64,000 bases of DNA, taken from positions 23,643 through 87,642 of the forward strand of contig CACXKA010000005.1 of assembly GCA_902768125.1 (NCBI GenBank), given 5' to 3'. A model generated the notes under the pieces. It did no database searches, was not told where the DNA came from, and was given only the letters and a program-made list of their open reading frames with translations. Source of the stretch: an uncultured Bacteroidales bacterium. GTDB taxonomy: Bacteria > Bacteroidota > Bacteroidia > Bacteroidales > Bacteroidaceae. This document shows, piece after piece, positions 1 through 64,000 of the stretch. The position numbers and the translations under genes are program-made. The first letter of the stretch is position 1, and every line of letters starts with the position of its first letter.

Positions 1-1086
1 ATGGTGAAAGAATCAGGAGCGCTGACCATACAAGGAGATAATCTCGTCATTCCATCCACCTCTGCTCCCGTGGTAGGCGGCGGTCCTTATCCTGAACTCG
101 CCCTCAACATTTCTGCCCATCTGAAGGAGAATAAGCCTTGGGCAAAGAAAGGCTTTGCTGTGGCAAGCGAACAATTCGTCACTATTCCTTATCAATCCCC
201 AAACGGTGTCAGTGGAAAAGTTCCTGAGATGACGTTTAAGGACAGAGGTGTTCTTGTGACTACCAATCAGGGGACTTTATTCTTTAACAATATGACTGGT
301 GCCCTCACTTCGTGGATTGTCGATGGTCAGGAGATGCTGCAAGCTCCCTTGGAGCCTTATTTCTGGAAACCAGAAAATGATAACCAAAGTGCGGCTGGTT
401 TTGCCCGTCGCTTAAGAGTATGGAAGGACGCTGTTGAAAACCGTTCCATGGGTAGAGTTTTCCAAATAGAGGAGAATACTACGGCGCTGAAGATTTCCTA
501 CAACATCACATTGCCTCATTCGCTTGCAGGTCTTCTCCTTACTTACACTATATCTTCCGACGGACGTATTGGGGTAGACATGGATTACATACCCATTACG
601 GCAGACCTACCGATCATCCCCAAGTTCGGTATGAGGATGCGTCTGCCAGCCGACTACACCAACATTGAGTACTATGGTCGTGGTCCTTGGGAGAACTATC
701 CTGACCGCAAGCGCAGTGCCTTCTTAGGTCAATACAAGATGCCGCTCTCTGACTATGAAACTGAATACATCCATCCGCAGGACAATGGCTGTCGTACAGA
801 TGTGCGCTGGTTTGAAATCTCAACGCCCAACACTCAACGCTCAACTTTACGCATCAAGGGTTACCAGCCTCTCTGCATCCGCGCTTGGGACTATGGAGAA
901 GAAGACTTGGAGGGTGCGAACCATCCCTACGAGATTAAACGAGGTCGTTTCGTCAATCTGAACATCGATCTCAACGTTCATGGTGTGGGTGGCGTTGACA
1001 CCTGGGGAGCACGCACCCTACCCCAATACACCATCGATGGCAACAAGTCCTATCATTACGGATTCAATCTGGAATGGAAACGTTGA
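1..1086 (+). CDS. beta-galactosidase (GH2), C-terminal portion; 5' end lies outside the window
   Basis: The ORF is open from base 1. The translation carries the GH2 C-terminal (small-chain) domain pattern YGRGPWENYPDRK, HPQDNGCRTDVRW and NIDLNVHGVGGVDTWG. Confidence 0.85.
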   Translation: MVKESGALTIQGDNLVIPSTSAPVVGGGPYPELALNISAHLKENKPWAKKGFAVASEQFVTIPYQSPNGVSGKVPEMTFKDRGVLVTTNQGTLFFNNMTGALTSWIVDGQEMLQAPLEPYFWKPENDNQSAAGFARRLRVWKDAVENRSMGRVFQIEENTTALKISYNITLPHSLAGLLLTYTISSDGRIGVDMDYIPITADLPIIPKFGMRMRLPADYTNIEYYGRGPWENYPDRKRSAFLGQYKMPLSDYETEYIHPQDNGCRTDVRWFEISTPNTQRSTLRIKGYQPLCIRAWDYGEEDLEGANHPYEIKRGRFVNLNIDLNVHGVGGVDTWGARTLPQYTIDGNKSYHYGFNLEWKR

Positions 1087-1175
1087 GAACCATCGCAAAC
1101 ACAACACATATTTATATATAAAAGAGCAGGCCACCCTCATTGAGAGTAGCCTGTTTCTATTTCCGGGAGATTCCT

Positions 1176-1907
1176 TTACTTGGCAGCCTCCTGCTTCTTT
1201 GCCGTCACGTAGAAGAAACGTGGGAAAGCACCAATCGAGAAAGTGTAGACGGAACCATCATCACTCTTCACTTCGAAAGTGTCGGTACGGGTTCTACCCA
1301 AAGCACCACCACGTCCCATGCCTCCTCTGCCTCTGCCCATTCTGCCTCTACGAGGACCAGCGCCTGGACGAGGACCTTGACCGAAGCCCTCGCCTGGACG
1401 TGCCGTTGGAGGAGTTGCCTGACCAGGCTGTGCTGTAGGAGGAGTTGCCTGACCGGGCTGTGCTGTAGGAGGAGTTGGGAAACCTGGGCGTGCATTATCT
1501 GCTCCCTCCTTACGATAAGGTTGCAATTCGCGATAGAGTGCCATGATGGAACCTTGTGGATAGATCATGTCATTACCCACAGCGAAATGCACCTCCTTCG
1601 TTTCCTTGTTCAGGAGGAAAGAGTTCACGCACTTGGCAAACTGAAAGTTATCAGGATTGCCATTCCAATAAGAGATGAAATTGCCTCTTGGCATCTGGGT
1701 GCTGTACTTGTTTGCCTCCATAACTGCCTTGAACTGCTCCTCATTCATGGAGAGCAACAGAAGGAAATTGGCTACAGTGGGCTTGATGACCGTGATTTCG
1801 CTGCCATCATCACCATATGGCTTGGTACATACATCCAACTGCTGTGCCTGAGCATAAAGCCCCATTGCCAGCATCATGAACGAGAAGATTAACTTTTTCA
1901 TAAGCAT
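1176..1907 (-). CDS. secreted hypothetical protein with a PPTAQPGQAT repeat and an Arg/Gly-rich tract
   Basis: ATG start and an N-terminal signal peptide (MLMKKLIFSFMMLAMGLYAQAQ). A low-complexity PPTAQPGQAT x2.7 segment is followed by RGRMGRGRGGMGRGG. I recognise no family. Confidence 0.6.
   Translation of the reverse strand: MLMKKLIFSFMMLAMGLYAQAQQLDVCTKPYGDDGSEITVIKPTVANFLLLLSMNEEQFKAVMEANKYSTQMPRGNFISYWNGNPDNFQFAKCVNSFLLNKETKEVHFAVGNDMIYPQGSIMALYRELQPYRKEGADNARPGFPTPPTAQPGQATPPTAQPGQATPPTARPGEGFGQGPRPGAGPRRGRMGRGRGGMGRGGALGRTRTDTFEVKSDDGSVYTFSIGAFPRFFYVTAKKQEAAK
1408..1485. repeat. 30-bp tandem repeat (about 2.6 units) inside the 1176-1907 CDS
   Basis: GGAGGAGTTGCCTGACC(A/G)GGCTGTGCTGTA repeats at 1408 and 1438, with a partial copy at 1468. 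It encodes PPTAQPGQAT on the minus strand. Confidence 0.9.
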
Positions 1908-2072
1908 ATAGAGTTTGATAGGTTTGTAATAAAGTGATTTGGTTTAGTGTCCCAAAGGTACAGATTTTTTCAATACGATATTTACATTTAAGGGATTTTT
2001 TTTACTTTTTTCTTAAAAAAACACAAAAAAAGGGGGAGAAAGTCCACTTTACATGACTTTTCCCCCGATTTT

Positions 2073-4100
2073 TTACCAAATTTTCACACGTTTCTCTTTC
2101 GGGACAAACATGGGGTCTTTTTCTGTGATGCCAAATGCTTCATACCAAGCATCGACCAAAGGAAGGGCACCATTCACACGCCACTTGCACAACGAATGCG
2201 GGTCGGAAGTGGTGAGGTTGCGGATTGCCTCCTCTGTGATGTTGCTTGCCCACACCCCTGCGTATGCCAAGAAGAAGCGTTGTTCAGGTGTGAAACCGTC
2301 CTTCACAGGCAGCGGATGCTCCTTGGTGGCATTCTTGAAAGCCGTATAAGCAAACTTCAGACCACCATGATCACCTAAATTCTCGCCACAGCAGAGGTCA
2401 CCATTCGCATTCAGATCGGGCAGCACCTTGATGGCTGAGAAGAAGTCCTTGATGACTTGCGCACGTTCGTTGTATTGGTCTCCATCCCCTTCTGCCCACC
2501 AGTCGCGGAAATTACCATCCTTATCGAACTGGCGACCCTGGTCGTCAAAGCCATGCGACATCTCATGACCAATCACCACACCGATGGCTCCGTAGTTGAA
2601 GGCATCATCTGCGTCCATGTCAAAGAACGGGTACTGGAGGATGCCGGCTGGGAAGCAAATTTCATTGGTTGTGGGGTTGTAATAGGCATTCACCGTCTGA
2701 GGATTCATGTACCATTCATCCCTGTCCACAGGCTTCTTCCACTTGCGTTCCAGCATATCGGCATGAGCCCACTTTGCCACCTCCTTCATGTTCTCGTAGA
2801 GCGTCTTCTCGGGGTCGATGTTCATCTTCGAATAGTCACGCCACTTGTTGGGATAGCCCACCTTCACATAGAAGGCATCCAGTTTCTCGTGGGCAGCCTT
2901 CTTGGTCGATTCGCTCATCCATTCCTGTGCGTCGATGCGTTCGCCCAGTGCAATCTGGAGGTTCTTGATCAGTTGCTCCATACGTGCCTTGTTGGCGGGT
3001 GGGAAGTATTTCTCCACATAGATTTGTCCCACAGCCTCGCCCAACACGCTGTTCACGATGCTCACACTGCGCTTCCAACGAGGACGTGGTTCCTTGGCAC
3101 CTGTCAGGATGCGACCATTGAAGTCGAACACCTCCTCATACACCTCATCGCCCAGCATGGAACCAGCCGAATCCAGTATCTGCCATTGCAACCAGTCTTT
3201 CAGCACCTCCACCGATGTGTCTTCCCACACCTTCAACGCCTCTTTGATAGCTTCGGGCTGACCCACGGAGAGAGAATCAATCTCTGTGAGTCCCTGCACA
3301 TCGAAGTAAGTCTTCCAATCATAGCCTGCATACTCCTTCGTGAAGTCTGCAAACGACATCTTATGGTAGTTGGAGGCAACATCACGCAATGCCACATTGT
3401 CACGCCCAGCCTTTGCCATCCTGATTTCCAACGCCACCACGTTCTCAGTCTTCTTCTGGGCATCAGCAGGTGTCTCGCCCACAAACTGGAACATCTTCAC
3501 GATATGTTTCCTGTAGGCATCCAAGATTTTCTTGTTCTCCTCATCCTCCTTCACGTAGTAGTCACGTTCCAACGAGTAGCCGCCTTGAGCGATTTCCAGC
3601 AGGTTCTGCGTGGATTCCATCATGTCGGCACCCACATAGCTGCCCCACAACTCTCCGAAGCCAACACCTTCCACGTTCATCTGGTTGATCAACTCCTTCA
3701 GTTCAGCTTTGGTCTTCACAGCCGCCACACGTTTCAAATCCACCATCACGGGCTTCACGCCATCCTTGTTCTGACGCACGGAATCCATTCTCAAGGCATA
3801 GATGTCGCCAATCTTCTGTCCCAGCGAACCCTTCTCCTGAGGCTGAGCCGCCAGTCCTTCGATAATCTCACGGATGCGTTTCTGGTTCTCTTCTGCCACC
3901 ACGTCAAAACTGCCATACCTTGAAAACTCAGGACGCAGGGGGTTGTTCTTCAGCCAGCCACCACAGGCATATTGATAAAAGTCCGTGCCAGGCTTGGCGG
4001 TCATGTCCATATTCTCCAACTTGATGCCCATTGTCTGGGCATTCGCCATCGTCGATGCTACCATAGTCATCATCATCAAAATGTTTTTACTTTTCATCAT
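2073..4100 (-). CDS. pepO: M13 family zinc metalloendopeptidase (PepO / endothelin-converting-enzyme-like)
   Basis: 675 aa with a signal peptide. It has the NAYY motif, the HExxH site VIGHEMSHGFD, and a C-terminal ...RVKIW typical of M13 peptidases. Confidence 0.9.
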   Translation of the reverse strand: MMKSKNILMMMTMVASTMANAQTMGIKLENMDMTAKPGTDFYQYACGGWLKNNPLRPEFSRYGSFDVVAEENQKRIREIIEGLAAQPQEKGSLGQKIGDIYALRMDSVRQNKDGVKPVMVDLKRVAAVKTKAELKELINQMNVEGVGFGELWGSYVGADMMESTQNLLEIAQGGYSLERDYYVKEDEENKKILDAYRKHIVKMFQFVGETPADAQKKTENVVALEIRMAKAGRDNVALRDVASNYHKMSFADFTKEYAGYDWKTYFDVQGLTEIDSLSVGQPEAIKEALKVWEDTSVEVLKDWLQWQILDSAGSMLGDEVYEEVFDFNGRILTGAKEPRPRWKRSVSIVNSVLGEAVGQIYVEKYFPPANKARMEQLIKNLQIALGERIDAQEWMSESTKKAAHEKLDAFYVKVGYPNKWRDYSKMNIDPEKTLYENMKEVAKWAHADMLERKWKKPVDRDEWYMNPQTVNAYYNPTTNEICFPAGILQYPFFDMDADDAFNYGAIGVVIGHEMSHGFDDQGRQFDKDGNFRDWWAEGDGDQYNERAQVIKDFFSAIKVLPDLNANGDLCCGENLGDHGGLKFAYTAFKNATKEHPLPVKDGFTPEQRFFLAYAGVWASNITEEAIRNLTTSDPHSLCKWRVNGALPLVDAWYEAFGITEKDPMFVPKEKRVKIW

Positions 4101-4119
4101 TTCTTTTTCAATTAGGCGG

Positions 4120-4127
4120 CAAAGTTA
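4120..4127 (-). promoter_or_regulatory. Bacteroidota -7 promoter box TAACTTTG for pepO
   Basis: The reverse complement of CAAAGTTA lies 20 nt upstream of the ATG at 4100. It matches the TAnnTTTG consensus. Confidence 0.55.
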
Positions 4128-4151
4128 CGAATAATTGAAGAAAGCACAAAA

Positions 4152-5270
4152 TTAATGCGCACCATTTTGTTTCCTTTCCATGTTCAGGAGAATATTAGAG
4201 ATGTATTGTTTATGTGCGATGATGGTACATGCGCTTTTCCAATCGCCCAAGATCTTGACCACTTTGTTGAAGATAGCGTCACTCATACCCTTTTCCTGCT
4301 GGGCACGGATATATTCTGCCATACGATTCAATATCTGTTGCTGCATGGATATGATGGTTTCTCTCCTGAATTCCTTGTAATAGCTGTCCAGGCGTTCCAG
4401 CACCAAGGCGCCATCCACCCTACCCGCAGCATTCGGGTCCAACACCTGAAAACACTGTGCAATCAGATTTTGGTTCATGACGATGCCGGGTGACACTGTG
4501 CCATCTTGTCCCTGTTCCATCTCTCTGAGGATGTTGCGCGTGATTGCCTTCTCATTCTCCGACACGGTGGGGGCATAGAAAGTCAGATAGTCGAGCATGC
4601 TCACCAGCAGAGCCTTGTCTTCGGCGCTGTCCGAGTACTTGTAGTGATCGCGATAGAAGGTCATGCGGGTGACGAAGTCATCAACCAGCACCTTTTCGCC
4701 TGTTGGGGATGCGGTGGAAGTTCTCACAAAGTCGTTGGGTCCTTCAATCTCGTACAGATTACCCCTCCAGCTGCCAGACTTGCCTTCCAGTTTCCACTCT
4801 ACAGCCACCACGATACGGTTCTGGGTATTCTCCTTGGAGTTGCTGCGGAGCACCAGCACATCGTAGGTCGTGTTCTCGCCAATCACGATGGGGTCATCTT
4901 GGTCATTGTAGCGCACGATGGTCTTCTTGTACTTCGCCTTCTCCTCCTCCGTGGCATTCTCCGAAAGTCCCTTCATCTGGCCGTAGTAGGTCACGTCTGC
5001 GTCTTGACTGTCCTGTTCGAACGCATCTCGCAGTTCCTTCGTCATCGTGACATATCCTGCGCCTGGAATCACTTTGAATTCCACGATGTTGCATCTCCAG
5101 GGATCGAGCGCACTGGTCTTGCCCTGTTCGCGAACGGTGTTCGTGATGGTCACACCTTTTGAGTTCTTGAACTTCTCAAATGCCTTGAGCACATTCTTCT
5201 GAGCCGACACGTTCAGGCTCACGATTGCTGCCAGCAACAATGCTGCATAGCGGATGTTTCTTGTTTTCAT
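4152..5270 (-). CDS. hypothetical secreted protein, last gene of the ECF sigma/anti-sigma operon
   Basis: 372 aa with a signal peptide (MKTRNIRYAALLLAAIVSLNVSAQ). It lies directly downstream of the anti-sigma gene on the same strand. No family recognised. Confidence 0.6.
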   Translation of the reverse strand: MKTRNIRYAALLLAAIVSLNVSAQKNVLKAFEKFKNSKGVTITNTVREQGKTSALDPWRCNIVEFKVIPGAGYVTMTKELRDAFEQDSQDADVTYYGQMKGLSENATEEEKAKYKKTIVRYNDQDDPIVIGENTTYDVLVLRSNSKENTQNRIVVAVEWKLEGKSGSWRGNLYEIEGPNDFVRTSTASPTGEKVLVDDFVTRMTFYRDHYKYSDSAEDKALLVSMLDYLTFYAPTVSENEKAITRNILREMEQGQDGTVSPGIVMNQNLIAQCFQVLDPNAAGRVDGALVLERLDSYYKEFRRETIISMQQQILNRMAEYIRAQQEKGMSDAIFNKVVKILGDWKSACTIIAHKQYISNILLNMERKQNGAH

Positions 5271-5290
5271 ATTCCTTCTTCTTTTAGTGA

Positions 5291-5953
5291 TTAAATTTCA
5301 ATACAATTATGATATTCTTCGAGATAAGCTTCATACTTTTTATTCAACGCCATCGTTGCGGCATCCATTTCGATTTTCTCCATCAGGATGGCTTGTTTGA
5401 GCTGCCACACCTGGTAGTCTTTCTCCACCTGCGCCAGTTCTTCCTCGCTCACCTGTGGCAATTCTGGCATCACTTCCGTTTCGAGGATTTCTGCCATCAA
5501 AGGAGTTGCTTGTCGGCGAGGTTTCCGCTTCATGCGTTTCGCGGGAGCCGTGTATGCCACTTGTTCCACCGCAGGGGCTGCAGGTGTCAGCACGGGAGTC
5601 TCTTTCTTCTCCTCGGGCTTCACGACTGTTGGTCGTTGAGCAATCTGAGGGGTAGTGTCTTGCTGAGGAGTCTCAGGGACGAGCTTGCCAAGAACGAACC
5701 ACAAGGTCAGGCAGGCAGCCACGGCTATGCCCCATCCCACATAGCGACGGATCTTGATGCGTTTCCGTTCAGCCATTGTCTGGTCGTAAAGGGCTTCACC
5801 CAGCGTAAGTTCACCCAACATCTCAGCGATGATTTTCCACTCCGCAGGAGCATCGGGACGATTTACCTCGATGACAAGCTGGCGTTCCTCCTGTAGCGAG
5901 GTCTCGCCTTCCATGTATTTGTCGATGAGACGGCTGACTTCTTGCTGTGTCAT
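5291..5953 (-). CDS. putative anti-sigma factor (single-pass membrane protein)
   Basis: Its ATG overlaps the sigma-factor stop (ATGA at 5950-5953). It has a short N-terminal cytoplasmic helix region and one TM segment (WGIAVAACLTLWFVLG). Confidence 0.6.
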   Translation of the reverse strand: MTQQEVSRLIDKYMEGETSLQEERQLVIEVNRPDAPAEWKIIAEMLGELTLGEALYDQTMAERKRIKIRRYVGWGIAVAACLTLWFVLGKLVPETPQQDTTPQIAQRPTVVKPEEKKETPVLTPAAPAVEQVAYTAPAKRMKRKPRRQATPLMAEILETEVMPELPQVSEEELAQVEKDYQVWQLKQAILMEKIEMDAATMALNKKYEAYLEEYHNCIEI

Positions 5954-6459
5954 AGGTTCATCCTCCTTTTCATTTCGTTAAACAATTTCTTTCTTGCCAT
6001 CGCGATCATGCTCTGTACTGAGGCTTTTGGAATGCCCGTCTGTTGGGCGATTTCTTCGGTTGAGAGTCCTTCCTTTTGCCGCATCTCGAAGAGTTGACGT
6101 TCACGGGGTTGCAACTGTTGGAAGGCTTCATCCAGTGCTTTGAGACTCTCTTGCCGTTCCACCTCCTCGTGAGGAGAGAGATGGGGCGATGGACTGGTCT
6201 CGCTCATGCTGTCCGTCTCCCTCATCAGTGTGAGGTGTTGCCGTCGTTTCATGTTCACACAGCAGTTTTTTGCCACCCTCACCGCCAACGCCTCCACGTT
6301 TCGGTTTTCGTCCAGTTGCTGACAGTATCTCCACAATTGTAAGAGCGTCTCTTGTGCCACGTCCTCTGCATCATCCGCTGAACCGAAAAAGTTTCGTCCG
6401 ATGCGGAGAATCAGAGGACGCAGTCGCGCTGCGGTCTGTTCAAATGTGGTTCTATCCAT
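5950..6459 (-). CDS. RNA polymerase ECF-type sigma-70 factor
   Basis: 169 aa. Region 2 (DAEDVAQETLLQLW) and a region 4 HTH (LSTEEIAQQTGIPKASVQSMIAMARKKL) are present. Confidence 0.9.
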   Translation of the reverse strand: MDRTTFEQTAARLRPLILRIGRNFFGSADDAEDVAQETLLQLWRYCQQLDENRNVEALAVRVAKNCCVNMKRRQHLTLMRETDSMSETSPSPHLSPHEEVERQESLKALDEAFQQLQPRERQLFEMRQKEGLSTEEIAQQTGIPKASVQSMIAMARKKLFNEMKRRMNL

Positions 6460-6640
6460 GCTGGTTTTGAGTTGCTTTTACCCTCTTTACGTAAGAAAAA
6501 GGAAATACTTAAGTTGAAAAACGGCACAAATTTACAAAAAAATAGAAAAAAGTCGTACTGTTGGCTATGCCGAAGGTACTTTCGTTCGACAATAAGAGTA
6601 AAAAAAAGCCTTTTCTCTTTGTATTGTGCTCACTTCTTCG

Positions 6641-6648
6641 TACCTTTG
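6641..6648 (+). promoter_or_regulatory. -7 promoter box TACCTTTG with TTTG -33 element, driving the TPP riboswitch leader
   Basis: The sequence is CTCTTTGtattgtgctcacttcttcgTACCTTTGca, with 19 nt between TTTG and TA. The riboswitch begins about 15 nt downstream. Confidence 0.6.
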
Positions 6649-6660
6649 CACCCGATTTTA

Positions 6661-6778
6661 ACTAAAGGGGTGCTCGCTATGGCGGGCTGAGATGATACCC
6701 ATGAACCTGATGCAGGTAATGCTGCCGTAGGGACGATTAAACGGGACATGCCCTTTTAGGATGTTTAATCTTTAGTTA
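6661..6778 (+). promoter_or_regulatory. TPP (thiamine pyrophosphate, THI-box) riboswitch
   Basis: The conserved core is read directly: GGGGTGC...GGCTGAGA...ACCC...GAACCTGATGCAGGTAATGCTGCCGTAGGGA. An outer stem pairs AACTAAAG (6661-6668) with CTTTAGTT (6771-6778). It lies 14 nt upstream of the TonB-dependent receptor ATG. Confidence 0.85.
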
Positions 6779-6791
6779 AATTACAGTTTTT

Positions 6792-9047
6792 ATGGTAAAA
6801 AGATTTTTAGCTGCATGCCTCTTTCTGAGTTCTATGGGCATGATGGCGCAGAGTCGGAAAGCTGACTCTCTGAAAGTAATCAACCTCGATGAAGTGAACG
6901 TGGTTTCGACCCGTGTGGGAGCAACGACTCCTGTGGCTCACACCAACGTGAGCAAGGAGCAGATTGCCGAGATGAACACGGGCAAAGACCTCCCCTACTT
7001 GCTTTCGCTCACCCCCAGCGTGACAATGACGAGCGATGCGGGCAACGGCATGGGCTACACGAGCATGAGAGTACGCGGTGTGGATCCAAGCCGCATCAAC
7101 GTGACGACAAACGGCATCCCCTTGAACGATGCGGAGAGTGCTCAGGTGTTCTGGGTGAACATTCCCGACTTTGCATCTTCGGCTGAGAACATCCAGATTC
7201 AGCGTGGTGCAGGCACATCGACGAATGGTTCGGGAGCGTTTGGCGCCACCGTGAACATCCAGACGGCCAACCTCGACCTGAAGCCTTCGTTCGGCTACGA
7301 CATGTCGGCAGGCAGCTATGGCACACACAAGGAAACGTTCCGCTTCACATCGGGATTGCTGGGCAATCATTGGGCTGTGCAGGGAAGGCTCTCCAACATC
7401 GCCACAGACGGCTACATTGACCGTGCCTCCGTACGCCTCAACTCTTACTTCCTTCAGGCTGCCTACTACGGCAACAACACGGTGGTGAAGTTCATCACCT
7501 TCAACGGCAAAGAGAAGACCTATCATGCCTGGAACTACACAAGCAAGTATGAGCAGAGCCTCTACGGACGCACCTACAACTCCTGCGGCGAATACTACGA
7601 TGCGGACGGCAATCGCCACTACTACGACAATCAGACGGACAACTATCACCAGCAGCACTATCAGTTGCACTGGAACCAGGGTCTGGGTAAGATGCTGTCG
7701 CTCAACGTAGGTTTGCACCTGACCAAGGGCGACGGATACTACGAGCAATACAAGGCTGGCAAGAAACTCTACCAGTTCAACATCGCAGAACCAGGCGACC
7801 ATAAGACAAAAGGCGACCTCATCAACCAGAAGAAGCTGGACAATGACTTCATGGGCGTGGTGGGTTCGCTCAACTTCGATAACAAGAAGGGACTCAAAGC
7901 CTCGCTGGGCGGTGGCTGGACCGTGTACGACGGCGATCACATCGGCAAGGTCATCTGGGCAAAGGATGTGCTGATTCAACCTGACTTCACCTACTACGAC
8001 AACAACGCAAAGAAGTATGACGGCAACTTCTACGGCAAGGTGAACTACGAGTTCCTCCGTGGACTGAGTGCCTTCATCGACCTGCAGTACCGCCACGCCA
8101 GCATCCACATGAACGGACTGACCGACGACTACGACGAGAACTACAATCAAATCAACTTCCAAGAGCGCTACGCCTACAACTTCTTCAATCCCAAGTTCGG
8201 CCTCTTCTACCAAATCACGCCCAACCATCAGGTGTATGGCAACTTCTCTGTGGCACATCGCGAACCGACTCGCAACGACTTCGAGGAGCACATTGGTGTG
8301 GATCTGAAGGCTGAACGGCTGAACGACTGGGAACTGGGCTACCGCTACCAGAGCAAGAAGTTCTCAGCAGGATTCAACTTCTATTATATGGGCTATGCCA
8401 ACCAGTTCGTGCTGACCGGCAAGCTGAACGACATCGGTGAGATGATTGCCTCCAACGAAAACAGCGGCAAGTCGTACCGCACGGGCGTGGAACTGGAAGC
8501 CGCATGGCAGCCCGTAGATTGGTTCCGCTGGGACGTGAACGCCACCTTCAGCCGCAATCGCAACAAGGAATGGAAGGTGAATGCAACTGAGGAGGACACT
8601 TGGGCTAATCAGGGCATGCTCGACCTTGGCGAGACAAAGATTTCCTTCTCGCCCGAAATCATCGCCAACAACATCCTCACCTTCAAGTGGCGCGGCTTCA
8701 AGGCACAACTCTTGAGCAAGTACATCAGCCGTCAGTATATGACCAACACAGGTTTCCGCTACGCCAAGGTGGGCGACGAAAACATCCGTCTCTTCCTCTC
8801 CGACTACCTGACCAACGACCTCGACCTCTCTTACACTTTCAAGCTGAAGAGCATCAAGAGCGTCACCATCGGAGGCACCCTCTACAACCTCACCTCGCGA
8901 AAGTACGACAACAACGGATGGGCATACTGCGAGATTGGAAAGGATGCCAACGGCAACCCCTACGCTTGGACAACCGATCTGTATGAAAGCGGATTCGCCC
9001 CACAGGCACCCTTCCACTTCATGGCACACATGTCACTTAACTTCTAA
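6792..9047 (+). CDS. TonB-dependent outer-membrane receptor, riboswitch-controlled (putative thiamine/thiamine-precursor uptake)
   Basis: 751 aa with a signal peptide, a plug domain (DEVNVVSTR..., GVDPSRINVTTNGIPLND), beta-barrel repeats, and a terminal aromatic (MSLNF). Confidence 0.9.
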   Translation: MVKRFLAACLFLSSMGMMAQSRKADSLKVINLDEVNVVSTRVGATTPVAHTNVSKEQIAEMNTGKDLPYLLSLTPSVTMTSDAGNGMGYTSMRVRGVDPSRINVTTNGIPLNDAESAQVFWVNIPDFASSAENIQIQRGAGTSTNGSGAFGATVNIQTANLDLKPSFGYDMSAGSYGTHKETFRFTSGLLGNHWAVQGRLSNIATDGYIDRASVRLNSYFLQAAYYGNNTVVKFITFNGKEKTYHAWNYTSKYEQSLYGRTYNSCGEYYDADGNRHYYDNQTDNYHQQHYQLHWNQGLGKMLSLNVGLHLTKGDGYYEQYKAGKKLYQFNIAEPGDHKTKGDLINQKKLDNDFMGVVGSLNFDNKKGLKASLGGGWTVYDGDHIGKVIWAKDVLIQPDFTYYDNNAKKYDGNFYGKVNYEFLRGLSAFIDLQYRHASIHMNGLTDDYDENYNQINFQERYAYNFFNPKFGLFYQITPNHQVYGNFSVAHREPTRNDFEEHIGVDLKAERLNDWELGYRYQSKKFSAGFNFYYMGYANQFVLTGKLNDIGEMIASNENSGKSYRTGVELEAAWQPVDWFRWDVNATFSRNRNKEWKVNATEEDTWANQGMLDLGETKISFSPEIIANNILTFKWRGFKAQLLSKYISRQYMTNTGFRYAKVGDENIRLFLSDYLTNDLDLSYTFKLKSIKSVTIGGTLYNLTSRKYDNNGWAYCEIGKDANGNPYAWTTDLYESGFAPQAPFHFMAHMSLNF

Positions 9048-9083
9048 CCAGCCCACGCGCTGGGCGTTTTTCTTGTTCTGACT

Positions 9084-9668
9084 ATGCAAGATTTTCTCAC
9101 AGCCCATTGGCTTGACATACTGACCACGATACTCGGACTACTCTACATCTGGTTCGAGTATCGTGCCAGTCTTTGGATGTGGGCAGTTGGATTCCTCATG
9201 CAAGTCTTGGGCATCGTGCTCTACTACCAGAAAGGACTCTACGCCGACTGCGGCATGGAATTCTACTATCTCTCCATGACCATCTACGGAAGCATCTGCT
9301 GGGTACGTGGCACACGCAAGAAGACGGCACTCCCCATTCGCCACTTCCCCACCCGACTCATCCTTCCCTGGGTGGCAATCATCTGTGCCGTATGGGCACT
9401 CATCTACTGGTTGCTCGTCACTTTCACCGACTCCAACGTCCCCCTTGCCGACAGTTTCACCACAGCCCTGAGCATCATCGGTATCTGGGCACTCGCCCAC
9501 AAGTATCTGGAGCAATGGTTCATCTGGATAGCCGTCGATGTCGTCACCTCCGCCCTCTACTTCTACAAAGACATCCCCTTCAAGGCATCCCTCTACGCCC
9601 TCTATGTCATCATCGCCATCATGGGCTACTTCAAGTGGAAACGGTTGATGAAGGAAGAAAGAAAATAA
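9084..9668 (+). CDS. PnuC-family transporter (nicotinamide riboside/thiamine PnuT-type)
   Basis: 194 aa with about 6-7 TM helices and a Trp-rich PnuC-like pattern (ILGLLYIWFEYRASLWMW..., YLEQWFIWIAVDV). It sits in an operon with the riboswitch-controlled receptor. Confidence 0.8.
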   Translation: MQDFLTAHWLDILTTILGLLYIWFEYRASLWMWAVGFLMQVLGIVLYYQKGLYADCGMEFYYLSMTIYGSICWVRGTRKKTALPIRHFPTRLILPWVAIICAVWALIYWLLVTFTDSNVPLADSFTTALSIIGIWALAHKYLEQWFIWIAVDVVTSALYFYKDIPFKASLYALYVIIAIMGYFKWKRLMKEERK

Positions 9669-9691
9669 CACGAACACATTGATATATAACA

Positions 9692-9727
9692 AGGGGAGGT
9701 ATCCGTTTTGGAGCCTCCCCTCTCTTT
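9692..9727 (+). terminator. rho-independent terminator after the PnuC-family gene
   Basis: The stem is AGGGGAGG...CCTCCCCT, followed by CTCTTT. Confidence 0.55.
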
Positions 9728-9812
9728 AACCGTTAACCTATAACCGTTAACCGTTACAGCCTTGAACTCTTGAACCCTTGAACTTAGACCTTTAAATGGC
9801 ACGCTGGTACGT
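9728..9812 (+). repeat. heptamer-array element ending in TTTAAATGGCACGCTGGTACGT (left copy)
   Basis: The array is AACCGTT/AACCTAT/AACCGTT.../CTTGAAC units followed by a 22-nt tail. It is a direct repeat of 11058-11151. Confidence 0.8.
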
Positions 9813-9820
9813 TAGTGCGT

Positions 9821-10933
9821 TTATCTTTTTCTTAGCCATTCAGACATAAATTTGTCATAAACCTCATAGACGCCCTGTTGCTGGGTCAAAACTTGCTTCT
9901 CTATCAGAGCGATGGCAGCTTTCTGCACACTGCTTGCTGAAGCGAGGTGATAGCGCTTGACAAAAGACATGCCTGTGATCTCTTTGGCCTTACCTTCGTG
10001 ACTGACGGCAACAAGTAAGTCACGCTGACGAGCCGTAATTTGGTATAATAGATCTTTATAAGCCTCTTCATTCTGGTTGATGATTTGCTCCACAGCTTTG
10101 TCAACATCATAGATGTCAACCTCATCTTTAGTTGCAAATAATTGGTTGAGCACCTTTTGGAGATACCACGTCGTCCCATCAAAGCGTTCATAAATAGCAC
10201 TCACCACATCGTCAGCAATCCGCTTTCCTGCAGCTTTGAAGTGATTTTTTGCGAACACTTCATACTCTGGTAATGCTACAGGCTTAAGGAACATCATGGA
10301 TACACTTTGATAGAATGGTCTTGCTGGTGAAGAAAACATCTCACTCATCATACTTTTCTGTGAACCAGAAAAGATGAAAACAGCATTACGGCATTGTTGC
10401 ACGTATGTTCGCATGAGTTCCTCAACATTCTGCTCAGGGTAATCATTGATGGCCTGAAATTCATCAATGGCTACAATACATTTTTTGTCAGCAGCCTGCA
10501 GGTAGTTGAATATTTCTTCCAACGTGAAATCAGGCGACTTAATATCTCCTAACCCAAGATTCCAACTAGCATTCCCTTGCCCATCGAAAGAAATACCCGT
10601 TCTAAGTGAAGTCACAAAGCGTAAAAAACCATCAATGGCTGCTTGTCCGCGTTTCTTCAATCGGGTGACAATACCTTGCCCCATCCGATAAACCATATCT
10701 TGAAGATTCTTGGTGGCATAGATGTCTATCAAAAAAGTATAATACTGGTCTTGTATTTCATCTTGAGCAAAACAATGGTGTATGAGTCCTGTTTTACCCA
10801 TACGTCGTGGTGAAATAAGTGCTGTATGATTGCCGTTGGTTAACAAAGTTACCAATTCCTGAGTTTCAGTCTTGCGATCACAGAAATACGCGGCTGACTC
10901 ATAGCCATAAGTAATGAAAGGGTTTTCTATCAT
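9821..10933 (-). CDS. AAA-type ATPase (archaeal-ATPase/ATPase_2-like with C-terminal DUF234-like region)
   Basis: 370 aa. It has a Walker A motif (SPRRMGKTGL) and a Walker B motif (CIVAIDEFQ). A TAAATTTG -7 box lies at 10959-10966. Confidence 0.8.
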   Translation of the reverse strand: MIENPFITYGYESAAYFCDRKTETQELVTLLTNGNHTALISPRRMGKTGLIHHCFAQDEIQDQYYTFLIDIYATKNLQDMVYRMGQGIVTRLKKRGQAAIDGFLRFVTSLRTGISFDGQGNASWNLGLGDIKSPDFTLEEIFNYLQAADKKCIVAIDEFQAINDYPEQNVEELMRTYVQQCRNAVFIFSGSQKSMMSEMFSSPARPFYQSVSMMFLKPVALPEYEVFAKNHFKAAGKRIADDVVSAIYERFDGTTWYLQKVLNQLFATKDEVDIYDVDKAVEQIINQNEEAYKDLLYQITARQRDLLVAVSHEGKAKEITGMSFVKRYHLASASSVQKAAIALIEKQVLTQQQGVYEVYDKFMSEWLRKR

Positions 10934-11057
10934 AATTAGAATGATTGTTTAGATGCCGCAAATTTACAAGGTTTCATTTGAATATCCAAATAATTATCCG
11001 AAAAAGATTATCCAAATCGGATAAAATGTAATGATGGCGCAAAAAACAAAGAAGATT

Positions 11058-11151
11058 TAGTCTCAAACCTTTGACCCTTAACCTTTACAGCCTTTGACTT
11101 TAGACTTTAGACAGTCTCGACCTTCAACCTTCAAATGGTACGCTGGTACGT
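11058..11151 (+). repeat. heptamer-array element ending in CTTCAAATGGTACGCTGGTACGT (right copy)
   Basis: The array is CTTTGAC/CCTTAAC/CTTTACA/.../CTTCAAC units plus a tail that matches 9791-9812 at 20 of 22 positions. Confidence 0.8.
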
Positions 11152-11605
11152 GACAGCATAAGGGTGCCAGTTTTTCTGAATAAGGGCAGGTTATTGTTCA
11201 ATAAGGAACGCTTATTATTCAGCAGAGGCAGGTTATTGGAAAATAAGCCTTGTAGAGAAAAACCAGTCCTTACAACTAAGACACAAAATCTCAAAAACAA
11301 ATTGATTTAGATTTGTACCCTCCCTGAGCCTGCAAGTGTTACTACGAGGAACTTGCACTTGTATCCTCGTGAGTCCACAAAAACTCCTCCGACGTACTCG
11401 CTTTAAAACAACGCCGTTGTTTTGCCTTTCCTACACCGATGTTTTGATGAAACAACGGCGTTGTTTTAACCGCTAATTGTTGAACGCTAAACGAACACGT
11501 TTTTCACAATTTTTCTCTCCAATTGACATTTTTTTCTTGTTTTCCTCGCATAATTCGAACTTTTGTGCTAACTTCGCACCATAAACCCCAAAAACTTTTC
11601 TTGCT

Positions 11606-11797
11606 ATGGAACAGAAAACACAACTTGATCAACTGGAACGACTCGTGCAACTGATTTCGGATGACAACGAGCTTTTGAATCGTGCTAACGACTTCATGAA
11701 GAATCTTGTGAACACAAAATTTGACTATCGTGGCACGCATGACATCTCTGCCGAACTGGCAGCTAAAGAAGGGAAGAAGGAAGAAAGACATCAATGA
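11606..11797 (+). CDS. small hypothetical protein (63 aa, predicted helical)
   Basis: A TAACTTCG -7 box lies at 11569-11576, 30 nt upstream. Its stop overlaps the next gene's start (ATGA at 11794-11797), which suggests translational coupling. Confidence 0.45.
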   Translation: MEQKTQLDQLERLVQLISDDNELLNRANDFMKNLVNTKFDYRGTHDISAELAAKEGKKEERHQ

Positions 11798-12666
11798 AAA
11801 GAATGACATACAGATGGATGATGATGGTGCTTGTCTGGGTGATTGCCCTGGGCATGCACGCACAAGGTGTGGAATACACTCAGTCGGACAGCGCCTTGGT
11901 GGTGAAACTCCTGAAGGAGGCGAAGAACCAGCGAGGCAACGAAAACCCCATTTTTTATTTCGGCAAGAAGTTCCTAGGCATCCCCTATGTGGCACACACG
12001 CTGGAACTGGGCGACAAGGAACACCTGATCGTGAACTTGCACGGATTGGATTGCACCACGTTCGTGGAGACGGTGGTGGCGCTCTCGATGTGCGACCAGC
12101 AGAACAAGCGCACGTTTGACGACTTCTGCCAGAACCTCACGAAGATTCGTTTCCGTGAGGGCAAGATGACGGATTACACCTCACGCCTGCACTATTTCAC
12201 GTGGTGGGCAGAGGACAACGAGCGGCTGGGCATCGTGAAGGACATCAGCATCGAGGATGCTCCTTTCCTGGGCAAGCAGACGATACACATCAACTATATG
12301 TCGCAGCATCCGAATCTGTACAAGCAGTTGAAGAACCATCCGCAGTTCGTGCCTGTCATCAGGAAGTATGAGCAGGAGACGGAGGGGCGGCAGTTTAACT
12401 ACATCCTGAAACAAGACTTGTCGTGGGCGGCTGGAACGCCCTTGAGCATGGTGAGGGATGGTGACATCGTGGCGATGCTGACGGACAGCGACGGGCTGGA
12501 CACGCGCCACATCGGCATCGCGTTCTGGCAACAGGGGAAGTTGCATCTGCTCCACGCCTCGAGCATTTACAAGAAGGTGCTGATGAGCAAGGAGACTTTC
12601 TACGAGTATGAGATGAAACAAGCGAAGCACACGGGCATCCGCGTGTTCAGATTTGTGGAGAAATGA
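11794..12666 (+). CDS. DUF1460 family protein (N-acetylmuramoyl-L-alanine amidase-like)
   Basis: 290 aa with a signal peptide. It shows the characteristic stretch FLGIPYVAHTLE...LIVNLHGLDCTTFVETVVAL...SRLHYFTWW. Confidence 0.7.
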   Translation: MKRMTYRWMMMVLVWVIALGMHAQGVEYTQSDSALVVKLLKEAKNQRGNENPIFYFGKKFLGIPYVAHTLELGDKEHLIVNLHGLDCTTFVETVVALSMCDQQNKRTFDDFCQNLTKIRFREGKMTDYTSRLHYFTWWAEDNERLGIVKDISIEDAPFLGKQTIHINYMSQHPNLYKQLKNHPQFVPVIRKYEQETEGRQFNYILKQDLSWAAGTPLSMVRDGDIVAMLTDSDGLDTRHIGIAFWQQGKLHLLHASSIYKKVLMSKETFYEYEMKQAKHTGIRVFRFVEK

Positions 12667-13367
12667 GGTATTGTTTTTCTGGAACGGGCAACAGCCAATG
12701 GGTGGCAGACAAGTTGGAAGGTCTGCTGGATGACGAGGAAGGTGTCTTCGGCATGGTGTTCCCTGTGTATGGCTGGGGCATCCCCAAGGTGGTGGAGGAA
12801 TATGTGAGGGAGCATCAGGAGGAGATCAAGGCGGCTCAGTATGTGTGGGTGGTGATGACTTGTGGCGACGACATCGGCTATGCGGACAGGGTGCTGAAAA
12901 AGGTGATGGGTCGGGAGGCAGACACGGTCTTCTCTGTGCAGATGCCTAACACGTATGTGTGCCTGCCCGGATTCGATGTAGATAAGGATGAAGTGGCAAC
13001 GGCGAAGGTGCAGGAGACGCGCAAGCGACTGCCCGACATTGCCGAGGCCATCAAGAACAAGGATAAGAAAACGGAAGTGGTGAGGGGCAACTTCGCTTGG
13101 GTGAAGACCTACGTGTTGCGCCCGCTGTTCAACCGCTTCCTCGTGACCGACAAATATTTCCACACGAACAAGAACTGCATCCAATGCAAACGCTGCGTGA
13201 GAGGTTGTCCGCTGAACAATATCACGACCGACGAGAAGGGCAAGATTGTGTGGAAGCACGAGCATTGCACGGGCTGCCTGAGATGTTACCACCGATGCCC
13301 CTGCGAAGCCATTGAGTTCGGCGCATTCACTAAAAACAAAGGACAGAAGGTACATGATTTCGATTGA
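12663..13367 (+). CDS. EFR1-type flavodoxin-like / 2x[4Fe-4S] ferredoxin-domain protein
   Basis: The N-terminus is MRYCFSGTGNSQWVA. There are two Cys clusters, CIQCKRCVRGCP and CTGCLRCYHRCP. An ATGA overlap joins it to the upstream gene. Confidence 0.65.
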   Translation: MRYCFSGTGNSQWVADKLEGLLDDEEGVFGMVFPVYGWGIPKVVEEYVREHQEEIKAAQYVWVVMTCGDDIGYADRVLKKVMGREADTVFSVQMPNTYVCLPGFDVDKDEVATAKVQETRKRLPDIAEAIKNKDKKTEVVRGNFAWVKTYVLRPLFNRFLVTDKYFHTNKNCIQCKRCVRGCPLNNITTDEKGKIVWKHEHCTGCLRCYHRCPCEAIEFGAFTKNKGQKVHDFD

Positions 13368-15402
13368 TAAACTGGGTGTGGAATTTTCAGCCACTCCCCT
13401 CTTTTTGGATGCCAGTTTCGTGGTCAACCCCAAAGACCGCATAGCCCTCGTGGGCAAGAACGGGGCTGGCAAGAGCACGATGCTGAAAATCATTGCGGGC
13501 TTGCAGGAACCCACTTACGGACAAGTGTCGCGACAGAAGGACATCACCATCGGGTATCTGCCTCAGGTGATGGTGCTTTCGGACAGCCGGACGGTGATGG
13601 AGGAGGCTGAGACGGCGTTTGCCCACATCAGCGAGATGCAGGAGCGTCTGGACAAGATGAACGAGGAGATTGCCCGCAGGACGGACTATGAGAGCGAGTC
13701 GTACATGGCACTCATCGAGAAGTTCACCCACGAGAACGACCGTTTCACGATGATGGGCGGCACGAACTATCATGCCGAACTGGAACGCACGTTGCAAGGT
13801 CTGGGTTTCCAACGCACGGACTTCGACCGCCCTACAGCGGAATTTTCTGGTGGCTGGCGAATGCGAATCGAACTGGCAAAGCTGCTCTTGCAGAAACCTG
13901 ACCTGCTGTTGCTCGACGAGCCAACGAACCACCTCGACATCGGTTCCATCCAATGGCTGGAGCAGTTCTTGGCAACGCGTGCCAATGCCGTCATGCTGGT
14001 GAGCCACGACCGTGCCTTCATCAACAACGTGACCAACCGAACCATCGAAATCACCTGCCATCGCATCAACGACTACAAGGTGAAGTATGACGAATACGTG
14101 AAACTGCGTGATGAACGACGCGAACAGCAACTGCGTGCCTACGAGAACCAGCAGAAGGAGATTGCGGACATCAAGCAGTTCATCGAGACGTTCCGATACA
14201 AACCCACGAAGAGCAACCAAGTGCAGTCGCGCATCAAGATGCTGGAGAAAATCGTGCCCATCGAAGTGGATGAGGTGGATACCAGCAGCCTGCACCTGAA
14301 GTTCCCTCCCTGCCTCCGAAGTGGCGACTACCCCATCATCTGCGAGGATGTCAAGAAGGAATACGCGCACGTTGTGTTTGCCGATGTGAACCTGACCATC
14401 AAGCGTGGCGAGAAGGTGGCATTTGTAGGTAACAACGGCGAGGGTAAATCAACGCTGGTCAAATGTATCATGGGCGAAATTCCCTATGAGGGCAACCTGA
14501 AGATTGGTCACAACGTGCAGATTGGCTACTTTGCCCAGAACCAAGCCCAGTTGCTGGATGGCAACATCACCGTGTTTGACACCATCGACCGCGTGGCAAA
14601 GGGTGACATCCGCCTGAAGATAAGAGATATTTTAGGTGCCTTCATGTTTGGTGGCGAGGCATCGGACAAATACGTGAAGGTGCTCTCAGGTGGTGAACGG
14701 AGCCGACTTGCCATGATTCGCCTCCTGCTCGAACCCGTCAACCTGCTCATTCTCGACGAGCCAACCAACCACCTCGACATGCAGTCGAAGGATGTGCTGA
14801 AACAAGCCATCAGAGAGTTCGACGGCACTGCCATCATCGTGAGCCACGACCGCGACTTCCTCGACGGACTCGTGGACAAGGTCTATGAATTTGGCGGTGG
14901 AAAAGTGCGTGAACACCTCTTCGGCATCTACGACTTCCTCCAAAAGAAACAAATCGAAAGCCTGAACGAACTGGGCAAGAACCTAAACAGCGCAGGAAGT
15001 CCCTCCGCCACTCCCACCTCTCAACCTCAAACTTCAAATCTCAAACCTCAAATCTCAAACTCCCACCTCGGCGAAGCCAAACCTCAAACCTCCAACCTCC
15101 AACCTCCAACCACCTCAGATTTAGGCACCAAAGTCCAATCCCTCCTTTCCTATGCAGAATTGAAGGAACGCAACAAGATCATCAAGAAAGCAGAGAAAGC
15201 GGTTGAACAGGCAGAACAGAAAATTGAGGAACTGGAACAGAAGATCGCCGCCATCGAAACGAAACTCGCCACCCCCGAAGGTGCCAGCGACACCACCCTC
15301 TTCACCCAATATGGAGAACTGAAAACGCAACTCTCAGCAGCAGAAGACGAGTGGACAGAAGCAAACGAAAAGTTGGAAGAATTGAAGAGTTGGAAGAATT
15401 GA
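13354..15402 (+). CDS. ABC-F family ATPase (two ABC cassettes, C-terminal coiled coil)
   Basis: It has two Walker A motifs (GKNGAGKST, GNNGEGKST) and two signature motifs (FSGGWRMR, LSGGERSR). I prefer the ATG at 13354 (MISIDKLGVEF) over the TTG at 13312 used in the track. Confidence 0.9.
   Translation: MISIDKLGVEFSATPLFLDASFVVNPKDRIALVGKNGAGKSTMLKIIAGLQEPTYGQVSRQKDITIGYLPQVMVLSDSRTVMEEAETAFAHISEMQERLDKMNEEIARRTDYESESYMALIEKFTHENDRFTMMGGTNYHAELERTLQGLGFQRTDFDRPTAEFSGGWRMRIELAKLLLQKPDLLLLDEPTNHLDIGSIQWLEQFLATRANAVMLVSHDRAFINNVTNRTIEITCHRINDYKVKYDEYVKLRDERREQQLRAYENQQKEIADIKQFIETFRYKPTKSNQVQSRIKMLEKIVPIEVDEVDTSSLHLKFPPCLRSGDYPIICEDVKKEYAHVVFADVNLTIKRGEKVAFVGNNGEGKSTLVKCIMGEIPYEGNLKIGHNVQIGYFAQNQAQLLDGNITVFDTIDRVAKGDIRLKIRDILGAFMFGGEASDKYVKVLSGGERSRLAMIRLLLEPVNLLILDEPTNHLDMQSKDVLKQAIREFDGTAIIVSHDRDFLDGLVDKVYEFGGGKVREHLFGIYDFLQKKQIESLNELGKNLNSAGSPSATPTSQPQTSNLKPQISNSHLGEAKPQTSNLQPPTTSDLGTKVQSLLSYAELKERNKIIKKAEKAVEQAEQKIEELEQKIAAIETKLATPEGASDTTLFTQYGELKTQLSAAEDEWTEANEKLEELKSWKN
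15019..15112 (+). repeat. in-frame 7-nt tandem array (TCAAAYC / CTCCAAC units) inside the ABC-F CDS
   Basis: The array reads TCAACC TCAAACT TCAAATC TCAAACC TCAAATC TCAAACT ... CTCAAAC CTCCAAC CTCCAAC CTCCAAC. It encodes QPQTSNLKPQISNSH...KPQTSNLQPPT. Confidence 0.9.
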
Positions 15403-15530
15403 AGAATTGAAGAGTTGAAGAGTTGAAGAGTTGAAAAATTAAAGAATTGAAGAGTTGAAGTTTTGGCTAACGCGATGTGCACATGCCGAATGGAACTTCA
15501 ATTCTTCAATTCTTCAATCCTTCAATTTTT
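15372..15530. terminator. long inverted 8-mer arrays forming a bidirectional hairpin between convergent genes
   Basis: The left arm is (GAAGARTT)n at 15372-15460 and the right arm is (CTTCAATY)n at 15496-15530, with a 35-nt loop. It covers the stops of the ABC-F gene (15402) and the RlpA-like gene (15514). Confidence 0.7.
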
Positions 15531-15954
15531 CTATCCACAGTTCCACAGGCACCACCCCATCCCTCAACATTCCGATGGTTTCGGCTGCCTTGTTACTCAG
15601 GTCTATCACACGGCCTTTGGCGAAAGGTCCACGATCTTTCACCACGACAATGACTTCCTTGCCATTCTTCTTATTCACCACGTGTATCTTCGTGCCAAAA
15701 GGCAGCTTCTTGTGGGCACAAAAGAGTCCGTTCTTGTCATATCGTTCGCCTGAAGTCATCATGCGCCCGTGCGTACGCGCAGAATAATAGGTGGCTTGTC
15801 CTGTCTCATACAATTTCCATTGTGTCGTATCCACCCTAGCCGTTGTAGTGGCGGAGGAAGCGGCTTTTTGTGTCTGTCCCATGCCATAGATCGGGCAACT
15901 GAAACACAAGATGACGATCAGAACTCGAAGGAGGTATTTGAACATAAACATCAT
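15514..15954 (-). CDS. RlpA-like (septal ring lytic transglycosylase family) double-psi beta-barrel protein
   Basis: 146 aa with a signal peptide. It carries the DPBB pattern GQATYYSARTHGRMMTSGERYD...CAHKKLPFGTKIHVVN...VVVKDRGPF. Confidence 0.8.
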   Translation of the reverse strand: MMFMFKYLLRVLIVILCFSCPIYGMGQTQKAASSATTTARVDTTQWKLYETGQATYYSARTHGRMMTSGERYDKNGLFCAHKKLPFGTKIHVVNKKNGKEVIVVVKDRGPFAKGRVIDLSNKAAETIGMLRDGVVPVELWIEKLKD

Positions 15955-16057
15955 GATTTAGGTAATGTAACATTTGCAAAGGAAAGGAAAAATCTGCACT
16001 CTCACAACTTTTTTAGCAAAAAACATCAGAAGCGTTTGGTCAATTCACCAAAAATTC

Positions 16058-16065
16058 CTACCTTT
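16058..16065 (+). promoter_or_regulatory. -7 promoter box TACCTTTG upstream of the tRNA pair
   Basis: It lies about 50 nt upstream of the tRNA-fMet 5' end. Confidence 0.5.
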
Positions 16066-16116
16066 GCACTCGCAAATGAGAAAGAGGTCGCTCTTTTATG
16101 TTGCAAAACATCATAT

Positions 16117-16192
16117 CGCGGGGTGGAGCAGTTGGTAGCTCGCCAGGCTCATAACCTGGAGGTCGCATGTTCGAGTCCTGCCCCCGCAACCA
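16117..16192 (+). tRNA. tRNA-Met, initiator type (anticodon CAT), CCA encoded
   Basis: The sequence is CGCGGGGTGGAGCAGTTGGTAGCTCGCCAGGCTCATAACCTGGAGGTCGCATGTTCGAGTCCTGCCCCCGCAACCA. It has the C1:A72 mismatch and is close to E. coli tRNA-fMet. Confidence 0.9.
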
Positions 16193-16196
16193 ATTC

Positions 16197-16293
16197 AAAT
16201 TGATAATTGATAGTTGATAATTGACCAACGGGATGCAAGAAACACCCAAGCCCAAGGGCTAAAAATTATCAATTTTCAATTATCAATTTTCGA
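16197..16293. repeat. imperfect 25-bp inverted repeat built from 7-8-mer units, in the inter-tRNA spacer
   Basis: ATTGATAATTGATAGTTGATAATTG faces ATTATCAATTTTCAATTATCAAT. 22 of 25 positions are complementary, with a loop of about 40 nt. Confidence 0.8.
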
Positions 16294-16308
16294 TTAAAAC
16301 CCTACCGT

Positions 16309-16392
16309 GCCGGAATGGTGGAATGGTAGACACGAGGGACTTAAAATCCCTTGGGCATTGCGCCCGTGCGGGTTCGAGCCCCGCTTCCGGTA
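16309..16392 (+). tRNA. tRNA-Leu (anticodon TAA), long variable arm, no encoded CCA
   Basis: The sequence is GCCGGAATGGTGGAATGGTAGACACGAGGGACTTAAAATCCCTTGGGCATTGCGCCCGTGCGGGTTCGAGCCCCGCTTCCGGTA. Confidence 0.9.
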
Positions 16393-16407
16393 CTCAAATT
16401 TCTTTTC

Positions 16408-16449
16408 AATCCTTTGTAAATTAACAGTTTACAAAGGATTTTTCTTTTA
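16408..16449 (+). terminator. rho-independent terminator of the tRNA unit
   Basis: A 13-bp stem AATCCTTTGTAAA/TTTACAAAGGATT has loop TTAACAG and is followed by TTTCTTTTAT. Confidence 0.8.
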
Positions 16450-16585
16450 TTTGTCCTACTTTCACATTTGATACATTTTCTTTCAATTATGATACATTTA
16501 AGAAAAAACACGCTTGTATCATAAATAAAAGCAATTGGAACATAAGAGGAAAGCCACCTCGTGAAAAGTCCGTAACTTTGCACCA

Positions 16586-16680
16586 GAAAAAGTTAGTAAA
16601 GCATAAATAGGTTAATAATTAGTTAGTTAGTTAATTAGTCGAGAAAGTGCCCATTCGTGAGAACGGGCACTTTTCTGTTT
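16586..16680 (+). ncRNA. candidate small RNA, copy 1 (promoter-to-terminator module, paralog of 27326-27412)
   Basis: A TAACTTTG -7 box lies at 16573-16580. About 60 nt of AT-rich body contains ATAAATAGGTTAATAA. A GTGCCC/GGGCAC hairpin follows, then TTTTCTGTTT. There is no ORF. Ends are approximate. Confidence 0.5.
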
Positions 16681-16735
16681 AGGTACATCAAGTGATTATT
16701 GGAAAGGCTGGGAAAGCGCTTCACTTTCCCCTATT

Positions 16736-19700
16736 TCAGTCCTTCTCAGACCTTTTCATCCATTCTGAAGGTGTCAGGCCATACAGCGCCTTGAAGCTGG
16801 TGGAGAACGCAGACAGGGACTTGAAGCCTGTGGCAATGCTGACGCCTGTGATGTCGTAGTCCTTGTCCTCCAACATTCGTGCAGCCTCTTTCAGACGCAC
16901 ATACTTGACGAAGTCGCGAGGAGACTGGCCTGTGAGGTCTTTCATCTTGCGATAGAAATGCACACGGCTGATGCCCACCTTATCGGCAATCATCTCGACG
17001 GAGAGGTCGGAATTCTCCAGATTGTCGTTGATGACTTTCATCACACGCTTCATCAGGTGTTCGTCGGGCGATTCCATATCAACCTTGTCGATGTTCACCT
17101 CCTGCTGCTTGTCGGCATTGAATTTACCCTGCAAGAGCTGGCGCGTCTTCAGCAACTGCACGATCGTGGTGCGAAGCACATCTATATTGAATGGTTTGGA
17201 CACGTAAGCGTCGGCACCATTGCTGAGACCTGCAATACGGTCGGCATCACTACCCAAAGCCGTGATCAGCACGACAGGGATATGGTTGGTGTTGAAGTTG
17301 GCTTTCAACTTCTGGCATAAGGTCATACCATCCATCACTGGCATCATAATATCGCTCACCACAATATCTATCTTGCCCGGATGAGCCACGATATAATCCC
17401 AAGCCTCCTGACCATTGCCACAAAGATGAACCGCCAATTCAGAAGACAACTCGCTCTCCATATATTGACGAATCGCCTCATCATCCTCCACCAAGAGAAC
17501 TCTCTTGCGATTGGCTTCTGTGGGCTGTCCGAGGGTCAGCAGGCTGTCTGTATCGGCATTCGCCTCATCCATGCCGTCAACGACATTGACAACGGATTCT
17601 GGCTTGATGGAACGCAAGGAAGCATCTCCCACAGGCATGTTCACCACAAAGACAGTTCCCTTTCCTTCTGGGTTGTCCTCCACAGAGATGGAGCCCTTGT
17701 GCAGACGCACCAACATGGAGGTCAGATTCAAACCGATACCCGTTCCCATGTAACCATGCTGATGCTGAGCAGAATAGAAGCGCTCGAACACTTTCTGCTT
17801 CTCATCATCAGGAATGCCGACACCAGAGTCTATCACCTTGATTTCGAAGTCTGAACCCTTCTCTTGGAGTTCCAAGACGATTCTGCCACCATCCTGCGTG
17901 AACTTGAAGGCGTTGGAGAGCAGGTTCATCACAATCTTGTCCATATTGTCTGGGTCCACATACACCTGCATCCTATCTTTGTCATGCACAAACTCATAGG
18001 TGATGTTTCGGCTCTGAGCATTCGTCACAAACACATCATAGATGCTCTGGATGAAATCCACCAACTCCACAGGATGATAATCCAGCAAGAACTTGCCCTG
18101 CTCTATCTTCCTCACATCCATCATCTGGTTAATCAGACGCAAGATACGATTGGAGTTCTGCTTCATCAGCTGATAGTTCCTTTGACGCTCAGGGTCCTTG
18201 TCACGACCGATCAGTTTCTCCAATGGAGCCAATATCAGCGTCATAGGCGTACGAATTTCATGACTGATGTTCATAAAGAACTGCACACGCGCCTCATTCA
18301 GTTCATGTTGCTGACGGTTGCGTGCCATGACATGGCGCAATCTTACCTGACGCCTTACATATTCATAAACGAACCAACACAAGGCGAGGAACAGCAAGAA
18401 ATAGACCACCTTTGCCCATACAGAAGCATACCAAGCTGGGTGCACTACGGCAATCAGTTCGCGTTCGCCGCTGACTGCGCCCAGCGCAAGCGCTCTCACC
18501 TTGATGTGATACGTGCCCGGTTGTAAGTTATCAAAGATGATACGGGAGCTATTGCCACCCTGATCCATCCATTTGCCCCCATCAATGCTGTATTCATATG
18601 TCACATGCTGGTTGCTCAGTCCCTCCACGCACAATTCCAGTGCAAAGTGGTTGTCAGTGTGGCACAAATCCATCCTGCCACAATCATTGATCAGTCCTTG
18701 CAAGACAGCATAGCTTCCAGACATATCCCCTTGATGGATAGGCTTGTCATCTATCAATACATCAACAAAGCGCAGACTCAAGACACGTTCTTTGCCCTGC
18801 CAGTCTTTCATCTCTTTCGTGTCAAAGTAGGTGATGCCACCAACACCGCTAAAATACAATTTGCCATCCAACGCAAATGCGGCACCACGACTAAACTCAT
18901 TGTCCTGCAAACCATCATCCATGAAGAAATTGGTGAAAGTCCCCTTTCTCGTATCCATGCAAGACAAACCAAAATCAGTACCCACCCACAGGTTATCGCC
19001 ATCCACACACACTGATGTAACACTGTTGATAGGCAGGCCATCAGCTACCGTGTACGTACGCGTTGTGAACGACATGCAATCAATCTTCTGCAAGCCCTCA
19101 TTCGTGGCAGCCCAAATGTAAGCACCATCTACCGACAAAGCAAGATGGCGTATGGAGCTATGTCCAGGAATTCTGGTGCTCTTATAAAGAATTCTTCCGT
19201 CCTCTTCGATACGACAGACAATGATACCGTCAGCCGTTCCAACAAAGAGCTGATCCTTCACCGGCAAGACCGTATAGACATAAGGGTTTCCTATCACCTT
19301 GGCATCAGAAGAACTGTCCTGCACTGGTTTGTAAACAATATGCTTCCCCGTTGAATGATCATAATAATAAAAACCATCTCCCATGGAAGCAATCCAATAG
19401 CAATCCTTTTTTGCTGCCTCACGAATCTCAAATATCCAATTGAAGTCTTTGGTCAAACAAGAGAAACGACCATCCTTCATTTGCCACAATCCCTCATAGA
19501 ACGTACCCAAGAGCAATGTGGAAGAAGGCGCATCAAAGATAGTGGTGAATGCATGCGGCATGCCAGGATTCGTTTCTGCATTCCAATGTTTGGAGGCAGT
19601 ACCATCCGCAGCCAGGAGATACAATCCGTCATTCTCCACCGATGCCCAAAAACCTTTTGTGAAAGGAGCCGGATTCACCGCCTTAGCCAAGGCGTAAACA

Positions 19701-20743
19701 GCATTTTGTCCAACCGTATTCTTGAAGATGGAATTTTGTCCGATATAGTCAAAGGCTGACTGGTTGATAGGCTTCACCACTACACCCTTCATGTACACAG
19801 CTGCCCACGCATTGCCAAAAGAGTCATACATGGCATCCATTACATTGCTGGTCGCCATATCAAAGTCCTTCACTGATATCACATGCGGACTGATCCTCCC
19901 TACTTTTTCATCATAAACGCGCACACCACCACCATCTGTACTGAGAAGCAGACGACCGTCTGTCCATGTCCTGAGGTTCTGTACCGCACCCCCTAACTCA
20001 TCTGGTGATGCCACCAAGTTAAATTGGTCCTGTGCGCTGTCATACACATAGAATCCATTATTGTAAGTGGCTGCATACACTTTCCCCGACGAACTGGCAC
20101 ACACCTTCCTCAACAATCGCAGCCCCTCATAACGATGAAAGCCCTTTGGCGTTTTTCTGAACAATGCTCCTAAACCAGTAATAATCCAAGTTCTCCCTTT
20201 AGGGTCATCAAAGAGGCGAATGGAGCTAACGCCTTCTATATCGAATTCCTCTGTACGTTTCGTGTAAAACTCACCCTTCTTGTTTTTCAGGAGTTCGCCA
20301 TTGCCATATCCAGCATAGCACACAATCACTCGATTCTTCCTCAAGCGGTTGATACTCACCACACGTGCCTTGACCGTATCGTTTTCAGACCTGATAAAAG
20401 GAATATCTGTGAATTGGTTGGTGGCGTAATCAAACACCTGCAATCCAGCTCCCGTACCGATGAGCATTGTCCCTTTCTTATATTCAAAAACAAATGTACT
20501 CTCATCATAGCAGAGCGACGAGGGATTGCCTATCTCATGACGATAGACATTCATCTTCACGCCATCGTAGCGGTTCAAGCCGTTTTGCGTGGTCACCCAA
20601 ATGTTGTGCAAACTGTCTTCTGTCAGATTGCGCACCCGGGAATTAGACAAGCCCTGTTTTGAACTGAAGAACATGACGTTTTGAGCACCCAAACCAAGTG
20701 TTCCCAAAACAAAATATAGAAGGGTTAGTAAATAAAATTTCAT
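16736..20743 (-). CDS. hybrid two-component system sensor kinase/response regulator with AraC-type HTH (HTCS)
   Basis: It has a periplasmic beta-propeller/Y_Y_Y region and a TM segment. It also has a HisKA box (FFMNISHEIRTPMTLI), an HATPase (VIDSGVGIP), a receiver (DIVVSDIMMPVMDG) and a C-terminal AraC HTH. I chose the ATG at 20743 because a TACCTTTG -7 box lies at 20776-20783, inside the GTG-started track ORF. Confidence 0.9.
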   Translation of the reverse strand: MKFYLLTLLYFVLGTLGLGAQNVMFFSSKQGLSNSRVRNLTEDSLHNIWVTTQNGLNRYDGVKMNVYRHEIGNPSSLCYDESTFVFEYKKGTMLIGTGAGLQVFDYATNQFTDIPFIRSENDTVKARVVSINRLRKNRVIVCYAGYGNGELLKNKKGEFYTKRTEEFDIEGVSSIRLFDDPKGRTWIITGLGALFRKTPKGFHRYEGLRLLRKVCASSSGKVYAATYNNGFYVYDSAQDQFNLVASPDELGGAVQNLRTWTDGRLLLSTDGGGVRVYDEKVGRISPHVISVKDFDMATSNVMDAMYDSFGNAWAAVYMKGVVVKPINQSAFDYIGQNSIFKNTVGQNAVYALAKAVNPAPFTKGFWASVENDGLYLLAADGTASKHWNAETNPGMPHAFTTIFDAPSSTLLLGTFYEGLWQMKDGRFSCLTKDFNWIFEIREAAKKDCYWIASMGDGFYYYDHSTGKHIVYKPVQDSSSDAKVIGNPYVYTVLPVKDQLFVGTADGIIVCRIEEDGRILYKSTRIPGHSSIRHLALSVDGAYIWAATNEGLQKIDCMSFTTRTYTVADGLPINSVTSVCVDGDNLWVGTDFGLSCMDTRKGTFTNFFMDDGLQDNEFSRGAAFALDGKLYFSGVGGITYFDTKEMKDWQGKERVLSLRFVDVLIDDKPIHQGDMSGSYAVLQGLINDCGRMDLCHTDNHFALELCVEGLSNQHVTYEYSIDGGKWMDQGGNSSRIIFDNLQPGTYHIKVRALALGAVSGERELIAVVHPAWYASVWAKVVYFLLFLALCWFVYEYVRRQVRLRHVMARNRQQHELNEARVQFFMNISHEIRTPMTLILAPLEKLIGRDKDPERQRNYQLMKQNSNRILRLINQMMDVRKIEQGKFLLDYHPVELVDFIQSIYDVFVTNAQSRNITYEFVHDKDRMQVYVDPDNMDKIVMNLLSNAFKFTQDGGRIVLELQEKGSDFEIKVIDSGVGIPDDEKQKVFERFYSAQHQHGYMGTGIGLNLTSMLVRLHKGSISVEDNPEGKGTVFVVNMPVGDASLRSIKPESVVNVVDGMDEANADTDSLLTLGQPTEANRKRVLLVEDDEAIRQYMESELSSELAVHLCGNGQEAWDYIVAHPGKIDIVVSDIMMPVMDGMTLCQKLKANFNTNHIPVVLITALGSDADRIAGLSNGADAYVSKPFNIDVLRTTIVQLLKTRQLLQGKFNADKQQEVNIDKVDMESPDEHLMKRVMKVINDNLENSDLSVEMIADKVGISRVHFYRKMKDLTGQSPRDFVKYVRLKEAARMLEDKDYDITGVSIATGFKSLSAFSTSFKALYGLTPSEWMKRSEKD

Positions 20744-20855
20744 CGTTGTCGTATTAAGTTTAGTGTATTCAGGTACAAAGGTAATAATTATAATTGACAC
20801 TTAGCAAGGGATGATTCTTAAATTTTCTGAATAGCAGGAAAAAAACAAAGAGAAA

Positions 20856-20898
20856 GCGATAAAAACAGGTGGCTGCACCCATTAAGGTACAGCCACCA
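20856..20898 (-). terminator. rho-independent terminator of the 1193-aa gene
   Basis: On the minus strand the stem is GGTGGCTG...CAGCCACC, followed by TGTTTTTATC. Confidence 0.7.
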
Positions 20899-20929
20899 CG
20901 GTTACAATATAATACTCTGAGAAATATGC

Positions 20930-23900
20930 TTATTTCTGAAGAACCTTCACACCGTTCTTGATGACGATGCCCTTGTAGTTCTCATCCACTTGCTGACCAG
21001 CGAGGTTGTAGATGACATCTGTCTGAGCAGCTGGAGTAGCCTCTACAGCTTCGATAGCAGTTTCGATGTCCTGAGCCAACTTCTGAGCAGCTGCTGCGTA
21101 GTCATAACCTTCGAGAGGATTAGTGAAGTAAAGCGTAGCATTTCTTACCCAAGTGTTGGTATCCCAGAATGCTGCTGGCTCGTAAGCACCCAGCTCTTCA
21201 CTCCAAGTATGAGTGGAAGCCTTGCCAGAACCCAAGTGTTCAACAGCACCGATAGTGAGTTTCTGACCATCCTTAATCTTAATGCCAGGAATGTAAGTAG
21301 CATAACCCTGATCATTGTAAGAACCCACTGTGAATGGAACCATGATAGGAGCCTCGTCATCCACCTGGGCGAAGATGTACTTATCCCAAACACCATTTTC
21401 GTCCTGAGCGTTGAAGAAGCCGTATTGGCCATCACCATCAGGATTGTTCTTAGAAGCAGTACGAGACTGGATGTTCACCATATATTCACCTGCTGGAATA
21501 TTCTCAATCACCTGATAGAACTTGTATTCTGCGCTCTGGCCATAACCATTGAGTGAAGCAGTAACCACTGGATTGTCAGCAGAAGCAGCAGTTGTCATCT
21601 TAGCAGAACCAGTATGAGTTTCTGTCTCTTCTTGATCATTGGTCGTCTCGTAGGTAAGACCTTCGAAAGTCCAACCAGCAAAGTCAACTACTTGTGCATC
21701 GGTGTTCGTAGTATAGAAGTTCGGATTTCTAACATAACCAGAAGCAGGGATACCAGAAAGGAGGAGCTTGTGACCATCAGCATCGTGTGTAGCAACAGAT
21801 TCTGGATCAGTCTCGTCAAATCCTTCCTCATCCACCTCTGAGCTATACTTCTTCTCTTTCAAAGCATCAAGGTCATCACCATTAACGATTGCATTATAGA
21901 GTGCAAGAGTAATATGCTTGTTCGCAGCTTCGATATCTGGAGTTGCATCGTCTGCAAGAGCGTCCAAAGCGTCAATCACTTCATCAGCAACACCGAGTTT
22001 CATTGCCAATTCAGAAGCACGAGCAGCACGGTATGTCAGAATGTCAACAATACTCTTAATGTTGTTCAAGATACCAGGAACACCATCCACATCCTTAGAT
22101 GCAGCTGCGAGTTCATCGTCAGAGAAGCCCTTTGGATCAACGCCGTCATACTTCTTGATGATAGCCTCAGCATCCTTCACCTTCGGATTTGTCTTATACT
22201 TACCTTCGAGTGTTTCGATAGAAGACTGAGCATCAGCAAGCTTCTTCACGAAGTTGTCGTAGTTTGCCTTGCGCTCTGCGAGCTTCTGGCTTGCAGCACT
22301 CAGTTCCTTCACCATGGCTTCAACTTCTTGAGGATTGGTGAATGAGCCATCCTGAGCCTTCTTGATAGTTTCAGCCAAAGCAGTCTTAGCTGTACCATCA
22401 TACTTCTCATCAGCACCATTCAGATTCATCTGAGCAGTTTCAATGGCATCTTTCAGTTTCTTCATTGCTGCTGCACCAGAAGAAGCAGGCTTAGATGTAA
22501 CAGAGAGAGAAGTGAGAATCCAGCACTGCCAACCACTGTTACCTTCAAATTCCACATAATAGTAACCAGGTTCAGTAACAACGAACTCATATTCAACAGG
22601 AGTCATAGCATCATCAGTTGTGATCGTTGTACCTTCATGCAAAATCTTTGCATCTGGCACGATACCAGTTTCTTCAAAAATCACTTCAGGTGTTTCATCA
22701 CCAGGCTTGCACACTCTTACAGCGTATGGTTGAGAATGGTCTTCCCATGCACCATTACGGAAAGTCAGAAGATAAGTACCTTCGTCAAGATAGAGCGCTT
22801 CTTCGTCTGTGATACCCTCTGGAAGCTGGCCACCAATAGCCAACTCAGCTGCATACTTACCAAACTGGAGGAGACCCTGAGAACTATTACGAGCACCCCA
22901 ATAGATACCATGATTCACGTGGTCGTTTGCACCCATGATACGTGGAGCGCCACCACCTGTATAAGGTTCAGCAGATGTACTCTGACGCTCGCCATTGTCA
23001 CTTGTACCGCTATAACCGATTGGAAGAGCATCCTGACCATAACCAGTGTAGTCAGACTGCAATGCAATCACCTCTTCTGCGTCGCCCTGAGGCTCACCAA
23101 TTTCAAATGTAACCACTGCATCTTCAGCAGCAACAGAACCTTCGGCATTCTTCAAGCCTGAAATAACCACCTGATATTCACCATCAGTAAGACCCGAAAC
23201 AGGAACTGTCACTGTCTTTCCATCTTCGGAAAGTGTAATGCCTGCAGTAAGATCCGTCTTCTTAGTACCCTTCATCAGCGTAGCCTTAGCATTCTTTGCG
23301 CTCACAGCTGTAGTGAAAGTCATAGAAACTTCCTTCACATCTTCTGGCTTCAAATTGAATGAGTTGTTCACAGGAACTGAACTTCTCACAGTGGGCTGAC
23401 CCCATGCTGCAAATTCAGTGTCAACATTCTCATCCCAGTATCCCTGTTCGTTCTTGAAAGCGAACACCTGAACGTTGCCAGTTTTGTCAGAGCTTGGACG
23501 GTCAGCAGAAGAGTAAAGCAGTTCTTCAGAACCTTCGAAGCTTACAACCACATTAGACTCCTCGTCCAACATAGCATCCACAAGAATATAAAGGAAACCG
23601 TCCTCCTTACCTTCCAAATAAAGAACATCTACCTCTTCGTCATCTACAGTTACTTTAACAAGTTCCTTATCCAATGAGATTGTTCCCTTATTTGCCTTAG
23701 CAAGGCTGGCAATGTTAGTGGCATAACCGAAGTCTATCTTAATAATTTCATCACTGTAAGTAACTTCCTTGACAGCCACACCCTCGTCAATCCTGATGTC
23801 ATCAAGATAGTATGTAACAGGGCAGAACATGTTAGCGATAAAGAAGTAAACTTCAGGAAGTTTCTCGTTGAAGTGCTGTCTGTAAGTCTCACCAGCTTGA

Positions 23901-24511
23901 CCACCAAATCTTGAAGGATACTCACCAGTTCCCTGCCATGATGGGATGGTAGCATCCATTGCCTCAGCCGTTGGGTTGTAAACAACAAATGACATGTGCT
24001 GCCACTCACCATTGAATGGAGTCTGTGCATTAGGACCCGTCACCTGGTTTAAACCATAACTCAAAATAGACTTGTCATAGTTTTCCATACCCTTAGAGAG
24101 CCAAGAAGTAAGCTTAGTATGCTCTTCTGTTGGTCCCCCCTCTGCATCGGTTCCTTCATAAGTAGGATCAGCCTTAATCCAGAAGCTGACACGGTAAGGG
24201 GTTTCCAGCTTCATGGGGAAACTCATCTTGAAACCACGATCCCAAGACTGACCCACAGCGCCTGTGTTGGCTGCCATAAAGCAGTACTCACCACTGTGTG
24301 GATCCTCTGTTGACTTTTCAGTCCACGTGTCAGTGTCTTTGTAGTTCACCCAGTCGCCATAAGTTCCGAGCTCGGGTGTCAAGGCATACTCTGTCTTGAA
24401 GGCATCCAATGGAGTGTCGTCTTCAAAACCAAGCTGTGCCACAACGGTCTGTGCCTGCAAGGAAGCGGCACCTAAAAGACCAGCTGCAATCAGTAAGTAA
24501 ATTCTTCTCAT
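20930..24511 (-). CDS. large multidomain secreted protein of unknown function with a T9SS C-terminal sorting domain
   Basis: 1193 aa with a signal peptide. It has jelly-roll/CBM-like N-terminal and C-terminal modules, a helical Ala/Lys/Asp-rich central region, and the tail ...VIYNLAGQQVDENYKGIVIKNGVKVLQK. Confidence 0.75.
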   Translation of the reverse strand: MRRIYLLIAAGLLGAASLQAQTVVAQLGFEDDTPLDAFKTEYALTPELGTYGDWVNYKDTDTWTEKSTEDPHSGEYCFMAANTGAVGQSWDRGFKMSFPMKLETPYRVSFWIKADPTYEGTDAEGGPTEEHTKLTSWLSKGMENYDKSILSYGLNQVTGPNAQTPFNGEWQHMSFVVYNPTAEAMDATIPSWQGTGEYPSRFGGQAGETYRQHFNEKLPEVYFFIANMFCPVTYYLDDIRIDEGVAVKEVTYSDEIIKIDFGYATNIASLAKANKGTISLDKELVKVTVDDEEVDVLYLEGKEDGFLYILVDAMLDEESNVVVSFEGSEELLYSSADRPSSDKTGNVQVFAFKNEQGYWDENVDTEFAAWGQPTVRSSVPVNNSFNLKPEDVKEVSMTFTTAVSAKNAKATLMKGTKKTDLTAGITLSEDGKTVTVPVSGLTDGEYQVVISGLKNAEGSVAAEDAVVTFEIGEPQGDAEEVIALQSDYTGYGQDALPIGYSGTSDNGERQSTSAEPYTGGGAPRIMGANDHVNHGIYWGARNSSQGLLQFGKYAAELAIGGQLPEGITDEEALYLDEGTYLLTFRNGAWEDHSQPYAVRVCKPGDETPEVIFEETGIVPDAKILHEGTTITTDDAMTPVEYEFVVTEPGYYYVEFEGNSGWQCWILTSLSVTSKPASSGAAAMKKLKDAIETAQMNLNGADEKYDGTAKTALAETIKKAQDGSFTNPQEVEAMVKELSAASQKLAERKANYDNFVKKLADAQSSIETLEGKYKTNPKVKDAEAIIKKYDGVDPKGFSDDELAAASKDVDGVPGILNNIKSIVDILTYRAARASELAMKLGVADEVIDALDALADDATPDIEAANKHITLALYNAIVNGDDLDALKEKKYSSEVDEEGFDETDPESVATHDADGHKLLLSGIPASGYVRNPNFYTTNTDAQVVDFAGWTFEGLTYETTNDQEETETHTGSAKMTTAASADNPVVTASLNGYGQSAEYKFYQVIENIPAGEYMVNIQSRTASKNNPDGDGQYGFFNAQDENGVWDKYIFAQVDDEAPIMVPFTVGSYNDQGYATYIPGIKIKDGQKLTIGAVEHLGSGKASTHTWSEELGAYEPAAFWDTNTWVRNATLYFTNPLEGYDYAAAAQKLAQDIETAIEAVEATPAAQTDVIYNLAGQQVDENYKGIVIKNGVKVLQK

Positions 24512-24515
24512 ACTT

Positions 24516-24573
24516 TAAGTTTTTGGTTAAATGAATTTTGGTTAAATGTTTGTTGTTAAGTTTTTGGTTAAAT
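24516..24573. repeat. three copies of TTTTGGTTAAAT in the 5' leader of the 1193-aa gene
   Basis: TTAAGTTTTTGGTTAAAT occurs at 24516-24532 and 24557-24573 (identical 17-mers). TTTTGGTTAAAT occurs at 24536-24547. Confidence 0.85.
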
Positions 24574-24616
24574 ATAATATTATGTGATTTGCCTTTTAAG
24601 CAATAAAATTCCGCTG

Positions 24617-24624
24617 CAAAGTTA
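24617..24624 (-). promoter_or_regulatory. -7 promoter box TAACTTTG for the 1193-aa gene (about 105-nt leader)
   Basis: It is the reverse complement of CAAAGTTA within CGCTGCAAAGTTATGG. Confidence 0.55.
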
Positions 24625-24643
24625 TGGAAATTGCAAAACAAAC

Positions 24644-24717
24644 ATTTTGCGAGATGTTACATATATTTTTCGATAGGTTACATAAACAGGGCAAAATGCC
24701 CGGATGTAACATTTTTT
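24644..24717. promoter_or_regulatory. cluster of four GTTACAT/ATGTAAC motifs (candidate activator operator)
   Basis: TGTTACAT lies at 24645-24652, GTTACAT at 24667-24673, ATGTAACAT at 24694-24702 and ATGTAACA at 24710-24717. They are symmetric around the palindrome GGGCAAAATGCCC and lie just upstream of the -7 box. Confidence 0.4.
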
Positions 24718-24798
24718 GGATGTAACAGGAAACAAAAAGACCTCGAAAGCCAAAGACTTTCGAGGTCTGTTCACCCTGTTCAAAAGGGCTTATTCTGT

Positions 24799-26970
<2,172 letters not shown>

Positions 26971-27325
26971 TTAGTTTTTAAAAAGATTTGGTAAATATAA
27001 TTAAATATTAATATGTCATACAACATGTCACTTTCTTGCCGGATATTAGACCTAGCAACCAACTATTAGTTTAATTGCCAGAAGCAAAAATCATCAGATA
27101 CACACAAAAACACACAAATACTGACAAGTTTTGGAACAACGTTGAGTGCAAAGGTACGGAAAAACAAAATATAAAACTTTATATAGCGTTCCATAATCTT
27201 TCATTTTTGATACATTCGCTCCTCCAACACCCCATTTTTGCAAGAAAAGCAATTTGTAACACCTTGTAAAATTGTTGAAACATGCGAGAAAGCCTATGTC
27301 GTAAAAAGTCCGTAACTTTGCACCA

Positions 27326-27412
27326 GAAAATTGATAATAAATAGGTTAGTAAAAAAAGTTTAGTATTCAACTGGGGGCTTCTCTTCGTGATGAAGGGGAG
27401 CCTCGTTTTTTT
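27326..27412 (+). ncRNA. candidate small RNA, copy 2 (paralog of 16586-16680)
   Basis: An identical 27-nt promoter block AAAAGTCCGTAACTTTGCACCAGAAAA is present (-7 box at 27313-27320). It shares the ATAAATAGGTTA box. A 13-bp hairpin spans 27374-27404, followed by GTTTTTTT. There is no ORF. Ends are approximate. Confidence 0.5.
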
Positions 27413-27469
27413 GTAGGTGAGTGCGGTGGAGATATTTTTACTGTGCGGAGAAAAAATTGTTCGAGTGCG

Positions 27470-27516
27470 GAGAAAAAAAAATCCACCGCACTGCAGCAAA
27501 AACAGCAGTACGGTGG
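27470..27516 (-). terminator. rho-independent terminator of the GH43 gene
   Basis: On the minus strand the stem is CCACCGTACTGC...GCAGTGCGGTGG, followed by ATTTTTTTTT. Confidence 0.8.
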
Positions 27517-27542
27517 AAAAAAGTTTATCCTACAAGGCTACA

Positions 27543-29594
27543 TTAGTTGATGAAGTAGTTCTTCGTCTGACCTTTGTAGGTGCACTTCACAGTCGCACGA
27601 CCATTGGAGATACTTCCAATCTGGAAGGTGACAGCTGGATCGGAAGCTGTAGCCTTGATAACAGAGTTATCCTTGAGTGGTGCGTATGCCTGATAGTTGT
27701 TTGCCATCATGAAACCATTGTCATTGGTGGAGAACATCGGTGCTGTAGGCAATTTGATTTCCTTACCATCAACCGTAATGGTCACAGTTGGCACAACAGG
27801 AGCCTTGATGCTTGCTGGACCCTTGCTGAAACAGAGTCCGTGAAGGTCGAAGAGACCCTGTGGACGCTGCTGACCCTGCTGCTGTCTGCCACCGCCACCA
27901 AACTGAGGACGGCCTTGTGGCTGCTCAGGCTGCTTGATTTCGTCGCCTTCCACCACAAGATAGATAGCGTGCTTGCCTGTGAGTCCTTCCACTGCAGGAA
28001 CATCCACACTATACGTTCTCTTATTATTCGCAGAAGCTGGAACGTCGATGATACCGATTTCCTGACCCTTCCAAGGATCATCCAACTTGACATGAATCTT
28101 GAAGTTGCCCTTTCCACTTGGCGTCATAGTCAATTCCAACGTCGTTCCGTCGCCCTTCTTGGTACCCTCAAAAGCCTTACAGCCCTTGGAATCCTTTGCC
28201 AAACCGCCAAAGCCAAAGTACTTGAAGCCTACGATGCCACCATTCTGGATGCCAGCGAGATCCATAGAGTTGTTCCAAACATCGTGGTTATCCTGCATCC
28301 ACTGGTTGCTGTTAGGACCATACATGTAACAAGCAAGACCCGCAGAGTAGTAAGCATAAGGAGGAAGGCCATAAATCTGGAAACCTTCAGAAGTCACCTC
28401 TGCACCAGTATATTCATTACCGTCGCTTGCCTTTGCAGTCCATTCGTTGTTCTTTGTATAGGGATCGTAACCAACGATGCGTACCTTGCCACCATCAGCT
28501 ACAGACTTCTTGTCCCACTCAATCTTCACAGGAGCCACCATTGCTTGGCGTGCATTGCCGAAGCCACGTGGTGGACGGTGATAGAACACATACCACTGAC
28601 CATTGATCTCCTGCAAAGAACCATGCGTGTTGTGACCTGCATTGGTTGTAATGAGCTTAGAACCATCCTCGTTCACCACCACGCCACGAGAGTCAACCAA
28701 CACACCACCAGAACGCCAAGGACCCAGTGGAGAGTCACCATAAGCATAGCGGAGTGCAGAGTTGGTGTTACCCAAACCGTATTCCTTACCGCTATAGCCA
28801 GAGAACACCATCACGTATTTGTTGCCCACCTGACGGATAGAAGATGCCTCGAAGAAGTTGAAATCGAGAGGGTTCTGACCTTTGTAGAGCGCCTTGTACT
28901 CACTACCAGCCCTATCAAGCAGACGACCATCGGCACTGCTGGCTGGAATGAATGGGTCAATCAGGTCTGTGCCTTGACGCTTGCTGTACATCGTGTTCTG
29001 GTCAAGCTCACAAGCAGTAGAGTGCTGGAAACCATAGAACACATACGCACGGAAGCCCTTGTCGTAGTCAGGATCTTTTTTGTCAGTGATATTCTCAATG
29101 AACACAGAAGGGTCGAAGTCGATAAGTGAACCCTCCACACACTGACGACCGTCAGGAGTCAGGTTGACAGGAGTGAAAGGACCATTGGGACGGTCACCCT
29201 TACATACCATTGGAGTACGACGCCAACCACGAGAGTGAGGATAGAGCCAGTAAGTCTTCTTACCGGTTGCCTTGTCCTTCACCTCCACGAGATCTGGAGC
29301 ATACATCGTGTCCCATCTGCCATCTACATAATGAGAGAAGATAGGACCTTCGTCACGCCATTGGCTGAGGTCTTCCACAGGAGCAGACCACATGCGCACG
29401 TCGTTACCACAATAAGCGGTGTAAGTCACGTCGTGCGAACCAATGATGTAAGCACGATACTTGCCAGGATTGTCAGGATCCTCGAATACACGAGGCTCAC
29501 CATCTGGCAAGTGCTCCCAAAGGGGAAGATAAGGGTTCTGAGCCGATGCTGTCAGGGCACAGAACGAGAAAAGAATTGAAAATAACTTTTTCAT
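27543..29594 (-). CDS. GH43 family glycoside hydrolase (xylosidase/arabinofuranosidase type) with a C-terminal beta-sandwich module
   Basis: 683 aa with a signal peptide. It has five-bladed-propeller-type motifs (NPYLPLWEHLPDGEPRVF, YAPDLVE, DPSVF). Confidence 0.75.
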   Translation of the reverse strand: MKKLFSILFSFCALTASAQNPYLPLWEHLPDGEPRVFEDPDNPGKYRAYIIGSHDVTYTAYCGNDVRMWSAPVEDLSQWRDEGPIFSHYVDGRWDTMYAPDLVEVKDKATGKKTYWLYPHSRGWRRTPMVCKGDRPNGPFTPVNLTPDGRQCVEGSLIDFDPSVFIENITDKKDPDYDKGFRAYVFYGFQHSTACELDQNTMYSKRQGTDLIDPFIPASSADGRLLDRAGSEYKALYKGQNPLDFNFFEASSIRQVGNKYVMVFSGYSGKEYGLGNTNSALRYAYGDSPLGPWRSGGVLVDSRGVVVNEDGSKLITTNAGHNTHGSLQEINGQWYVFYHRPPRGFGNARQAMVAPVKIEWDKKSVADGGKVRIVGYDPYTKNNEWTAKASDGNEYTGAEVTSEGFQIYGLPPYAYYSAGLACYMYGPNSNQWMQDNHDVWNNSMDLAGIQNGGIVGFKYFGFGGLAKDSKGCKAFEGTKKGDGTTLELTMTPSGKGNFKIHVKLDDPWKGQEIGIIDVPASANNKRTYSVDVPAVEGLTGKHAIYLVVEGDEIKQPEQPQGRPQFGGGGRQQQGQQRPQGLFDLHGLCFSKGPASIKAPVVPTVTITVDGKEIKLPTAPMFSTNDNGFMMANNYQAYAPLKDNSVIKATASDPAVTFQIGSISNGRATVKCTYKGQTKNYFIN

Positions 29595-29634
29595 TGAACA
29601 ATATGTTTAGGTTTTATAATATGTTTATGCTTGA

Positions 29635-32034
29635 TTAGTGGCTGAGTTGAACCAATTGCCCTGCTTTCACCGACATTTCATACTCATTCACGCCATCGTG
29701 GTTGCTGACGAATTGCAGTCCTTTGGCAGAAAGAGTGTCCTTGCAACGAATACGGAGCGTGCCATTCTGCTGCGCCTTGATGGTCGCAGTCTTCAGCGTG
29801 CCATTTGTCCAAGCAATGCTCACTTCGTAACCGCCACGAGCCTTGAGACCACTCACACTACCCTCTCCCCAGGCATCGGGCAAAGCAGGTAACAAATGAA
29901 TGGCAGGCTTTTCTGCCGTGATGGGGTCACTCTGCATCAGCATCTCAGCAATACCAGCGGTGACACCAAAGTTACCATCAATCTGGAAAGGCGGATGTGC
30001 ATCGAAAAGATTCGGGAATGTACGTCCGTTGGGATATTCGCGTTCTCTGCCCTCGTTAGGCAACAGACGCAGCATATTGCTGATAATCTTGAAAGCATGA
30101 TTACCATCGAGCATGCGTGCCCAGAAGTTGGTCTTCCAACCCAAACTCCATCCTGTAGCCTGATCACCACGTTGCTGAAGCGTCACACCAGCTGCCTTCC
30201 ACAATTCAGGCGTCGTGTATGGAGAAATCTGATTAGAAGGATACAAACCATAGAGGTGAGAGATGTGGCGATGCTCGTCACGTGGGTCATCCAAATCCTC
30301 ACGCCACTCCTGCAACTGTCCGTACTGACCTACCTTCATTGGTGGAATCATAGGGATTGCCTTCATGAGTTTCTGCTGGAAATCAGCATCTACATTCAGA
30401 ACCTTCGCAGCAGCCAATGCCTGCGTGAGCACGTCACGGACAATCTGGTTGTCCATCGTACAAGCAGCACATACCGTTGACTGCTTGCCCCTTCCACCAT
30501 GTTCTGGAGAAGTGCTGGGCACCACAAGCAATTCACCATCGCGCTCCACCATATAGTCAAGGTAGAACTCAGCTGCTCCCTTCATCACGGGATAGTATTC
30601 ACGCAAGAAAGCCTTGTCGAGGGTGTATTGGTAGTGCTCCCACAGATGCGTAGTCAACCAACCACCACCATTGGGGAACATACCCCATGTGGCACCGTCG
30701 ATAGGACCAGCAATACGCCAAAGGTCAGTGTTGTGATGAGCCACCCAACCACCGCAACCATACATCACACGGGCAGTCTCAGCACCCGTTTCACTCAGAT
30801 CTCTCGTCATCGTGAAGAGTGGTTCAGCCGTCTCAGAGATGTTGCAAACCTCAGCAGGCCAGTAGTTCATTTCTGCATTGATATTGATGGTGTATTTGCT
30901 GTCCCAAGGAGCATTGCGCTTGTCGTTCCAGACACCCTGCAAGTTCGCTGCCTGACCACCCTTCTGAGAAGATGAGATGAGCAGATAACGACCATAGTTG
31001 AAGAGCAATGCCACCATTCCCATGTCGGTGCTATTGTAGAACTTGTCCAGACGCTGGTCGGTGGGAAGTTTCTGATTGTCCGATGAAGTCAACGAAAGTT
31101 TCACACGACCATATTGCTTCTGATACTCCGCCAGATGACGCTTGAGAAGCTGGTCAAACTTCATCTTCTCAGCAGCAGCCAGGAATTGGTCATTCTTCTT
31201 TGCTGCATCACCGCTCACATCATGGTAGTTCACAAAGTTAGTGGCAGCAGAAATGTAAAGCGTGGCTTCAGTCGCACCTTCCACCTTAAGCGTCTCACCA
31301 TCCACCTTCACGACGCCGTCTGCCTTTACATCGGTGCGGCATTGTGCGGTCAACGCGGCAGGAATTCCCTCTTGTTCCACTCCCTGAATGGTGGCAACGA
31401 GCGTCTTACCCTCTGCTTTCACAGTAAGTGGGAACTGGCACTTATGTGAAGCCGTGAAACTGAGGGCGCCTTTCTGGCTTGCCTTCACATTCACCACCAC
31501 CACACCATCAGCCAATGAAGCAATGACACGACGAGTGTACGTCACATTATTATATATATAGGAAGTCGTGTTGGTGGCTGTCTGCAAATCCAGCTCACGC
31601 ACATAATCCTTCACTTCCTTGTGCCCAAACTCCAAACAAAGGCTTCCCACGGTGAGGAAACGCATACCATGAGGACCCTTAATGAATTCTCGGTTGATCA
31701 GATTCTCTGCATCCCTTTCCTTGCCATCAAAAATCAGGTTGCGCACCTCATCGAGGTATTGCCGGGAAGTGGTGCTGTTGTTGTTATGGGGACCACCACT
31801 CCAAAAAGTCTCTTCATTCAATTGGATTTCCTCGGTTTCGGTACCACCATACACCATAGCACCCATACGAGAGTTACCCAATGGCAATGCCTCAAGCCAC
31901 ACGGTAGCAGGACGGTCATACCACATTCGCTGGTCGTTATCAACAGATTTTGCCGAAACAGCAGCCTGTATCTCTGTCAGCCCACCTATGCAAGCCAAGA
32001 CATTCATACAGACAAAAACAATAATTTTTCTCAT
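29635..32034 (-). CDS. GH95 family glycoside hydrolase (alpha-L-fucosidase/galactosidase type)
   Basis: It has the N-terminal GH95 signature MWYDRPA..WLEALPLGNSRMGAMVYGG...IQLNEETFWSGGP. I chose the ATG at 32034 because the TAACTTTG -7 box at 32068-32075 overlaps the longer track ORF. Confidence 0.85.
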   Translation of the reverse strand: MRKIIVFVCMNVLACIGGLTEIQAAVSAKSVDNDQRMWYDRPATVWLEALPLGNSRMGAMVYGGTETEEIQLNEETFWSGGPHNNNSTTSRQYLDEVRNLIFDGKERDAENLINREFIKGPHGMRFLTVGSLCLEFGHKEVKDYVRELDLQTATNTTSYIYNNVTYTRRVIASLADGVVVVNVKASQKGALSFTASHKCQFPLTVKAEGKTLVATIQGVEQEGIPAALTAQCRTDVKADGVVKVDGETLKVEGATEATLYISAATNFVNYHDVSGDAAKKNDQFLAAAEKMKFDQLLKRHLAEYQKQYGRVKLSLTSSDNQKLPTDQRLDKFYNSTDMGMVALLFNYGRYLLISSSQKGGQAANLQGVWNDKRNAPWDSKYTININAEMNYWPAEVCNISETAEPLFTMTRDLSETGAETARVMYGCGGWVAHHNTDLWRIAGPIDGATWGMFPNGGGWLTTHLWEHYQYTLDKAFLREYYPVMKGAAEFYLDYMVERDGELLVVPSTSPEHGGRGKQSTVCAACTMDNQIVRDVLTQALAAAKVLNVDADFQQKLMKAIPMIPPMKVGQYGQLQEWREDLDDPRDEHRHISHLYGLYPSNQISPYTTPELWKAAGVTLQQRGDQATGWSLGWKTNFWARMLDGNHAFKIISNMLRLLPNEGREREYPNGRTFPNLFDAHPPFQIDGNFGVTAGIAEMLMQSDPITAEKPAIHLLPALPDAWGEGSVSGLKARGGYEVSIAWTNGTLKTATIKAQQNGTLRIRCKDTLSAKGLQFVSNHDGVNEYEMSVKAGQLVQLSH

Positions 32035-32155
32035 ATACAATAATTCATGATTAGTAAAAATGTGCTGCAAAGTTACTCTTTTTTCGCCAAAGCTTCTTTG
32101 TGGAATGTATCTTTTATTTCAAACTTTGTAACATTTCCTCATTTTTTGTCTCATA

Positions 32156-34480
32156 TTATCGCACATACACCTTTCTACCATTATAAATGTAGATGCCATG
32201 CGTTGGATGAGCCACCTCTTGACCCTGAAGGTTGTAGTACTTGCCATTTTCCAATGGACGTTGGGCAATGGATGGTGCAGCAATAGGCAATGCCTCATCC
32301 GACGGCACGAGGTAAGCACCACGAAGGTTGAGCGTTTGGTTCCAATCGACCTTCAAGGCATGGAGATGGACGAAATCATCTTCACGTTCCTCGTGATCAG
32401 TTGTCAACATAGTGCGAAACTCTTCAATTGGAATCACAATAGCACCCACTTGGGCATCCCAATAAGGATCTTGTTCGTTGAAAGACACCACAATCTGTTT
32501 CCAAGAACCATGAGGGACAAGTCGGTTGGCAAGAATACGCAACCCTGATCCCGTACCATGCAACACCAACTTCTCATATTGACTGATGTCGGCATATTGG
32601 TTGTGGTCAACATTGACAAAACCTGCCACTGCACTACCTCCTGAAGCATTCCGATTCATATTCCAATCCACTGTCACATCCTTGTCAAGCGGTTGCGCAT
32701 CAGCATCGGTGCCGTCCCATTCGTGAAACATGGATGATGCCAGTTCTATCCATTCATCTGGTGCTTCAAACTCATCCACATTGACATAACTTACAATACT
32801 ATTGAGCACACGTTCCGAACGTCCAGGGAAATACTGAGTGAGCAGCCTGTTCCGTTCTTTCTGATAGGTTTCATCCACCGTATAAAGCTTTCCCCGTGAA
32901 TTGTAAGGATGCACATCGCGGCGATAGTCACCCCAACGGGCAGATTCATCATAGAGGGCAAGGGCGATGGTGTTGTAGAGACTGTCAAACAAAGCCACTG
33001 CACTTTCCTCACCCAGCAAACCATCGTCTGCCAGCACCACCTTGGCACGTTTCAGATAGCGACAGGCAAACTTGTCATTTCTGAGCAAGTTCTGGAAAAT
33101 ACCTGTGGGAGAGGCGTTTCCACTATTTTTGTTGAGCACATTCTCTTTGGGATTGTCCAAGATGAGTTCAGAGTCCCAACAAAGGAAACGGAAACCCTCA
33201 CTATCCAATCCACGACGACGGATGGCGTACCAGTTATGATAGTCCCAGTCAGTGTTTCCACCATACTGATTGATGAGCATATAATCAATGAAGGCATCGA
33301 TATCCAACAACGAATCCAGCTGTTCATAAGCAGTGTTGTCGGATGCATGGGATGCAACATCCACCATCAGGTTCCACGCCTCCATGTCACCTTGAGCAGC
33401 CTCGAGATGATTACCTCCGTCTTCTTCCACCTTGATGACATCAATATCACCCTTCTTGCCGCCAAGATGGTCCTTGCCAAACTGGTCATCCACCCTCTCT
33501 GCAAGATTGTAAAGTCCCCAGTACATACCATTGAGGAAGACATGCACATAGAGGGCATTCACACTCGTCCAACCCATCTTGCGTTGCATTCGTCGGGCCC
33601 ACACATCACGAGTGTACTGTGCCTTCTCACGATTGGATTCCATCCAGTGTTGCCAAGCGTTTCCAAAGTGACAACGTAGCACGAGTTGGTCAAACTTGGC
33701 AGGTTCCTCCTCCCCAAAGAGGGGATATTTGAGCGTCTTGGCTCCGTATTTCTCTTTGAAGACCAAACGAAAAGAGTGCTTGGGGTTTTTCTCTGCCAGA
33801 CGTCCGTGCCCCCCATGCAGACGAAGTCCGCAAGTGGCACTGAGGTCGTGTCCCTGCTCGCCACCCATCAGTTCAATACTGGCTGGTCGCGTCCATCCAT
33901 GCCCTGTCGCATCCCCCACAGGAGGACCCGTAAAGATGTAGATACCACCCGTCTCCTCATCATTCTCGTGACTGAACAGGTTGTCTTTATCGGTCACGAT
34001 ACTGAGGATGGGCAACGACCGCAATCCCTCCTTGATTTTCTCTGCCAAGACAGGGTCTTGAGTCATTTCAGGATCCATACCGTAATCAGCAGGTGCCGTA
34101 CCCATCATCTGCGTATAGCTACCCCACTCCATCGGATAGCCCTCAGGAGAGTCCGATTGGTTCAGCACACTTTGCATGAACAGATAAGAAGCAGTGGCGA
34201 TGGGTGAGCTGACCACCCCATCCTTCATCTCAACGGCACGCAGAATCGTGCTTTTGCTGAGGGTGAGTGGTGATTTGTACAATTTACTCTCCGCTGTCGG
34301 CTCGCTGCCGTCAATCGTGTAACGAATCTCCGCCTCAGCATCCTGTGGCGTGATGCTCACACTCAAGATTCCCTTTTCGTAAAGGCCGTGAGGCTTGCCA
34401 AACTGAGGTTGCGCCGTAGTGGTTTGTGTGGCAAATAGGGCCACAATTATGGCTAGTAAAGTTTTCTTCATATATTTCAT
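32156..34480 (-). CDS. CotH kinase-family protein with a chitobiase/Fn3-associated N-domain and a T9SS C-terminal sorting domain
   Basis: The Fn3_assoc-like stretch is IRYTIDGSEPT..SKLYKSPL. The CotH-like core is KHSFRLVFKEKYGAKTLKYPLF. The tail is YYNLQGQEVAHPTHGIYIYNGRKVYVR. The track start at 34510 is GTG; ATGs lie at 34480 and 34471. Confidence 0.7.
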   Translation of the reverse strand: MKYMKKTLLAIIVALFATQTTTAQPQFGKPHGLYEKGILSVSITPQDAEAEIRYTIDGSEPTAESKLYKSPLTLSKSTILRAVEMKDGVVSSPIATASYLFMQSVLNQSDSPEGYPMEWGSYTQMMGTAPADYGMDPEMTQDPVLAEKIKEGLRSLPILSIVTDKDNLFSHENDEETGGIYIFTGPPVGDATGHGWTRPASIELMGGEQGHDLSATCGLRLHGGHGRLAEKNPKHSFRLVFKEKYGAKTLKYPLFGEEEPAKFDQLVLRCHFGNAWQHWMESNREKAQYTRDVWARRMQRKMGWTSVNALYVHVFLNGMYWGLYNLAERVDDQFGKDHLGGKKGDIDVIKVEEDGGNHLEAAQGDMEAWNLMVDVASHASDNTAYEQLDSLLDIDAFIDYMLINQYGGNTDWDYHNWYAIRRRGLDSEGFRFLCWDSELILDNPKENVLNKNSGNASPTGIFQNLLRNDKFACRYLKRAKVVLADDGLLGEESAVALFDSLYNTIALALYDESARWGDYRRDVHPYNSRGKLYTVDETYQKERNRLLTQYFPGRSERVLNSIVSYVNVDEFEAPDEWIELASSMFHEWDGTDADAQPLDKDVTVDWNMNRNASGGSAVAGFVNVDHNQYADISQYEKLVLHGTGSGLRILANRLVPHGSWKQIVVSFNEQDPYWDAQVGAIVIPIEEFRTMLTTDHEEREDDFVHLHALKVDWNQTLNLRGAYLVPSDEALPIAAPSIAQRPLENGKYYNLQGQEVAHPTHGIYIYNGRKVYVR

Positions 34481-34506
34481 TTTTCGATTGTCCAAATGGT
34501 TAGTAT

Positions 34507-36987
34507 TCACTTCGTTGAATTGCTTGTTCCAAAATAACTATAATGATTGTTGTCTGGATTGACCACAATTTGCTCCACCACTATCTCAGGATCTATCATC
34601 ACGACCTTCAAGGTATGCTTGCCTGCTGTGACATTCGAGAAGGTCGCATCAAGCCAGCGGAGGTTGTCAAACACTTCGTCGCGACGGGGAAGCTTCCTAC
34701 CATTCCAAAAACCGCTTAATGCGAGACGACCTTGAGGAGGCAGTGGCTTGAGCACCTTTGAGCGTGCAAGATTCTGAGGTGTGTATTCCTGAAACACATC
34801 ATTCAATCCCCTTCGGGCATCAATGGTCTGCATGGGTTGGTCGTCCAGTTGCACACCCAAACGAAGACCACGGGCAGGATAGATGTCTTGGGTGGGAAGG
34901 ATACCAATGGCGACGGAGAGTTGAGCATTGAGTGGAGAGTCGTCGATGTCATATTCCAACACAGCACCACTATTCTCCGCCAAAACGTTGTCACTACCCA
35001 TGCAACCCTCACCACGTCCAAGATTGGGCAGGAACATCCATGAAGCACCCGAGCCACCACTTTTACGGCTATACTTAAAAGCAGGAATGCTATACTCACT
35101 GGTTGGCGTCGCACTGCTGGCGATATGGTCAACCTTGAATCCGAGAGTTGTGGGATTGACATTTTTGTCGGGAATCGACCACCTCGTATAGCCAATGTGA
35201 TTGTCTTGCATCATCTTGTTCCACTTCCCACCTGCTATCCGATGATAAAAGTCGCTGAGTTGCTGGTCGCGCGCCATCAACTGCTCCACAAGGTTTGAGT
35301 TGCCACGAGTGGAAGCATTGTAAATCATCGCCACCCCTGCACTTGCCACCACGGGATAATACACCAACTGGTAGTAAGCATCCTGTGCTTCAGCAGGAAT
35401 CTTCGTGCGCAATGCCTCAGCACGAGCAGAGAGGGAAAGCCAAAGGCTGTCGATATAGGACATCTCTTCGTTGTTGAAGATGCCTGGCACCTGCACCTCA
35501 GGTTTGCGCCAAAGGTTGTATTTGGAATATTTGGCAATCAGGTCAGCGATTTCAGCAGCATGTTCCTCACCAAAGACAGAGCAAGCGAATTGCTCCAGCC
35601 ACGCCTGTTCTTCACCCACCTTGACGGTCTCGGGGTTCCAGGCATAGTGCATGATGAAGTCGATGGGCACTTCCTTGGGTTTCAGGTCACCCACATTGAT
35701 AATCCAGATGCGGTCAATGCCTGTCTGGTAGGCAAGATTCAACTGTTCACGGAGTTTGGGAATGGTGGTGGTGTTCACCCATCGGTCGTTCCAAGGACCG
35801 CCATTCATGTCGATGTGATAGTAAAGACCGAGACCGCCCTTCCGCTTGCGTTCGAAATCACGACCGATACGACGGAGATAGCCCCAGTTGTTGTCACAAA
35901 AAAGCAGGGTTACATCATCAGGCACAGTGAAACCTGCGTCATAATAGCGTTGCACCTCCGTGAAGATGGCCCAGAGTTGTGGCACGGCATCCTCACGTCC
36001 ATACAGTTTCTTGATAATCTTTCGCTGCCCCTTGATGACCTCGCCGAGCGTCTTCATATTGTCAGCATCGTCACCAGTACCCATTGCCACGTCGCCGTCA
36101 CCACGCATACCGATGGTCACGAGGTTGTCATAATTCTTGTTACGCTGCATGCCCTCCAAGAAGAACTGATCAATCCGCTCCTTATTGGTGGCATAATCCC
36201 AAGGACCCACCTGCTCCTTGCGATGCAGATATTCCTGATGAGCCCGCATCATTGGTTCGTGGTGCGAAGTGCCCATCACAATGCCGTATGCATCCGCCAA
36301 CCGAGGACTCTCCTCATCATCCTCGTTAAAGGCAGTCGCCCACATGGCTGGCCAAAGATAGTTTGCCTTGAGGCGCAAGAGAAGTTCGAACATATGAGCA
36401 TACATCTTGGAGTTGACACCTCCGAAATGCTCCGTTGCCCAACCACCAAACGAGGGCCATTCGTCATTGATAAAGATGCCACGATACTTCACCTTTGGCT
36501 CACCATCAGTGTATTCACCCTGATTGACAAATATCTGTTCATGCTTCGCAATTGGTGCATCAGCCCACCAATACCAAGGACTGACACCAATCTGGCGGGA
36601 GAGTTCATAAATACCGTAGATAGTGCCACGCTTGTCGCTACCAAGAATGACAAGCTTATTGCCATCTATGGTGATGATGTACTGCTCCCACTTGCCCTGC
36701 AACTGCTTTGCAAACTGCTTGTATTTCTTCACGCACTGGCTCTTTCCAACCGTACCCACCACGATAGGAGCACACTCACTGCCCGTCACAGCCACCAAAT
36801 CCTTACGGAGATTGCCAACCGCAATCCTCACTCCCTCCCAATCAGCAGGATCATAAAGGATGGTGTCAGCACTCCCTGTGAGACACAACTGAGTCGCCTT
36901 CTCTCTGGAAAACGTGACGAAGGATTCGGTTGCCCATATACAAGATGCAGACCATACGCACAACAACAATGGCAATAATTTTCTCAT
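34507..36987 (-). CDS. GH115 family glycoside hydrolase (xylan alpha-glucuronidase type), paralog 1
   Basis: 826 aa with a signal peptide. It carries GVSPWYWWADAPI, KYRGIFINDEWPSFGGW and ELLLRLKANYLWPAMW. It is clearly paralogous to 42117-44519. Confidence 0.75.
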   Translation of the reverse strand: MRKLLPLLLCVWSASCIWATESFVTFSREKATQLCLTGSADTILYDPADWEGVRIAVGNLRKDLVAVTGSECAPIVVGTVGKSQCVKKYKQFAKQLQGKWEQYIITIDGNKLVILGSDKRGTIYGIYELSRQIGVSPWYWWADAPIAKHEQIFVNQGEYTDGEPKVKYRGIFINDEWPSFGGWATEHFGGVNSKMYAHMFELLLRLKANYLWPAMWATAFNEDDEESPRLADAYGIVMGTSHHEPMMRAHQEYLHRKEQVGPWDYATNKERIDQFFLEGMQRNKNYDNLVTIGMRGDGDVAMGTGDDADNMKTLGEVIKGQRKIIKKLYGREDAVPQLWAIFTEVQRYYDAGFTVPDDVTLLFCDNNWGYLRRIGRDFERKRKGGLGLYYHIDMNGGPWNDRWVNTTTIPKLREQLNLAYQTGIDRIWIINVGDLKPKEVPIDFIMHYAWNPETVKVGEEQAWLEQFACSVFGEEHAAEIADLIAKYSKYNLWRKPEVQVPGIFNNEEMSYIDSLWLSLSARAEALRTKIPAEAQDAYYQLVYYPVVASAGVAMIYNASTRGNSNLVEQLMARDQQLSDFYHRIAGGKWNKMMQDNHIGYTRWSIPDKNVNPTTLGFKVDHIASSATPTSEYSIPAFKYSRKSGGSGASWMFLPNLGRGEGCMGSDNVLAENSGAVLEYDIDDSPLNAQLSVAIGILPTQDIYPARGLRLGVQLDDQPMQTIDARRGLNDVFQEYTPQNLARSKVLKPLPPQGRLALSGFWNGRKLPRRDEVFDNLRWLDATFSNVTAGKHTLKVVMIDPEIVVEQIVVNPDNNHYSYFGTSNSTK

Positions 36988-37129
36988 ATCGGTTTTATCT
37001 TGTTAGTAAATAGAAAGCGTGAAGGTACATCCCACACAAAACGCGTTGCAAAGTTAGAGATTTTCGTTGAAACCCACTTTGCAACGTGTTTCATATATTT
37101 GCGCGTATGTTACTTGTTACATTTATTTC

Positions 37130-37177
37130 AAATAAATGTCCTCAGTGTCATCGGTGTCATCGTCATCGGTGTCATCG
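37130..37177 (+). repeat. 48-nt direct repeat, left copy
   Basis: The sequence is AAATAAATGTCCTCAGTGTCATCGGTGTCATCGTCATCGGTGTCATCG. Its first 10 nt are half of a 21-bp palindrome, ACATTTATTTCAAATAAATGT (37120-37140). Confidence 0.95.
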
Positions 37178-37183
37178 ATGCCA

Positions 37184-37224
37184 CATAAAAGCGTATCTCT
37201 CAAGCCGCGTGGCTCGAGAGATAC
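37184..37224 (-). terminator. rho-independent terminator of the 779-aa gene (stem overlaps the stop codon)
   Basis: On the minus strand the stem is GTATCTCTC...GAGAGATAC, followed by GCTTTTATG. Confidence 0.7.
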
Positions 37225-39539
37225 TTTTCTGTTTTACGATACTTTTTCGTGATTTCGTCGTAGCTGATGAATCCTCGCTTGGTCCATTGTGCCAGCTGAT
37301 CCTTGGGGCTTGGGTTCTTTTTGCCTTGCTGAATACGGATGGAGCGGCATTCCTCACGACTGAACTCATCGGGCAGCAGGTCGAGCATGTTGGCTATTCC
37401 GCCATGAGCCACCTTCTTCTCCACTTCCATGTCTTCACCAAGTGCCTCGCTGAAAAGGTTCATCTTGCACCACATGTCATAGTCGAACGACCAGCGGCAG
37501 AAGTTTTCAATCTCGGACGACCATTTCTGACCGTTCATGATATAGAGCACACAAGCCTTGCGGAAGGCAATCACTGCACCACGACGCGCCAAGATGCGAT
37601 AGCCATCATCATCGAACAATGCTGCACGTTCAACACCCAGCTTATTGAGGTCGTTAGCCATCTTCTTGGCTTGCTGACAGACGATGATTCCTTGATTCGC
37701 AGCCTCATCCAGCAGTTGCAAGTATGCCATCATCTGCTGCTCGTACTTCTCATCGTAACGCTTATAGACGGGAATCACACCATTATCTTCCGTCTCAGGG
37801 ATGGTGCAGAAGTTGAGACGTGACACGGTGCCGTCATTGACATTCTTGCGAAAGAATCGGATGGCTGTGGAAGGTGTGGTCGATGCATTCCAACACCAGC
37901 GCATAGGGGCACGGGCAGTCACGGATTGTGCGCCTACACGCTCCTGACCATACATATCCGTATCGAAGTTGCGACAGATGATGCGGCTCACCATCTCTTT
38001 CGACGAACCTCCAGCCATCTTCGACAGCATCTCCACTTCATCCATACGCGTGTAGAGACATTTGTGGCCTGCTCGTTCAGCATCTGCCAATCGCTGGGTG
38101 AAGGCGGCGTTGGTCATGTCTGAATCGTTCACTTGGATGCAGATGTCTGTAGGGCGAACCACACCTTTCTTGTTGGCAGACTTGCTGTTTTGCCCGTCCT
38201 TCCATTCCTGCTCCTGCTCTCTGCAAAGCTTGTCACGGGCAATAATGTCCTTCAGGCAGATGTCAATGGGCTTCTTGATGCACGACTTACCTGTTGACAT
38301 GGGCGCCACCAGCACGTTCATCATTGTCGCCTCCATCTCCGAATTGTCTGCATACTCCAGTTTCACTCCTCCCATACGAGTTGCCCAAGCAGGGAAGATG
38401 GCGTGTGCCATAGCAGGGCGGCAATGTTCTGGCACCTTCGAGATGGCGATGCGGATGGGAGTGGGCAAACGGCGTGGCATCTGCGGTTCCCTCATCAGTG
38501 CCTCACGGCTCTTTCCCTGCTCCATGTTCAGACGGCGACGGCAGAGGTCAAGGGTCAGTTTCATTTTCTGGCTCATGGCAGCCGACTGCTTGCGCTTGCA
38601 GGCACTCCGAATGGTTTCCGTCACTCGCTCATGACTCTCACCATAGTCGGGCAGGATGCTGCGAATCCACTGAGGGTCGTCGTTGCAGATGTGGCGCAGA
38701 TGGCAACTCATCAAGAAGATGAAGTCATTCCTGTTGCCATGCTCAGGTGCACCTCCCAACTGGTCAGCCAGTTCCTCCACAATCATCGTATAGGGGATGC
38801 CACGATACTCAGTAGAATAAATACCCTCGGTGTCATCGCTGTCATCGTCATCGCTGTCATCGGTTGCGGGTTGAGATTTCGGCTGAGTTTTCAGCTCGCG
38901 TCCATCAATGTCAAGCCCACGGTCGGTGTAAGCCTTGCGACGCATTGCCACTTCTTCGTCAGAGAGCCGCTTTTGCCAATCCTCGCTCGTATAGAGCTGA
39001 GAGGCAGCATCCGTGATGTAGATCATGCGTTCGGGCGAGCAGCAGTCAAGGTCGAAGTCCACATCCAATGCCTCCGTGTAGGCTTTCTGAGCCTCTACGA
39101 TGGTCATGCCTACGGGGATGCGGATGTCCAAGTGCAGCTTCTTGCTGGCAGAATACTCCACATGGAGCAACATACCCTTCCAAAGCCCTTCCTCCTTGTT
39201 AAGAAGGTACGCACGTGAAAGGGCTGGTGCCACCTGCTTCTCATCGTCGATATCCACACAGGTCTGAAACGTGAACTCCTCAGGCAGAATGGCATCTTGC
39301 GCACGATGGTTATCTGCGAAACGGAAGTAATGCGGACAGCGGAAGGGCAGCATACCCTTCAATCGACGACGCTCATCTTTATCCTCCGTCGCACGAATCT
39401 GGTGAATCAAACTTGTCACCTCGTCGGACTTGGTGACGTTAACAAACTCCTCGAGCGTGTGCTCGAACACTTGCCCCTTGGGGGCGCGAACCTTGGGGTT
39501 CATTGCAATCATCTTGCAGTTCAAATTTTCTTTTGTCAT
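37200..39539 (-). CDS. putative replication protein: VirE-N/BT4734-like primase-type N-domain fused to a P-loop NTPase (DUF3987-like)
   Basis: 779 aa. The N-terminal pattern is RRLKGMLPFRCPHYFRFADNHRAQDAI...FQTCVDIDD. An acidic linker (DDSDDDDSDD) follows. Walker A is VLVAPMSTGKS and the Walker-B-like motif is CLYTRMDEVE. The family assignment is from memory, not from a search. Confidence 0.6.
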   Translation of the reverse strand: MTKENLNCKMIAMNPKVRAPKGQVFEHTLEEFVNVTKSDEVTSLIHQIRATEDKDERRRLKGMLPFRCPHYFRFADNHRAQDAILPEEFTFQTCVDIDDEKQVAPALSRAYLLNKEEGLWKGMLLHVEYSASKKLHLDIRIPVGMTIVEAQKAYTEALDVDFDLDCCSPERMIYITDAASQLYTSEDWQKRLSDEEVAMRRKAYTDRGLDIDGRELKTQPKSQPATDDSDDDDSDDTEGIYSTEYRGIPYTMIVEELADQLGGAPEHGNRNDFIFLMSCHLRHICNDDPQWIRSILPDYGESHERVTETIRSACKRKQSAAMSQKMKLTLDLCRRRLNMEQGKSREALMREPQMPRRLPTPIRIAISKVPEHCRPAMAHAIFPAWATRMGGVKLEYADNSEMEATMMNVLVAPMSTGKSCIKKPIDICLKDIIARDKLCREQEQEWKDGQNSKSANKKGVVRPTDICIQVNDSDMTNAAFTQRLADAERAGHKCLYTRMDEVEMLSKMAGGSSKEMVSRIICRNFDTDMYGQERVGAQSVTARAPMRWCWNASTTPSTAIRFFRKNVNDGTVSRLNFCTIPETEDNGVIPVYKRYDEKYEQQMMAYLQLLDEAANQGIIVCQQAKKMANDLNKLGVERAALFDDDGYRILARRGAVIAFRKACVLYIMNGQKWSSEIENFCRWSFDYDMWCKMNLFSEALGEDMEVEKKVAHGGIANMLDLLPDEFSREECRSIRIQQGKKNPSPKDQLAQWTKRGFISYDEITKKYRKTEKYLSSHAA
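38814..38862 (+). repeat. degenerate third copy of the 48-nt boundary repeat, inside the 779-aa CDS
   Basis: GAATAAATACCCTCGGTGTCATCGCTGTCATCGTCATCGCTGTCATCGG is about 42/48 identical to the boundary repeats. It encodes DDSDDDDSDDTEGIYS on the minus strand. Confidence 0.85.
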
Positions 39540-39579
39540 ACACTTAAAATTTTGAAGTTAAACAATCAAATTATCACTG

Positions 39580-39587
39580 CAAAGTTA
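39580..39587 (-). promoter_or_regulatory. -7 promoter box TAACTTTG for the 779-aa gene
   Basis: It is the reverse complement of CAAAGTTA within CACTGCAAAGTTATATA, 40 nt upstream of the ATG at 39539. Confidence 0.55.
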
Positions 39588-39652
39588 TATATAAATGTAT
39601 GCGGTTCAAAGTATTTCAGCCCTTAAAGCCACTTCAAAAAGGCTTTTTGAGA

Positions 39653-39694
39653 AGTCGGAAAAAACTTGGAAAAATGTCGGAAAATGTCGGAAAA
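39653..39694. repeat. iteron-like array: four (T/A)GTCGGAAAA / CTTGGAAAAA units at 10-12 bp spacing
   Basis: AGTCGGAAAAAA starts at 39653, CTTGGAAAAA at 39665, and TGTCGGAAAA at 39675 and 39685 (an exact tandem). The array lies just upstream of the 779-aa gene promoter. Confidence 0.75.
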
Positions 39695-39731
39695 GAGTTG
39701 GAGGTTTGTTGGGGAAATTTGCTCTAGAGAG

Positions 39732-40391
39732 TCAGTTGAAAAGCCACATGTAGGCAGCTACACACATACCCACAATAGCAGCAACCATCATTACATAAGA
39801 AAGAACTCTCCCCACACGGTTGACTGGTTCTGGCTGGTCTTGGACTTTCTTTTGGCCATAGGTAATCTGCCAATCCTGATAGAGATGTTTGATGCCCTCA
39901 AAGCTATCAGAAGAGATGAGACTGAGGTCTTCTATTTCCTCGTTGTCGGCAGCTGCCAATAATTCGTTAATTGTCTCATACCCCTCAAACACCTCGTCGA
40001 AATCTTGACTTTCCAGATAGTATAATCCGCCAACAAAGATTTCGTCTGCCTTGCCATTGTGATAGTGAATGAAGTAATCATCATCTGATTCAATGTCAAG
40101 GAATTTCAGATACACGTCTTGACCATCCAGCCACTTCTTATCAACACTATCAACTGGCACTGCTGAGGCAACAAATAGGTGTCCAGGACCATTCTCTTCT
40201 GGTTCTTCAACCTCCTTGACTTTCTTTTTCTTGATCATAGAAAGCTTGGGGTCCATCGCCAGAATCAGCATGACAACAAACAGCATGAGCAACCATTTCC
40301 GAGCATTGGCATCATCCATCTGAAGCGCAATCATTAGCACGACCACAGCAACCACAACAAAAACTAATGAAACAATCTCTATCTTTCTCAT
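39732..40391 (-). CDS. hypothetical membrane protein (two N-terminal and one C-terminal TM helix, acidic soluble middle)
   Basis: I chose the ATG at 40391 (MRKIEIVSLVFVVVAVVVLMIAL...). The longer track ORF (to 40577) would overlap the upstream gene by 180 nt and adds a Pro/Ser-rich tract. No family recognised. Confidence 0.55.
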   Translation of the reverse strand: MRKIEIVSLVFVVVAVVVLMIALQMDDANARKWLLMLFVVMLILAMDPKLSMIKKKKVKEVEEPEENGPGHLFVASAVPVDSVDKKWLDGQDVYLKFLDIESDDDYFIHYHNGKADEIFVGGLYYLESQDFDEVFEGYETINELLAAADNEEIEDLSLISSDSFEGIKHLYQDWQITYGQKKVQDQPEPVNRVGRVLSYVMMVAAIVGMCVAAYMWLFN

Positions 40392-40398
40392 AACAAAC

Positions 40399-40989
40399 TT
40401 AAAATTCCAGACGGATTTTGCGGGTGAGGACAGGTGCGAACTCGAGGGCGATTTGGTTGCAGATGGAGCGGGCAGCGGCGAGGGTGGGATTGAGGTAGGA
40501 CGTTGATGTCCAGAAGGGCCACGATTCATTTTGATCCATGAGGTAGGCGTAGTCGCCATTCTTGCGGACAGTATCACGTCCTTTGCCGGGAATCATGGAA
40601 CAGATGAGGGTGTCGAAGCGATTGACGGAGGGGTTGTAGAGGATGCCCTCGTCTTTCATCACACGCATGACATGCGCCCAAGTCCAGTTCTCCTGCTTCG
40701 AGCCGATGATGTCGTCTATCTTGCGGATAATCTCAATCAGCTGTTGCGCCTTTTCGGGGTTACGGAAACGAGGCTGGAAGTCACGAGGCATCTTGTGAGG
40801 GTCGATTTCCTGACCTTCACGCAAGCGTCGGAGCAATTGGCGTGCCTCGTCAGTACAGTTCTGCTCGTCGCCCCACCGCTCTATGAGTTCGATGTAGGGG
40901 CGTCGTTGGGCTTCTGTTGCTTTCGACTGAGCAATGCCAAGCACATACTCCACGGGTATGGGTTCAATCCCAGTCAGCGTCGTCTTCAT
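40399..40989 (-). CDS. hypothetical protein (no family recognised)
   Basis: The frame is open to 41019, with ATGs at 41019 and 40989. Either start overlaps the upstream ORF's stop (40964), by 56 or 26 nt. Confidence 0.5.
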   Translation of the reverse strand: MKTTLTGIEPIPVEYVLGIAQSKATEAQRRPYIELIERWGDEQNCTDEARQLLRRLREGQEIDPHKMPRDFQPRFRNPEKAQQLIEIIRKIDDIIGSKQENWTWAHVMRVMKDEGILYNPSVNRFDTLICSMIPGKGRDTVRKNGDYAYLMDQNESWPFWTSTSYLNPTLAAARSICNQIALEFAPVLTRKIRLEF

Positions 40990-41677
40990 GCTTGAATCCT
41001 TCAATGAGTTGGTCGGCATTCAATTGGTTGGTCACTTTCTGGAAGTCAAGGTCATCCGAATGGAAACGAACGGTGATCAGGTCTGAACAGTAAGACCTGT
41101 ACACACTCATCTGATAATTCAAATCGTGATAGATTTCCTTGCATGTACCCTCTGAATAGAAGTAGAAACCCTGATGGCGGTTGCTGCGGACACGGTAAAC
41201 GGAACCAGGCTTGCCGAAACCTTGCATGCACCACACGTCAAGTGTGGCTTCAAAGTTATAGATTGGTGTCTCTTCCTCCTTTTTCCCATCCGTTTCTTCC
41301 TTCTTCGTTGGCATGACAATCTTGCAGCCCAACAGCTTCATGCGTTCCAAGATGCATTCTGCCCCTGCTGGCTCCAGTTGCTGGCTGTCGTATTCAATCA
41401 TCTTGGCAATCCAATAGATGTTGGTGGCGTAGCATTGCTGCGTCTCAGAATAGGAACAGAGCACACGGCAGTCGTGCAGCTCAGCATAGTCAACGAGCGT
41501 GCCCGCAGGAAATTCCTCACCTTCGTCGATAACAGGGTACGAGGCACTGTCCATAATGCCTCCAGCAGCCTCCTCATCGGCGTTCCATACCATCAGCGTG
41601 GCAATATGCCTGCCGACCTTGCCCCCAGCGTAGATGACGTTGTAGGGCGCATTCAGTTTCAATAGTTTCGAGTTCAT
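40964..41677 (-). CDS. hypothetical protein (no family recognised), first gene of the cassette
   Basis: 237 aa. The ATG lies 4 nt downstream of a perfect TAACTTTG box, so the mRNA is probably leaderless. The C-terminus is acidic. Confidence 0.55.
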   Translation of the reverse strand: MNSKLLKLNAPYNVIYAGGKVGRHIATLMVWNADEEAAGGIMDSASYPVIDEGEEFPAGTLVDYAELHDCRVLCSYSETQQCYATNIYWIAKMIEYDSQQLEPAGAECILERMKLLGCKIVMPTKKEETDGKKEEETPIYNFEATLDVWCMQGFGKPGSVYRVRSNRHQGFYFYSEGTCKEIYHDLNYQMSVYRSYCSDLITVRFHSDDLDFQKVTNQLNADQLIEGFKHEDDADWD

Positions 41678-41681
41678 GGTG

Positions 41682-41689
41682 CAAAGTTA
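41682..41689 (-). promoter_or_regulatory. -7 promoter box TAACTTTG, 4 nt from the ATG at 41677 (leaderless transcript likely)
   Basis: The minus strand reads TAACTTTGCACCATG. Confidence 0.55.
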
Positions 41690-41724
41690 CGAATTAGCAG
41701 GCACAACACAAAATCTTATAGAGA

Positions 41725-41768
41725 CAAAAACGATGACGATGACACCGATGACACCGATGACACCGACC
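41725..41768 (-). repeat. inverted copy of the GTGTCATCG-unit array
   Basis: The reverse complement reads GGTCGGTGTCATCGGTGTCATCGGTGTCATCGTCATCGTTTTTG. Its units are A-A-A-B, against A-A-B-A in the boundary repeats. Confidence 0.85.
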
Positions 41769-41797
41769 TATTTTTTGTCATCGTTTCGAAAAGAAGG

Positions 41798-41863
41798 TTA
41801 TTATTATAGTTATTATTATATATGTATATTATATATCTAATAATTTAAATATAATAAATAATA
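41798..41863. other. 66-bp tract with 3 G/C (95% AT), candidate DNA-unwinding element
   Basis: The sequence is TTATTATTATAGTTATTATTATATATGTATATTATATATCTAATAATTTAAATATAATAAATAATA. It lies between the inverted array and the right direct repeat. Confidence 0.6.
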
Positions 41864-41885
41864 CCCTACACACCGCCTCACAAAA

Positions 41886-41933
41886 AAATAAATGCCCTCA
41901 GTGTCATCGGTGTCATCGTCATCGGTGTCATCG
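41886..41933 (+). repeat. 48-nt direct repeat, right copy
   Basis: The sequence is AAATAAATGCCCTCAGTGTCATCGGTGTCATCGTCATCGGTGTCATCG. It has one mismatch to 37130-37177. Confidence 0.95.
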
Positions 41934-42116
41934 TTTTTGCTGCCTCACTAGGAAAAATTTGTTACCCTTAGGGGCCGCAAAATTCCTTCGTAAGGGCTAT
42001 AAACAAACACGAAAAGAGCCGACGGGGAAACCCCAAAGAGGCGGCGGCAAAGCATGGTTTTGCCGACGGCAAAAGGCAAAAGAGCCGACGGCAAAGCAAA
42101 AATGGGGGCGGTTGAA

Positions 42117-44519
42117 TCACTGCATTGTGATTTTCTGAATCATCTGCCCTGGGTCGCCAATGATGAGGGAGAGGGTGTGGCGCTTCTTCTGGCGGTCAAT
42201 CGGGAGGGTGAGGATGAAGTCCTTGCGATTCTCAATCACCTGAAGTTTCCAGCTCCAACCCCATTCTTCGAATTTATTTTCGCAGACAATGGGGGTGCAG
42301 CTATCGACACTCACACCAAAGCGGTTGCTGCGGTCGGTGGCAATAGGCCAGAAGGGAACGGCAGAGATGCAGAGGGTGACGGAATCGGCATTGGTGGCAG
42401 CGTCGAAAGTCAGGTCGATGTGGGAAGAGGAGAGGCTGGCTGGGTTCTGCACAGGATCGAGAGGCTCACCCAGTTGGAGGGAGAGCCAGTCAGTGCCGAT
42501 ACCTTCGATGAGGTGGAAAGGACTGCTGGCTTTGACTTTGTTCAGGGGAAGCTTGTGGGCAAACTCCGTGCGCTCCTGATTTTTCGGCAGTCGGTAGGCA
42601 ATGGTGGGTGCCTTGACGAGTTCGGGCATCTGATGATATTTGGCAGTGTAGCCAGGAGGAATCTCGGAGATCATCTGGTTCCACTTGCCTGAGAGCATGG
42701 TGTTGTATTCGTGGGTCAGGGCATTGATGCTGTCGAAGGCGGCTTGTGCCTCTCGTGCCGCTTCCTCGCTGCCTGTCTCGTGGTTCTTCTGCGCCATGAG
42801 GAACTTGCGGTTCATCTGGTAGGCACCCTTGACGGCATAGCCAAGCATCTCGAAGAAAGCAGGACGATATGCCTGTGGCAACTGCTTCATGATGACATCC
42901 ACTTGGTCGCTGATGGCTTGATAATCAGCCAATCGCTGTTGGGCAGTGCCTGTCTCGAAGGAGAAATCGGAGTCGTGCAGTCGGTTGTTCTCATTGTTGT
43001 CCCACTCAAACTCATAACCCATGAATTCGGGTTTGCGCTGCCAAGCAAGGCGGTAGTAGGTGTTCAATATTGAGTTGAGGGTTGAGAGTTTAGAGTTGAG
43101 AGGGAATACTTTCGCGAGCCACTCGGCTTGGTAGCGGTTTGCCTTCTCATAGTCGAAAGCAGCAAGATCCCAAGCCATATCGAAGAAGTGCTGCATCTCC
43201 ATTTCCATAAGCTTGATGTCGCCCACATTGAGCAACCAGTAACGGTCGGCTCCAGCATCGTAGGCTTTCTTCAGCTCTTCGTACATCAGCACTGGCGAGG
43301 TGGTGGCTATCCAAAGGTTGTCGTGGGGCGTGCCCAGATAACTGAGGTGGTAATAGACACCGCTGCCTCCCTTGCGCTGCCGCTCCTGCGCATTCGACAC
43401 GCGCTTCATGTAACCATAGTTGTCGTCGGGCCACACGAGGGTGATGTCGTCAGGCACTCGAAGCCCTGCGTCGTAGATATCTAGGGTTTCCTTGTAAGGC
43501 ACGAAGATTTGAGGAATGTCGGTGGCTGGTTTCCGTTTGTGGGTTTCCAATATCTGACGCTGGTCAGCAAAAACCTGCTCCAATGTGCGTGCCCTCACGT
43601 TGTTGTCTGTGGAGCCTTTCATCGCCTCATCGTGCAAGCCACGCATACCCGTCGTGTAGATATTGTCGTATTGTGCCGTTTCACGAAGGCGGTCATCAAA
43701 CTTTTTCCAGATGGTTTCCTTGTTGGTCAGGTAGTTCCATTCACCATCCACCTCCTTGTTCCATTCGGACTCAGCCGCATTGTTGAAAAGCAATGGTTCG
43801 CAATGGCTCGTGGTGATCATAATCCCCCACTCTGCCGCCTTCACCTGACTCTCAGGATGGCTATAGAAAGCGCCCGTGCAGGAGTGCATGGCAGGAGCGA
43901 GCATATTGGCTTTGAGACGAAGCAGGAGTTCACACACTTTGTCGTAGGTTTTAGGACCAATATCTCCCAACTCCTTCTCAAAATTGCGGGCAGCCCAAGT
44001 CTGCAAGCCCCAATCCTCATCGTTGATGAAGATGCCACGATACCTGATGGTAGGCGATTTTGAGGTATAGTTTTCCTTGTAATCGAGAGTGGTCTTCTGC
44101 TGCACTGGCACATCGGCAAACCAATACCAGGGACTCACGCCGATGCGTTCGCTGATATGAAAGGCACCATAAGCCACACCACGAGGGTCACTGCCAATGA
44201 CATACAACCTCTGCCCTTTCGTCACAATCTTATAGCGCTCCCATGCCCCTTGCAGTTCATCAGCAGCGACCTCTGGACAAATCTTCTTAGCCTCATCCAG
44301 CGTGGCAAGAATGACCAAAGGGGTGTTGTCTGAAGGAGTTGTCTGAAGGACAGAAGGACGAACCGACGTAACCCGTTCAATATCCTCACTCAACACATGG
44401 GCTATCTTCTTCACCAATGCTGCATCGTGGTCAGACACAACCATGCGACAACGCTTCAAATCGACAGCATGGGCACACAAGCACACACCTGCGAACAAAA
44501 GCAACAGAAGTCTTCTCAT
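42117..44519 (-). CDS. GH115 family glycoside hydrolase, paralog 2
   Basis: 800 aa with a signal peptide. It carries GVSPWYWFADVPV, RYRGIFINDEDWGLQTW and ELLLRLKANMLAPAMH. Confidence 0.75.
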   Translation of the reverse strand: MRRLLLLLFAGVCLCAHAVDLKRCRMVVSDHDAALVKKIAHVLSEDIERVTSVRPSVLQTTPSDNTPLVILATLDEAKKICPEVAADELQGAWERYKIVTKGQRLYVIGSDPRGVAYGAFHISERIGVSPWYWFADVPVQQKTTLDYKENYTSKSPTIRYRGIFINDEDWGLQTWAARNFEKELGDIGPKTYDKVCELLLRLKANMLAPAMHSCTGAFYSHPESQVKAAEWGIMITTSHCEPLLFNNAAESEWNKEVDGEWNYLTNKETIWKKFDDRLRETAQYDNIYTTGMRGLHDEAMKGSTDNNVRARTLEQVFADQRQILETHKRKPATDIPQIFVPYKETLDIYDAGLRVPDDITLVWPDDNYGYMKRVSNAQERQRKGGSGVYYHLSYLGTPHDNLWIATTSPVLMYEELKKAYDAGADRYWLLNVGDIKLMEMEMQHFFDMAWDLAAFDYEKANRYQAEWLAKVFPLNSKLSTLNSILNTYYRLAWQRKPEFMGYEFEWDNNENNRLHDSDFSFETGTAQQRLADYQAISDQVDVIMKQLPQAYRPAFFEMLGYAVKGAYQMNRKFLMAQKNHETGSEEAAREAQAAFDSINALTHEYNTMLSGKWNQMISEIPPGYTAKYHQMPELVKAPTIAYRLPKNQERTEFAHKLPLNKVKASSPFHLIEGIGTDWLSLQLGEPLDPVQNPASLSSSHIDLTFDAATNADSVTLCISAVPFWPIATDRSNRFGVSVDSCTPIVCENKFEEWGWSWKLQVIENRKDFILTLPIDRQKKRHTLSLIIGDPGQMIQKITMQ
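43069..43103. repeat. 7-nt tandem array (GAGTTGA-type units) inside the GH115 paralog 2 CDS
   Basis: The array reads ATTGAGTTGA GGGTTGA GAGTTTA GAGTTGA GAGG. It encodes NSKLSTLNSIL on the minus strand. Confidence 0.85.
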
Positions 44520-44542
44520 TTCTTTACAAGTTTTATACTCCC

Positions 44543-46321
44543 TTATTGAATCCAGACTTTCTTCCCTGCCTTGATATAGATTCCATGTCGGGGATTGGAA
44601 ACCTTTCGACCCAGTACGTCATAGATTTCATCGTCCTCAGAAGAAGAGGATGCCTGCACAGCGTCAATGCCCGTGGACACATAGCTGTTCGCAGCAAGGA
44701 TGAGTTGACCCAAGATGCAGTCGCTCCACTCTGAAGCAGCAGAATACAAGGCGATGACATAGTCACCCTGCTCTGTGACGTCAAACTCGAAAGTCTGCTG
44801 AGCCGGATTGCCAAAGTTGTTGGAGGCTACATTTCCGATATTGATGTTCGGCGTATAGGTCTGACTGGCAATGCTTGTGCCGCCAGTTCGTTTCTCGATA
44901 TTCAATTCCACAGAACCAAAGTCTGACATATTCCAGTTGCAAATCTTGTACTTCAACGTATAGTGACCTGGAGCCAAACTCAGAGTTGTACCTCCGTTGC
45001 TGAGTCCGTACTTTGCCCAACCCTGATGGGCTGTTCCGTTGATGTTACGGAAGTAAAGACCATATGAGAAGCCTTTGGTGGAACCCGTGAACTGCAACAC
45101 CCTGCAACCCGATGAATAGCCACTACTATAGCCCGTGCGACGCTCACTGCTATCGAAGGTTGTCCAACCAGCAGGCAACGCGTTAGCCTCTTTGAAATCG
45201 GTGGAGAGGGTGAGCGAGGTCGGAGCCTGCAGCGTCAACTCAACGGTAGCCGTACTTGTCTCTCCATCATTGTCGGTGGCAACGGCTTTCAACGTATGCT
45301 TTCCAGTCTTAACACCCGTCAAAGTCGCTTTGTAGGGCTTGGCAGTGCAAGTGGCTAAGAGCGTTGTGCCATCGTAGAACTCCACCTTCTCCACTGTGCC
45401 GTTTGGGTCGTCAGCTGTGGCTGTGATGGTGATATCAGGAAACACACTTTCACCAGCAGGGGCAAAACTGATATACTTGCCACCCGTTGATGGTGCTGTG
45501 ATTTTGACGTTGGGCGTCGTCTTGTTCAACGAATAACGCCTACAGAAGTTCCATATCTCTTTGCCTGTATAGACCTGAGGTTCCTTGCAAATCCAGTGAC
45601 CCTTGTCTTTCAACTCCAAAAGCTTGACCTCAACCCCATCATTACCAGGTCCCCAAGTATGCATCTTGGCACCACTGAAACCATTGTAATTATTGACGGT
45701 CTTGGCAGTCGTAGGACAGCCGTTGTGATTGATCCAGGGGTTGAGCGCTGGTTGCACATTGCCGAAGTTGTCAGCCGTTCCCTGAATATGAAGAATAGGA
45801 ACTGGAGGGGTTTTGGCATTGGGCGTCACGACCTGAGGACCGCTACAGGAAACAAAGGCAGCAATCTGGTCATGCATCTTGTTAATAGCATTATAGGTGA
45901 GCATGCCTCCCATGGAAAAACCACCTAAATAGACACGATTTCTATCAATCTTGTACTGCGTCACCATCTTTTCGATAATGGCCTTGATGAAGTTGATGTC
46001 ACGATCACCACCAGTATCCCAAGCTTTGTTGATACCATTGGGAAAGACAACGACAAACTTAGCCGTGTCACACACAGCCTCCATACTCACGTTGTCATTC
46101 TTGAACTCGCTGTTCTGCATCCAGTTGGCATCTTGATTGTAACCATGACAGAAAATGAGCAACGGACGGTTCTCACCAAGATTCCTGGGTGCATACACAT
46201 TATACGAGCGACTGGTGCCGCCCACAGTAATGTTGTCTGCCTTGACGGGCATCAGTCCTGCAACAAGCAAGATGAATGAAAGGCAGAAATGTCTCATGTA
46301 AATCGTATTACTTCGTATCAT
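44543..46321 (-). CDS. PHB-depolymerase-family/CE1-type esterase with Ig-like and CBM-like modules and a T9SS C-terminal domain
   Basis: It carries LLIFCHGYNQDANW and the nucleophile elbow GGFSMGG. The tail is EIYDVLGRKVSNPRHGIYIKAGKKVWIQ. The -7 box TAACTTTG lies at 46359-46366. Confidence 0.8.
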   Translation of the reverse strand: MIRSNTIYMRHFCLSFILLVAGLMPVKADNITVGGTSRSYNVYAPRNLGENRPLLIFCHGYNQDANWMQNSEFKNDNVSMEAVCDTAKFVVVFPNGINKAWDTGGDRDINFIKAIIEKMVTQYKIDRNRVYLGGFSMGGMLTYNAINKMHDQIAAFVSCSGPQVVTPNAKTPPVPILHIQGTADNFGNVQPALNPWINHNGCPTTAKTVNNYNGFSGAKMHTWGPGNDGVEVKLLELKDKGHWICKEPQVYTGKEIWNFCRRYSLNKTTPNVKITAPSTGGKYISFAPAGESVFPDITITATADDPNGTVEKVEFYDGTTLLATCTAKPYKATLTGVKTGKHTLKAVATDNDGETSTATVELTLQAPTSLTLSTDFKEANALPAGWTTFDSSERRTGYSSGYSSGCRVLQFTGSTKGFSYGLYFRNINGTAHQGWAKYGLSNGGTTLSLAPGHYTLKYKICNWNMSDFGSVELNIEKRTGGTSIASQTYTPNINIGNVASNNFGNPAQQTFEFDVTEQGDYVIALYSAASEWSDCILGQLILAANSYVSTGIDAVQASSSSEDDEIYDVLGRKVSNPRHGIYIKAGKKVWIQ

Positions 46322-46493
46322 ACAAGTGGAATTAGGAATTAGGTTTAGTTTTATGCTGCAAAGTTACACAAAAATCCTTTGCATGGATTTTCCATAGGTT
46401 TCTTTTCTCTTTCGTCAGGTTACATCTTTCCAATGAAACAAACCCTTATTTGCAGAAATGTAACACAAAGGAAACATTTAGAGGACATCTATG

Positions 46494-46535
46494 ACACAAA
46501 AAAGAGGAGACTCGCATCACTGCGGATCTCCTCCC
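46494..46535 (-). terminator. rho-independent terminator after the 46625-47368 gene
   Basis: On the minus strand the stem is GAGGAGATCCGCA...TGCGAGTCTCCTC, followed by TTTTTTGTG. Confidence 0.7.
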
Positions 46536-46624
46536 CAATCACTCTTTTCTATCATGTAAAAGAAATCAAATATTCTATGTCGTGTTTCAATCGTGTCAGT
46601 TATATAAGCCTATGAGTAAAAACT

Positions 46625-47368
46625 TTATTTGAAATACACTCTTTCACCTTTACTGTTCATATAGATGCCTGAAGTGGTTGGCACGCCATCCATAGGGACA
46701 CCATTCATGGAAATCCAACGGTCAGACTTTCTGCTCTGCTGCTCCACCGATTCGACGCCAGTAGTATTTTCTGCTACAGGAGCCTTGCGCTGCTTTGCCT
46801 CACCGCCGTTGGGACGCTGTGGGAAATTGGGCTTACCCTTGAATTGACCATTGGGCTTGCCGTTGAACTTGCCATTAGGCATACGACGCATGCGCTCGTT
46901 CTTCATGCGCTGCAGGTGCATCTTCTCCAACTGCTTCATCTTCTCGTACTGACGCTGAGTAAGAACAGTGAGGAAACGATTGTAATAAGTCTCTTCCACA
47001 TCAATCGTTGCACGACTGCGTGCAAAACGGTTCGCGTTCATCTTCCCCAGTTCCTCATCGGACCACTGACGAGGCTTCTGCTTCTCTGCACCTGGCTGAG
47101 GCTTTTCTGGCTTTGCCTTGGGATGATCAGAATATTTCTCCCAAACCTGCTTCAATTCGTTGCGATAATCCACATAGATAGGCACAAACTTAGCCGTCTT
47201 GTCTTCATCCAACTGAAGATTGCAAGCCATGCGTTTTGCCAACATCTGGGAAAGCTGCTCTTCTGTCAATTTCTGAGGTTGCTTGTTACCCTGCTTGGGC
47301 TGTGCCATCAGTGTGCCTCCCACCAAGAGGAATGCCACTGCAATTGCAAGAATCTTTTTCATATTCAT
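46625..47368 (-). CDS. periplasmic Spy/CpxP-like hypothetical protein, third gene of an ECF sigma operon
   Basis: 247 aa with a signal peptide and Lys/Gln/Pro-rich helical repeats. It follows the sigma and anti-sigma genes on the same strand. Confidence 0.55.
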   Translation of the reverse strand: MNMKKILAIAVAFLLVGGTLMAQPKQGNKQPQKLTEEQLSQMLAKRMACNLQLDEDKTAKFVPIYVDYRNELKQVWEKYSDHPKAKPEKPQPGAEKQKPRQWSDEELGKMNANRFARSRATIDVEETYYNRFLTVLTQRQYEKMKQLEKMHLQRMKNERMRRMPNGKFNGKPNGQFKGKPNFPQRPNGGEAKQRKAPVAENTTGVESVEQQSRKSDRWISMNGVPMDGVPTTSGIYMNSKGERVYFK

Positions 47369-47383
47369 ATCGTTTTTTAGAAG

Positions 47384-47710
47384 TTATAATACCGTATTGT
47401 CAATGTTTTCGTAGATAGCAATCCACTCATCGAGTGCATCGTCTGACATATAAGTTTCCACCGACTCGTCTGCCAACAGGTCTGTATCTGTCTGCTCCAT
47501 ACGATGCAGAGCATAGAACGACACGCCTGCAATGAGAAGCAACACTGCTGCCGCCGACATCCAAAAGCGTCGATGAGAGGAGCGAAGGCTGAGGGTGGAG
47601 GACTGAGCGTTAACCGTCTTGTCCATCAACCGTCCGTGCATCTCCTCGAAGAAGCCTTCTGGCACCTTGTATGGCAAGCGTTTGCCGATGTTGTTCAAAT
47701 TCTCTTCCAT
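47384..47710 (-). CDS. putative anti-sigma factor (small single-pass membrane protein)
   Basis: 108 aa with one TM segment (FWMSAAAVLLLIAGVSFYAL). It lies immediately downstream of the ECF sigma gene. Confidence 0.55.
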   Translation of the reverse strand: MEENLNNIGKRLPYKVPEGFFEEMHGRLMDKTVNAQSSTLSLRSSHRRFWMSAAAVLLLIAGVSFYALHRMEQTDTDLLADESVETYMSDDALDEWIAIYENIDNTVL

Positions 47711-47721
47711 ATCTGTTTTTT

Positions 47722-48246
47722 TTAATTTAGGAGTTCTGCTTTTATTTTTTCCTTCGCATGATGATAGGCGACCTTAAGTGTTGCCACCTTTCCGCCTGTC
47801 ACTTCGCTAATTTCTTCATAACTCAGTTCGTCGTAGTACCGCATGTTGAACACTGTGCGTTCTTGTTGACTCAATCGGAGAATCGCCTTTTGCAGACGCA
47901 CTCCTTCCACATCTTCCCAATCCACTTGTTCAGAGGCTGTGAGTCGATTCAGCAACACATCTTCCTCGCTTAGTTCCGACATTGCCCGTTCCTTCATCTT
48001 GTTGAGGTGGCGGATGCACTCGTTCGTCGCTATTCGATACAACCACACTTTCAGCATCTCCTTCTTCCTCAGACTTCCCAATCCTTGATACACACGGATG
48101 AAGGTCTCCTGCATCACGTCCTGCGCATCCTCATGGTTCACCACCATACGGCGGATGTGCCAATAAATCGGGCGTTCGTACTGCTTCAGCACGGCTTCAA
48201 ACGTCGGCATATCCTCTTCTTGCCGCCCCAACCGTAACAATCTCAT
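47722..48246 (-). CDS. RNA polymerase ECF-type sigma-70 factor
   Basis: Region 2 is DAQDVMQETFIRVY and the region 4 HTH is LSYEEISEVTGGKVATLKVAYHHAKEKI. An alternative ATG lies at 48210. Confidence 0.85.
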   Translation of the reverse strand: MRLLRLGRQEEDMPTFEAVLKQYERPIYWHIRRMVVNHEDAQDVMQETFIRVYQGLGSLRKKEMLKVWLYRIATNECIRHLNKMKERAMSELSEEDVLLNRLTASEQVDWEDVEGVRLQKAILRLSQQERTVFNMRYYDELSYEEISEVTGGKVATLKVAYHHAKEKIKAELLN

Positions 48247-48366
48247 AATAAAAGTACTTTCGTTGTGTGTATATCGTAAAGAAACTTCAAAAAGGTAAAA
48301 GTTAATGCAGGAAAACTAAATTCATGAAAAAAAGTTTTCCTGCATTCTTCTAAAGAGCGTGTTTTA

Positions 48367-49749
48367 TCACTTCACATAGACCGTCTTGGCATCCGAACCT
48401 GTGCGGACAATGTTGATGCCTTTCTGAGGTTGAGCCACAGGAACGCCCCCCAATGTGAAATAAGCCACAGCTTGATCTTGGGATGCATTCACTGATTGAA
48501 CACTGGTCATTTCCTCATCAGTGGCAGAATAAAGTGCCAAGTCCGTGATGGTGACATCTGTCGTGGCATTGAGTTTGAATCTGCATTCTGCAAAGTCATC
48601 GTCACAAGCAAACATCATCGTAGCATCCTGACCAATTGGCACCGTCTGATTCAACACCTCAGTCTTGTTGCCCGTATATTTCTTGATAGAAATCGTAATC
48701 GTACCCTCATCACCCTGTGACTTGAAGCAAAGCTTGTAGTTGCCCTTCACCAATTGGAGAGAATGGTACACATTCTGGATGTTCTTGCCACTCGGATTTT
48801 TGTCCTTATCATATTTATCAGAAGGGTTATCGCCAAACAGCATTGCCTTCGTTGTTACTGTCCATCCATGGCTGTTAGGCTTGTAACCCTCTGTTTCTAA
48901 ACCTGGACGCCACTTGAGGGTTGCATCACATGGTGTATCCAGCGTGTATTCCTTCATGAAGTTCCACATCGTCTTGCCAGAATTACCCTCTGGTGTTTTA
49001 TTTGTATACGCCTCATGACCCATTCCTTCTATCGTATAATAGATGTATGGGAAACCACCTTCTGTTGCCTCATAGACATACTTCGTATATTTGCCGCTCT
49101 CTTTGGTCACCACTGGTACTGGATTGGCACCAATTCTTGCCACAAAGTTATCAATGATGGTAGGCATACGAGCAATGTCCACAAAATTATCGTTCTTGCC
49201 ATGAATGTGCAAGAATGGAACAGGACGCACACCTGTGTGGTGCAGATGGAATTCATTCAGTTGGAAACCACTGATAGAAGCGTATGCAGCAAAAATGTCT
49301 GCACAGGTATTGGTTTGAGAATAGGTCATCATACCACCATTGGAGAAACCACAGCAGTAAATGCGCTTGCGGTCAATCGTATAATCCTCGGCAACATCTT
49401 CAATAATTGCCTTGAAGAAATCAATATCTTCGCTATCCTCACCTGTGGAATTCCAACCTGGCAAGGTACCACCAAACACTGGGAAATAAATGTCTGAACC
49501 CTGTGGATACACGACGATGAAGCCTCCAGCATCTGCCACATCAGTACCCATCGGAGCCTTGTCGCCACTATGACCACCCGTTCCATGCAACGAGAACACC
49601 AAAGGTGCGTTCTCCGTCACATTGCTAGGCACATGGAGCAGGTATGAACGTTTTTTTCCCTTCACGGTAAGATTAATTGTTTTTTCTAATGCAAACGACT
49701 GCACTGCGCAGAGCAACATCAGGAGTGTTGTAATAACTAACTTTTTCAT
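48367..49749 (-). CDS. PHB-depolymerase-family/CE1-type esterase with a T9SS C-terminal domain
   Basis: It carries LVFSLHGTGGHSGD and the nucleophile elbow CCGFSNGGMM. The tail is YFTLGGVPVAQPQKGINIVRTGSDAKTVYVK. Confidence 0.8.
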   Translation of the reverse strand: MKKLVITTLLMLLCAVQSFALEKTINLTVKGKKRSYLLHVPSNVTENAPLVFSLHGTGGHSGDKAPMGTDVADAGGFIVVYPQGSDIYFPVFGGTLPGWNSTGEDSEDIDFFKAIIEDVAEDYTIDRKRIYCCGFSNGGMMTYSQTNTCADIFAAYASISGFQLNEFHLHHTGVRPVPFLHIHGKNDNFVDIARMPTIIDNFVARIGANPVPVVTKESGKYTKYVYEATEGGFPYIYYTIEGMGHEAYTNKTPEGNSGKTMWNFMKEYTLDTPCDATLKWRPGLETEGYKPNSHGWTVTTKAMLFGDNPSDKYDKDKNPSGKNIQNVYHSLQLVKGNYKLCFKSQGDEGTITISIKKYTGNKTEVLNQTVPIGQDATMMFACDDDFAECRFKLNATTDVTITDLALYSATDEEMTSVQSVNASQDQAVAYFTLGGVPVAQPQKGINIVRTGSDAKTVYVK

Positions 49750-49770
49750 AGTGTAAGATAATTAAATGTA

Positions 49771-50952
49771 TTATTTGTTATTATTAATGAGTTCCCACTC
49801 TTCATCTGTAAAGTCAGAAGTGTCCTGTTTCCAGCTAGGATCGGGCATATACCACCAGATCTTGCTGAAATAAGCCTTCAACTTAGCATCCTGGAACACA
49901 TAGCCACGATGTGCATAAGGAAGATTGCGGATGATGCGCTTGTTGGCGATGCCTTCAGTGCTTCCATTGAGAAATTTCCCCTCTTCATCATCAAACTGCA
50001 GTTCGTAAGGTGCGATGAGGGCTATTCCTCTATCATAGAACGAGCCCAATCTGAACGTCTCGCTATCAGTGAGTGTGAGACATTCCGTAGAAAGGATATT
50101 AATGTTCTCTTTCGGACGGAAGTTGGTGGCATGAAACTCATACGTACCATCCCTCAATGCAAATTCCACATAATTGTTGTCACCACCCCATGGAGAATTA
50201 ACAGTACGCACCTTTCCCGTGCCAGCCGTCAATCTCCAACGATTTGCCATCCACGTGTCATCCACCGTCATACAGAATTGCTTGGCTGTCTTATCCACCT
50301 TGAGACGCAGGGTGAAGTCGTCAATCTGATGATTTGCCCAACGCATGGCTGGCAACAACCAATATGGGATGTTGAAAGTCTGATACACTCCAGACGACAT
50401 ACGATAGCGGTAGGTGTGATGCACCACATTCTTTCCCTCTTTGAAGTTTGCCTTGAAGCAATAAGCATAAGAGTAATTGATGTATTCATCCGTCGTCTTG
50501 TTCCTCAAGCCTTCACCGTCCTCATCCGCCAATTTCCACTGATTCAAGTCGAGTGGCGTGAAATCGGGAGCATCTTCTTGGGAAGAGCCTCGCATGACAT
50601 AGTTGCGAATAGGCAGTGTCGTACCATTCATCTCCACCGTGAAGTCGAAGATATCTGGGTGTTTGCCCGCCTTGCTAAATTCGCTATCACCTCCTGGTTC
50701 GTAAGGTCCCTGAGCCTCAAAACCCACGTCGATCGTCTTTGCCTTACCACGATTGGTGAATTCATACTGCACATCCACGCGGGCGAATTCGTCATTGCCC
50801 ATCGTGATAGTCAGCACTTCCTTCGTCACGGCAATATCCGTCTCTTGCAAGGGTACAATTTGATTTCCATTTACATAATACACACCATCATTGGCACTTG
50901 CCAGCATGGCGACAAGCCACAAAAGTGTGGCAGTCAGAAACTTCATTCTCAT
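49771..50952 (-). CDS. YARHG domain-containing secreted protein
   Basis: 393 aa with a signal peptide. The C-terminal motif is LPYAHRGYVFQDAKLKAYF. The -7 box TATCTTTG lies at 50976-50983. Confidence 0.7.
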   Translation of the reverse strand: MRMKFLTATLLWLVAMLASANDGVYYVNGNQIVPLQETDIAVTKEVLTITMGNDEFARVDVQYEFTNRGKAKTIDVGFEAQGPYEPGGDSEFSKAGKHPDIFDFTVEMNGTTLPIRNYVMRGSSQEDAPDFTPLDLNQWKLADEDGEGLRNKTTDEYINYSYAYCFKANFKEGKNVVHHTYRYRMSSGVYQTFNIPYWLLPAMRWANHQIDDFTLRLKVDKTAKQFCMTVDDTWMANRWRLTAGTGKVRTVNSPWGGDNNYVEFALRDGTYEFHATNFRPKENINILSTECLTLTDSETFRLGSFYDRGIALIAPYELQFDDEEGKFLNGSTEGIANKRIIRNLPYAHRGYVFQDAKLKAYFSKIWWYMPDPSWKQDTSDFTDEEWELINNNK

Positions 50953-51089
50953 AGTTTTTATAGGATTTGATGATGCAAAGATAGGAAAAACTTAGGAGTT
51001 TGGAGTCATGAGTTAGCAGTTTTTTTGTTTTTTCACTTTTCACTTTTCACTTTTTACATAAAAATCCGTACCTTTGCCCCGTTTTTCTT

Positions 51090-52796
51090 ATGACACAGCG
51101 TTTATTACTTCTATTCATATTGCTTTTCGCTGTGAGGACAGCATGGAGTGTCCCTGCCGACAGCAAGCCTTTCACCGTGACCAACAGCGACGGCACGGTG
51201 CTAACCATCATGTTGTGTGGTGACGAGTGTTGCCACTTCTATACCACCCTCGACGGCACGCTCGTAGTGGAAGAGGAAAATGGTGACTGGCGATTGGCTC
51301 CCGAACTGGCTGATTCCATCCAAAATGCGTGGAGCGAGAGAAGCACACGCCTCAACTTGCATCGTCAGCAACGAGCCATCGAAAACAAGACACGAAGGGC
51401 GTTTGGTTACAACACCTCTTTCATGGGAAAGAAGAAAGGCATAGTCATTTTGGTGGAATTTCCCAACAAAAACATGAAGAGCGTCAACACTCGTGAGAAA
51501 TTTGAAAGAATGTTCAACCAAGAAGGTTATCATGAAAATAACCATAAAGGTTCGGTTCACGATTATTTTTACGACCAGTCATACGGACAGCTCGACTTGA
51601 CCTTTGACGTATTTGGTCCCATCTGTGTCAGCGAGAGCGATTCCTACTATGGCGAGAACAATTCCAAAGGCAACGACCAACGGGTGGGAGAACTCACGAC
51701 CGAAGTGTGTAAATTAGCTGATGCCACCTACGACATCAACTGGGCTGACTACGACTGGGATGGTGACAAAGAGGTGGATCAAGTCTATATCATCTATGCA
51801 GGAGTTGGTGAGAATGCAGGAGGAGGCAAGAGCACCATCTGGCCTCACGAATCCTCCCTCACGTTGGCAAAGCCATTTAGAGACGGAGAAGGTCCCATCA
51901 AGTTAGGAGGATGCACCATCGACACCTATGCCATGAGCAACGAATTAAAGAGTAGTTACGACAGCACCTTGTGCGGCATCGGCACACCATGTCACGAATT
52001 CAGCCACTGTCTGGGACTCCCCGATTTCTACGACGCTAAATACACAGGAGGTGTCGGCATGCAACAATGGGATCTCATGGCTTCCGGTAGCAACAATGGA
52101 ATATCGAACAATGGTGAATGTCCTCCAGGCTTCACGGCTTACGAACGTTGGTTTGCTGGATGGCTCGAACTGACAGAACTTCATGAGCCCACCACCATCA
52201 CCGACATGCCTTGTCTCCATGATGAACCTGTGGCATACATCATCTACAATGAGGGGCATCGCGACGAATACTTCATCCTTGAGAACAGACAATCCAAAGG
52301 TTGGTATCAATACACAAAATACTATTCTGGTATGCATGGGTTGCTCGTCACACATGTGGATTACAAAAGAGACGCATGGGTGCTTAACACTGTGAACACA
52401 GTCAAGGATCATCAGCGAATGAGCTTCATACCAGCAGGAAAGGACTATGGAACTGCCAATGCCGACCAATACCATTCCCAACTGTTTCCTGGCAGCAAGA
52501 ATGTCACAGAACTCACTAACGATTCCCACAAAGACTACGGAGGAACCCTCTTTCACAGGAACACAGATGGCAGCAAATACATGAACAAGCCCATCACTGA
52601 CATTCAAGAAAGTGACGGACTCATTTCCTTTAAGTTCATGGGAGGTGCTGAGGTATTGGGCATTCAAGACATCACAGACACCACACAACCCATCATCTAT
52701 TACACATTAGATGGCATTCAAGTGGAGAAGCCTACGAAATCAGGCATTTACATCATCCAACAAGGTGATCAAATCCGCAAGTTCCTCGTAAGGTAG
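51090..52796 (+). CDS. M6 family (immune inhibitor A-like) metalloprotease with a T9SS C-terminal domain
   Basis: The HExxH site is HEFSHCLGLPDFYD. The tail is IIYYTLDGIQVEKPTKSGIYIIQQGDQIRKFLVR. A TACCTTTG box lies at 51069-51076. Confidence 0.85.
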   Translation: MTQRLLLLFILLFAVRTAWSVPADSKPFTVTNSDGTVLTIMLCGDECCHFYTTLDGTLVVEEENGDWRLAPELADSIQNAWSERSTRLNLHRQQRAIENKTRRAFGYNTSFMGKKKGIVILVEFPNKNMKSVNTREKFERMFNQEGYHENNHKGSVHDYFYDQSYGQLDLTFDVFGPICVSESDSYYGENNSKGNDQRVGELTTEVCKLADATYDINWADYDWDGDKEVDQVYIIYAGVGENAGGGKSTIWPHESSLTLAKPFRDGEGPIKLGGCTIDTYAMSNELKSSYDSTLCGIGTPCHEFSHCLGLPDFYDAKYTGGVGMQQWDLMASGSNNGISNNGECPPGFTAYERWFAGWLELTELHEPTTITDMPCLHDEPVAYIIYNEGHRDEYFILENRQSKGWYQYTKYYSGMHGLLVTHVDYKRDAWVLNTVNTVKDHQRMSFIPAGKDYGTANADQYHSQLFPGSKNVTELTNDSHKDYGGTLFHRNTDGSKYMNKPITDIQESDGLISFKFMGGAEVLGIQDITDTTQPIIYYTLDGIQVEKPTKSGIYIIQQGDQIRKFLVR

Positions 52797-52810
52797 CCTT
52801 AACTCAAATC

Positions 52811-53329
52811 TCAAACCTCCTTGTACCATTCGGCATACATAATGTAGTGCTTCGCGATGCCGATGTTCAATTCCTTGGCTGTGGCAGGATCCACTTTCTT
52901 GATGAATTTTGCAGGCACACCGCCCCACATTTCGCCGTCACCCACTTGTGTGCCTTTCAGCACCAAAGCACCAGCTGCGATGATAGCGCCCTCGCCAATC
53001 ACTGCATCGTCCAACACTGTCGCACCCATACCGATGAGTGCTCCACTCTTCACTGTGCAGCCATGCAGCGTCACATTGTGGCCGATGGTCACATCATCTC
53101 CAATCTCAATCGCCGCTTTCTTGTATAAAGTATGCAGGCACGAACCATCCTGAATGTTCACACGATTTCCTATCTTGATGTAATTTACATCACCACGTAT
53201 CACTGCATTGAACCACACCGTACATTGGTCACCCATCTGCACATCGCCCACAATCGTGGCATTCTCACTAAAATAGCAGCCCTCTCCCCATTTCGGAGTC
53301 AAGCCGCACACTGTCTTAATTAAAGCCAT
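52811..53329 (-). CDS. gamma-class carbonic anhydrase family / hexapeptide-repeat protein
   Basis: 172 aa with the left-handed beta-helix hexapeptide pattern (VWFNAVIRGDVNYIKIGNRVNIQDGSCLH...). Confidence 0.85.
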   Translation of the reverse strand: MALIKTVCGLTPKWGEGCYFSENATIVGDVQMGDQCTVWFNAVIRGDVNYIKIGNRVNIQDGSCLHTLYKKAAIEIGDDVTIGHNVTLHGCTVKSGALIGMGATVLDDAVIGEGAIIAAGALVLKGTQVGDGEMWGGVPAKFIKKVDPATAKELNIGIAKHYIMYAEWYKEV

Positions 53330-53479
53330 TGTTATTTACTATTTGACAATTTACCATTTTACTATTTGGTTGTAAAGGTAGGGAGATTTTACGAAAAAAT
53401 CCCTATTTCCTCAACTTTTTTAGGGTTGGATGGTATTGTTTCAATTTTTTTTTGCAATTTTGCATCATAAACCTATTGA

Positions 53480-54988
<1,509 letters not shown>

Positions 54989-54991
54989 AAA

Positions 54992-55219
54992 ATGCATCTA
55001 CACATCATTACACCTACAGGAACAGCATACGAAGGGGAAGTGGGACGGTTTCAATTCACTTCGGCAACAGGCATGATGGAATTTCTCCCAGGTCATGCCC
55101 CGATGATTGCAGAGGTAAAGGCTGGAAACATCCATACAGAGAATGAAGAGATTGTATGTGGTGCTGGTGTGGTGAGAATAGAGAACGACGAAATCACTGT
55201 GGTATGCGAGCCGTCATAA
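54992..55219 (+). CDS. atpC: F0F1 ATP synthase subunit epsilon (short form, beta-sandwich domain only)
   Basis: It is only 75 aa and sits directly after atpD. It shows the typical N-terminal pattern LHIITP....EGEV. Confidence 0.8.
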   Translation: MHLHIITPTGTAYEGEVGRFQFTSATGMMEFLPGHAPMIAEVKAGNIHTENEEIVCGAGVVRIENDEITVVCEPS

Positions 55220-56202
55220 TATATATGATATGTGTGTTGGGCTTTGCTGCACCCATCAGGGCAGAAGAGAAGCTGGATGTGTCCAAACTCATCTTTGAGC
55301 ATTTGGGCGACAGCTACGAGTGGCACATTGTGGAGGGGGCAGTCATTCCCCTACCCTGCATCCTCATTGGAGAAGAGGGCGTGGATATGTTTATGTCGGA
55401 CAAGCTGGAACATGGCGCAACCTACAAGGGTTATCATATTGCTGCAGAAGGTGACCACGAAGGAAAAATTGTGAATGCGGCTGGAGAACGTCCATTTGAC
55501 ATCAGCATCACGAAGAATGTGCTGGAACTGTTCATCGTGTGTATCTTGTTGTGTTCCGTGGTATTGGGTTTGGCAAGATGGTATAAGAAGAACGGAAGCA
55601 AAAAGGCTCCTGGTGGATTTGTGGGAATGATGGAAGCGGTCATCGACTTCATTGACAAGGATGTGGCAAAAGAAAGCATCGGACATGGATATGAGAAGTT
55701 CTCGCCTTATTTGATGACGGTGTTCTTGTTCATCCTGACGAGCAACCTCTTGGGACTCATCCCCGTCTTTCCTGGTGGCGCCAACTTGACTGGCAACATT
55801 GCCGTGACACTGACTTGTGCAGTGACTGCCTTCATCGCCATCAACTGCTTTGCACCAAAAGGATACTATAAGAGCATCTTCTGGCCAGATGTGCCCATCT
55901 TCTTGAAGGCACCACTGCCCATTATGCCGACCATCGAGTTCATCGGGGTCTTCACCAAACCCTTCTCATTGACTGTCCGTCTTTTTGCCAACATCATGGC
56001 AGGACACATCATCATTCTCGCCTTGACCAGCGTGGTGTTTGTGACCGCAAAGATGGGGGCAGGCATGTGTGCCTCCATGACAGCAGTGAGCGTCCTTTTC
56101 TGCATCTTCATGAACTGCCTCGAATTGCTCGTGGCATTCATCCAAGCATACGTGTTCACGATATTGACCGCCAACTTCATTGGATTGGCGCATGATGAAT
56201 AA
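55204..56202 (+). CDS. atpB: F0F1 ATP synthase subunit a
   Basis: It is a multi-TM protein with the conserved SLTVRLFANIMAGH motif. The start is uncertain: ATGs lie at 55204 and 55225, and the track start at 55156 lies within atpC. Confidence 0.85.
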   Translation: MRAVIIYMICVLGFAAPIRAEEKLDVSKLIFEHLGDSYEWHIVEGAVIPLPCILIGEEGVDMFMSDKLEHGATYKGYHIAAEGDHEGKIVNAAGERPFDISITKNVLELFIVCILLCSVVLGLARWYKKNGSKKAPGGFVGMMEAVIDFIDKDVAKESIGHGYEKFSPYLMTVFLFILTSNLLGLIPVFPGGANLTGNIAVTLTCAVTAFIAINCFAPKGYYKSIFWPDVPIFLKAPLPIMPTIEFIGVFTKPFSLTVRLFANIMAGHIIILALTSVVFVTAKMGAGMCASMTAVSVLFCIFMNCLELLVAFIQAYVFTILTANFIGLAHDE

Positions 56203-56208
56203 AAGTAA

Positions 56209-56484
<276 letters not shown>

Positions 56485-56491
56485 TTAACAG

Positions 56492-56977
56492 ATGAATCCA
56501 CTCATACCAGACCCAGGACTGCTCTTCTGGATGGTGCTCTCGTTCGGTGTGGTGTTCTTCCTGCTGGCGAAGTTCGGCTTCCCAGTCATCGTGAAGGCCA
56601 TCAACGAACGGAAAGAGTTCATCGAGATGTCGCTTCTCTCTGCCAAGCAAGCCAATGAAAAACTGGCTGGCATTCAGGCAGAGAGTGAGAAACTGTTGGC
56701 TGATGCCAAAGCCCAACAGAAGGACATCATTGCGGCTGCCATGCAGGAGAAACAGCGGATTGTACAAGCAGCACAGGAGGAAGCTCAAACTTCTGCCCAA
56801 CAAATGATTGAGGAGGCACGACAGAGCATTCAGGCAGAGAAAGAAAGAGCTTTACAGGATGTTCGAAACGAAGTGGCAAGCCTCGCCCTCGACATCGCCG
56901 AAAAGGTGATTGGCGAACGGATGAAGGATGACGCGACACAACGGAAGAACATAGAGCAACTCATTGACAAACTCTAA
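56492..56977 (+). CDS. atpF: F0F1 ATP synthase subunit b
   Basis: 161 aa with an N-terminal TM segment and then a long charged helix. Confidence 0.9.
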   Translation: MNPLIPDPGLLFWMVLSFGVVFFLLAKFGFPVIVKAINERKEFIEMSLLSAKQANEKLAGIQAESEKLLADAKAQQKDIIAAAMQEKQRIVQAAQEEAQTSAQQMIEEARQSIQAEKERALQDVRNEVASLALDIAEKVIGERMKDDATQRKNIEQLIDKL

Positions 56978-56996
56978 GGGTCAACCATCAACGCTC

Positions 56997-57545
56997 ATGA
57001 CGAACGGAAGCATTGCTAAGAGATATGCCACAGCCTTGTATGAAGAGGCACAGGCGCAATTCGTGGAACAACAAATCTACGAACACTTGGGTGTGCTTCA
57101 TCATTCCATGAAAGTTGAGCCTGACTTACAGATGGCACTTATCAATCCTCGTGTGCTGGTTGAGAAGAAGTACACGCTCCTGTTACTTGCCTCGGGACTT
57201 GACCCTGAAGCCACCACCCTTTACACGAGGTTCATTCGTCTTCTTCTGGAGAATCGTCGTGAAGATCAGTTGCGACTCATCATCTTCATCTATCGGGATA
57301 TGTACCGAGAGCATCATGGCATTGACCGTGTGGTGTTCGAAACAGCCGTACCTGTCGATGATGAGGTCGTTGAACACCTGACCGAACACATCAAGGCTCA
57401 CCGACACCGTGAAGTGGAATGCAAGCGTAGGGTGAACCCACGACTTATTGGTGGTTTCCGTCTCCGCATCGGTGACCGCCGTTACGATTACAGTTATCAA
57501 CATCAATTGGAACTCATTAGAAAAGAATTATGTCCGACCCAATAA
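56997..57545 (+). CDS. atpH: F0F1 ATP synthase subunit delta (OSCP)
   Basis: I chose the ATG at 56997 ([18 protein letters not shown], a typical delta N-terminus). The track start at 56964 is TTG and lies inside atpF. Confidence 0.85.
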
Positions 57546-59116
57546 AAGTAAGTGAAGTGACAGCGATGCTGCGCCAGCAACTCGCCGACATCGACATCGA
57601 AGAGAACACCCTCGGCAATGAAACAGAGGTGGGAACCGTGCTGACCGTCAGTGATGGTGTGGTACGTGCCTATGGTCTGCGCAATGCCGAAGCAGGCGAA
57701 CTCCTCCAATTCGACAATGGCATGGAGGCCATCGTGATGAATCTCGAGGAAGACAATGTAGGTGCTGTGTTGTTGGGACCTACTGACAACATTGAAGAGG
57801 GAGATGCCGTGAAACGTACGGGACGTATTGCCTCCATTTCCGTTAGCGACAACATGATCGGTCGTGTGGTTGACACCCTCGGACATCCTATCGACGGCAA
57901 AGGTGCCATCACAGGAGAAGCCTTCGATATGCCACTGGAACGCAAAGCCCCTGGTGTGATCTTCCGTCAACCCGTGAATGAGCCTTTGCAGACAGGTCTG
58001 AAAGCCGTGGATGCCATGATTCCAATTGGTCGTGGACAGCGAGAACTCATCATTGGCGACCGTCAGACAGGCAAGACTGCCATTGCCATTGATACCATCA
58101 TCAACCAGCGTGCCAACTACGAAGCAGGCAAGCCCGTCTATTGTATCTACGTTGCCATCGGACAGAAGGGTTCCACCGTTGCCACCATCGTGAACATCTT
58201 GCAACAGAAGGGGGCGATGGATTACACGATCGTCGTATCCGCCACTGCCAGCGACCCTGCCGCTATGCAGTACTACGCTCCTTTTGCTGGTGCTGCCATC
58301 GGTGAGTACTTCCGTGACACAGGCCGCCATGCTCTTGTAGTGTATGATGACCTCTCGAAACAGGCGGTGGCTTACCGTGAGGTGTCACTGATTCTAAAAC
58401 GTCCTTCGGGCCGTGAAGCATATCCTGGTGATATTTTCTACTTGCATTCACGTTTGCTTGAACGTGCCGCCAAGATCATCGCTCAGCAAGAAGTGGCTGA
58501 GCAGATGAACGACCTACCCGACTGTCTGAAGGGAAAAGTGAGAGGTGGCGGTTCATTGACCGCACTGCCCATCATCGAGACACAGGCAGGCGATGTCTCG
58601 GCATATATTCCCACCAATGTCATCTCCATCACCGACGGACAGATTTTCTTGGAAACAGACCTGTTCAACCAAGGAGTACGTCCCGCCATCAACGTGGGTA
58701 TCTCAGTATCCCGTGTAGGTGGAAATGCTCAATTGAAATCCATGAAGAAGGTGGCTGGAACCTTGAAGATTGATCAGGCACAATATCGTGAGTTGGAATC
58801 CTTCTCGAAGTTTGGCAGTGACATGGATCCCGTCACGGCTTTCATCATTGACAAAGGACGTAAGAACGCCCAGCTGCTTATCCAGAAGCAGTACCAACCC
58901 ATGCCTGTAGAGGAACAGATTGCCATTCTCTACTGCGGCACACATGGCCTGTTGCGTGACATCCCCGTAGAGCGTGCCCGTGAGTTCGAAACTGCCTTTC
59001 TGGATTTGCTGCGCACCACCCACCAAGACGATGTGCTGACTCCGCTCAAAGAAGGAAAGATTGATGACAACATCACCAGTATCATCGAGGAAACCGCAGC
59101 ATCTGTCAAATTGTAA
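57530..59116 (+). CDS. atpA: F0F1 ATP synthase subunit alpha
   Basis: 528 aa. The Walker A motif is GDRQTGKT, with a conserved alpha-subunit core. Confidence 0.97.
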
Positions 59117-59129
59117 ATTGTAAATCATC

Positions 59130-60053
59130 TTGTCTTCGCTCAAAGAAATAAAAAGTCGCATCGCGTCAGTCCGCAGTACGCAGAAAATCACCAGTGCCAT
59201 GCGCATGGTGGCAAGCGCGAAACTCCATCACACCCAAGGTATGACGGAGGCTTTCCTGCGGTATAAAGATGAGTTGGAGAAGATTGTGAAGACCCTCTCC
59301 CATAATGGGGAGGGAGACCATCTAGATGGTTCTCTCAATGACGGGGGAGATGTCCGTCAGGACAAAGAGGGTCTTAAGTCCATTCTTCTTATTCCCGTCT
59401 CTTCCAACAGCGGCCTTTGTGGTGCCTTTAACAGCAACATTGCCAAGGCGACCATGCAACGAATCCAGGAGTTGGAGTCACAGGGGAAGAAAGTGCGCCT
59501 TTTACCCATCGGCAAGAAGATTGCCCATGAACTGAAAAAAGTTGGAAAAGACTTCCATGCCAACTTTGTTGAGTTGCTGGACAAGATAGAAAAAAGCAAT
59601 AACTTCACTGATGTTTCTACGCTTGTAGAGCAGGCTTGTGAATGGCAGCAAAACAACGAGATAGATAGTGTGGAGTTCCTATATCACCATTTCAAATCGA
59701 TGGGAAGTCAAGTTATTCAAGTTGATCAACTTAACATGAGTCCTAACGATAACGTTGACGAGAACCTTCAACTTTCAACTTTCAACTTTCAACCCTCATC
59801 TTATCTCACAGAGCCTTCCCACGAGGAACTTCTCCAATCTCTTTTCCCTCGTCTGCAAAACGCTCAGGTTTATGGTATCTTGCTTGACTCCCTCACCAGC
59901 GAACACGCAGCCCGTATGCTTGCGATGCAGACGGCCGATGACAATGCCAACGACTTGTTGAAAGAACTCACTTTACTTTATAACAAGACCCGTCAGCAAG
60001 CCATCACCAACGAACTCATTGACATCATGTCTGGGAAAATCGGGCAGAATTGA
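59130..60053 (+). CDS. atpG: F0F1 ATP synthase subunit gamma, TTG start
   Basis: The N-terminus (M)SSLKEIKSRIASVRSTQKIT matches the conserved gamma start. It is only reachable from the TTG at 59130, because an in-frame stop lies at 59121 and no ATG comes before the conserved residues. Confidence 0.9.
   Translation: MSSLKEIKSRIASVRSTQKITSAMRMVASAKLHHTQGMTEAFLRYKDELEKIVKTLSHNGEGDHLDGSLNDGGDVRQDKEGLKSILLIPVSSNSGLCGAFNSNIAKATMQRIQELESQGKKVRLLPIGKKIAHELKKVGKDFHANFVELLDKIEKSNNFTDVSTLVEQACEWQQNNEIDSVEFLYHHFKSMGSQVIQVDQLNMSPNDNVDENLQLSTFNFQPSSYLTEPSHEELLQSLFPRLQNAQVYGILLDSLTSEHAARMLAMQTADDNANDLLKELTLLYNKTRQQAITNELIDIMSGKIGQN
59765..59797 (+). repeat. 7-nt tandem array (TCAACTT x3 + TCAACC) inside atpG
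   Basis: CCTTCAACTTTCAACTTTCAACTTTCAACCCTC encodes NLQLSTFNFQPS. Confidence 0.9.
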
Positions 60054-60143
60054 TGACAAAAGAAGAGAAAAATAGGCTTTTTCTCTTGGTACTATGCTCA
60101 CTTTTCCGTACCTTCGCACGCTTTTTACCAACACAAACGATTC

Positions 60144-63100
60144 ATGGTATTCGACAAGTACGAACAATTGAGCGAAGATGCACAAAGGTTGCTATGCTTC
60201 TATGCCGATACAGGGCTTGATTCCAACAAGCGGATGGATGAACACATCTATATTTTGGGGCAGTATTGTTTCAAAGTGTTCAATGGCAAAGCAGCATTGG
60301 AAGAACTGATACAGAAAGGCATTTTCACAGAGGAGGGAAAGGACTGGTATTCCAACATGCCAAAATATGGTATCAACGAGGATGATTTCATCCCTGTTTT
60401 GTGGTATCTGTATGAATACCGCAAGGATTTGCTGTTGACTTTCAAGAAACTGCAACCCATCAGCGGCCAGACCTATATGTTCGTACGCTATGCTGTCAAA
60501 CAGTTGGTGGAGAGCAATTATCAACTGTGCAGTAGTGCCAACGTGATTGGGAAAGACCAAGTTCATCTTTTCTACAGCGTTGCCACAGAACCACGTTTCC
60601 AGCCTTTATTTGAGAACTTCCAAACCGAGTCTTTCATTCAGTTCTATGGGCATCTGAGCAATTACCTCATTAACCAAGACATGGTGGTTGACCCCACATT
60701 GGCACTCACCATCATCAGTCATTACAACGCCATCACCGAATCTGTGCGATGCCGTCTCTTGGCTGAAATAGAACTTTACGAATACATTGCCACAGGACAA
60801 ACCCCTTCTGGAGGTATCTACTCTAATATTTCCGCAGGCTTCATCATGGGTGCCTTACGAAACCTCTGTGCCAGTAAGCACCTTGAATCGGCACAATGGT
60901 TTGATATGGCATTGAAGACCCAACTGAAGGAAGGAGGCAAGAGAGGGTATTTCTCAAACGGGCTGATGACCTTCTACTTGGTGTTATCTTATATGGTGGT
61001 CGCTTCCGAAAGCAAAGAAGAGAATGAAAAAATTGCCACTGCCTGTCGCAACAGGCTCAAGGAGCTCGTGGCAAACATGGAAGTGAGAACCAATCACGCT
61101 ATGTTACCAGCCAGGATACTGGCAGAGGACTTCTGCAACATCAACATCTCCCTGCACAGGGAACAAGTACAACATTGTTATGAATGGGGAGTAAAAGGGG
61201 TATTACCCCCCATCTACCGTTCGTTGGCATTCCTGATTGCCAACTATTTAGGTTATTCAACCAGCGAGATGGATCTTAACCCCTGCATTCCCAAGCTTGC
61301 CTTGCTGCAACATGAGATGTCCAAATATCTGCCCCTTTACGATAATGAACGCGAATCGCTGCGCCATCGGTTTGGTGACCACCCTACCCTCGTGAACATT
61401 TACCACAAGGCAGAATGGGAATCGGTGCTGGAGGACCTGATGGGTGAAGCTGACGGTAGCAAGCCTGTGATTGAAGTACCAGACACACGGCTGATGTATA
61501 TCCGTGAATCCAACGACTCGCATGTGATTCAGGTGAGAGAACAAACTCGCCTGAAAAATGGGGCATGGGGAAATGGCAAGCGACTTAGTGAAGCCCGATA
61601 TAGAAAAGGTGATTTAGAATACATGAACAATGCCGATCGTCGCATTCTGGCACGATTGAACCATAGTGAGCATTGGGAATTACAATTGGAACACGTGATC
61701 GAGGAGATGGTGGACGAAAGCCGTCTGTATGTGGGACGCACGGCACCATTCGAGCTGGTGAAAGTAGATCGGGACAAACCTTATCTGATTGTAGAGAAAG
61801 AGGATGATCGATTTGTGGTCAAGTCGAATGTTCCATTAGGCAACGCCAAGGATGACCTTGTGATTGTGGAAGATTCACCCACGCACTACAGCCTCATCAA
61901 CATACCCAACGAGATACGTGGCTATTACGTGAAACTGCTGCAGTTAGGCAGTCTTCCTTTGGAAGCAGAAGATACCCTGAGAAGCCTTTTGGCAAAAATT
62001 GGTGGCAAAGTGGAACTGCATTCCTCCCTCATAGAAGGAGGCAGCACTCTACCATTGGTCGATGGACAATGGAATGTCGGCTTCAAGCTCAGCCCCAAGC
62101 AGAGCAGCAACTGGGAAGTGGAGATTATTGTACGCCCATTACAAGGAGGAAAGAAAACGTTCCCATTAGGAAAGGGTGACGACACCATCATTGATGAAAA
62201 TGAGGAGGGTCGCAAGAGAGTGAAGCGCAATATGGAGATGGAACGGCAGAATCTCGAATTGGTACGTGCTTTTTGGCACACGGAGGGGTATGAAGAAGAG
62301 GAGCCCGTCTATCCCCCAGAATTCATGCTTGACCTCGTGCAACTGATACAAAACAATCCCGATACATTTTACGCTGAATGGCCAGAAGGACAAGGTTTCA
62401 AAATCCGTTCCCTTTCCAAAGGTATGGGTTCATGGAATGGCGTTCTTCGCCAACGTGGACAGTGGTTTGACATCGAGGGAGACGTCAATATTGACGAACA
62501 GACACGCATCAGCATCAGCGAACTGCTGGAACTGGTGGGTAAGAGCAAGGGAAAGTTTGTAAAGATCGCAGAAGGCGAGTTCCTTGCCCTAAGTGAGAAA
62601 CTGAGAAACCAGTTAAAAGCCCTTGACGCTCTTGCCAACCGTGAACGCGGAAAGATCAAGATTTCACCTTTCAGTGCAGCCCTGATGGGAGATGAACTCA
62701 TGGATGGTGAGATGAAGCTGCACATGGACGAGAAACTGCTGGAAATCCGCCAACGCATCCTCGACAGTTCTAACTATAGTCCTGCCATTCCGAAAGAGCT
62801 CAATGCCACCTTACGTCCATATCAAAAGAACGGTTATCTTTGGATAGCCCGCCTCAACAGTTGGGGAGCAGGTGCCTTGCTTGCCGATGACATGGGACTT
62901 GGTAAGACCATACAAACCATCACATTCCTCCTGCTGAAGAAGGATGAAGGACCATCGCTTGTGGTGGCTCCTGCCTCTGTTGCTCCCAACTGGAAGACGG
63001 AAATGGAGAAGTTTGCCCCAACGCTCAACGTGGAGATTCTCAACTTCTCTGCCGACCGACTGAAAACCATTCAAGACGCCAAGGCGGGTGATGTGATTGT

Positions 63101-64000
63101 GACCACCTATGGCATCTTGCTCAGCATACAAGAGTACATCACCAAGAAGCATTGGAATGTGGCGTGTCTGGATGAAGCACACATCATCAAGAACCGAGGC
63201 GCCAAGACCAGTGCTGCAGCCATGAAGATACAGGCAGACAACCGAGTGATGTTGACGGGTACGCCTGTGCAAAACCACTTAGGTGAGCTGTGGAGTCTCT
63301 TCCAGTTTGTCAATCCTGGACTCTTGGGAAACTACGAACATTTTTCCCAGAAATTCATCATCCCCATCGAAGGACACCAAGACAAGGAGAAGCAGGCACA
63401 ACTCGAAAGCATTGTACATCCCTTCATGCTGAGACGTACAAAGCAAGCTGTGCTGAAGGAACTTCCTGAAAAGACAGAAATATACCATGCAGTGGAACTG
63501 AACCGCGATGAACTCGCCATTTACGAGAGCATCCGCACTCGTGCCGAGAAGATGCTGCAAGCCTCAGGAGCAGAAATTGACATGCATGTATTGGCGGAAA
63601 TCACCCGATTGCGACAGGCAGCATGTAGCGCCCAGCTCATCGAACCCAAATGGGCAGGCGAATGCTCTAAGATCACGGCACTTACAGAACTGCTGCAAGG
63701 TGTCATCGAGGGTGGCAACACTGCCTTGGTATTCAGTCAGTTCGTCAGTTTCTTCGACCTCGTCAGGAAAGAACTCGATCGTCTCGGAATGCCTTACTTC
63801 TACATCGATGGAAGTGTACCGATGAAACAGCGTACAGACATGGTCGATGCCTTCCAACGTGGCGAGAAACCTCTCTTCCTCATCAGCCTCAAGGCTGGTG
63901 GATTGGGCCTCAACCTCACACAAGCCAACTATGTCTTCCATCTCGATCCGTGGTGGAATCCTGCCGTTGAGCAGCAAGCCACCGACCGAACCTACCGTAT
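60144..64000 (+). CDS. SNF2-family helicase with an N-terminal region of about 890 aa of unknown function; 3' end outside the window
   Basis: This ORF is not in the supplied track. Frame 3 is open from the stop at 60054-60056 to the window end, and the first ATG is at 60144. My hand translation gives the following SNF2 motifs. Motif I: LRPYQKNGYLW and LADDMGLGKT. Motif II: LDEAHIIKN. Motif III: LTGTPVQNHLGELW. Helicase-C region: LISLKAGGLGLNLT. Motif VI: QATDRTYR. A TACCTTCG -7-like box lies at 60109-60116. Confidence 0.9.
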   Translation, partial: MVFDKYEQLSEDAQRLLCFYADTGLDSNKRMDEHIYILGQYCFKVFNGKAALEELIQKGIFTEEGKDWYSNMPKYGINEDDFIPVLWYLYEYRKDLLLTFKKLQPISGQTYMFVRYAVKQLVESNYQLCSSANVIGKDQVHLFYSVATEPRFQPLFENFQTESFIQFYGHLSNYLINQDMVVDPTLALTIISHYNAITESVRCRLLAEIELYEYIATGQTPSGGIYSNISAGFIMGALRNLCASKHLESAQWFDMALKTQLKEGGKRGYFSNGLMTFYLVLSYMVVASESKEENEKIATACRNRLKELVANMEVRTNHAMLPARILAEDFCNINISLHREQVQHCYEWGVKGVLPPIYRSLAFLIANYLGYSTSEMDLNPCIPKLALLQHEMSKYLPLYDNERESLRHRFGDHPTLVNIYHKAEWESVLEDLMGEADGSKPVIEVPDTRLMYIRESNDSHVIQVREQTRLKNGAWGNGKRLSEARYRKGDLEYMNNADRRILARLNHSEHWELQLEHVIEEMVDESRLYVGRTAPFELVKVDRDKPYLIVEKEDDRFVVKSNVPLGNAKDDLVIVEDSPTHYSLINIPNEIRGYYVKLLQLGSLPLEAEDTLRSLLAKIGGKVELHSSLIEGGSTLPLVDGQWNVGFKLSPKQSSNWEVEIIVRPLQGGKKTFPLGKGDDTIIDENEEGRKRVKRNMEMERQNLELVRAFWHTEGYEEEEPVYPPEFMLDLVQLIQNNPDTFYAEWPEGQGFKIRSLSKGMGSWNGVLRQRGQWFDIEGDVNIDEQTRISISELLELVGKSKGKFVKIAEGEFLALSEKLRNQLKALDALANRERGKIKISPFSAALMGDELMDGEMKLHMDEKLLEIRQRILDSSNYSPAIPKELNATLRPYQKNGYLWIARLNSWGAGALLADDMGLGKTIQTITFLLLKKDEGPSLVVAPASVAPNWKTEMEKFAPTLNVEILNFSADRLKTIQDAKAGDVIVTTYGILLSIQEYITKKHWNVACLDEAHIIKNRGAKTSAAAMKIQADNRVMLTGTPVQNHLGELWSLFQFVNPGLLGNYEHFSQKFIIPIEGHQDKEKQAQLESIVHPFMLRRTKQAVLKELPEKTEIYHAVELNRDELAIYESIRTRAEKMLQASGAEIDMHVLAEITRLRQAACSAQLIEPKWAGECSKITALTELLQGVIEGGNTALVFSQFVSFFDLVRKELDRLGMPYFYIDGSVPMKQRTDMVDAFQRGEKPLFLISLKAGGLGLNLTQANYVFHLDPWWNPAVEQQATDRTYR

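Follow-up and report, generated by a model that had tools for sequence, protein, structure and literature searches.

The order in which Bacteroidota of the gut and rumen use competing polysaccharides is understood in part. The FopS and GibS RNAs of Bacteroides repress some of the utilisation loci, and no established signal is known to drive them. The small RNAs (sRNAs) of the DonS type in Bacteroides fragilis are cis-antisense RNAs of polysaccharide utilisation loci (PULs) that overlap the genes they control. To our knowledge, none of Hfq, ProQ and CsrA is known in the Bacteroidota. GibS of B. thetaiotaomicron is a carbohydrate-responsive, trans-acting sRNA that pairs with the start regions of glycoside hydrolase genes. 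FopS of B. thetaiotaomicron pairs with start regions and represses by ribosome block, and its 5' 55 nt are bound by the RRM protein RbpB (PMC11697453). In the Prevotella-type bacterium Segatella copri, the sRNA SrcF has a level that depends on a hybrid two-component sensor (HTCS) and affects PUL expression (bioRxiv 10.1101/2024.04.05.588293). HTCS regulators bind tandem half-sites, and a latch variant that is constitutively active has been described for them (PMC13292587).

Two candidate sRNA genes, A and B, lie in the window analysed here, a stretch of 64,000 nucleotides that includes a xylan-degradation cluster of an uncultured rumen Bacteroidaceae bacterium (a MAG of 2.78 Mb, 90% complete). 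Both are on the + strand, copy A (16469-16680) within the intergenic region 16394-16735 and copy B (27208-27412) between 26967 and 27543. They are probably, although by no means certainly, two independent genes for trans-acting sRNAs of about 90 nt that belong to an undescribed multicopy family, are driven by an HTCS and pair with the start regions of glycan genes.

The two modules are built to the same plan. When 16440-16700 is aligned pairwise to 27180-27440, 77% of the columns are identical, and the duplicated block that a preliminary description had placed in the glycan cluster is real. Common to both are a phased TGWWACA array, a -7 promoter, a C-poor unstructured body including ATAAATAGGTTA, and an intrinsic terminator. 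With positions counted from the T of the -7 box, the operator-like array of gene A (16469-16542, + strand) consists of TGATACA at -104 (16469) and -83 (16490), an inverted TGTATCA at -58 (16515) and TGGAACA at -37 (16536), spaced by 21-25 nt; that of gene B (27208-27282, + strand) has TGATACA at -105 (27208), TGTAACA at -58 (27255) and TGAAACA at -37 (27276). The upstream motif reported in the preliminary description, TTGATACATT, is found at 16468 and 27207, its second copy in A reading ATGATACATT at about 16489, with small offsets in the coordinates. The 27-nt block AAAAGTCCGTAACTTTGCACCAGAAAA is identical in A and B, and the -7 box TAACTTTG is at 16573-16580 in gene A and at 27313-27320 in gene B, both on the + strand. 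The promoter of gene A lacks a -33 TTTG element and has a conserved GAGAAAG block in that place. Each gene possesses a sigma-ABfr-type -7 promoter without a -33 element, preceded by three or four TGWWACA units about 21 nt apart (-37, -58, -84 and -105). A reading of TGAAAC-N18-CGTA as an ECF-sigma promoter was rejected because the CGT is not conserved within the family.

From its presumed start, sRNA A would extend over 16585-16680 (+ strand, about 93-96 nt), which agrees with the fold and with a score of 96.4 bits for the covariance model R1 at 16586-16677. The predicted sRNA B covers 27325-27412 (+ strand, about 86-88 nt), for which R1 gives 72.4 bits at 27324-27407 together with the terminator scan and the fold. 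In each RNA the 5' region, C-poor and unstructured over some 50-60 nt, would be followed by an intrinsic terminator. In sRNA A the predicted 5' part is about 58 nt long, C-poor and unstructured, with repeated UUAGU/GGUUA motifs, and leads into a predicted terminator hairpin (16643-16672) that is capped by a GUGA tetraloop and followed by a U-run that is interrupted (CUUUUCUGUUU). In sRNA B the predicted unstructured 5' part contains AUAAAUAGGUUAGUAAAAAAAGUUUAGUAUU and is followed by a hairpin at 27374-27404 and a U7 run. On folding, the two hairpins reach -22 to -23 kcal/mol (z about -3.3), and that of B is strand-specific, the minus strand folding at -10.8 kcal/mol. The GC-rich hairpin with a TTCGTGA top and a following T-run that had been proposed for both modules is present in A and in B, and the AT-rich body element said to be shared, ATAAATAGGTTA, occurs in these two places alone. 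The statement that neither module holds an ORF stands for type A, where no frame is open throughout on either strand in the genome itself and five relatives (six in all). On the strand opposite B a frame is open; this varies between 25 and 106 aa from species to species, a variation for which the 106-aa version was rejected as protein-coding.

How do these modules compare with the described RNAs? Like A and B, FopS (RF04319; PMC11697453) has multicopy paralogues, a single-stranded 5' part, a Rho-independent terminator and a canonical -7 promoter, and the likeness extends to the C-poor body with GGUUA(A/G)UAAAG-like sequence and to the predicted pairing at the translation starts of glycan genes. 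The consensus fold, which consists of the terminator helix alone, is likewise of the FopS type; the length differs, A and B (about 86-96 nt) being some 20-25 nt longer than FopS. They are not FopS members, since cmscan with RF04319 (gathering score 56 bits) at E <= 10 on 16540-16700 and 27290-27430 gave no match, whereas the whole-genome search finds true FopS genes at C4:232782 (74.5 bits) and C9:66744 (61.2 bits), neither of which is one of the modules. Neither A nor B contains GUGUUUUUCAUAGUAUUAGAUUUAAGG, the 5' sequence universal in FopS, and both lack the conserved 5' seed of FopS (R1/R1', GUAUUAGAUUUAAGGUUAAC, which is the pan-FopS probe of the literature in reverse complement), of which they share just the sub-motif (A)GGUUA(A/G)UAA. 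The FopS promoters of the same genome are without phased TGWWACA arrays, which A and B have, and, unlike FopS, A and B are fixed beside an HTCS gene inside a xylan cluster. A search of the 90%-complete genome for RRM_1 (PF00076) had no match, and no RbpB-type protein was found.

The resemblance to GibS lies in the predicted pairing with glycoside hydrolase start regions. GibS differs in being longer and in having two seeds and another promoter motif, and its 5' motif is missing from A and B save for UAGUAUU in B. Some related members from other species, the type C relatives L071, L098 and L100, have a sequence, UAGUAUUAGAUAG, that is similar to the 5' sequence UAGUAUUAGAUA of GibS. Among Rfam sRNA models the best match for A is Prevotella-2 (RF03043), with a common AUUAGUCG and then a hairpin capped cUCGUGAGa. 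A genome search with this model touches copy A and nowhere else, at 21.1 bits (21.8 bits by cmscan) against a gathering score of 72.1, with the two 5' hairpins of the model not formed and no match for B; a search of a sample of 151 genomes of the family gave no true member of Prevotella-2. Like DonS, A and B would be small RNAs that are encoded inside polysaccharide utilisation loci and modulate them; they were rejected as cis-antisense RNAs of that type in that they overlap no gene and their own terminators precede the convergent gene. SrcF is 272 nt long, highly structured, single-copy and repressed via a fructan HTCS, and no sequence relation to A or B was seen. The earlier remark that the modules match no named family is borne out, no Rfam family being assigned to A or B and cmscan at E <= 10 on both modules returning sub-threshold matches alone; at gathering thresholds the whole window yields just two tRNAs and one TPP riboswitch. 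A few further terminators of the genome, and the Rfam model BTnc231, also have the TTCGTGA / TTCGTGAGAA hairpin top.

A DNA search finds homologues in 36 of the 59 genomes of the genus, and R1 detects between one and three copies in each of 34 of these 59; the genome itself has just two strong R1 copies. When R1 was run on 151 genomes from 35 genera of the family, 8 had a match, six of them from the same genus (the genome itself included) and the other two, each from a different genus, having one weak match of 44-46 bits. Most likely the A/B family is previously undescribed and essentially confined to one uncultured, Prevotella-like rumen genus of the Bacteroidaceae. Its positions are syntenic: in all eight relatives with enough flank, type A runs convergently towards the C-terminal end of the orthologous HTCS (HTCS identity 68-78%), and in several species types A and B share a contig, with about 12 kb between them. 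Type B has orthologues in 10 other species. Most of the 18 type-A rows that come from other species have one and the same 57-nt body, which is under purifying selection. In the terminator alignment 91% of cells are paired and 11 of 12 pairs show double changes; the 54 compensatory cells compare with 16 +/- 3 in shuffles, and none of 500 shuffles reaches 54. This comparative evidence supports the preliminary proposal that the modules are paralogous promoter-to-terminator genes for non-coding RNAs of about 85-95 nt, which would form a polysaccharide-linked family. An exact-match scan of JGI metagenome contigs adds 18 rumen contigs, with nothing that marks transcripts.

The motif TTGATACATT is one unit of a 21-nt-phased operator-like array that recurs at neighbouring xylan-gene promoters. 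For instance, the promoter of the 1193-aa gene (24617-24730, minus strand) has TGTTACA at -103 and -87, TGTAACC at -58 and TGTAACA at -37, and that of the GH115 operon (37049-37125, minus strand) has TGAAACA at -37 and TGTAACA at -65. Pairs of TG[ATC][AT]ACA 13-15 nt apart number 16 where about 2 are expected, and are also found upstream of an MFS_2 transporter, a GH97/UxuA pair and a paralogue of the 1193-aa gene. The sequence TG.AAC at -37 accompanies only 10 of the 2015 -7 boxes of the genome, 5 of those 10 being inside the window. Positions -106/-105, -85/-84 and -37 of the array are filled in 20 type-A homologues from other species, and units at -37, -58, -84 and -105 are conserved across 40 family promoters.

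The pattern expected of an HTCS regulon, namely tandem half-sites common to the genes of the cognate locus, is thus present at the level of sequence. The gene at 16736-20800 (minus strand), which is convergent to sRNA A, had been called an HTCS, an identity that Pfam confirms (Reg_prop, HisKA, HATPase_c, Response_reg and HTH_18, the output domain being of the AraC type). Since the same array precedes neighbouring xylan and glucuronate genes, we infer an HTCS-type co-activation of A and B. The neighbouring xylan HTCS, or a close paralogue, would read the arrays as tandem half-sites through its AraC-type output domain, with the HTCS the predicted activator at the TGWWACA arrays, and the sRNAs would be co-produced with the xylan and glucuronate genes that bear the same arrays. 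The half-sites are mostly TGAAACA/TGATACA in the sRNA promoters and TGTAACA/TGTTACA in the enzyme-gene promoters, a difference on account of which a different regulator may apply to the sRNA genes.

The candidate targets of the two RNAs were scored with RNAduplex on 3836 start regions, and also by an ungapped-helix score and by k-mer counts. Of the genomic 10-mers complementary to sRNA A, 43% fall in start windows of -60..+20, which make up 4.8% of positions, as against 10-14% for composition-matched controls, and this excess in start regions is orientation-specific. Bulk RNAduplex energies against all 3836 start regions show no shift from controls, the tail alone being different; a helix score of >= 16 is attained by 10 start regions for A and by 0-2 for reversed or shuffled controls. 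The best predicted targets of A include three of the five GH51 genes of the genome, two GH43 genes, GH127, GH29 and GH2, and are mostly arabinose-related; among the predicted sites are C15:9914 (GH51), C7:104820 and C7:103720 (GH43/GH51) and others on C3 and C23. Extensive complementarity is seen in the 47-nt spacer before one GH51 gene, where 32 nt are complementary to A (28 Watson-Crick pairs, 2 G-U pairs and 2 mismatches); this long site is kept in 4 other species and is absent from 24 of 29 orthologous leaders, including several from type-A carriers. The annotated high-scoring matches of sRNA B have no common function, and many of its top "targets" proved to be promoter -7 boxes, DNA that lies ahead of the start site, and were set aside as artefacts. 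A match of sRNA B to codons 2-7 of the HTCS mRNA ranks 11 and is kept in G028 and not in G024, and this idea was left as unsupported. The suggestion that the GGTTA core pairs with the AUUUAACCAAAA repeats in the leader of the 1193-aa gene was not supported: the pairing amounts to 6 base pairs, and among the 3836 start regions this leader has rank 1308 for A and rank 1925 for B.

In the proposed mechanism, the G/U/A-rich single-stranded body would base-pair at the A/C-rich translation-initiation regions of further genes for glycan degradation, altering their translation. By analogy to FopS the most likely effect would be repression through ribosome blocking, and the predicted targets of sRNA A are chiefly arabinofuranosidase-type enzymes (GH51, GH43 and GH127), which would couple one glycan signal to what further loci produce. 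For a cell growing on arabinoxylan, repression of arabinofuranosidases is no obvious strategy, and the sign of the regulation is a presumed one. The complete version of the scheme, in which the HTCS directly activates the sRNA genes via the operator of its enzyme genes and the RNAs act on start regions elsewhere (GH51, GH43 and GH127), is tentative. The interest of the system is that a separate sRNA family is tied physically and evolutionarily to one xylan sensor and carries the operator array of that locus, which, with the coherent predicted target set of sRNA A, makes for a testable circuit from sensor to sRNA to other enzyme loci. Prevotella-like rumen bacteria would also possess lineage-specific sRNA families beside FopS, here in a genome that yielded no RbpB-type partner. 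If true, and this we regard as doubtful though worth stating, the circuit would form a hard-wired RNA link through which a cell that senses one plant polysaccharide readjusts how it uses the rest.

Complementarity to start regions may have another origin if A and B are mainly protein-binding or sponge RNAs, as with CsrB/RsmZ, their (G)UUAGU(A)/GGUUA units serving as multiple protein sites; the same protein would then recognise leader-like sequence, from which the complementarity would arise. We consider this unlikely, although several features suit it: sRNA A has seven or more UUAG/GUUA units, variants in three species (G007, G057 and G017) have an insertion of additional tandem GUUAGUAAAG units in the 5' end, the entire 57-nt body is frozen rather than a short seed, and FopS is itself bound by RbpB, through its 5' 55 nt, in B. 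thetaiotaomicron (PMC11697453). It fares less well with the search for RRM_1 proteins, which gave none in the 90%-complete genome, and base pairing accounts directly for the orientation-specific 10-mer excess and for the 32-nt match in the GH51 spacer.

Somewhat less probable again is a local role, in which the promoters and terminators are real and serve as convergent-transcription insulators, as antisense units at the 3' ends of the HTCS and 683-aa genes or as decoy arrays that titrate the regulator, the RNA itself having no function in trans. As was noted at the outset, A and B do each aim at the 3' end of a minus-strand gene, which fits such a role, as do the position of type A beside the HTCS 3' end, conserved in 8/8 loci, and the interrupted U-run of A, with which some read-through into that 3' end is conceivable. 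The gene facing B, at 27543, encodes 683 aa and has no Pfam match at E <= 1e-5, and its former label of GH43 was not confirmed; the two facing genes are unrelated, and the sequence shared by A and B is left unexplained by a local role. The same applies to a near-invariant 57-nt body next to an HTCS that is just 68-78% identical. The strong terminator of B with its U7 run and the terminator that the facing gene itself has at 27500-27482 also count against such a role.

That A and B are copies of a dispersed repeat or MITE, or strong promoters and terminators that resemble each other by chance, is very improbable: the 27-nt identity is in large part a generic promoter consensus, the TTCGTGAGAA hairpin top occurs in a few other terminators and short antisense-like body fragments exist elsewhere, yet instead of many copies at variable sites there are two genomic copies, with no flank duplication beyond the aligned blocks, in positions syntenic over dozens of species, with compensatory changes in the terminator stem and with ATAAATAGGTTA and the upstream unit at the A/B loci alone. 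The promoters of A and B are part generic and part their own. The general promoter logo of the genome is TAnCTTTGCA with an A-rich -9..-5, and AAAAGTCCGTAACTTTGCACC with <=3 mismatches has 26 genomic occurrences against 0 for the reversed control. By comparison, CTTTCA-N2-TTTGATACATT with <=1 mismatch occurs three times genome-wide, always at the A/B loci, and ATAAATAGGTTA has exactly two occurrences in the 2.78 Mb, both at A/B. The shared 27-nt promoter block singled out in the preliminary description is accordingly a real identity, much of it genome-wide promoter consensus and the rest specific to A/B. A further promoter, TACCTTTG, that of a GH10-esterase gene, is situated at 27156-27149 on the minus strand, divergent from copy B, and the -105 unit of copy B is also some 50-58 nt upstream of it.

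The two modules at 16469-16680 (+) and 27208-27412 (+), referred to here as A and B, probably encode trans-acting sRNAs that are linked to a xylan sensor and act at the translation starts of further genes for glycoside hydrolases, a reading based on sequence comparison. The preliminary description had reported a block duplicated at these two places, and both copies are indeed found there, with 77% identical columns when 16440-16700 is aligned with 27180-27440. The aligned part includes an identical 27-nt block, AAAAGTCCGTAACTTTGCACCAGAAAA, the box ATAAATAGGTTA is common to both, and each module carries a hairpin rich in G+C, topped by TTCGTGA and followed by a T-run. Which of these features are particular to the two sites, and which belong to the general repertoire of the organism? 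The 2.78-Mb assembly has just two occurrences of the box ATAAATAGGTTA, one in A and one in B, and the upstream unit CTTTCA-N2-TTTGATACATT, with no more than one mismatch, has three genome-wide occurrences, all at these loci. The promoter block, on the other hand, is mostly the extended -7 consensus of the organism, with 26 matches in the genome at three or fewer mismatches against none for a reversed control, and the logo of 939 TAnnTTTGC sites agrees that it represents the general consensus. The hairpin top TTCGTGAGAA recurs in a handful of other terminators in the genome and is also present in the Bacteroides sRNA model BTnc231. Of the features proposed as shared, ATAAATAGGTTA is thus specific to the two sites, while the 27-nt block and the hairpin top are partly generic. 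The terminator hairpins of A and B fold well (z about -3.3), and that of B is strand-specific.

All family promoters, with positions counted from the T of TAnnTTTG, lack the -33 TTTG element; their -37 position is occupied instead by TGAAACA or a near match to it. Further TGWWACA units lie at -58, -85/-84 and -106/-105, a 21-nt phasing seen in 40 family promoters, and TTGATACATT, noticed earlier upstream of both modules, is one of these phased units. TG.AAC is found at -37 in only 10 of the 2015 -7 boxes of the organism's own genome, and five of these are inside the window, where they serve A, B, the GH115 operon, the GH10-esterase gene and the gene for a 1193-aa protein of the xylan cluster, the last with units at -103, -87, -58 and -37. 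Pairs of TG[ATC][AT]ACA spaced by 13-15 nt were observed 16 times where about 2 would be expected; those outside the window lie upstream of an MFS_2 sugar transporter, of a divergent GH97 and mannonate dehydratase (UxuA) pair and of a paralogue of the 1193-aa protein, genes that suit the use of xylan and glucuronate. The variant TGCAACA precedes an MFS_1 transporter and a SusC. Tandem half-sites are a known binding mode of hybrid two-component sensor-regulators, or HTCS (PMC13292587), and from the promoter arrays we infer that the regulon of the neighbouring HTCS (16736-20800, -) may include both A and B, on which this HTCS would act through the TGWWACA units. The sRNA promoters favour TGAAACA or TGATACA and the enzyme promoters TGTAACA or TGTTACA, a difference in half-site preference that makes a paralogous regulator possible.

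The single-stranded bodies of A and B are almost C-free, as expected for RNAs whose partners are Bacteroidota leaders, rich in A and C and poor in G, and these bodies would pair with the start regions of other glycoside hydrolase mRNAs. A rival reading of A and B as RNAs that sponge a protein is improbable. Across 3836 candidate start regions (-60..+21) the bulk duplex energies were those of reversed and shuffled controls, but the tail of the distribution departs from them. Ungapped helices scoring at least 16 occur in 10 regions with A and in 11 with B, while each of the six controls yields 0-2. Similarly, 43% of the genomic 10-mers that match A in complementary orientation (the two genes excluded) fall in start windows, which make up 4.8% of positions, compared with 13% in the sense orientation and 10-14% in controls. 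The top predicted targets of A include three of the genome's five GH51 genes, two GH43 genes, one gene each of GH127, GH29 and GH2, and a KduI-like gene. The strongest match falls in the 47-nt spacer that separates a GH51 gene from the preceding gene of its operon (G000:C15:9915-9961, -, G000 being the organism's own genome), where 32 nt are complementary to A nt 29-60 (28 Watson-Crick pairs, 2 G-U pairs and 2 mismatches); this spacer is too short to hold an antisense paralogue together with a promoter or terminator for it. The long complementarity is kept, at shifted positions, in four other species and is missing in 24 other orthologous GH51 spacers, several from species with type A, the class of homologues named after A, so that target conservation is weak. 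A similar 30-nt element lies upstream of a GH29 fucosidase gene at C5:17406, which is 6 kb short of where the window begins, and both it and the GH51 spacer read GACUGACUAACUA, with G-U wobbles against A. For B, many matches are promoter -7 boxes and were rejected as artefacts, and the remaining ones have no common function; B also matches the HTCS mRNA at codons 2-7 (rank 11), a match that is not kept in the related genome G024. The target suggested in the preliminary description, the leader of the 1193-aa gene (24516-24573, -), does contain AUUUAACCAAAA three times as was said, and is a poor match to either sRNA, with 6 base pairs and ranks of 1308 and 1925 among the 3836 regions. The earlier interpretation is supported as regards an sRNA family and not supported for this target, and some of the features it took as shared are generic.

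In its surroundings A is preceded by tRNA-Met and tRNA-Leu (+) and is convergent to the 3' end of the HTCS gene, which encodes an AraC-type output domain. B is divergent from the promoter of the GH10-esterase gene (27156-27149, -) and convergent to a 683-aa gene, previously labelled GH43, for which Pfam returns no match. A purely local role, as insulator, antisense or decoy, is judged quite improbable: the gene facing B carries its own terminator. DonS-type antisense RNAs overlap their own target genes, and A and B do not. The remaining cluster genes comprise GH95, two copies of GH115, esterases, a CotH-like protein and three large proteins of 1193, 683 and 779 aa (20930-24511, 27543-29594 and 37200-39539, all -) that Pfam does not match at E <= 1e-5; this content makes the cluster a glucuronoarabinoxylan-type locus. 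On contig C1 the same operator pair precedes a gene for a 1172-aa protein that resembles the 1193-aa one. The GH10 leader (26968-27150, -) is about 180 nt long in the own genome, which lacks an extra gene of its relatives; in these (loci L058-L066) the promoter divergent from type B drives that gene, and B is thus 2 kb from GH10. The own genome consists of 41 contigs, with the window on C5, and is 90% complete with 48% G+C, and the relatives are uncultured rumen or hindgut 'Bacteroidaceae bacterium' or Prevotella-like MAGs from yak, buffalo, sheep and cattle.

Homologues of the two sRNA genes were found by DNA search in 36 of the 59 genomes of the genus. A covariance model (R1), built from an alignment of 28 distinct sequences among the collected loci, scores A at 96.4 bits and B at 72.4 bits in the own genome, where the next match reaches 31 bits. 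R1 detects 1-3 copies in 34 of the 59 genomes, and matches 8 of 151 genomes sampled from 35 genera of the family, six of them from the same genus (the own genome included), with single weak matches (44-46 bits) in each of two other genera. The type A body, AGAAAAAGUUAGUAAAGCAUAAAUAGGUUAAUAAUUAGUUAGUUAGUUAAUUAGUCGAGAAAG, is identical in most species, the type B body is AGAAAAAUUGAUAAUAAAUAGGUUAGUAAAAAAAGUUUAGUAUUCAA, and additional body types are found in relatives, the (A)UAGGUUA core being the columns that are invariant across types in the 28-sequence alignment. The terminator is the sole consensus structure, with 91% of cells paired, 11 of 12 pairs changing on both sides, and 54 compensatory cells against 16 +/- 3 in shuffles (0/500), slid controls being much lower. 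In all eight loci with enough flank, type A and the C-terminal end of the orthologous HTCS gene converge, although these proteins are only 68-78% identical, and the tRNA-Leu on the other side of type A is kept in only two relatives; in several species a single contig holds both types, with about 12 kb between A and B. Type A is crossed by no open reading frame in the own genome and five relatives, and the frame open antisense to B varies in length between 25 and 106 aa. With a body that is single-stranded and frozen, a terminator that covaries and a position that is fixed, the loci show the pattern of an sRNA gene, which bears out the proposed paralogous family and makes a repeat (MITE) or a chance resemblance very improbable. 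In one relative (L059 / L101, G032:C105:3366-3789) type B is preceded, at a distance of about 280 nt, by a second, divergent family member in tandem.

How do A and B relate to sRNAs that are already known? They are like FopS (RF04319, PMC11697453), on whose published architecture and mode of action the comparison rests, in architecture and, as predicted, in mode of action. When both modules and the whole genome were searched, RF04319 did not match A or B, and found two true FopS genes elsewhere, G000:C4:232782-232851 (+) at 74.5 bits and G000:C9:66744-66817 (-) at 61.2 bits. FopS-10 of B. thetaiotaomicron, reconstructed from published primers and probe, has only the sub-motif GGUUA(A/G)UAA(AG) in common with A and B; the C4 copy agrees with it at every one of its first 39 nt. 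FopS promoters in the own genome are without TGWWACA arrays, unlike those of A and B, and no RRM_1 (RbpB-type) protein was found in this 90% complete genome. The best Rfam sRNA-family match for A is Prevotella-2 (RF03043), at 21.8 bits against the 72.1 required, with AUUAGUCG and a GUGA-capped hairpin in common. SrcF of Segatella, an HTCS-dependent sRNA (bioRxiv 10.1101/2024.04.05.588293), shows no relation to A and B in size or structure. In their predicted action A and B therefore work like FopS and GibS but belong to neither, and make up a lineage-restricted family of their own, marked by a sensor-type operator and by a constant linkage with the HTCS gene. A sub-threshold FopS/GibS-like element at G000:C32:15631-15719 (-), with 26.9 bits for RF04319 and 29.3 bits for R1, contains GGUAUUAGAUUUAGGUUAGUAAAAGAUUG and has a strong promoter about 100 nt upstream; it could represent a longer RNA of the GibS kind.

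Follow-up and report, generated by a model that had tools for sequence, protein, structure and literature searches.

The window (the whole 64,000-nucleotide stretch of DNA that was analysed, from an uncultured Bacteroidales bacterium, a Prevotella-like inhabitant of the rumen) carries two GH115 genes (34507-36987 and 42117-44519; Pfam E-values 1e-137 and 1e-123), which lie on the same strand and are 31% identical to one another. Between them, the ORF listing confirms the four minus-strand genes reported in the first-pass annotation, and a pattern match over the whole window returned exactly two copies of a 48-mer, at 37130-37177 and 41886-41933, in the same orientation, 47/48 identical and with a start-to-start distance of 4,756 bp. 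The chance expectation from 100 shuffles is none, which confirms this repeat pair as well. The nearest tRNAs are located about 21 kb from the island.

The gene at 37200-39539 (minus strand) encodes a 779-aa protein, which combines an AEP primase domain of the BT4734-like type (approximately aa 55-215), an acidic linker, a helical region, an AAA+ helicase of the DUF3987/MCM-like type (Walker A G417-K418-S419, Walker B D500-E501) and, at the C-terminus, a helix/strand domain of winged-helix-like appearance by inspection. The residues D96/D98, S130..H136 and D163 are kept among relatives of 26-57% identity, and PF08800 (BT4734-like_N) and DUF3987 match 17 and 10 of the 47 relatives, respectively, whereas the window's own protein scores under the Pfam thresholds. 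Structurally, the predicted model matches MCM, ORC/Cdc6 and SCCmec Cch (5dgk, probability 0.98) best, and an AEP fold is absent among the top matches. The conserved residues, the Pfam matches of the relatives and the model support a primase-helicase at the family level, in line with the initial reading as a VirE-N/BT4734-like primase with a P-loop; by HMM, this reading holds for part of the relatives and not for the window protein itself. Experiments have identified PriCT-DUF3987 as a 5'-3' helicase that works with an AEP partner (PMC11724360). A GC-rich hairpin (37193-37224, minus strand; GTATCTCTC...GAGAGATAC) overlaps the stop codon of the 779-aa gene, is kept in all loci examined and is probably its terminator.

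The first gene after the origin-like unit described below codes for p237 (237 aa; 40964-41677, minus strand; dN/dS 0.11-0.26) and is followed by the gene for p206 (206 aa; 40399-41019, minus strand; dN/dS 0.06-0.16), an all-helical protein whose true length is probably 196 aa with a start at 40989, because most homologs begin 10 codons later. As in the first-pass annotation, both soluble proteins stay without a family in Pfam, PHROGs and NCBIfam; neither p237 nor p206 has a known fold. Between p206 and the primase-helicase gene, a 219-aa membrane protein (39732-40391, minus strand) occupies a variable cargo slot, and inspection confirmed its three predicted hydrophobic helices (about residues 6-23, 33-46 and 196-218). 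In related loci (L numbers) this slot contains a Schlafen/AlbA-HATPase-Fic-like gene plus a 738-aa ORF (L005) or HigB/HigA (L122 and L108), or it is empty (L006 and L105). All three small proteins had been regarded as cargo, which is true for the membrane protein, whereas p237 and p206 (196 aa) are part of a conserved core together with the primase-helicase. These three core genes are under purifying selection (dN/dS 0.06-0.26, with 0.07-0.08 for the 779-aa gene). Searches of Pfam, PHROGs, NCBIfam and PADLOC detected no integrase, transposase, relaxase, capsid or terminase match in any of the four proteins, with zero PADLOC matches of any kind.

Besides the genes, the repeats define the anatomy of the island. 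The terminal 48-mer (37130-37177), which reads on the minus strand as four GATGAC hexamers plus GGACATTTATTT, is the left partner of the direct-repeat pair; in gene orientation, it forms the element's right end. The other copy (41886-41933, minus strand) at the same time forms the left iteron arm of an origin-like palindromic unit of about 210 bp (41725-41933, minus strand), located upstream of p237. On the minus strand, this unit runs from the 48-mer (41933-41886) over about 20 nt into an AT-rich core (about 41864-41798), CGATGACAAAAAATAGGTCGGT and an inverted GTCATC cluster (41766-41725), so that a very AT-rich stretch separates the 48-mer from its partial inverted copy. It folds into one hairpin (dG -49.2 kcal/mol, z -9.5), has sharp edges where compared, precedes p237 in all copies of the element and is also found on its own without the element. 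A further direct copy of the 48-mer (38815-38862, minus strand; 88% identical to the flanking copies) lies in frame in the 779-aa ORF and codes for DDSDDDDSDDTEGIY in the linker between primase and helicase; it was found in the lineage comprising the window, L004, L101 and L005, and the linker is diverged or different in other lineages. Within the window, GATGAC/GTCATC hexamer clusters occur in four places only, namely both flanking 48-mers, the internal copy and the inverted copy, and the 9-mer GTGTCATCG is present 11 times compared to 0.64 expected. The third direct copy, the partial inverted copy and the hexamer substructure had been absent from the first-pass annotation. Judged from this layout, the 48-mer is one arm of a putative iteron/AT-rich/inverted-iteron unit.

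The idea that the 48-mers mark the boundaries of the element did not survive, as homology with copies elsewhere continues about 165 nt beyond the right repeat, to about 42095. This left-end region (41934-42095, minus strand) comprises "flank A" (41934-41984), in which CCCTAAGGG palindromes are located, as well as repeats of the GCCGACGG type at 42018-42098, and its homology at other chromosomal sites extends to 41984 in L005 and to about 42091 in L101. The GH115 pair is adjacent in the relatives L014, L017 and L069, which substantiates an insertion into the spacer of these paralogs. In the conspecific L014, the two genes are 378 bp apart with exactly one 48-mer in between, identical to the copy at 41886-41933; the flanks are 97.3-97.5% identical to the window and colinear up to the repeat, and left and right alignments overlap precisely on the 48-mer, a junction known from a MAG assembly. 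The 4,756-bp segment is thus present in the window and missing from L014, a polymorphism that falls exactly at the repeat. In contrast, the ancestral-type spacers of L017 and L069 contain neither the 48-mer nor the left-end sequence. An allele with a single 48-mer between the GH115 genes, as had been predicted, therefore exists; however, L014 retains the element's left end, which L017 lacks, so its allele is a solo-repeat remnant or docking site and not a naive attB. Likewise, the 48-mers appear to be neither simple ends nor att sites.

Extending the comparison, we found the family at no fewer than seven chromosomal sites (at least 7) in Prevotellaceae of rumen and gut, with a size range of 4-10 kb. 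Copies are adjacent to a LUD_dom gene (L002, L003, L104, L121, L122), in the mraZ/priA region (L005) and in the AraC region (L006-L011), and further copies of the core are present in L101, L105, L110 and L115. The anatomy is conserved at these unrelated sites: all element copies keep the core trio in strict synteny with the origin-like unit, and the same 48-mer follows directly 3' of the homologous gene at other sites (L002, L003, L104, L105, L110, L121, L122), where element homology ends sharply at ...ATTTATTT. In L101, L005 and L006 this terminal 48-mer is absent, so looping-out by a 48-mer crossover does not apply to these copies. The cassette had been described as recombinase-free, which is borne out by the window copy and by more than 10 copies at other sites, with no integrase within 10 kb in any context examined. 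Segments have been exchanged among the copies by recombination, and the resulting mosaicism is exemplified by the cargo region, which is 100% identical between the window and L101 at different sites, compared to 87-96% for the remaining element. The 48-mer is also present at other module junctions of family elements, and a second indel, a HigBA cassette distinguishing L108 from L109, is bounded by repeats of about 110 nt that contain the 48-mer and extend beyond it.

A degenerate 47-nt version of the 48-mer matched 27 metagenome loci only, which does not fit a generic dispersed repeat. About half of these matches are units without core genes nearby, and in 9/10 cases such lone units share their orientation with what follows them, either an ordinary gene (Rho, YidC region, fucose isomerase, SIS) or R-M or TnpB-like genes. 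Concerning a plasmid-like free form, as had been suggested, PLSDB gave 0 matches, IMG/VR gave 0 matches for the 48-mer, p237 and p206 and no close relative of the 779-aa protein (its only relative there is 30% identical and sits in a phage-like contig), and the contigs examined showed neither terminal overlap nor a circle junction; short element-bearing contigs are chromosomal fragments. As no circular, plasmid or viral copy was found in these sources, the "mini-replicon" is something that we infer.

At about even confidence, we favor the interpretation of a small recombinase-less chromosomal island around a replication module, the window copy, roughly 5 kb in size, reaching from about 42095 down to 37130. 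In gene orientation, it consists of the left end, the origin-like unit of about 210 bp, p237, p206, the cargo slot, the primase-helicase, the terminator hairpin and the second 48-mer. The 779-aa protein would act as initiator, which may bind the GATGAC arrays via its putative winged-helix-like C-terminal domain, open the AT-rich core, load as helicase and prime through the AEP domain. Through homologous recombination or slippage during replication, a crossover joining the two direct 48-mers could loop out a 4,756-bp circle, which would contain all four genes and, immediately after the initiator gene, a complete origin unit. The candidate junction would read ...GCTTTTATGTGGCAT-48-mer-TTTTGTGAGGCGG, with 37178 joined to 41885, and the circle could re-enter any chromosomal solo 48-mer via a single crossover.

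As no free form was found, the family could also be a resident module without replicon function, i.e. a VirEN-type primase-polymerase plus helicase in defence or repair that spreads via flanking homologous recombination, with the GATGAC unit as operator or promoter and the 48-mers as deletion-prone sites. The seemingly long-lived presence at the LUD_dom site across species, the strong purifying selection and the location of the unit directly upstream of the p237 promoter would fit, and so would the BT4734-like primases in CRISPR-associated and DRT defence systems and the repair activity of AgaPP (PMC11724360). However, we consider this rather unlikely in view of insertions at seven or more unrelated sites that share the same internal architecture and end sharply on the right, a variable cargo slot typical of mobile islands, the 100%-identical segments in copies at different sites and the lack of PADLOC matches for all four proteins. 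Moreover, iterons on both sides of an AT-rich stretch beside a primase-helicase are the classic origin layout of SaPI and P4.

Alternatively, the 48-mer may be the site of a recombinase supplied by a helper phage, ICE or host, making the island an att-flanked element mobilised in trans, like a CIME, IMEX or satellite. Precise direct repeats with one copy in the allele without the cassette, sharp 48-mer edges across many contexts, satellite-like cargo (toxin-antitoxin and defence-like genes) and distant initiator relatives in a phage-like contig (30% identical, IMG/VR) and in a 4-kb virome contig point in this direction. By inspection, however, the 48-mer is a same-direction hexamer array rather than a core with inverted recombinase-binding arms, and the roughly 165 nt of element outside the repeat in the solo allele imply that the inserted DNA reaches beyond the repeats. 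The 110-nt repeats of the other family indel exceed the 48-mer, as expected of homologous recombination, and together with the missing terminal 48-mer of several copies, the integrase-free surroundings and the IMG/VR result this makes mobilisation in trans quite unlikely. Finally, an independently mobile or recombinogenic GATGAC unit (a MITE-like palindrome or docking site that captures genes downstream like an integron hotspot) would agree with its inverted arms and sharp edges, the lone co-oriented units and a 1.66-kb two-gene insertion directly after the unit in one of two alleles of the same locus (L103 vs L107), but is very unlikely given that neither a target-site duplication nor a transposase is visible, that the core trio is always syntenic with the unit in element copies, and that solo units, in a small sample of 27 loci, are equally explicable as remnants of decayed islands.

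The favored replication island shares features with several known systems. As with SaPIs/PICIs, the island is small, sits in the chromosome, encodes a primase and a helicase-initiator of its own and carries accessory or defence-type cargo, and the origin layout is similar too, as SaPI origins reportedly comprise two sets of short iterons around an AT-rich stretch beside the initiator gene. The window island has none of the integrase, master repressor, packaging genes and fixed att sites of PICIs; besides, in its integrated form, the origin unit lies at the other end from the initiator gene and would become adjacent only after circularisation, and its primase is a BT4734-like AEP fused to the helicase. 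The alpha protein of P4 is likewise one primase-helicase-DNA-binding polypeptide of about 780 aa, and P4 also has short repeated sites at two places kilobases apart (ori and crr, about 4.5 kb), comparable to the 4.76-kb distance between the 48-mers, of which a third copy lies within the gene. However, the P4 primase domain is bacterial-type and not an AEP, the helicase family differs, no similarity of alpha to the window proteins was detected (no PHROG match), and P4 has an integrase, a cos site and capsid-size genes. SCCmec is an integrated island between direct repeats as well, with an MCM-like helicase (Cch) and a primase (CcPol), but SCC elements carry genes for Ccr serine recombinases and have a single insertion site, rlmH, whereas the window family is recombinase-free and uses many sites.

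For CIMEs and IMEXs, the parallel is a recombinase-free element between direct repeats, with a single repeat copy in the allele without the element. CIMEs have the att sites of a related ICE as repeats, and IMEX sites mimic the chromosomal dif site; the window repeat, in contrast, belongs to the element's own origin-like unit, recurs inside the initiator gene and does not mark where the inserted DNA ends. In phage lambda, repeated initiator-binding sites of ori lie in frame in the linker-coding part of gene O, resembling the internal 48-mer in the inter-domain linker of the initiator, except that the in-gene copy of the window is one arm only, without the AT-rich core, and is limited to one family lineage, with the full unit elsewhere in the element. 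The same two protein families as in the 779-aa protein are found in AgaPP/AgaPH, a BT4734-like PrimPol and a PriCT-DUF3987 helicase proposed as replication machinery of an integrated element (PMC11724360). There, neighbouring defence genes are gained and lost as well, but the two proteins are separate instead of fused, and the island has an integrase beside a tRNA gene (PMC11724360), both of which the window island lacks.

In Prevotellaceae, the family represents recombinase-less islands that are built around a putative replication module and may replicate autonomously, and the assembled sister genome shows that the segment from one 48-base repeat to the other can apparently be lost with precision.

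The first-pass annotation had described a four-gene cassette between two direct repeats, and our analysis confirms both. The 48-mer AAATAAATG[T/C]CCTCAGTGTCATCGGTGTCATCGTCATCGGTGTCATCG occurs at 37130-37177 and 41886-41933 in the same orientation with a single-base difference, and no chance occurrence of this pattern is expected in the window. Between the copies lie four minus-strand ORFs of 779 (37200-39539), 219, 196/206 (p206, 41019-40399) and 237 aa (p237, 41677-40964), and the neighbours of the cassette are a pair of GH115 genes on one strand (34507-36987 and 42117-44519), 31% identical to each other. Besides, a third direct copy (38815-38862, 88% identical) is located in frame within the 779-aa ORF, where it encodes DDSDDDDSDDTEGIY, and a partial inverted copy (41725-41766) lies across a very AT-rich stretch from the right 48-mer. 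These three direct copies and the inverted one are the only four places in the window with clusters of the GATGAC hexamer; a 9-mer at 63700 was dismissed as an isolated chance match. The end of the terminal 48-mer forms a perfect 10+10 palindrome with the adjacent chromosomal DNA (ACATTTATTT G AAATAAATGT, 37121-37141), which is also found in the near-conspecific genome L014. As targets of the repeat, we rejected an RNA gene, as the palindrome gives only sub-threshold noise matches to miRNA models, and a tRNA, the nearest of which is ~21 kb away.

Exact look-ups of both GH115 proteins returned filled sites only. Using the 826-aa GH115 protein as query against species-representative genomes, a scan that also places the host among rumen Prevotella-like Bacteroidaceae, we found L014, a near-conspecific MAG from yak omasum. 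In this metagenome-assembled contig, the GH115 genes are 378 bp apart and their spacer carries exactly one 48-mer, which is the GH115-single 48-mer-GH115 allele that had been predicted. Both flanks match the window at 97.3-97.5% identity, and the alignments from either side overlap by precisely the 48-mer, so that the 4,756 bp represent a presence/absence polymorphism exactly at the repeat. Nevertheless, the idea that the 48-mers are the ends of the inserted DNA did not hold when the spacers of L014 and of a distant relative (L017) were compared. The spacer of L017 measures 171 nt and its right half aligns with the DNA right of the L014 48-mer, and it contains neither a 48-mer nor any of the ~235 nt preceding and including the 48-mer in L014. 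The ~190-nt stretch upstream of the L014 48-mer (window 41934 to ~42095) is common to copies at other chromosomal sites (L005, L101). Since this stretch is shared with other-site copies and absent from L017, the inserted element spans from ~42095 down to 37130. L014 is therefore not a naive site, as it has kept the left end and one 48-mer; its allele is the expected leftover of a crossover between the direct 48-mers, and could equally be a docking site that is re-used later. A second candidate empty allele (L118, for the L105 site) was dropped, because the common flank is too short. In another species, the GH115-GH115 spacer holds ~5 kb with two Cache/HAMP sensor-kinase-type genes and a 394-aa ORF without Pfam match (L015:3916-9000), which indicates that this spacer has been remodelled more than once. 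Moreover, one strain variant (L124:2780-2940, window 37025 joined to 34512), whose 779-aa protein is 99% identical, lacks GH115_826, the gene downstream of the island, in its entirety, and upstream of the primase-helicase promoter its sequence is unrelated.

Among 8,000 candidates scored, more than 2,600 are homologs of the 779-aa protein at E 1e-3, and several of their contexts share a constant order: a GATGAC-rich unit, p237, p206, a variable slot, the primase-helicase gene, a conserved hairpin and, in many copies, the 48-mer. Copies of the element occupy at least 7 different chromosomal integration sites, including those adjoining a LUD_dom gene (in several species), between mraZ and an OMP/priA region, adjoining an AraC-type gene, and further sites in L101, L105, L110 and L115. 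In line with the earlier annotation, no integrase, transposase or relaxase gene was called in or near any copy, and neither a tyrosine or serine recombinase nor a DDE transposase was found in the four ORFs or among the called genes within 10 kb in any context. The window's slot holds the TM protein, that of L005 a Schlafen/AlbA-HATPase-Fic-like protein plus a 738-aa ORF, and those of L122 and L108 HigB/HigA; in L006 and L105 the slot is empty. The suggestion that p237 and p206 are cargo was not borne out, as both are constant across copies while the slot content varies; they are thus core genes. The core genes are under purifying selection (dN/dS 0.06-0.26), and together with the compact architecture at independent sites this led us to reject a decaying remnant of a larger integrative element.

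Element copies recombine with one another. The ~800 bp around the 219-aa cargo gene (39743-40540) are 100% identical at the nucleotide level to L101, which sits at a different site, in islands that otherwise share 87-96% identity, an indication that the cargo segment was exchanged very recently. At the window's own site, the window and L004 differ by a divergent patch around the linker of the primase-helicase. Rearranged modules were also seen: in the LUD_dom-site lineage (L002:8-1124, L104:190-1450), the p237-p206 segment is flipped with respect to the primase-helicase gene, with part of the unit beyond p206, and in L100:4053-7256 what comes after the unit-p237-p206 module is a primase-like ORF with only 26% identity to the window protein, so that the small-gene module combines with different initiator lineages.

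For the 779-aa protein, a direct family assignment was rejected, with nothing above threshold in Pfam, PHROGs, NCBIfam, PADLOC or PDB sequences. We therefore compared it with 47 full-length relatives (26-57% identical), which were found with a family profile at E below 1e-100; a close-homolog profile retrieved ~1,700 cluster representatives. The AEP motifs I-III (DxD, sxH, hD) are present, with D96, D98 and D163 invariant and S130..H136 (SASKKLH) conserved, motif II reading S..GLH across the relatives. PF08800 (BT4734-like_N) does not match the window protein even at E 0.1 and is matched by 17 of the 47 relatives (best 2.2e-12), which makes its BT4734-like membership transitive; the 50 best structural matches of the model did not include an AEP fold. 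In the central part, the Walker residues G417-K418-S419 and D500-E501 are invariant, DUF3987 reaches a sub-threshold 17.9 bits (cut-off 27) in the window protein, ten of the relatives match DUF3987 (best 6.4e-11) and one matches PriCT_1, and PF13148 is precomputed on several close homologs. The AlphaFold model (mean pLDDT 73.7) finds as best Foldseek matches MCM2-7 subunits (E 5.5e-4, prob 1.0), ORC2/Cdc6 and SCCmec Cch (prob 0.98), which argues for a predicted AAA+ replicative helicase/initiator fold, and by inspection the C-terminal domain (about aa 715-779, helix-helix-helix-strand-strand) appears winged-helix-like. The proposed primase/helicase homology thus stands through the profiles of distant relatives and the helicase matches of the model, whereas the window protein alone stays below thresholds; it is a new member of known families. 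PriCT-DUF3987 is an experimentally shown 5'-3' helicase and partner of a BT4734-like PrimPol in an integrated element (PMC11724360), and fusions of AEP and helicase are typical among the replication proteins of mobile elements (PMC5862659).

The two soluble proteins remain outside known families, as first annotated: neither p237 nor p206 has a family in four libraries or a match among PDB sequences. For p206, a confident model (pLDDT 81) shows helices only, without a match in PDB or BFVD and with no recombinase-like fold.

Against the objection that the 48-mer is a generic dispersed repeat, its degenerate 47-nt pattern is found at only 27 loci in 241 million metagenome records and nowhere in IMG/VR. 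Each 48-mer consists of four GATGAC hexamers and GTGRGGGYATTTATTT. Aligning all copies with their flanks, we obtained a conserved ~210-bp unit made of the 48-mer, ~20 nt, an AT-rich core of 50-80 nt, CGATGACAAAAATAGGTCGGT and an inverted array GTCATCGGTGTCATCGGTGTCATCGTCATCG. In the window the unit runs from 41933 down to 41725 with a core of ~67 nt, and its arms hold four GATGAC hexamers each in opposite orientation, plus one extra hexamer. As single-stranded DNA it would fold into one hairpin (-49.2 kcal/mol, z -9.5). The unit lies upstream of p237 in every element, and all family copies conserve it; at the sequence level, short repeats clustered on both sides of an AT-rich region near a putative initiator gene constitute an iteron-type layout.

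Outside the unit, a bare 48-mer directly follows the primase-helicase gene and meets chromosomal DNA exactly at ...ATTTATTT in the window, L002-4, L105, L110, L121 and L122, is not found there in L101, L005 and L006, and directly follows p206 in L108-110. The in-frame linker copy belongs to the window/L004/L101/L005 lineage, other lineages having diverged acidic linkers or other tandem repeats. This linker (window 38800-38900; L002, L003, L005, L115, L121) is hypervariable and built of short tandem DNA repeats such as LKNQPSSEAQ units, and in L002 a 42-nt linker sequence recurs with 93% identity ~2.5 kb downstream, past the LUD_dom gene.

Complete units without core genes account for about half of the metagenome 48-mer loci and, in 9 of 10 cases, are co-oriented with an ordinary downstream gene. 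At a locus upstream of a fucose-isomerase-like gene shared by L103 and L107, one of the two has a 1.66-kb insertion directly after the unit, comprising a formate/nitrite transporter and endonuclease I (reverse-complement coordinates 3733-3850 vs 2215-3993); the units are only 76% identical, the flanking genes ~90%. Such solo units are not explained by deletion between two 48-mers. Other solo units are followed by a 572-aa ORF matching Cas12f/Cas12u (TnpB-like) PADLOC models without a Pfam match (L094:4776-6716), or, in L120:527-3650, by genes for a C-5 cytosine DNA methylase and an HNH_2 endonuclease, likely a restriction-modification pair that stands where the islands have their core genes.

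The best-supported reading, to which we give about an even chance, is a chromosomal island without an integrase that is organised around a replication module, in which the primase-helicase would act as initiator and the GATGAC unit as origin. Through the direct 48-mers the 4,756-bp segment can be deleted, and presumably also excised as a circle; such a circle would hold the full set of four genes, with an intact unit following directly on the initiator gene. The predicted circle or tandem junction would read ...GAGATACGCTTTTATGTGGCAT[48-mer]TTTTGTGAGGCGGTGTGTAGGG, leading from window 37178-37199 to the 48-mer and then from 41885 downward; the solo junction reads GGCAGCAAAAA[48-mer](A)GAAATAAATGTAACAAG. 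The island is carried by samples such as ERZ1029114, ERZ27279972 and the yak omasum dataset of MAG RGIG9696.

Searches of assembled contigs and PLSDB yielded no free circular form: no contig examined has a terminal overlap, PLSDB gave 0 matches, and homolog contigs of 4.0-4.9 kb (L002, L003, L121, L122, L124) were rejected as circular plasmids, all having chromosomal flanks and no terminal overlap. IMG/VR holds no match for the 48-mer, p237 or p206, and the only relative of the 779-aa protein there is 30% identical and lies in a phage-like 43.7-kb contig. An unverified human-faecal virome contig (L123, MT839699.1, 4,086 bp) encodes mainly an 834-aa relative (25% identity over the helicase part); directly after the gene come short repeats of its own (GGTCATTAAGGTCA) with an inverted partner, and the contig has no terminal overlap. 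The lack of a circular contig, plasmid record and close viral relative, and the copies without a terminal repeat, speak against an active replicon. A resident module for defence or repair that is no replicon would suit the absence of a free form; given the many integration sites, we regard it as unlikely.

An att-flanked element mobilised in trans would resemble a CIME, which likewise combines direct repeats with the absence of a recombinase. However, no cognate integrase or ICE is known for the island and its repeats do not delimit the inserted DNA. In addition, a second indel of this type separates the 99% identical copies L108 and L109: a HigBA cassette is enclosed by direct repeats of ~110 nt, which contain the 48-mer and extend beyond it, so that homologous recombination is favoured over a site-specific one; mobilisation in trans is therefore rather improbable. 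That the unit itself is a mobile or docking element agrees with its inverted arms, as in MITEs or other TIR elements, and is very unlikely, with no target-site duplication at the 18 units inspected and no transposase present.

Returning to the integrase-less replication island, it differs from ICEs, IMEs, PICIs, P4-like elements and prophages, which have their own recombinase. It is not an IMEX, which uses a single dif site with inverted XerC/XerD arms, as it is found at different sites and the 48-mer, by inspection, has same-direction hexamers and no dif-like dyad. Nor does it qualify as a phage satellite (PICI/P4/PLE/PICMI), a type marked by packaging or capsid-redirecting genes, a helper-responsive regulator and occurrence in virus particles, with no PHROG matches and only distant relatives in viral data. 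It resembles the replicative islands SaPI/PICI, P4, SCC and the AgaPP island, but in contrast to these it has no recombinase, ends on one side in a repeat of its own origin arm and carries that arm in frame inside the initiator gene. Full-text literature searches found no published description of it. A farther-reaching proposal, which we consider doubtful at best, is a recombinase-free class of mobile islands defined by the GATGAC unit and an AEP primase-helicase, whose origin iteron array would double as recombination site. Excision, re-integration and capture of cargo (toxin-antitoxin, restriction-modification and membrane genes) would then proceed through initiator-bound or replication-stalled 48-mers, solo units upstream of housekeeping genes would be docking sites, and the in-frame copy would keep site and protein co-evolving.

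Prevotellaceae are dominant in the rumen and in many human gut communities, and their small mobile elements are poorly charted. The island belongs to a large family, inserted inside polysaccharide-utilisation gene clusters, whose slot swaps toxin-antitoxin, defence-like and membrane genes. Its presence/absence polymorphism and the recombination between copies, without integrase, transposase or relaxase, raise the question how a replication module alone can sustain a mobile lifestyle. Genetic tools for Prevotella are currently few, and if the excised circle replicates, it would offer a ready-made minimal replicon of ~4.8 kb for their development.
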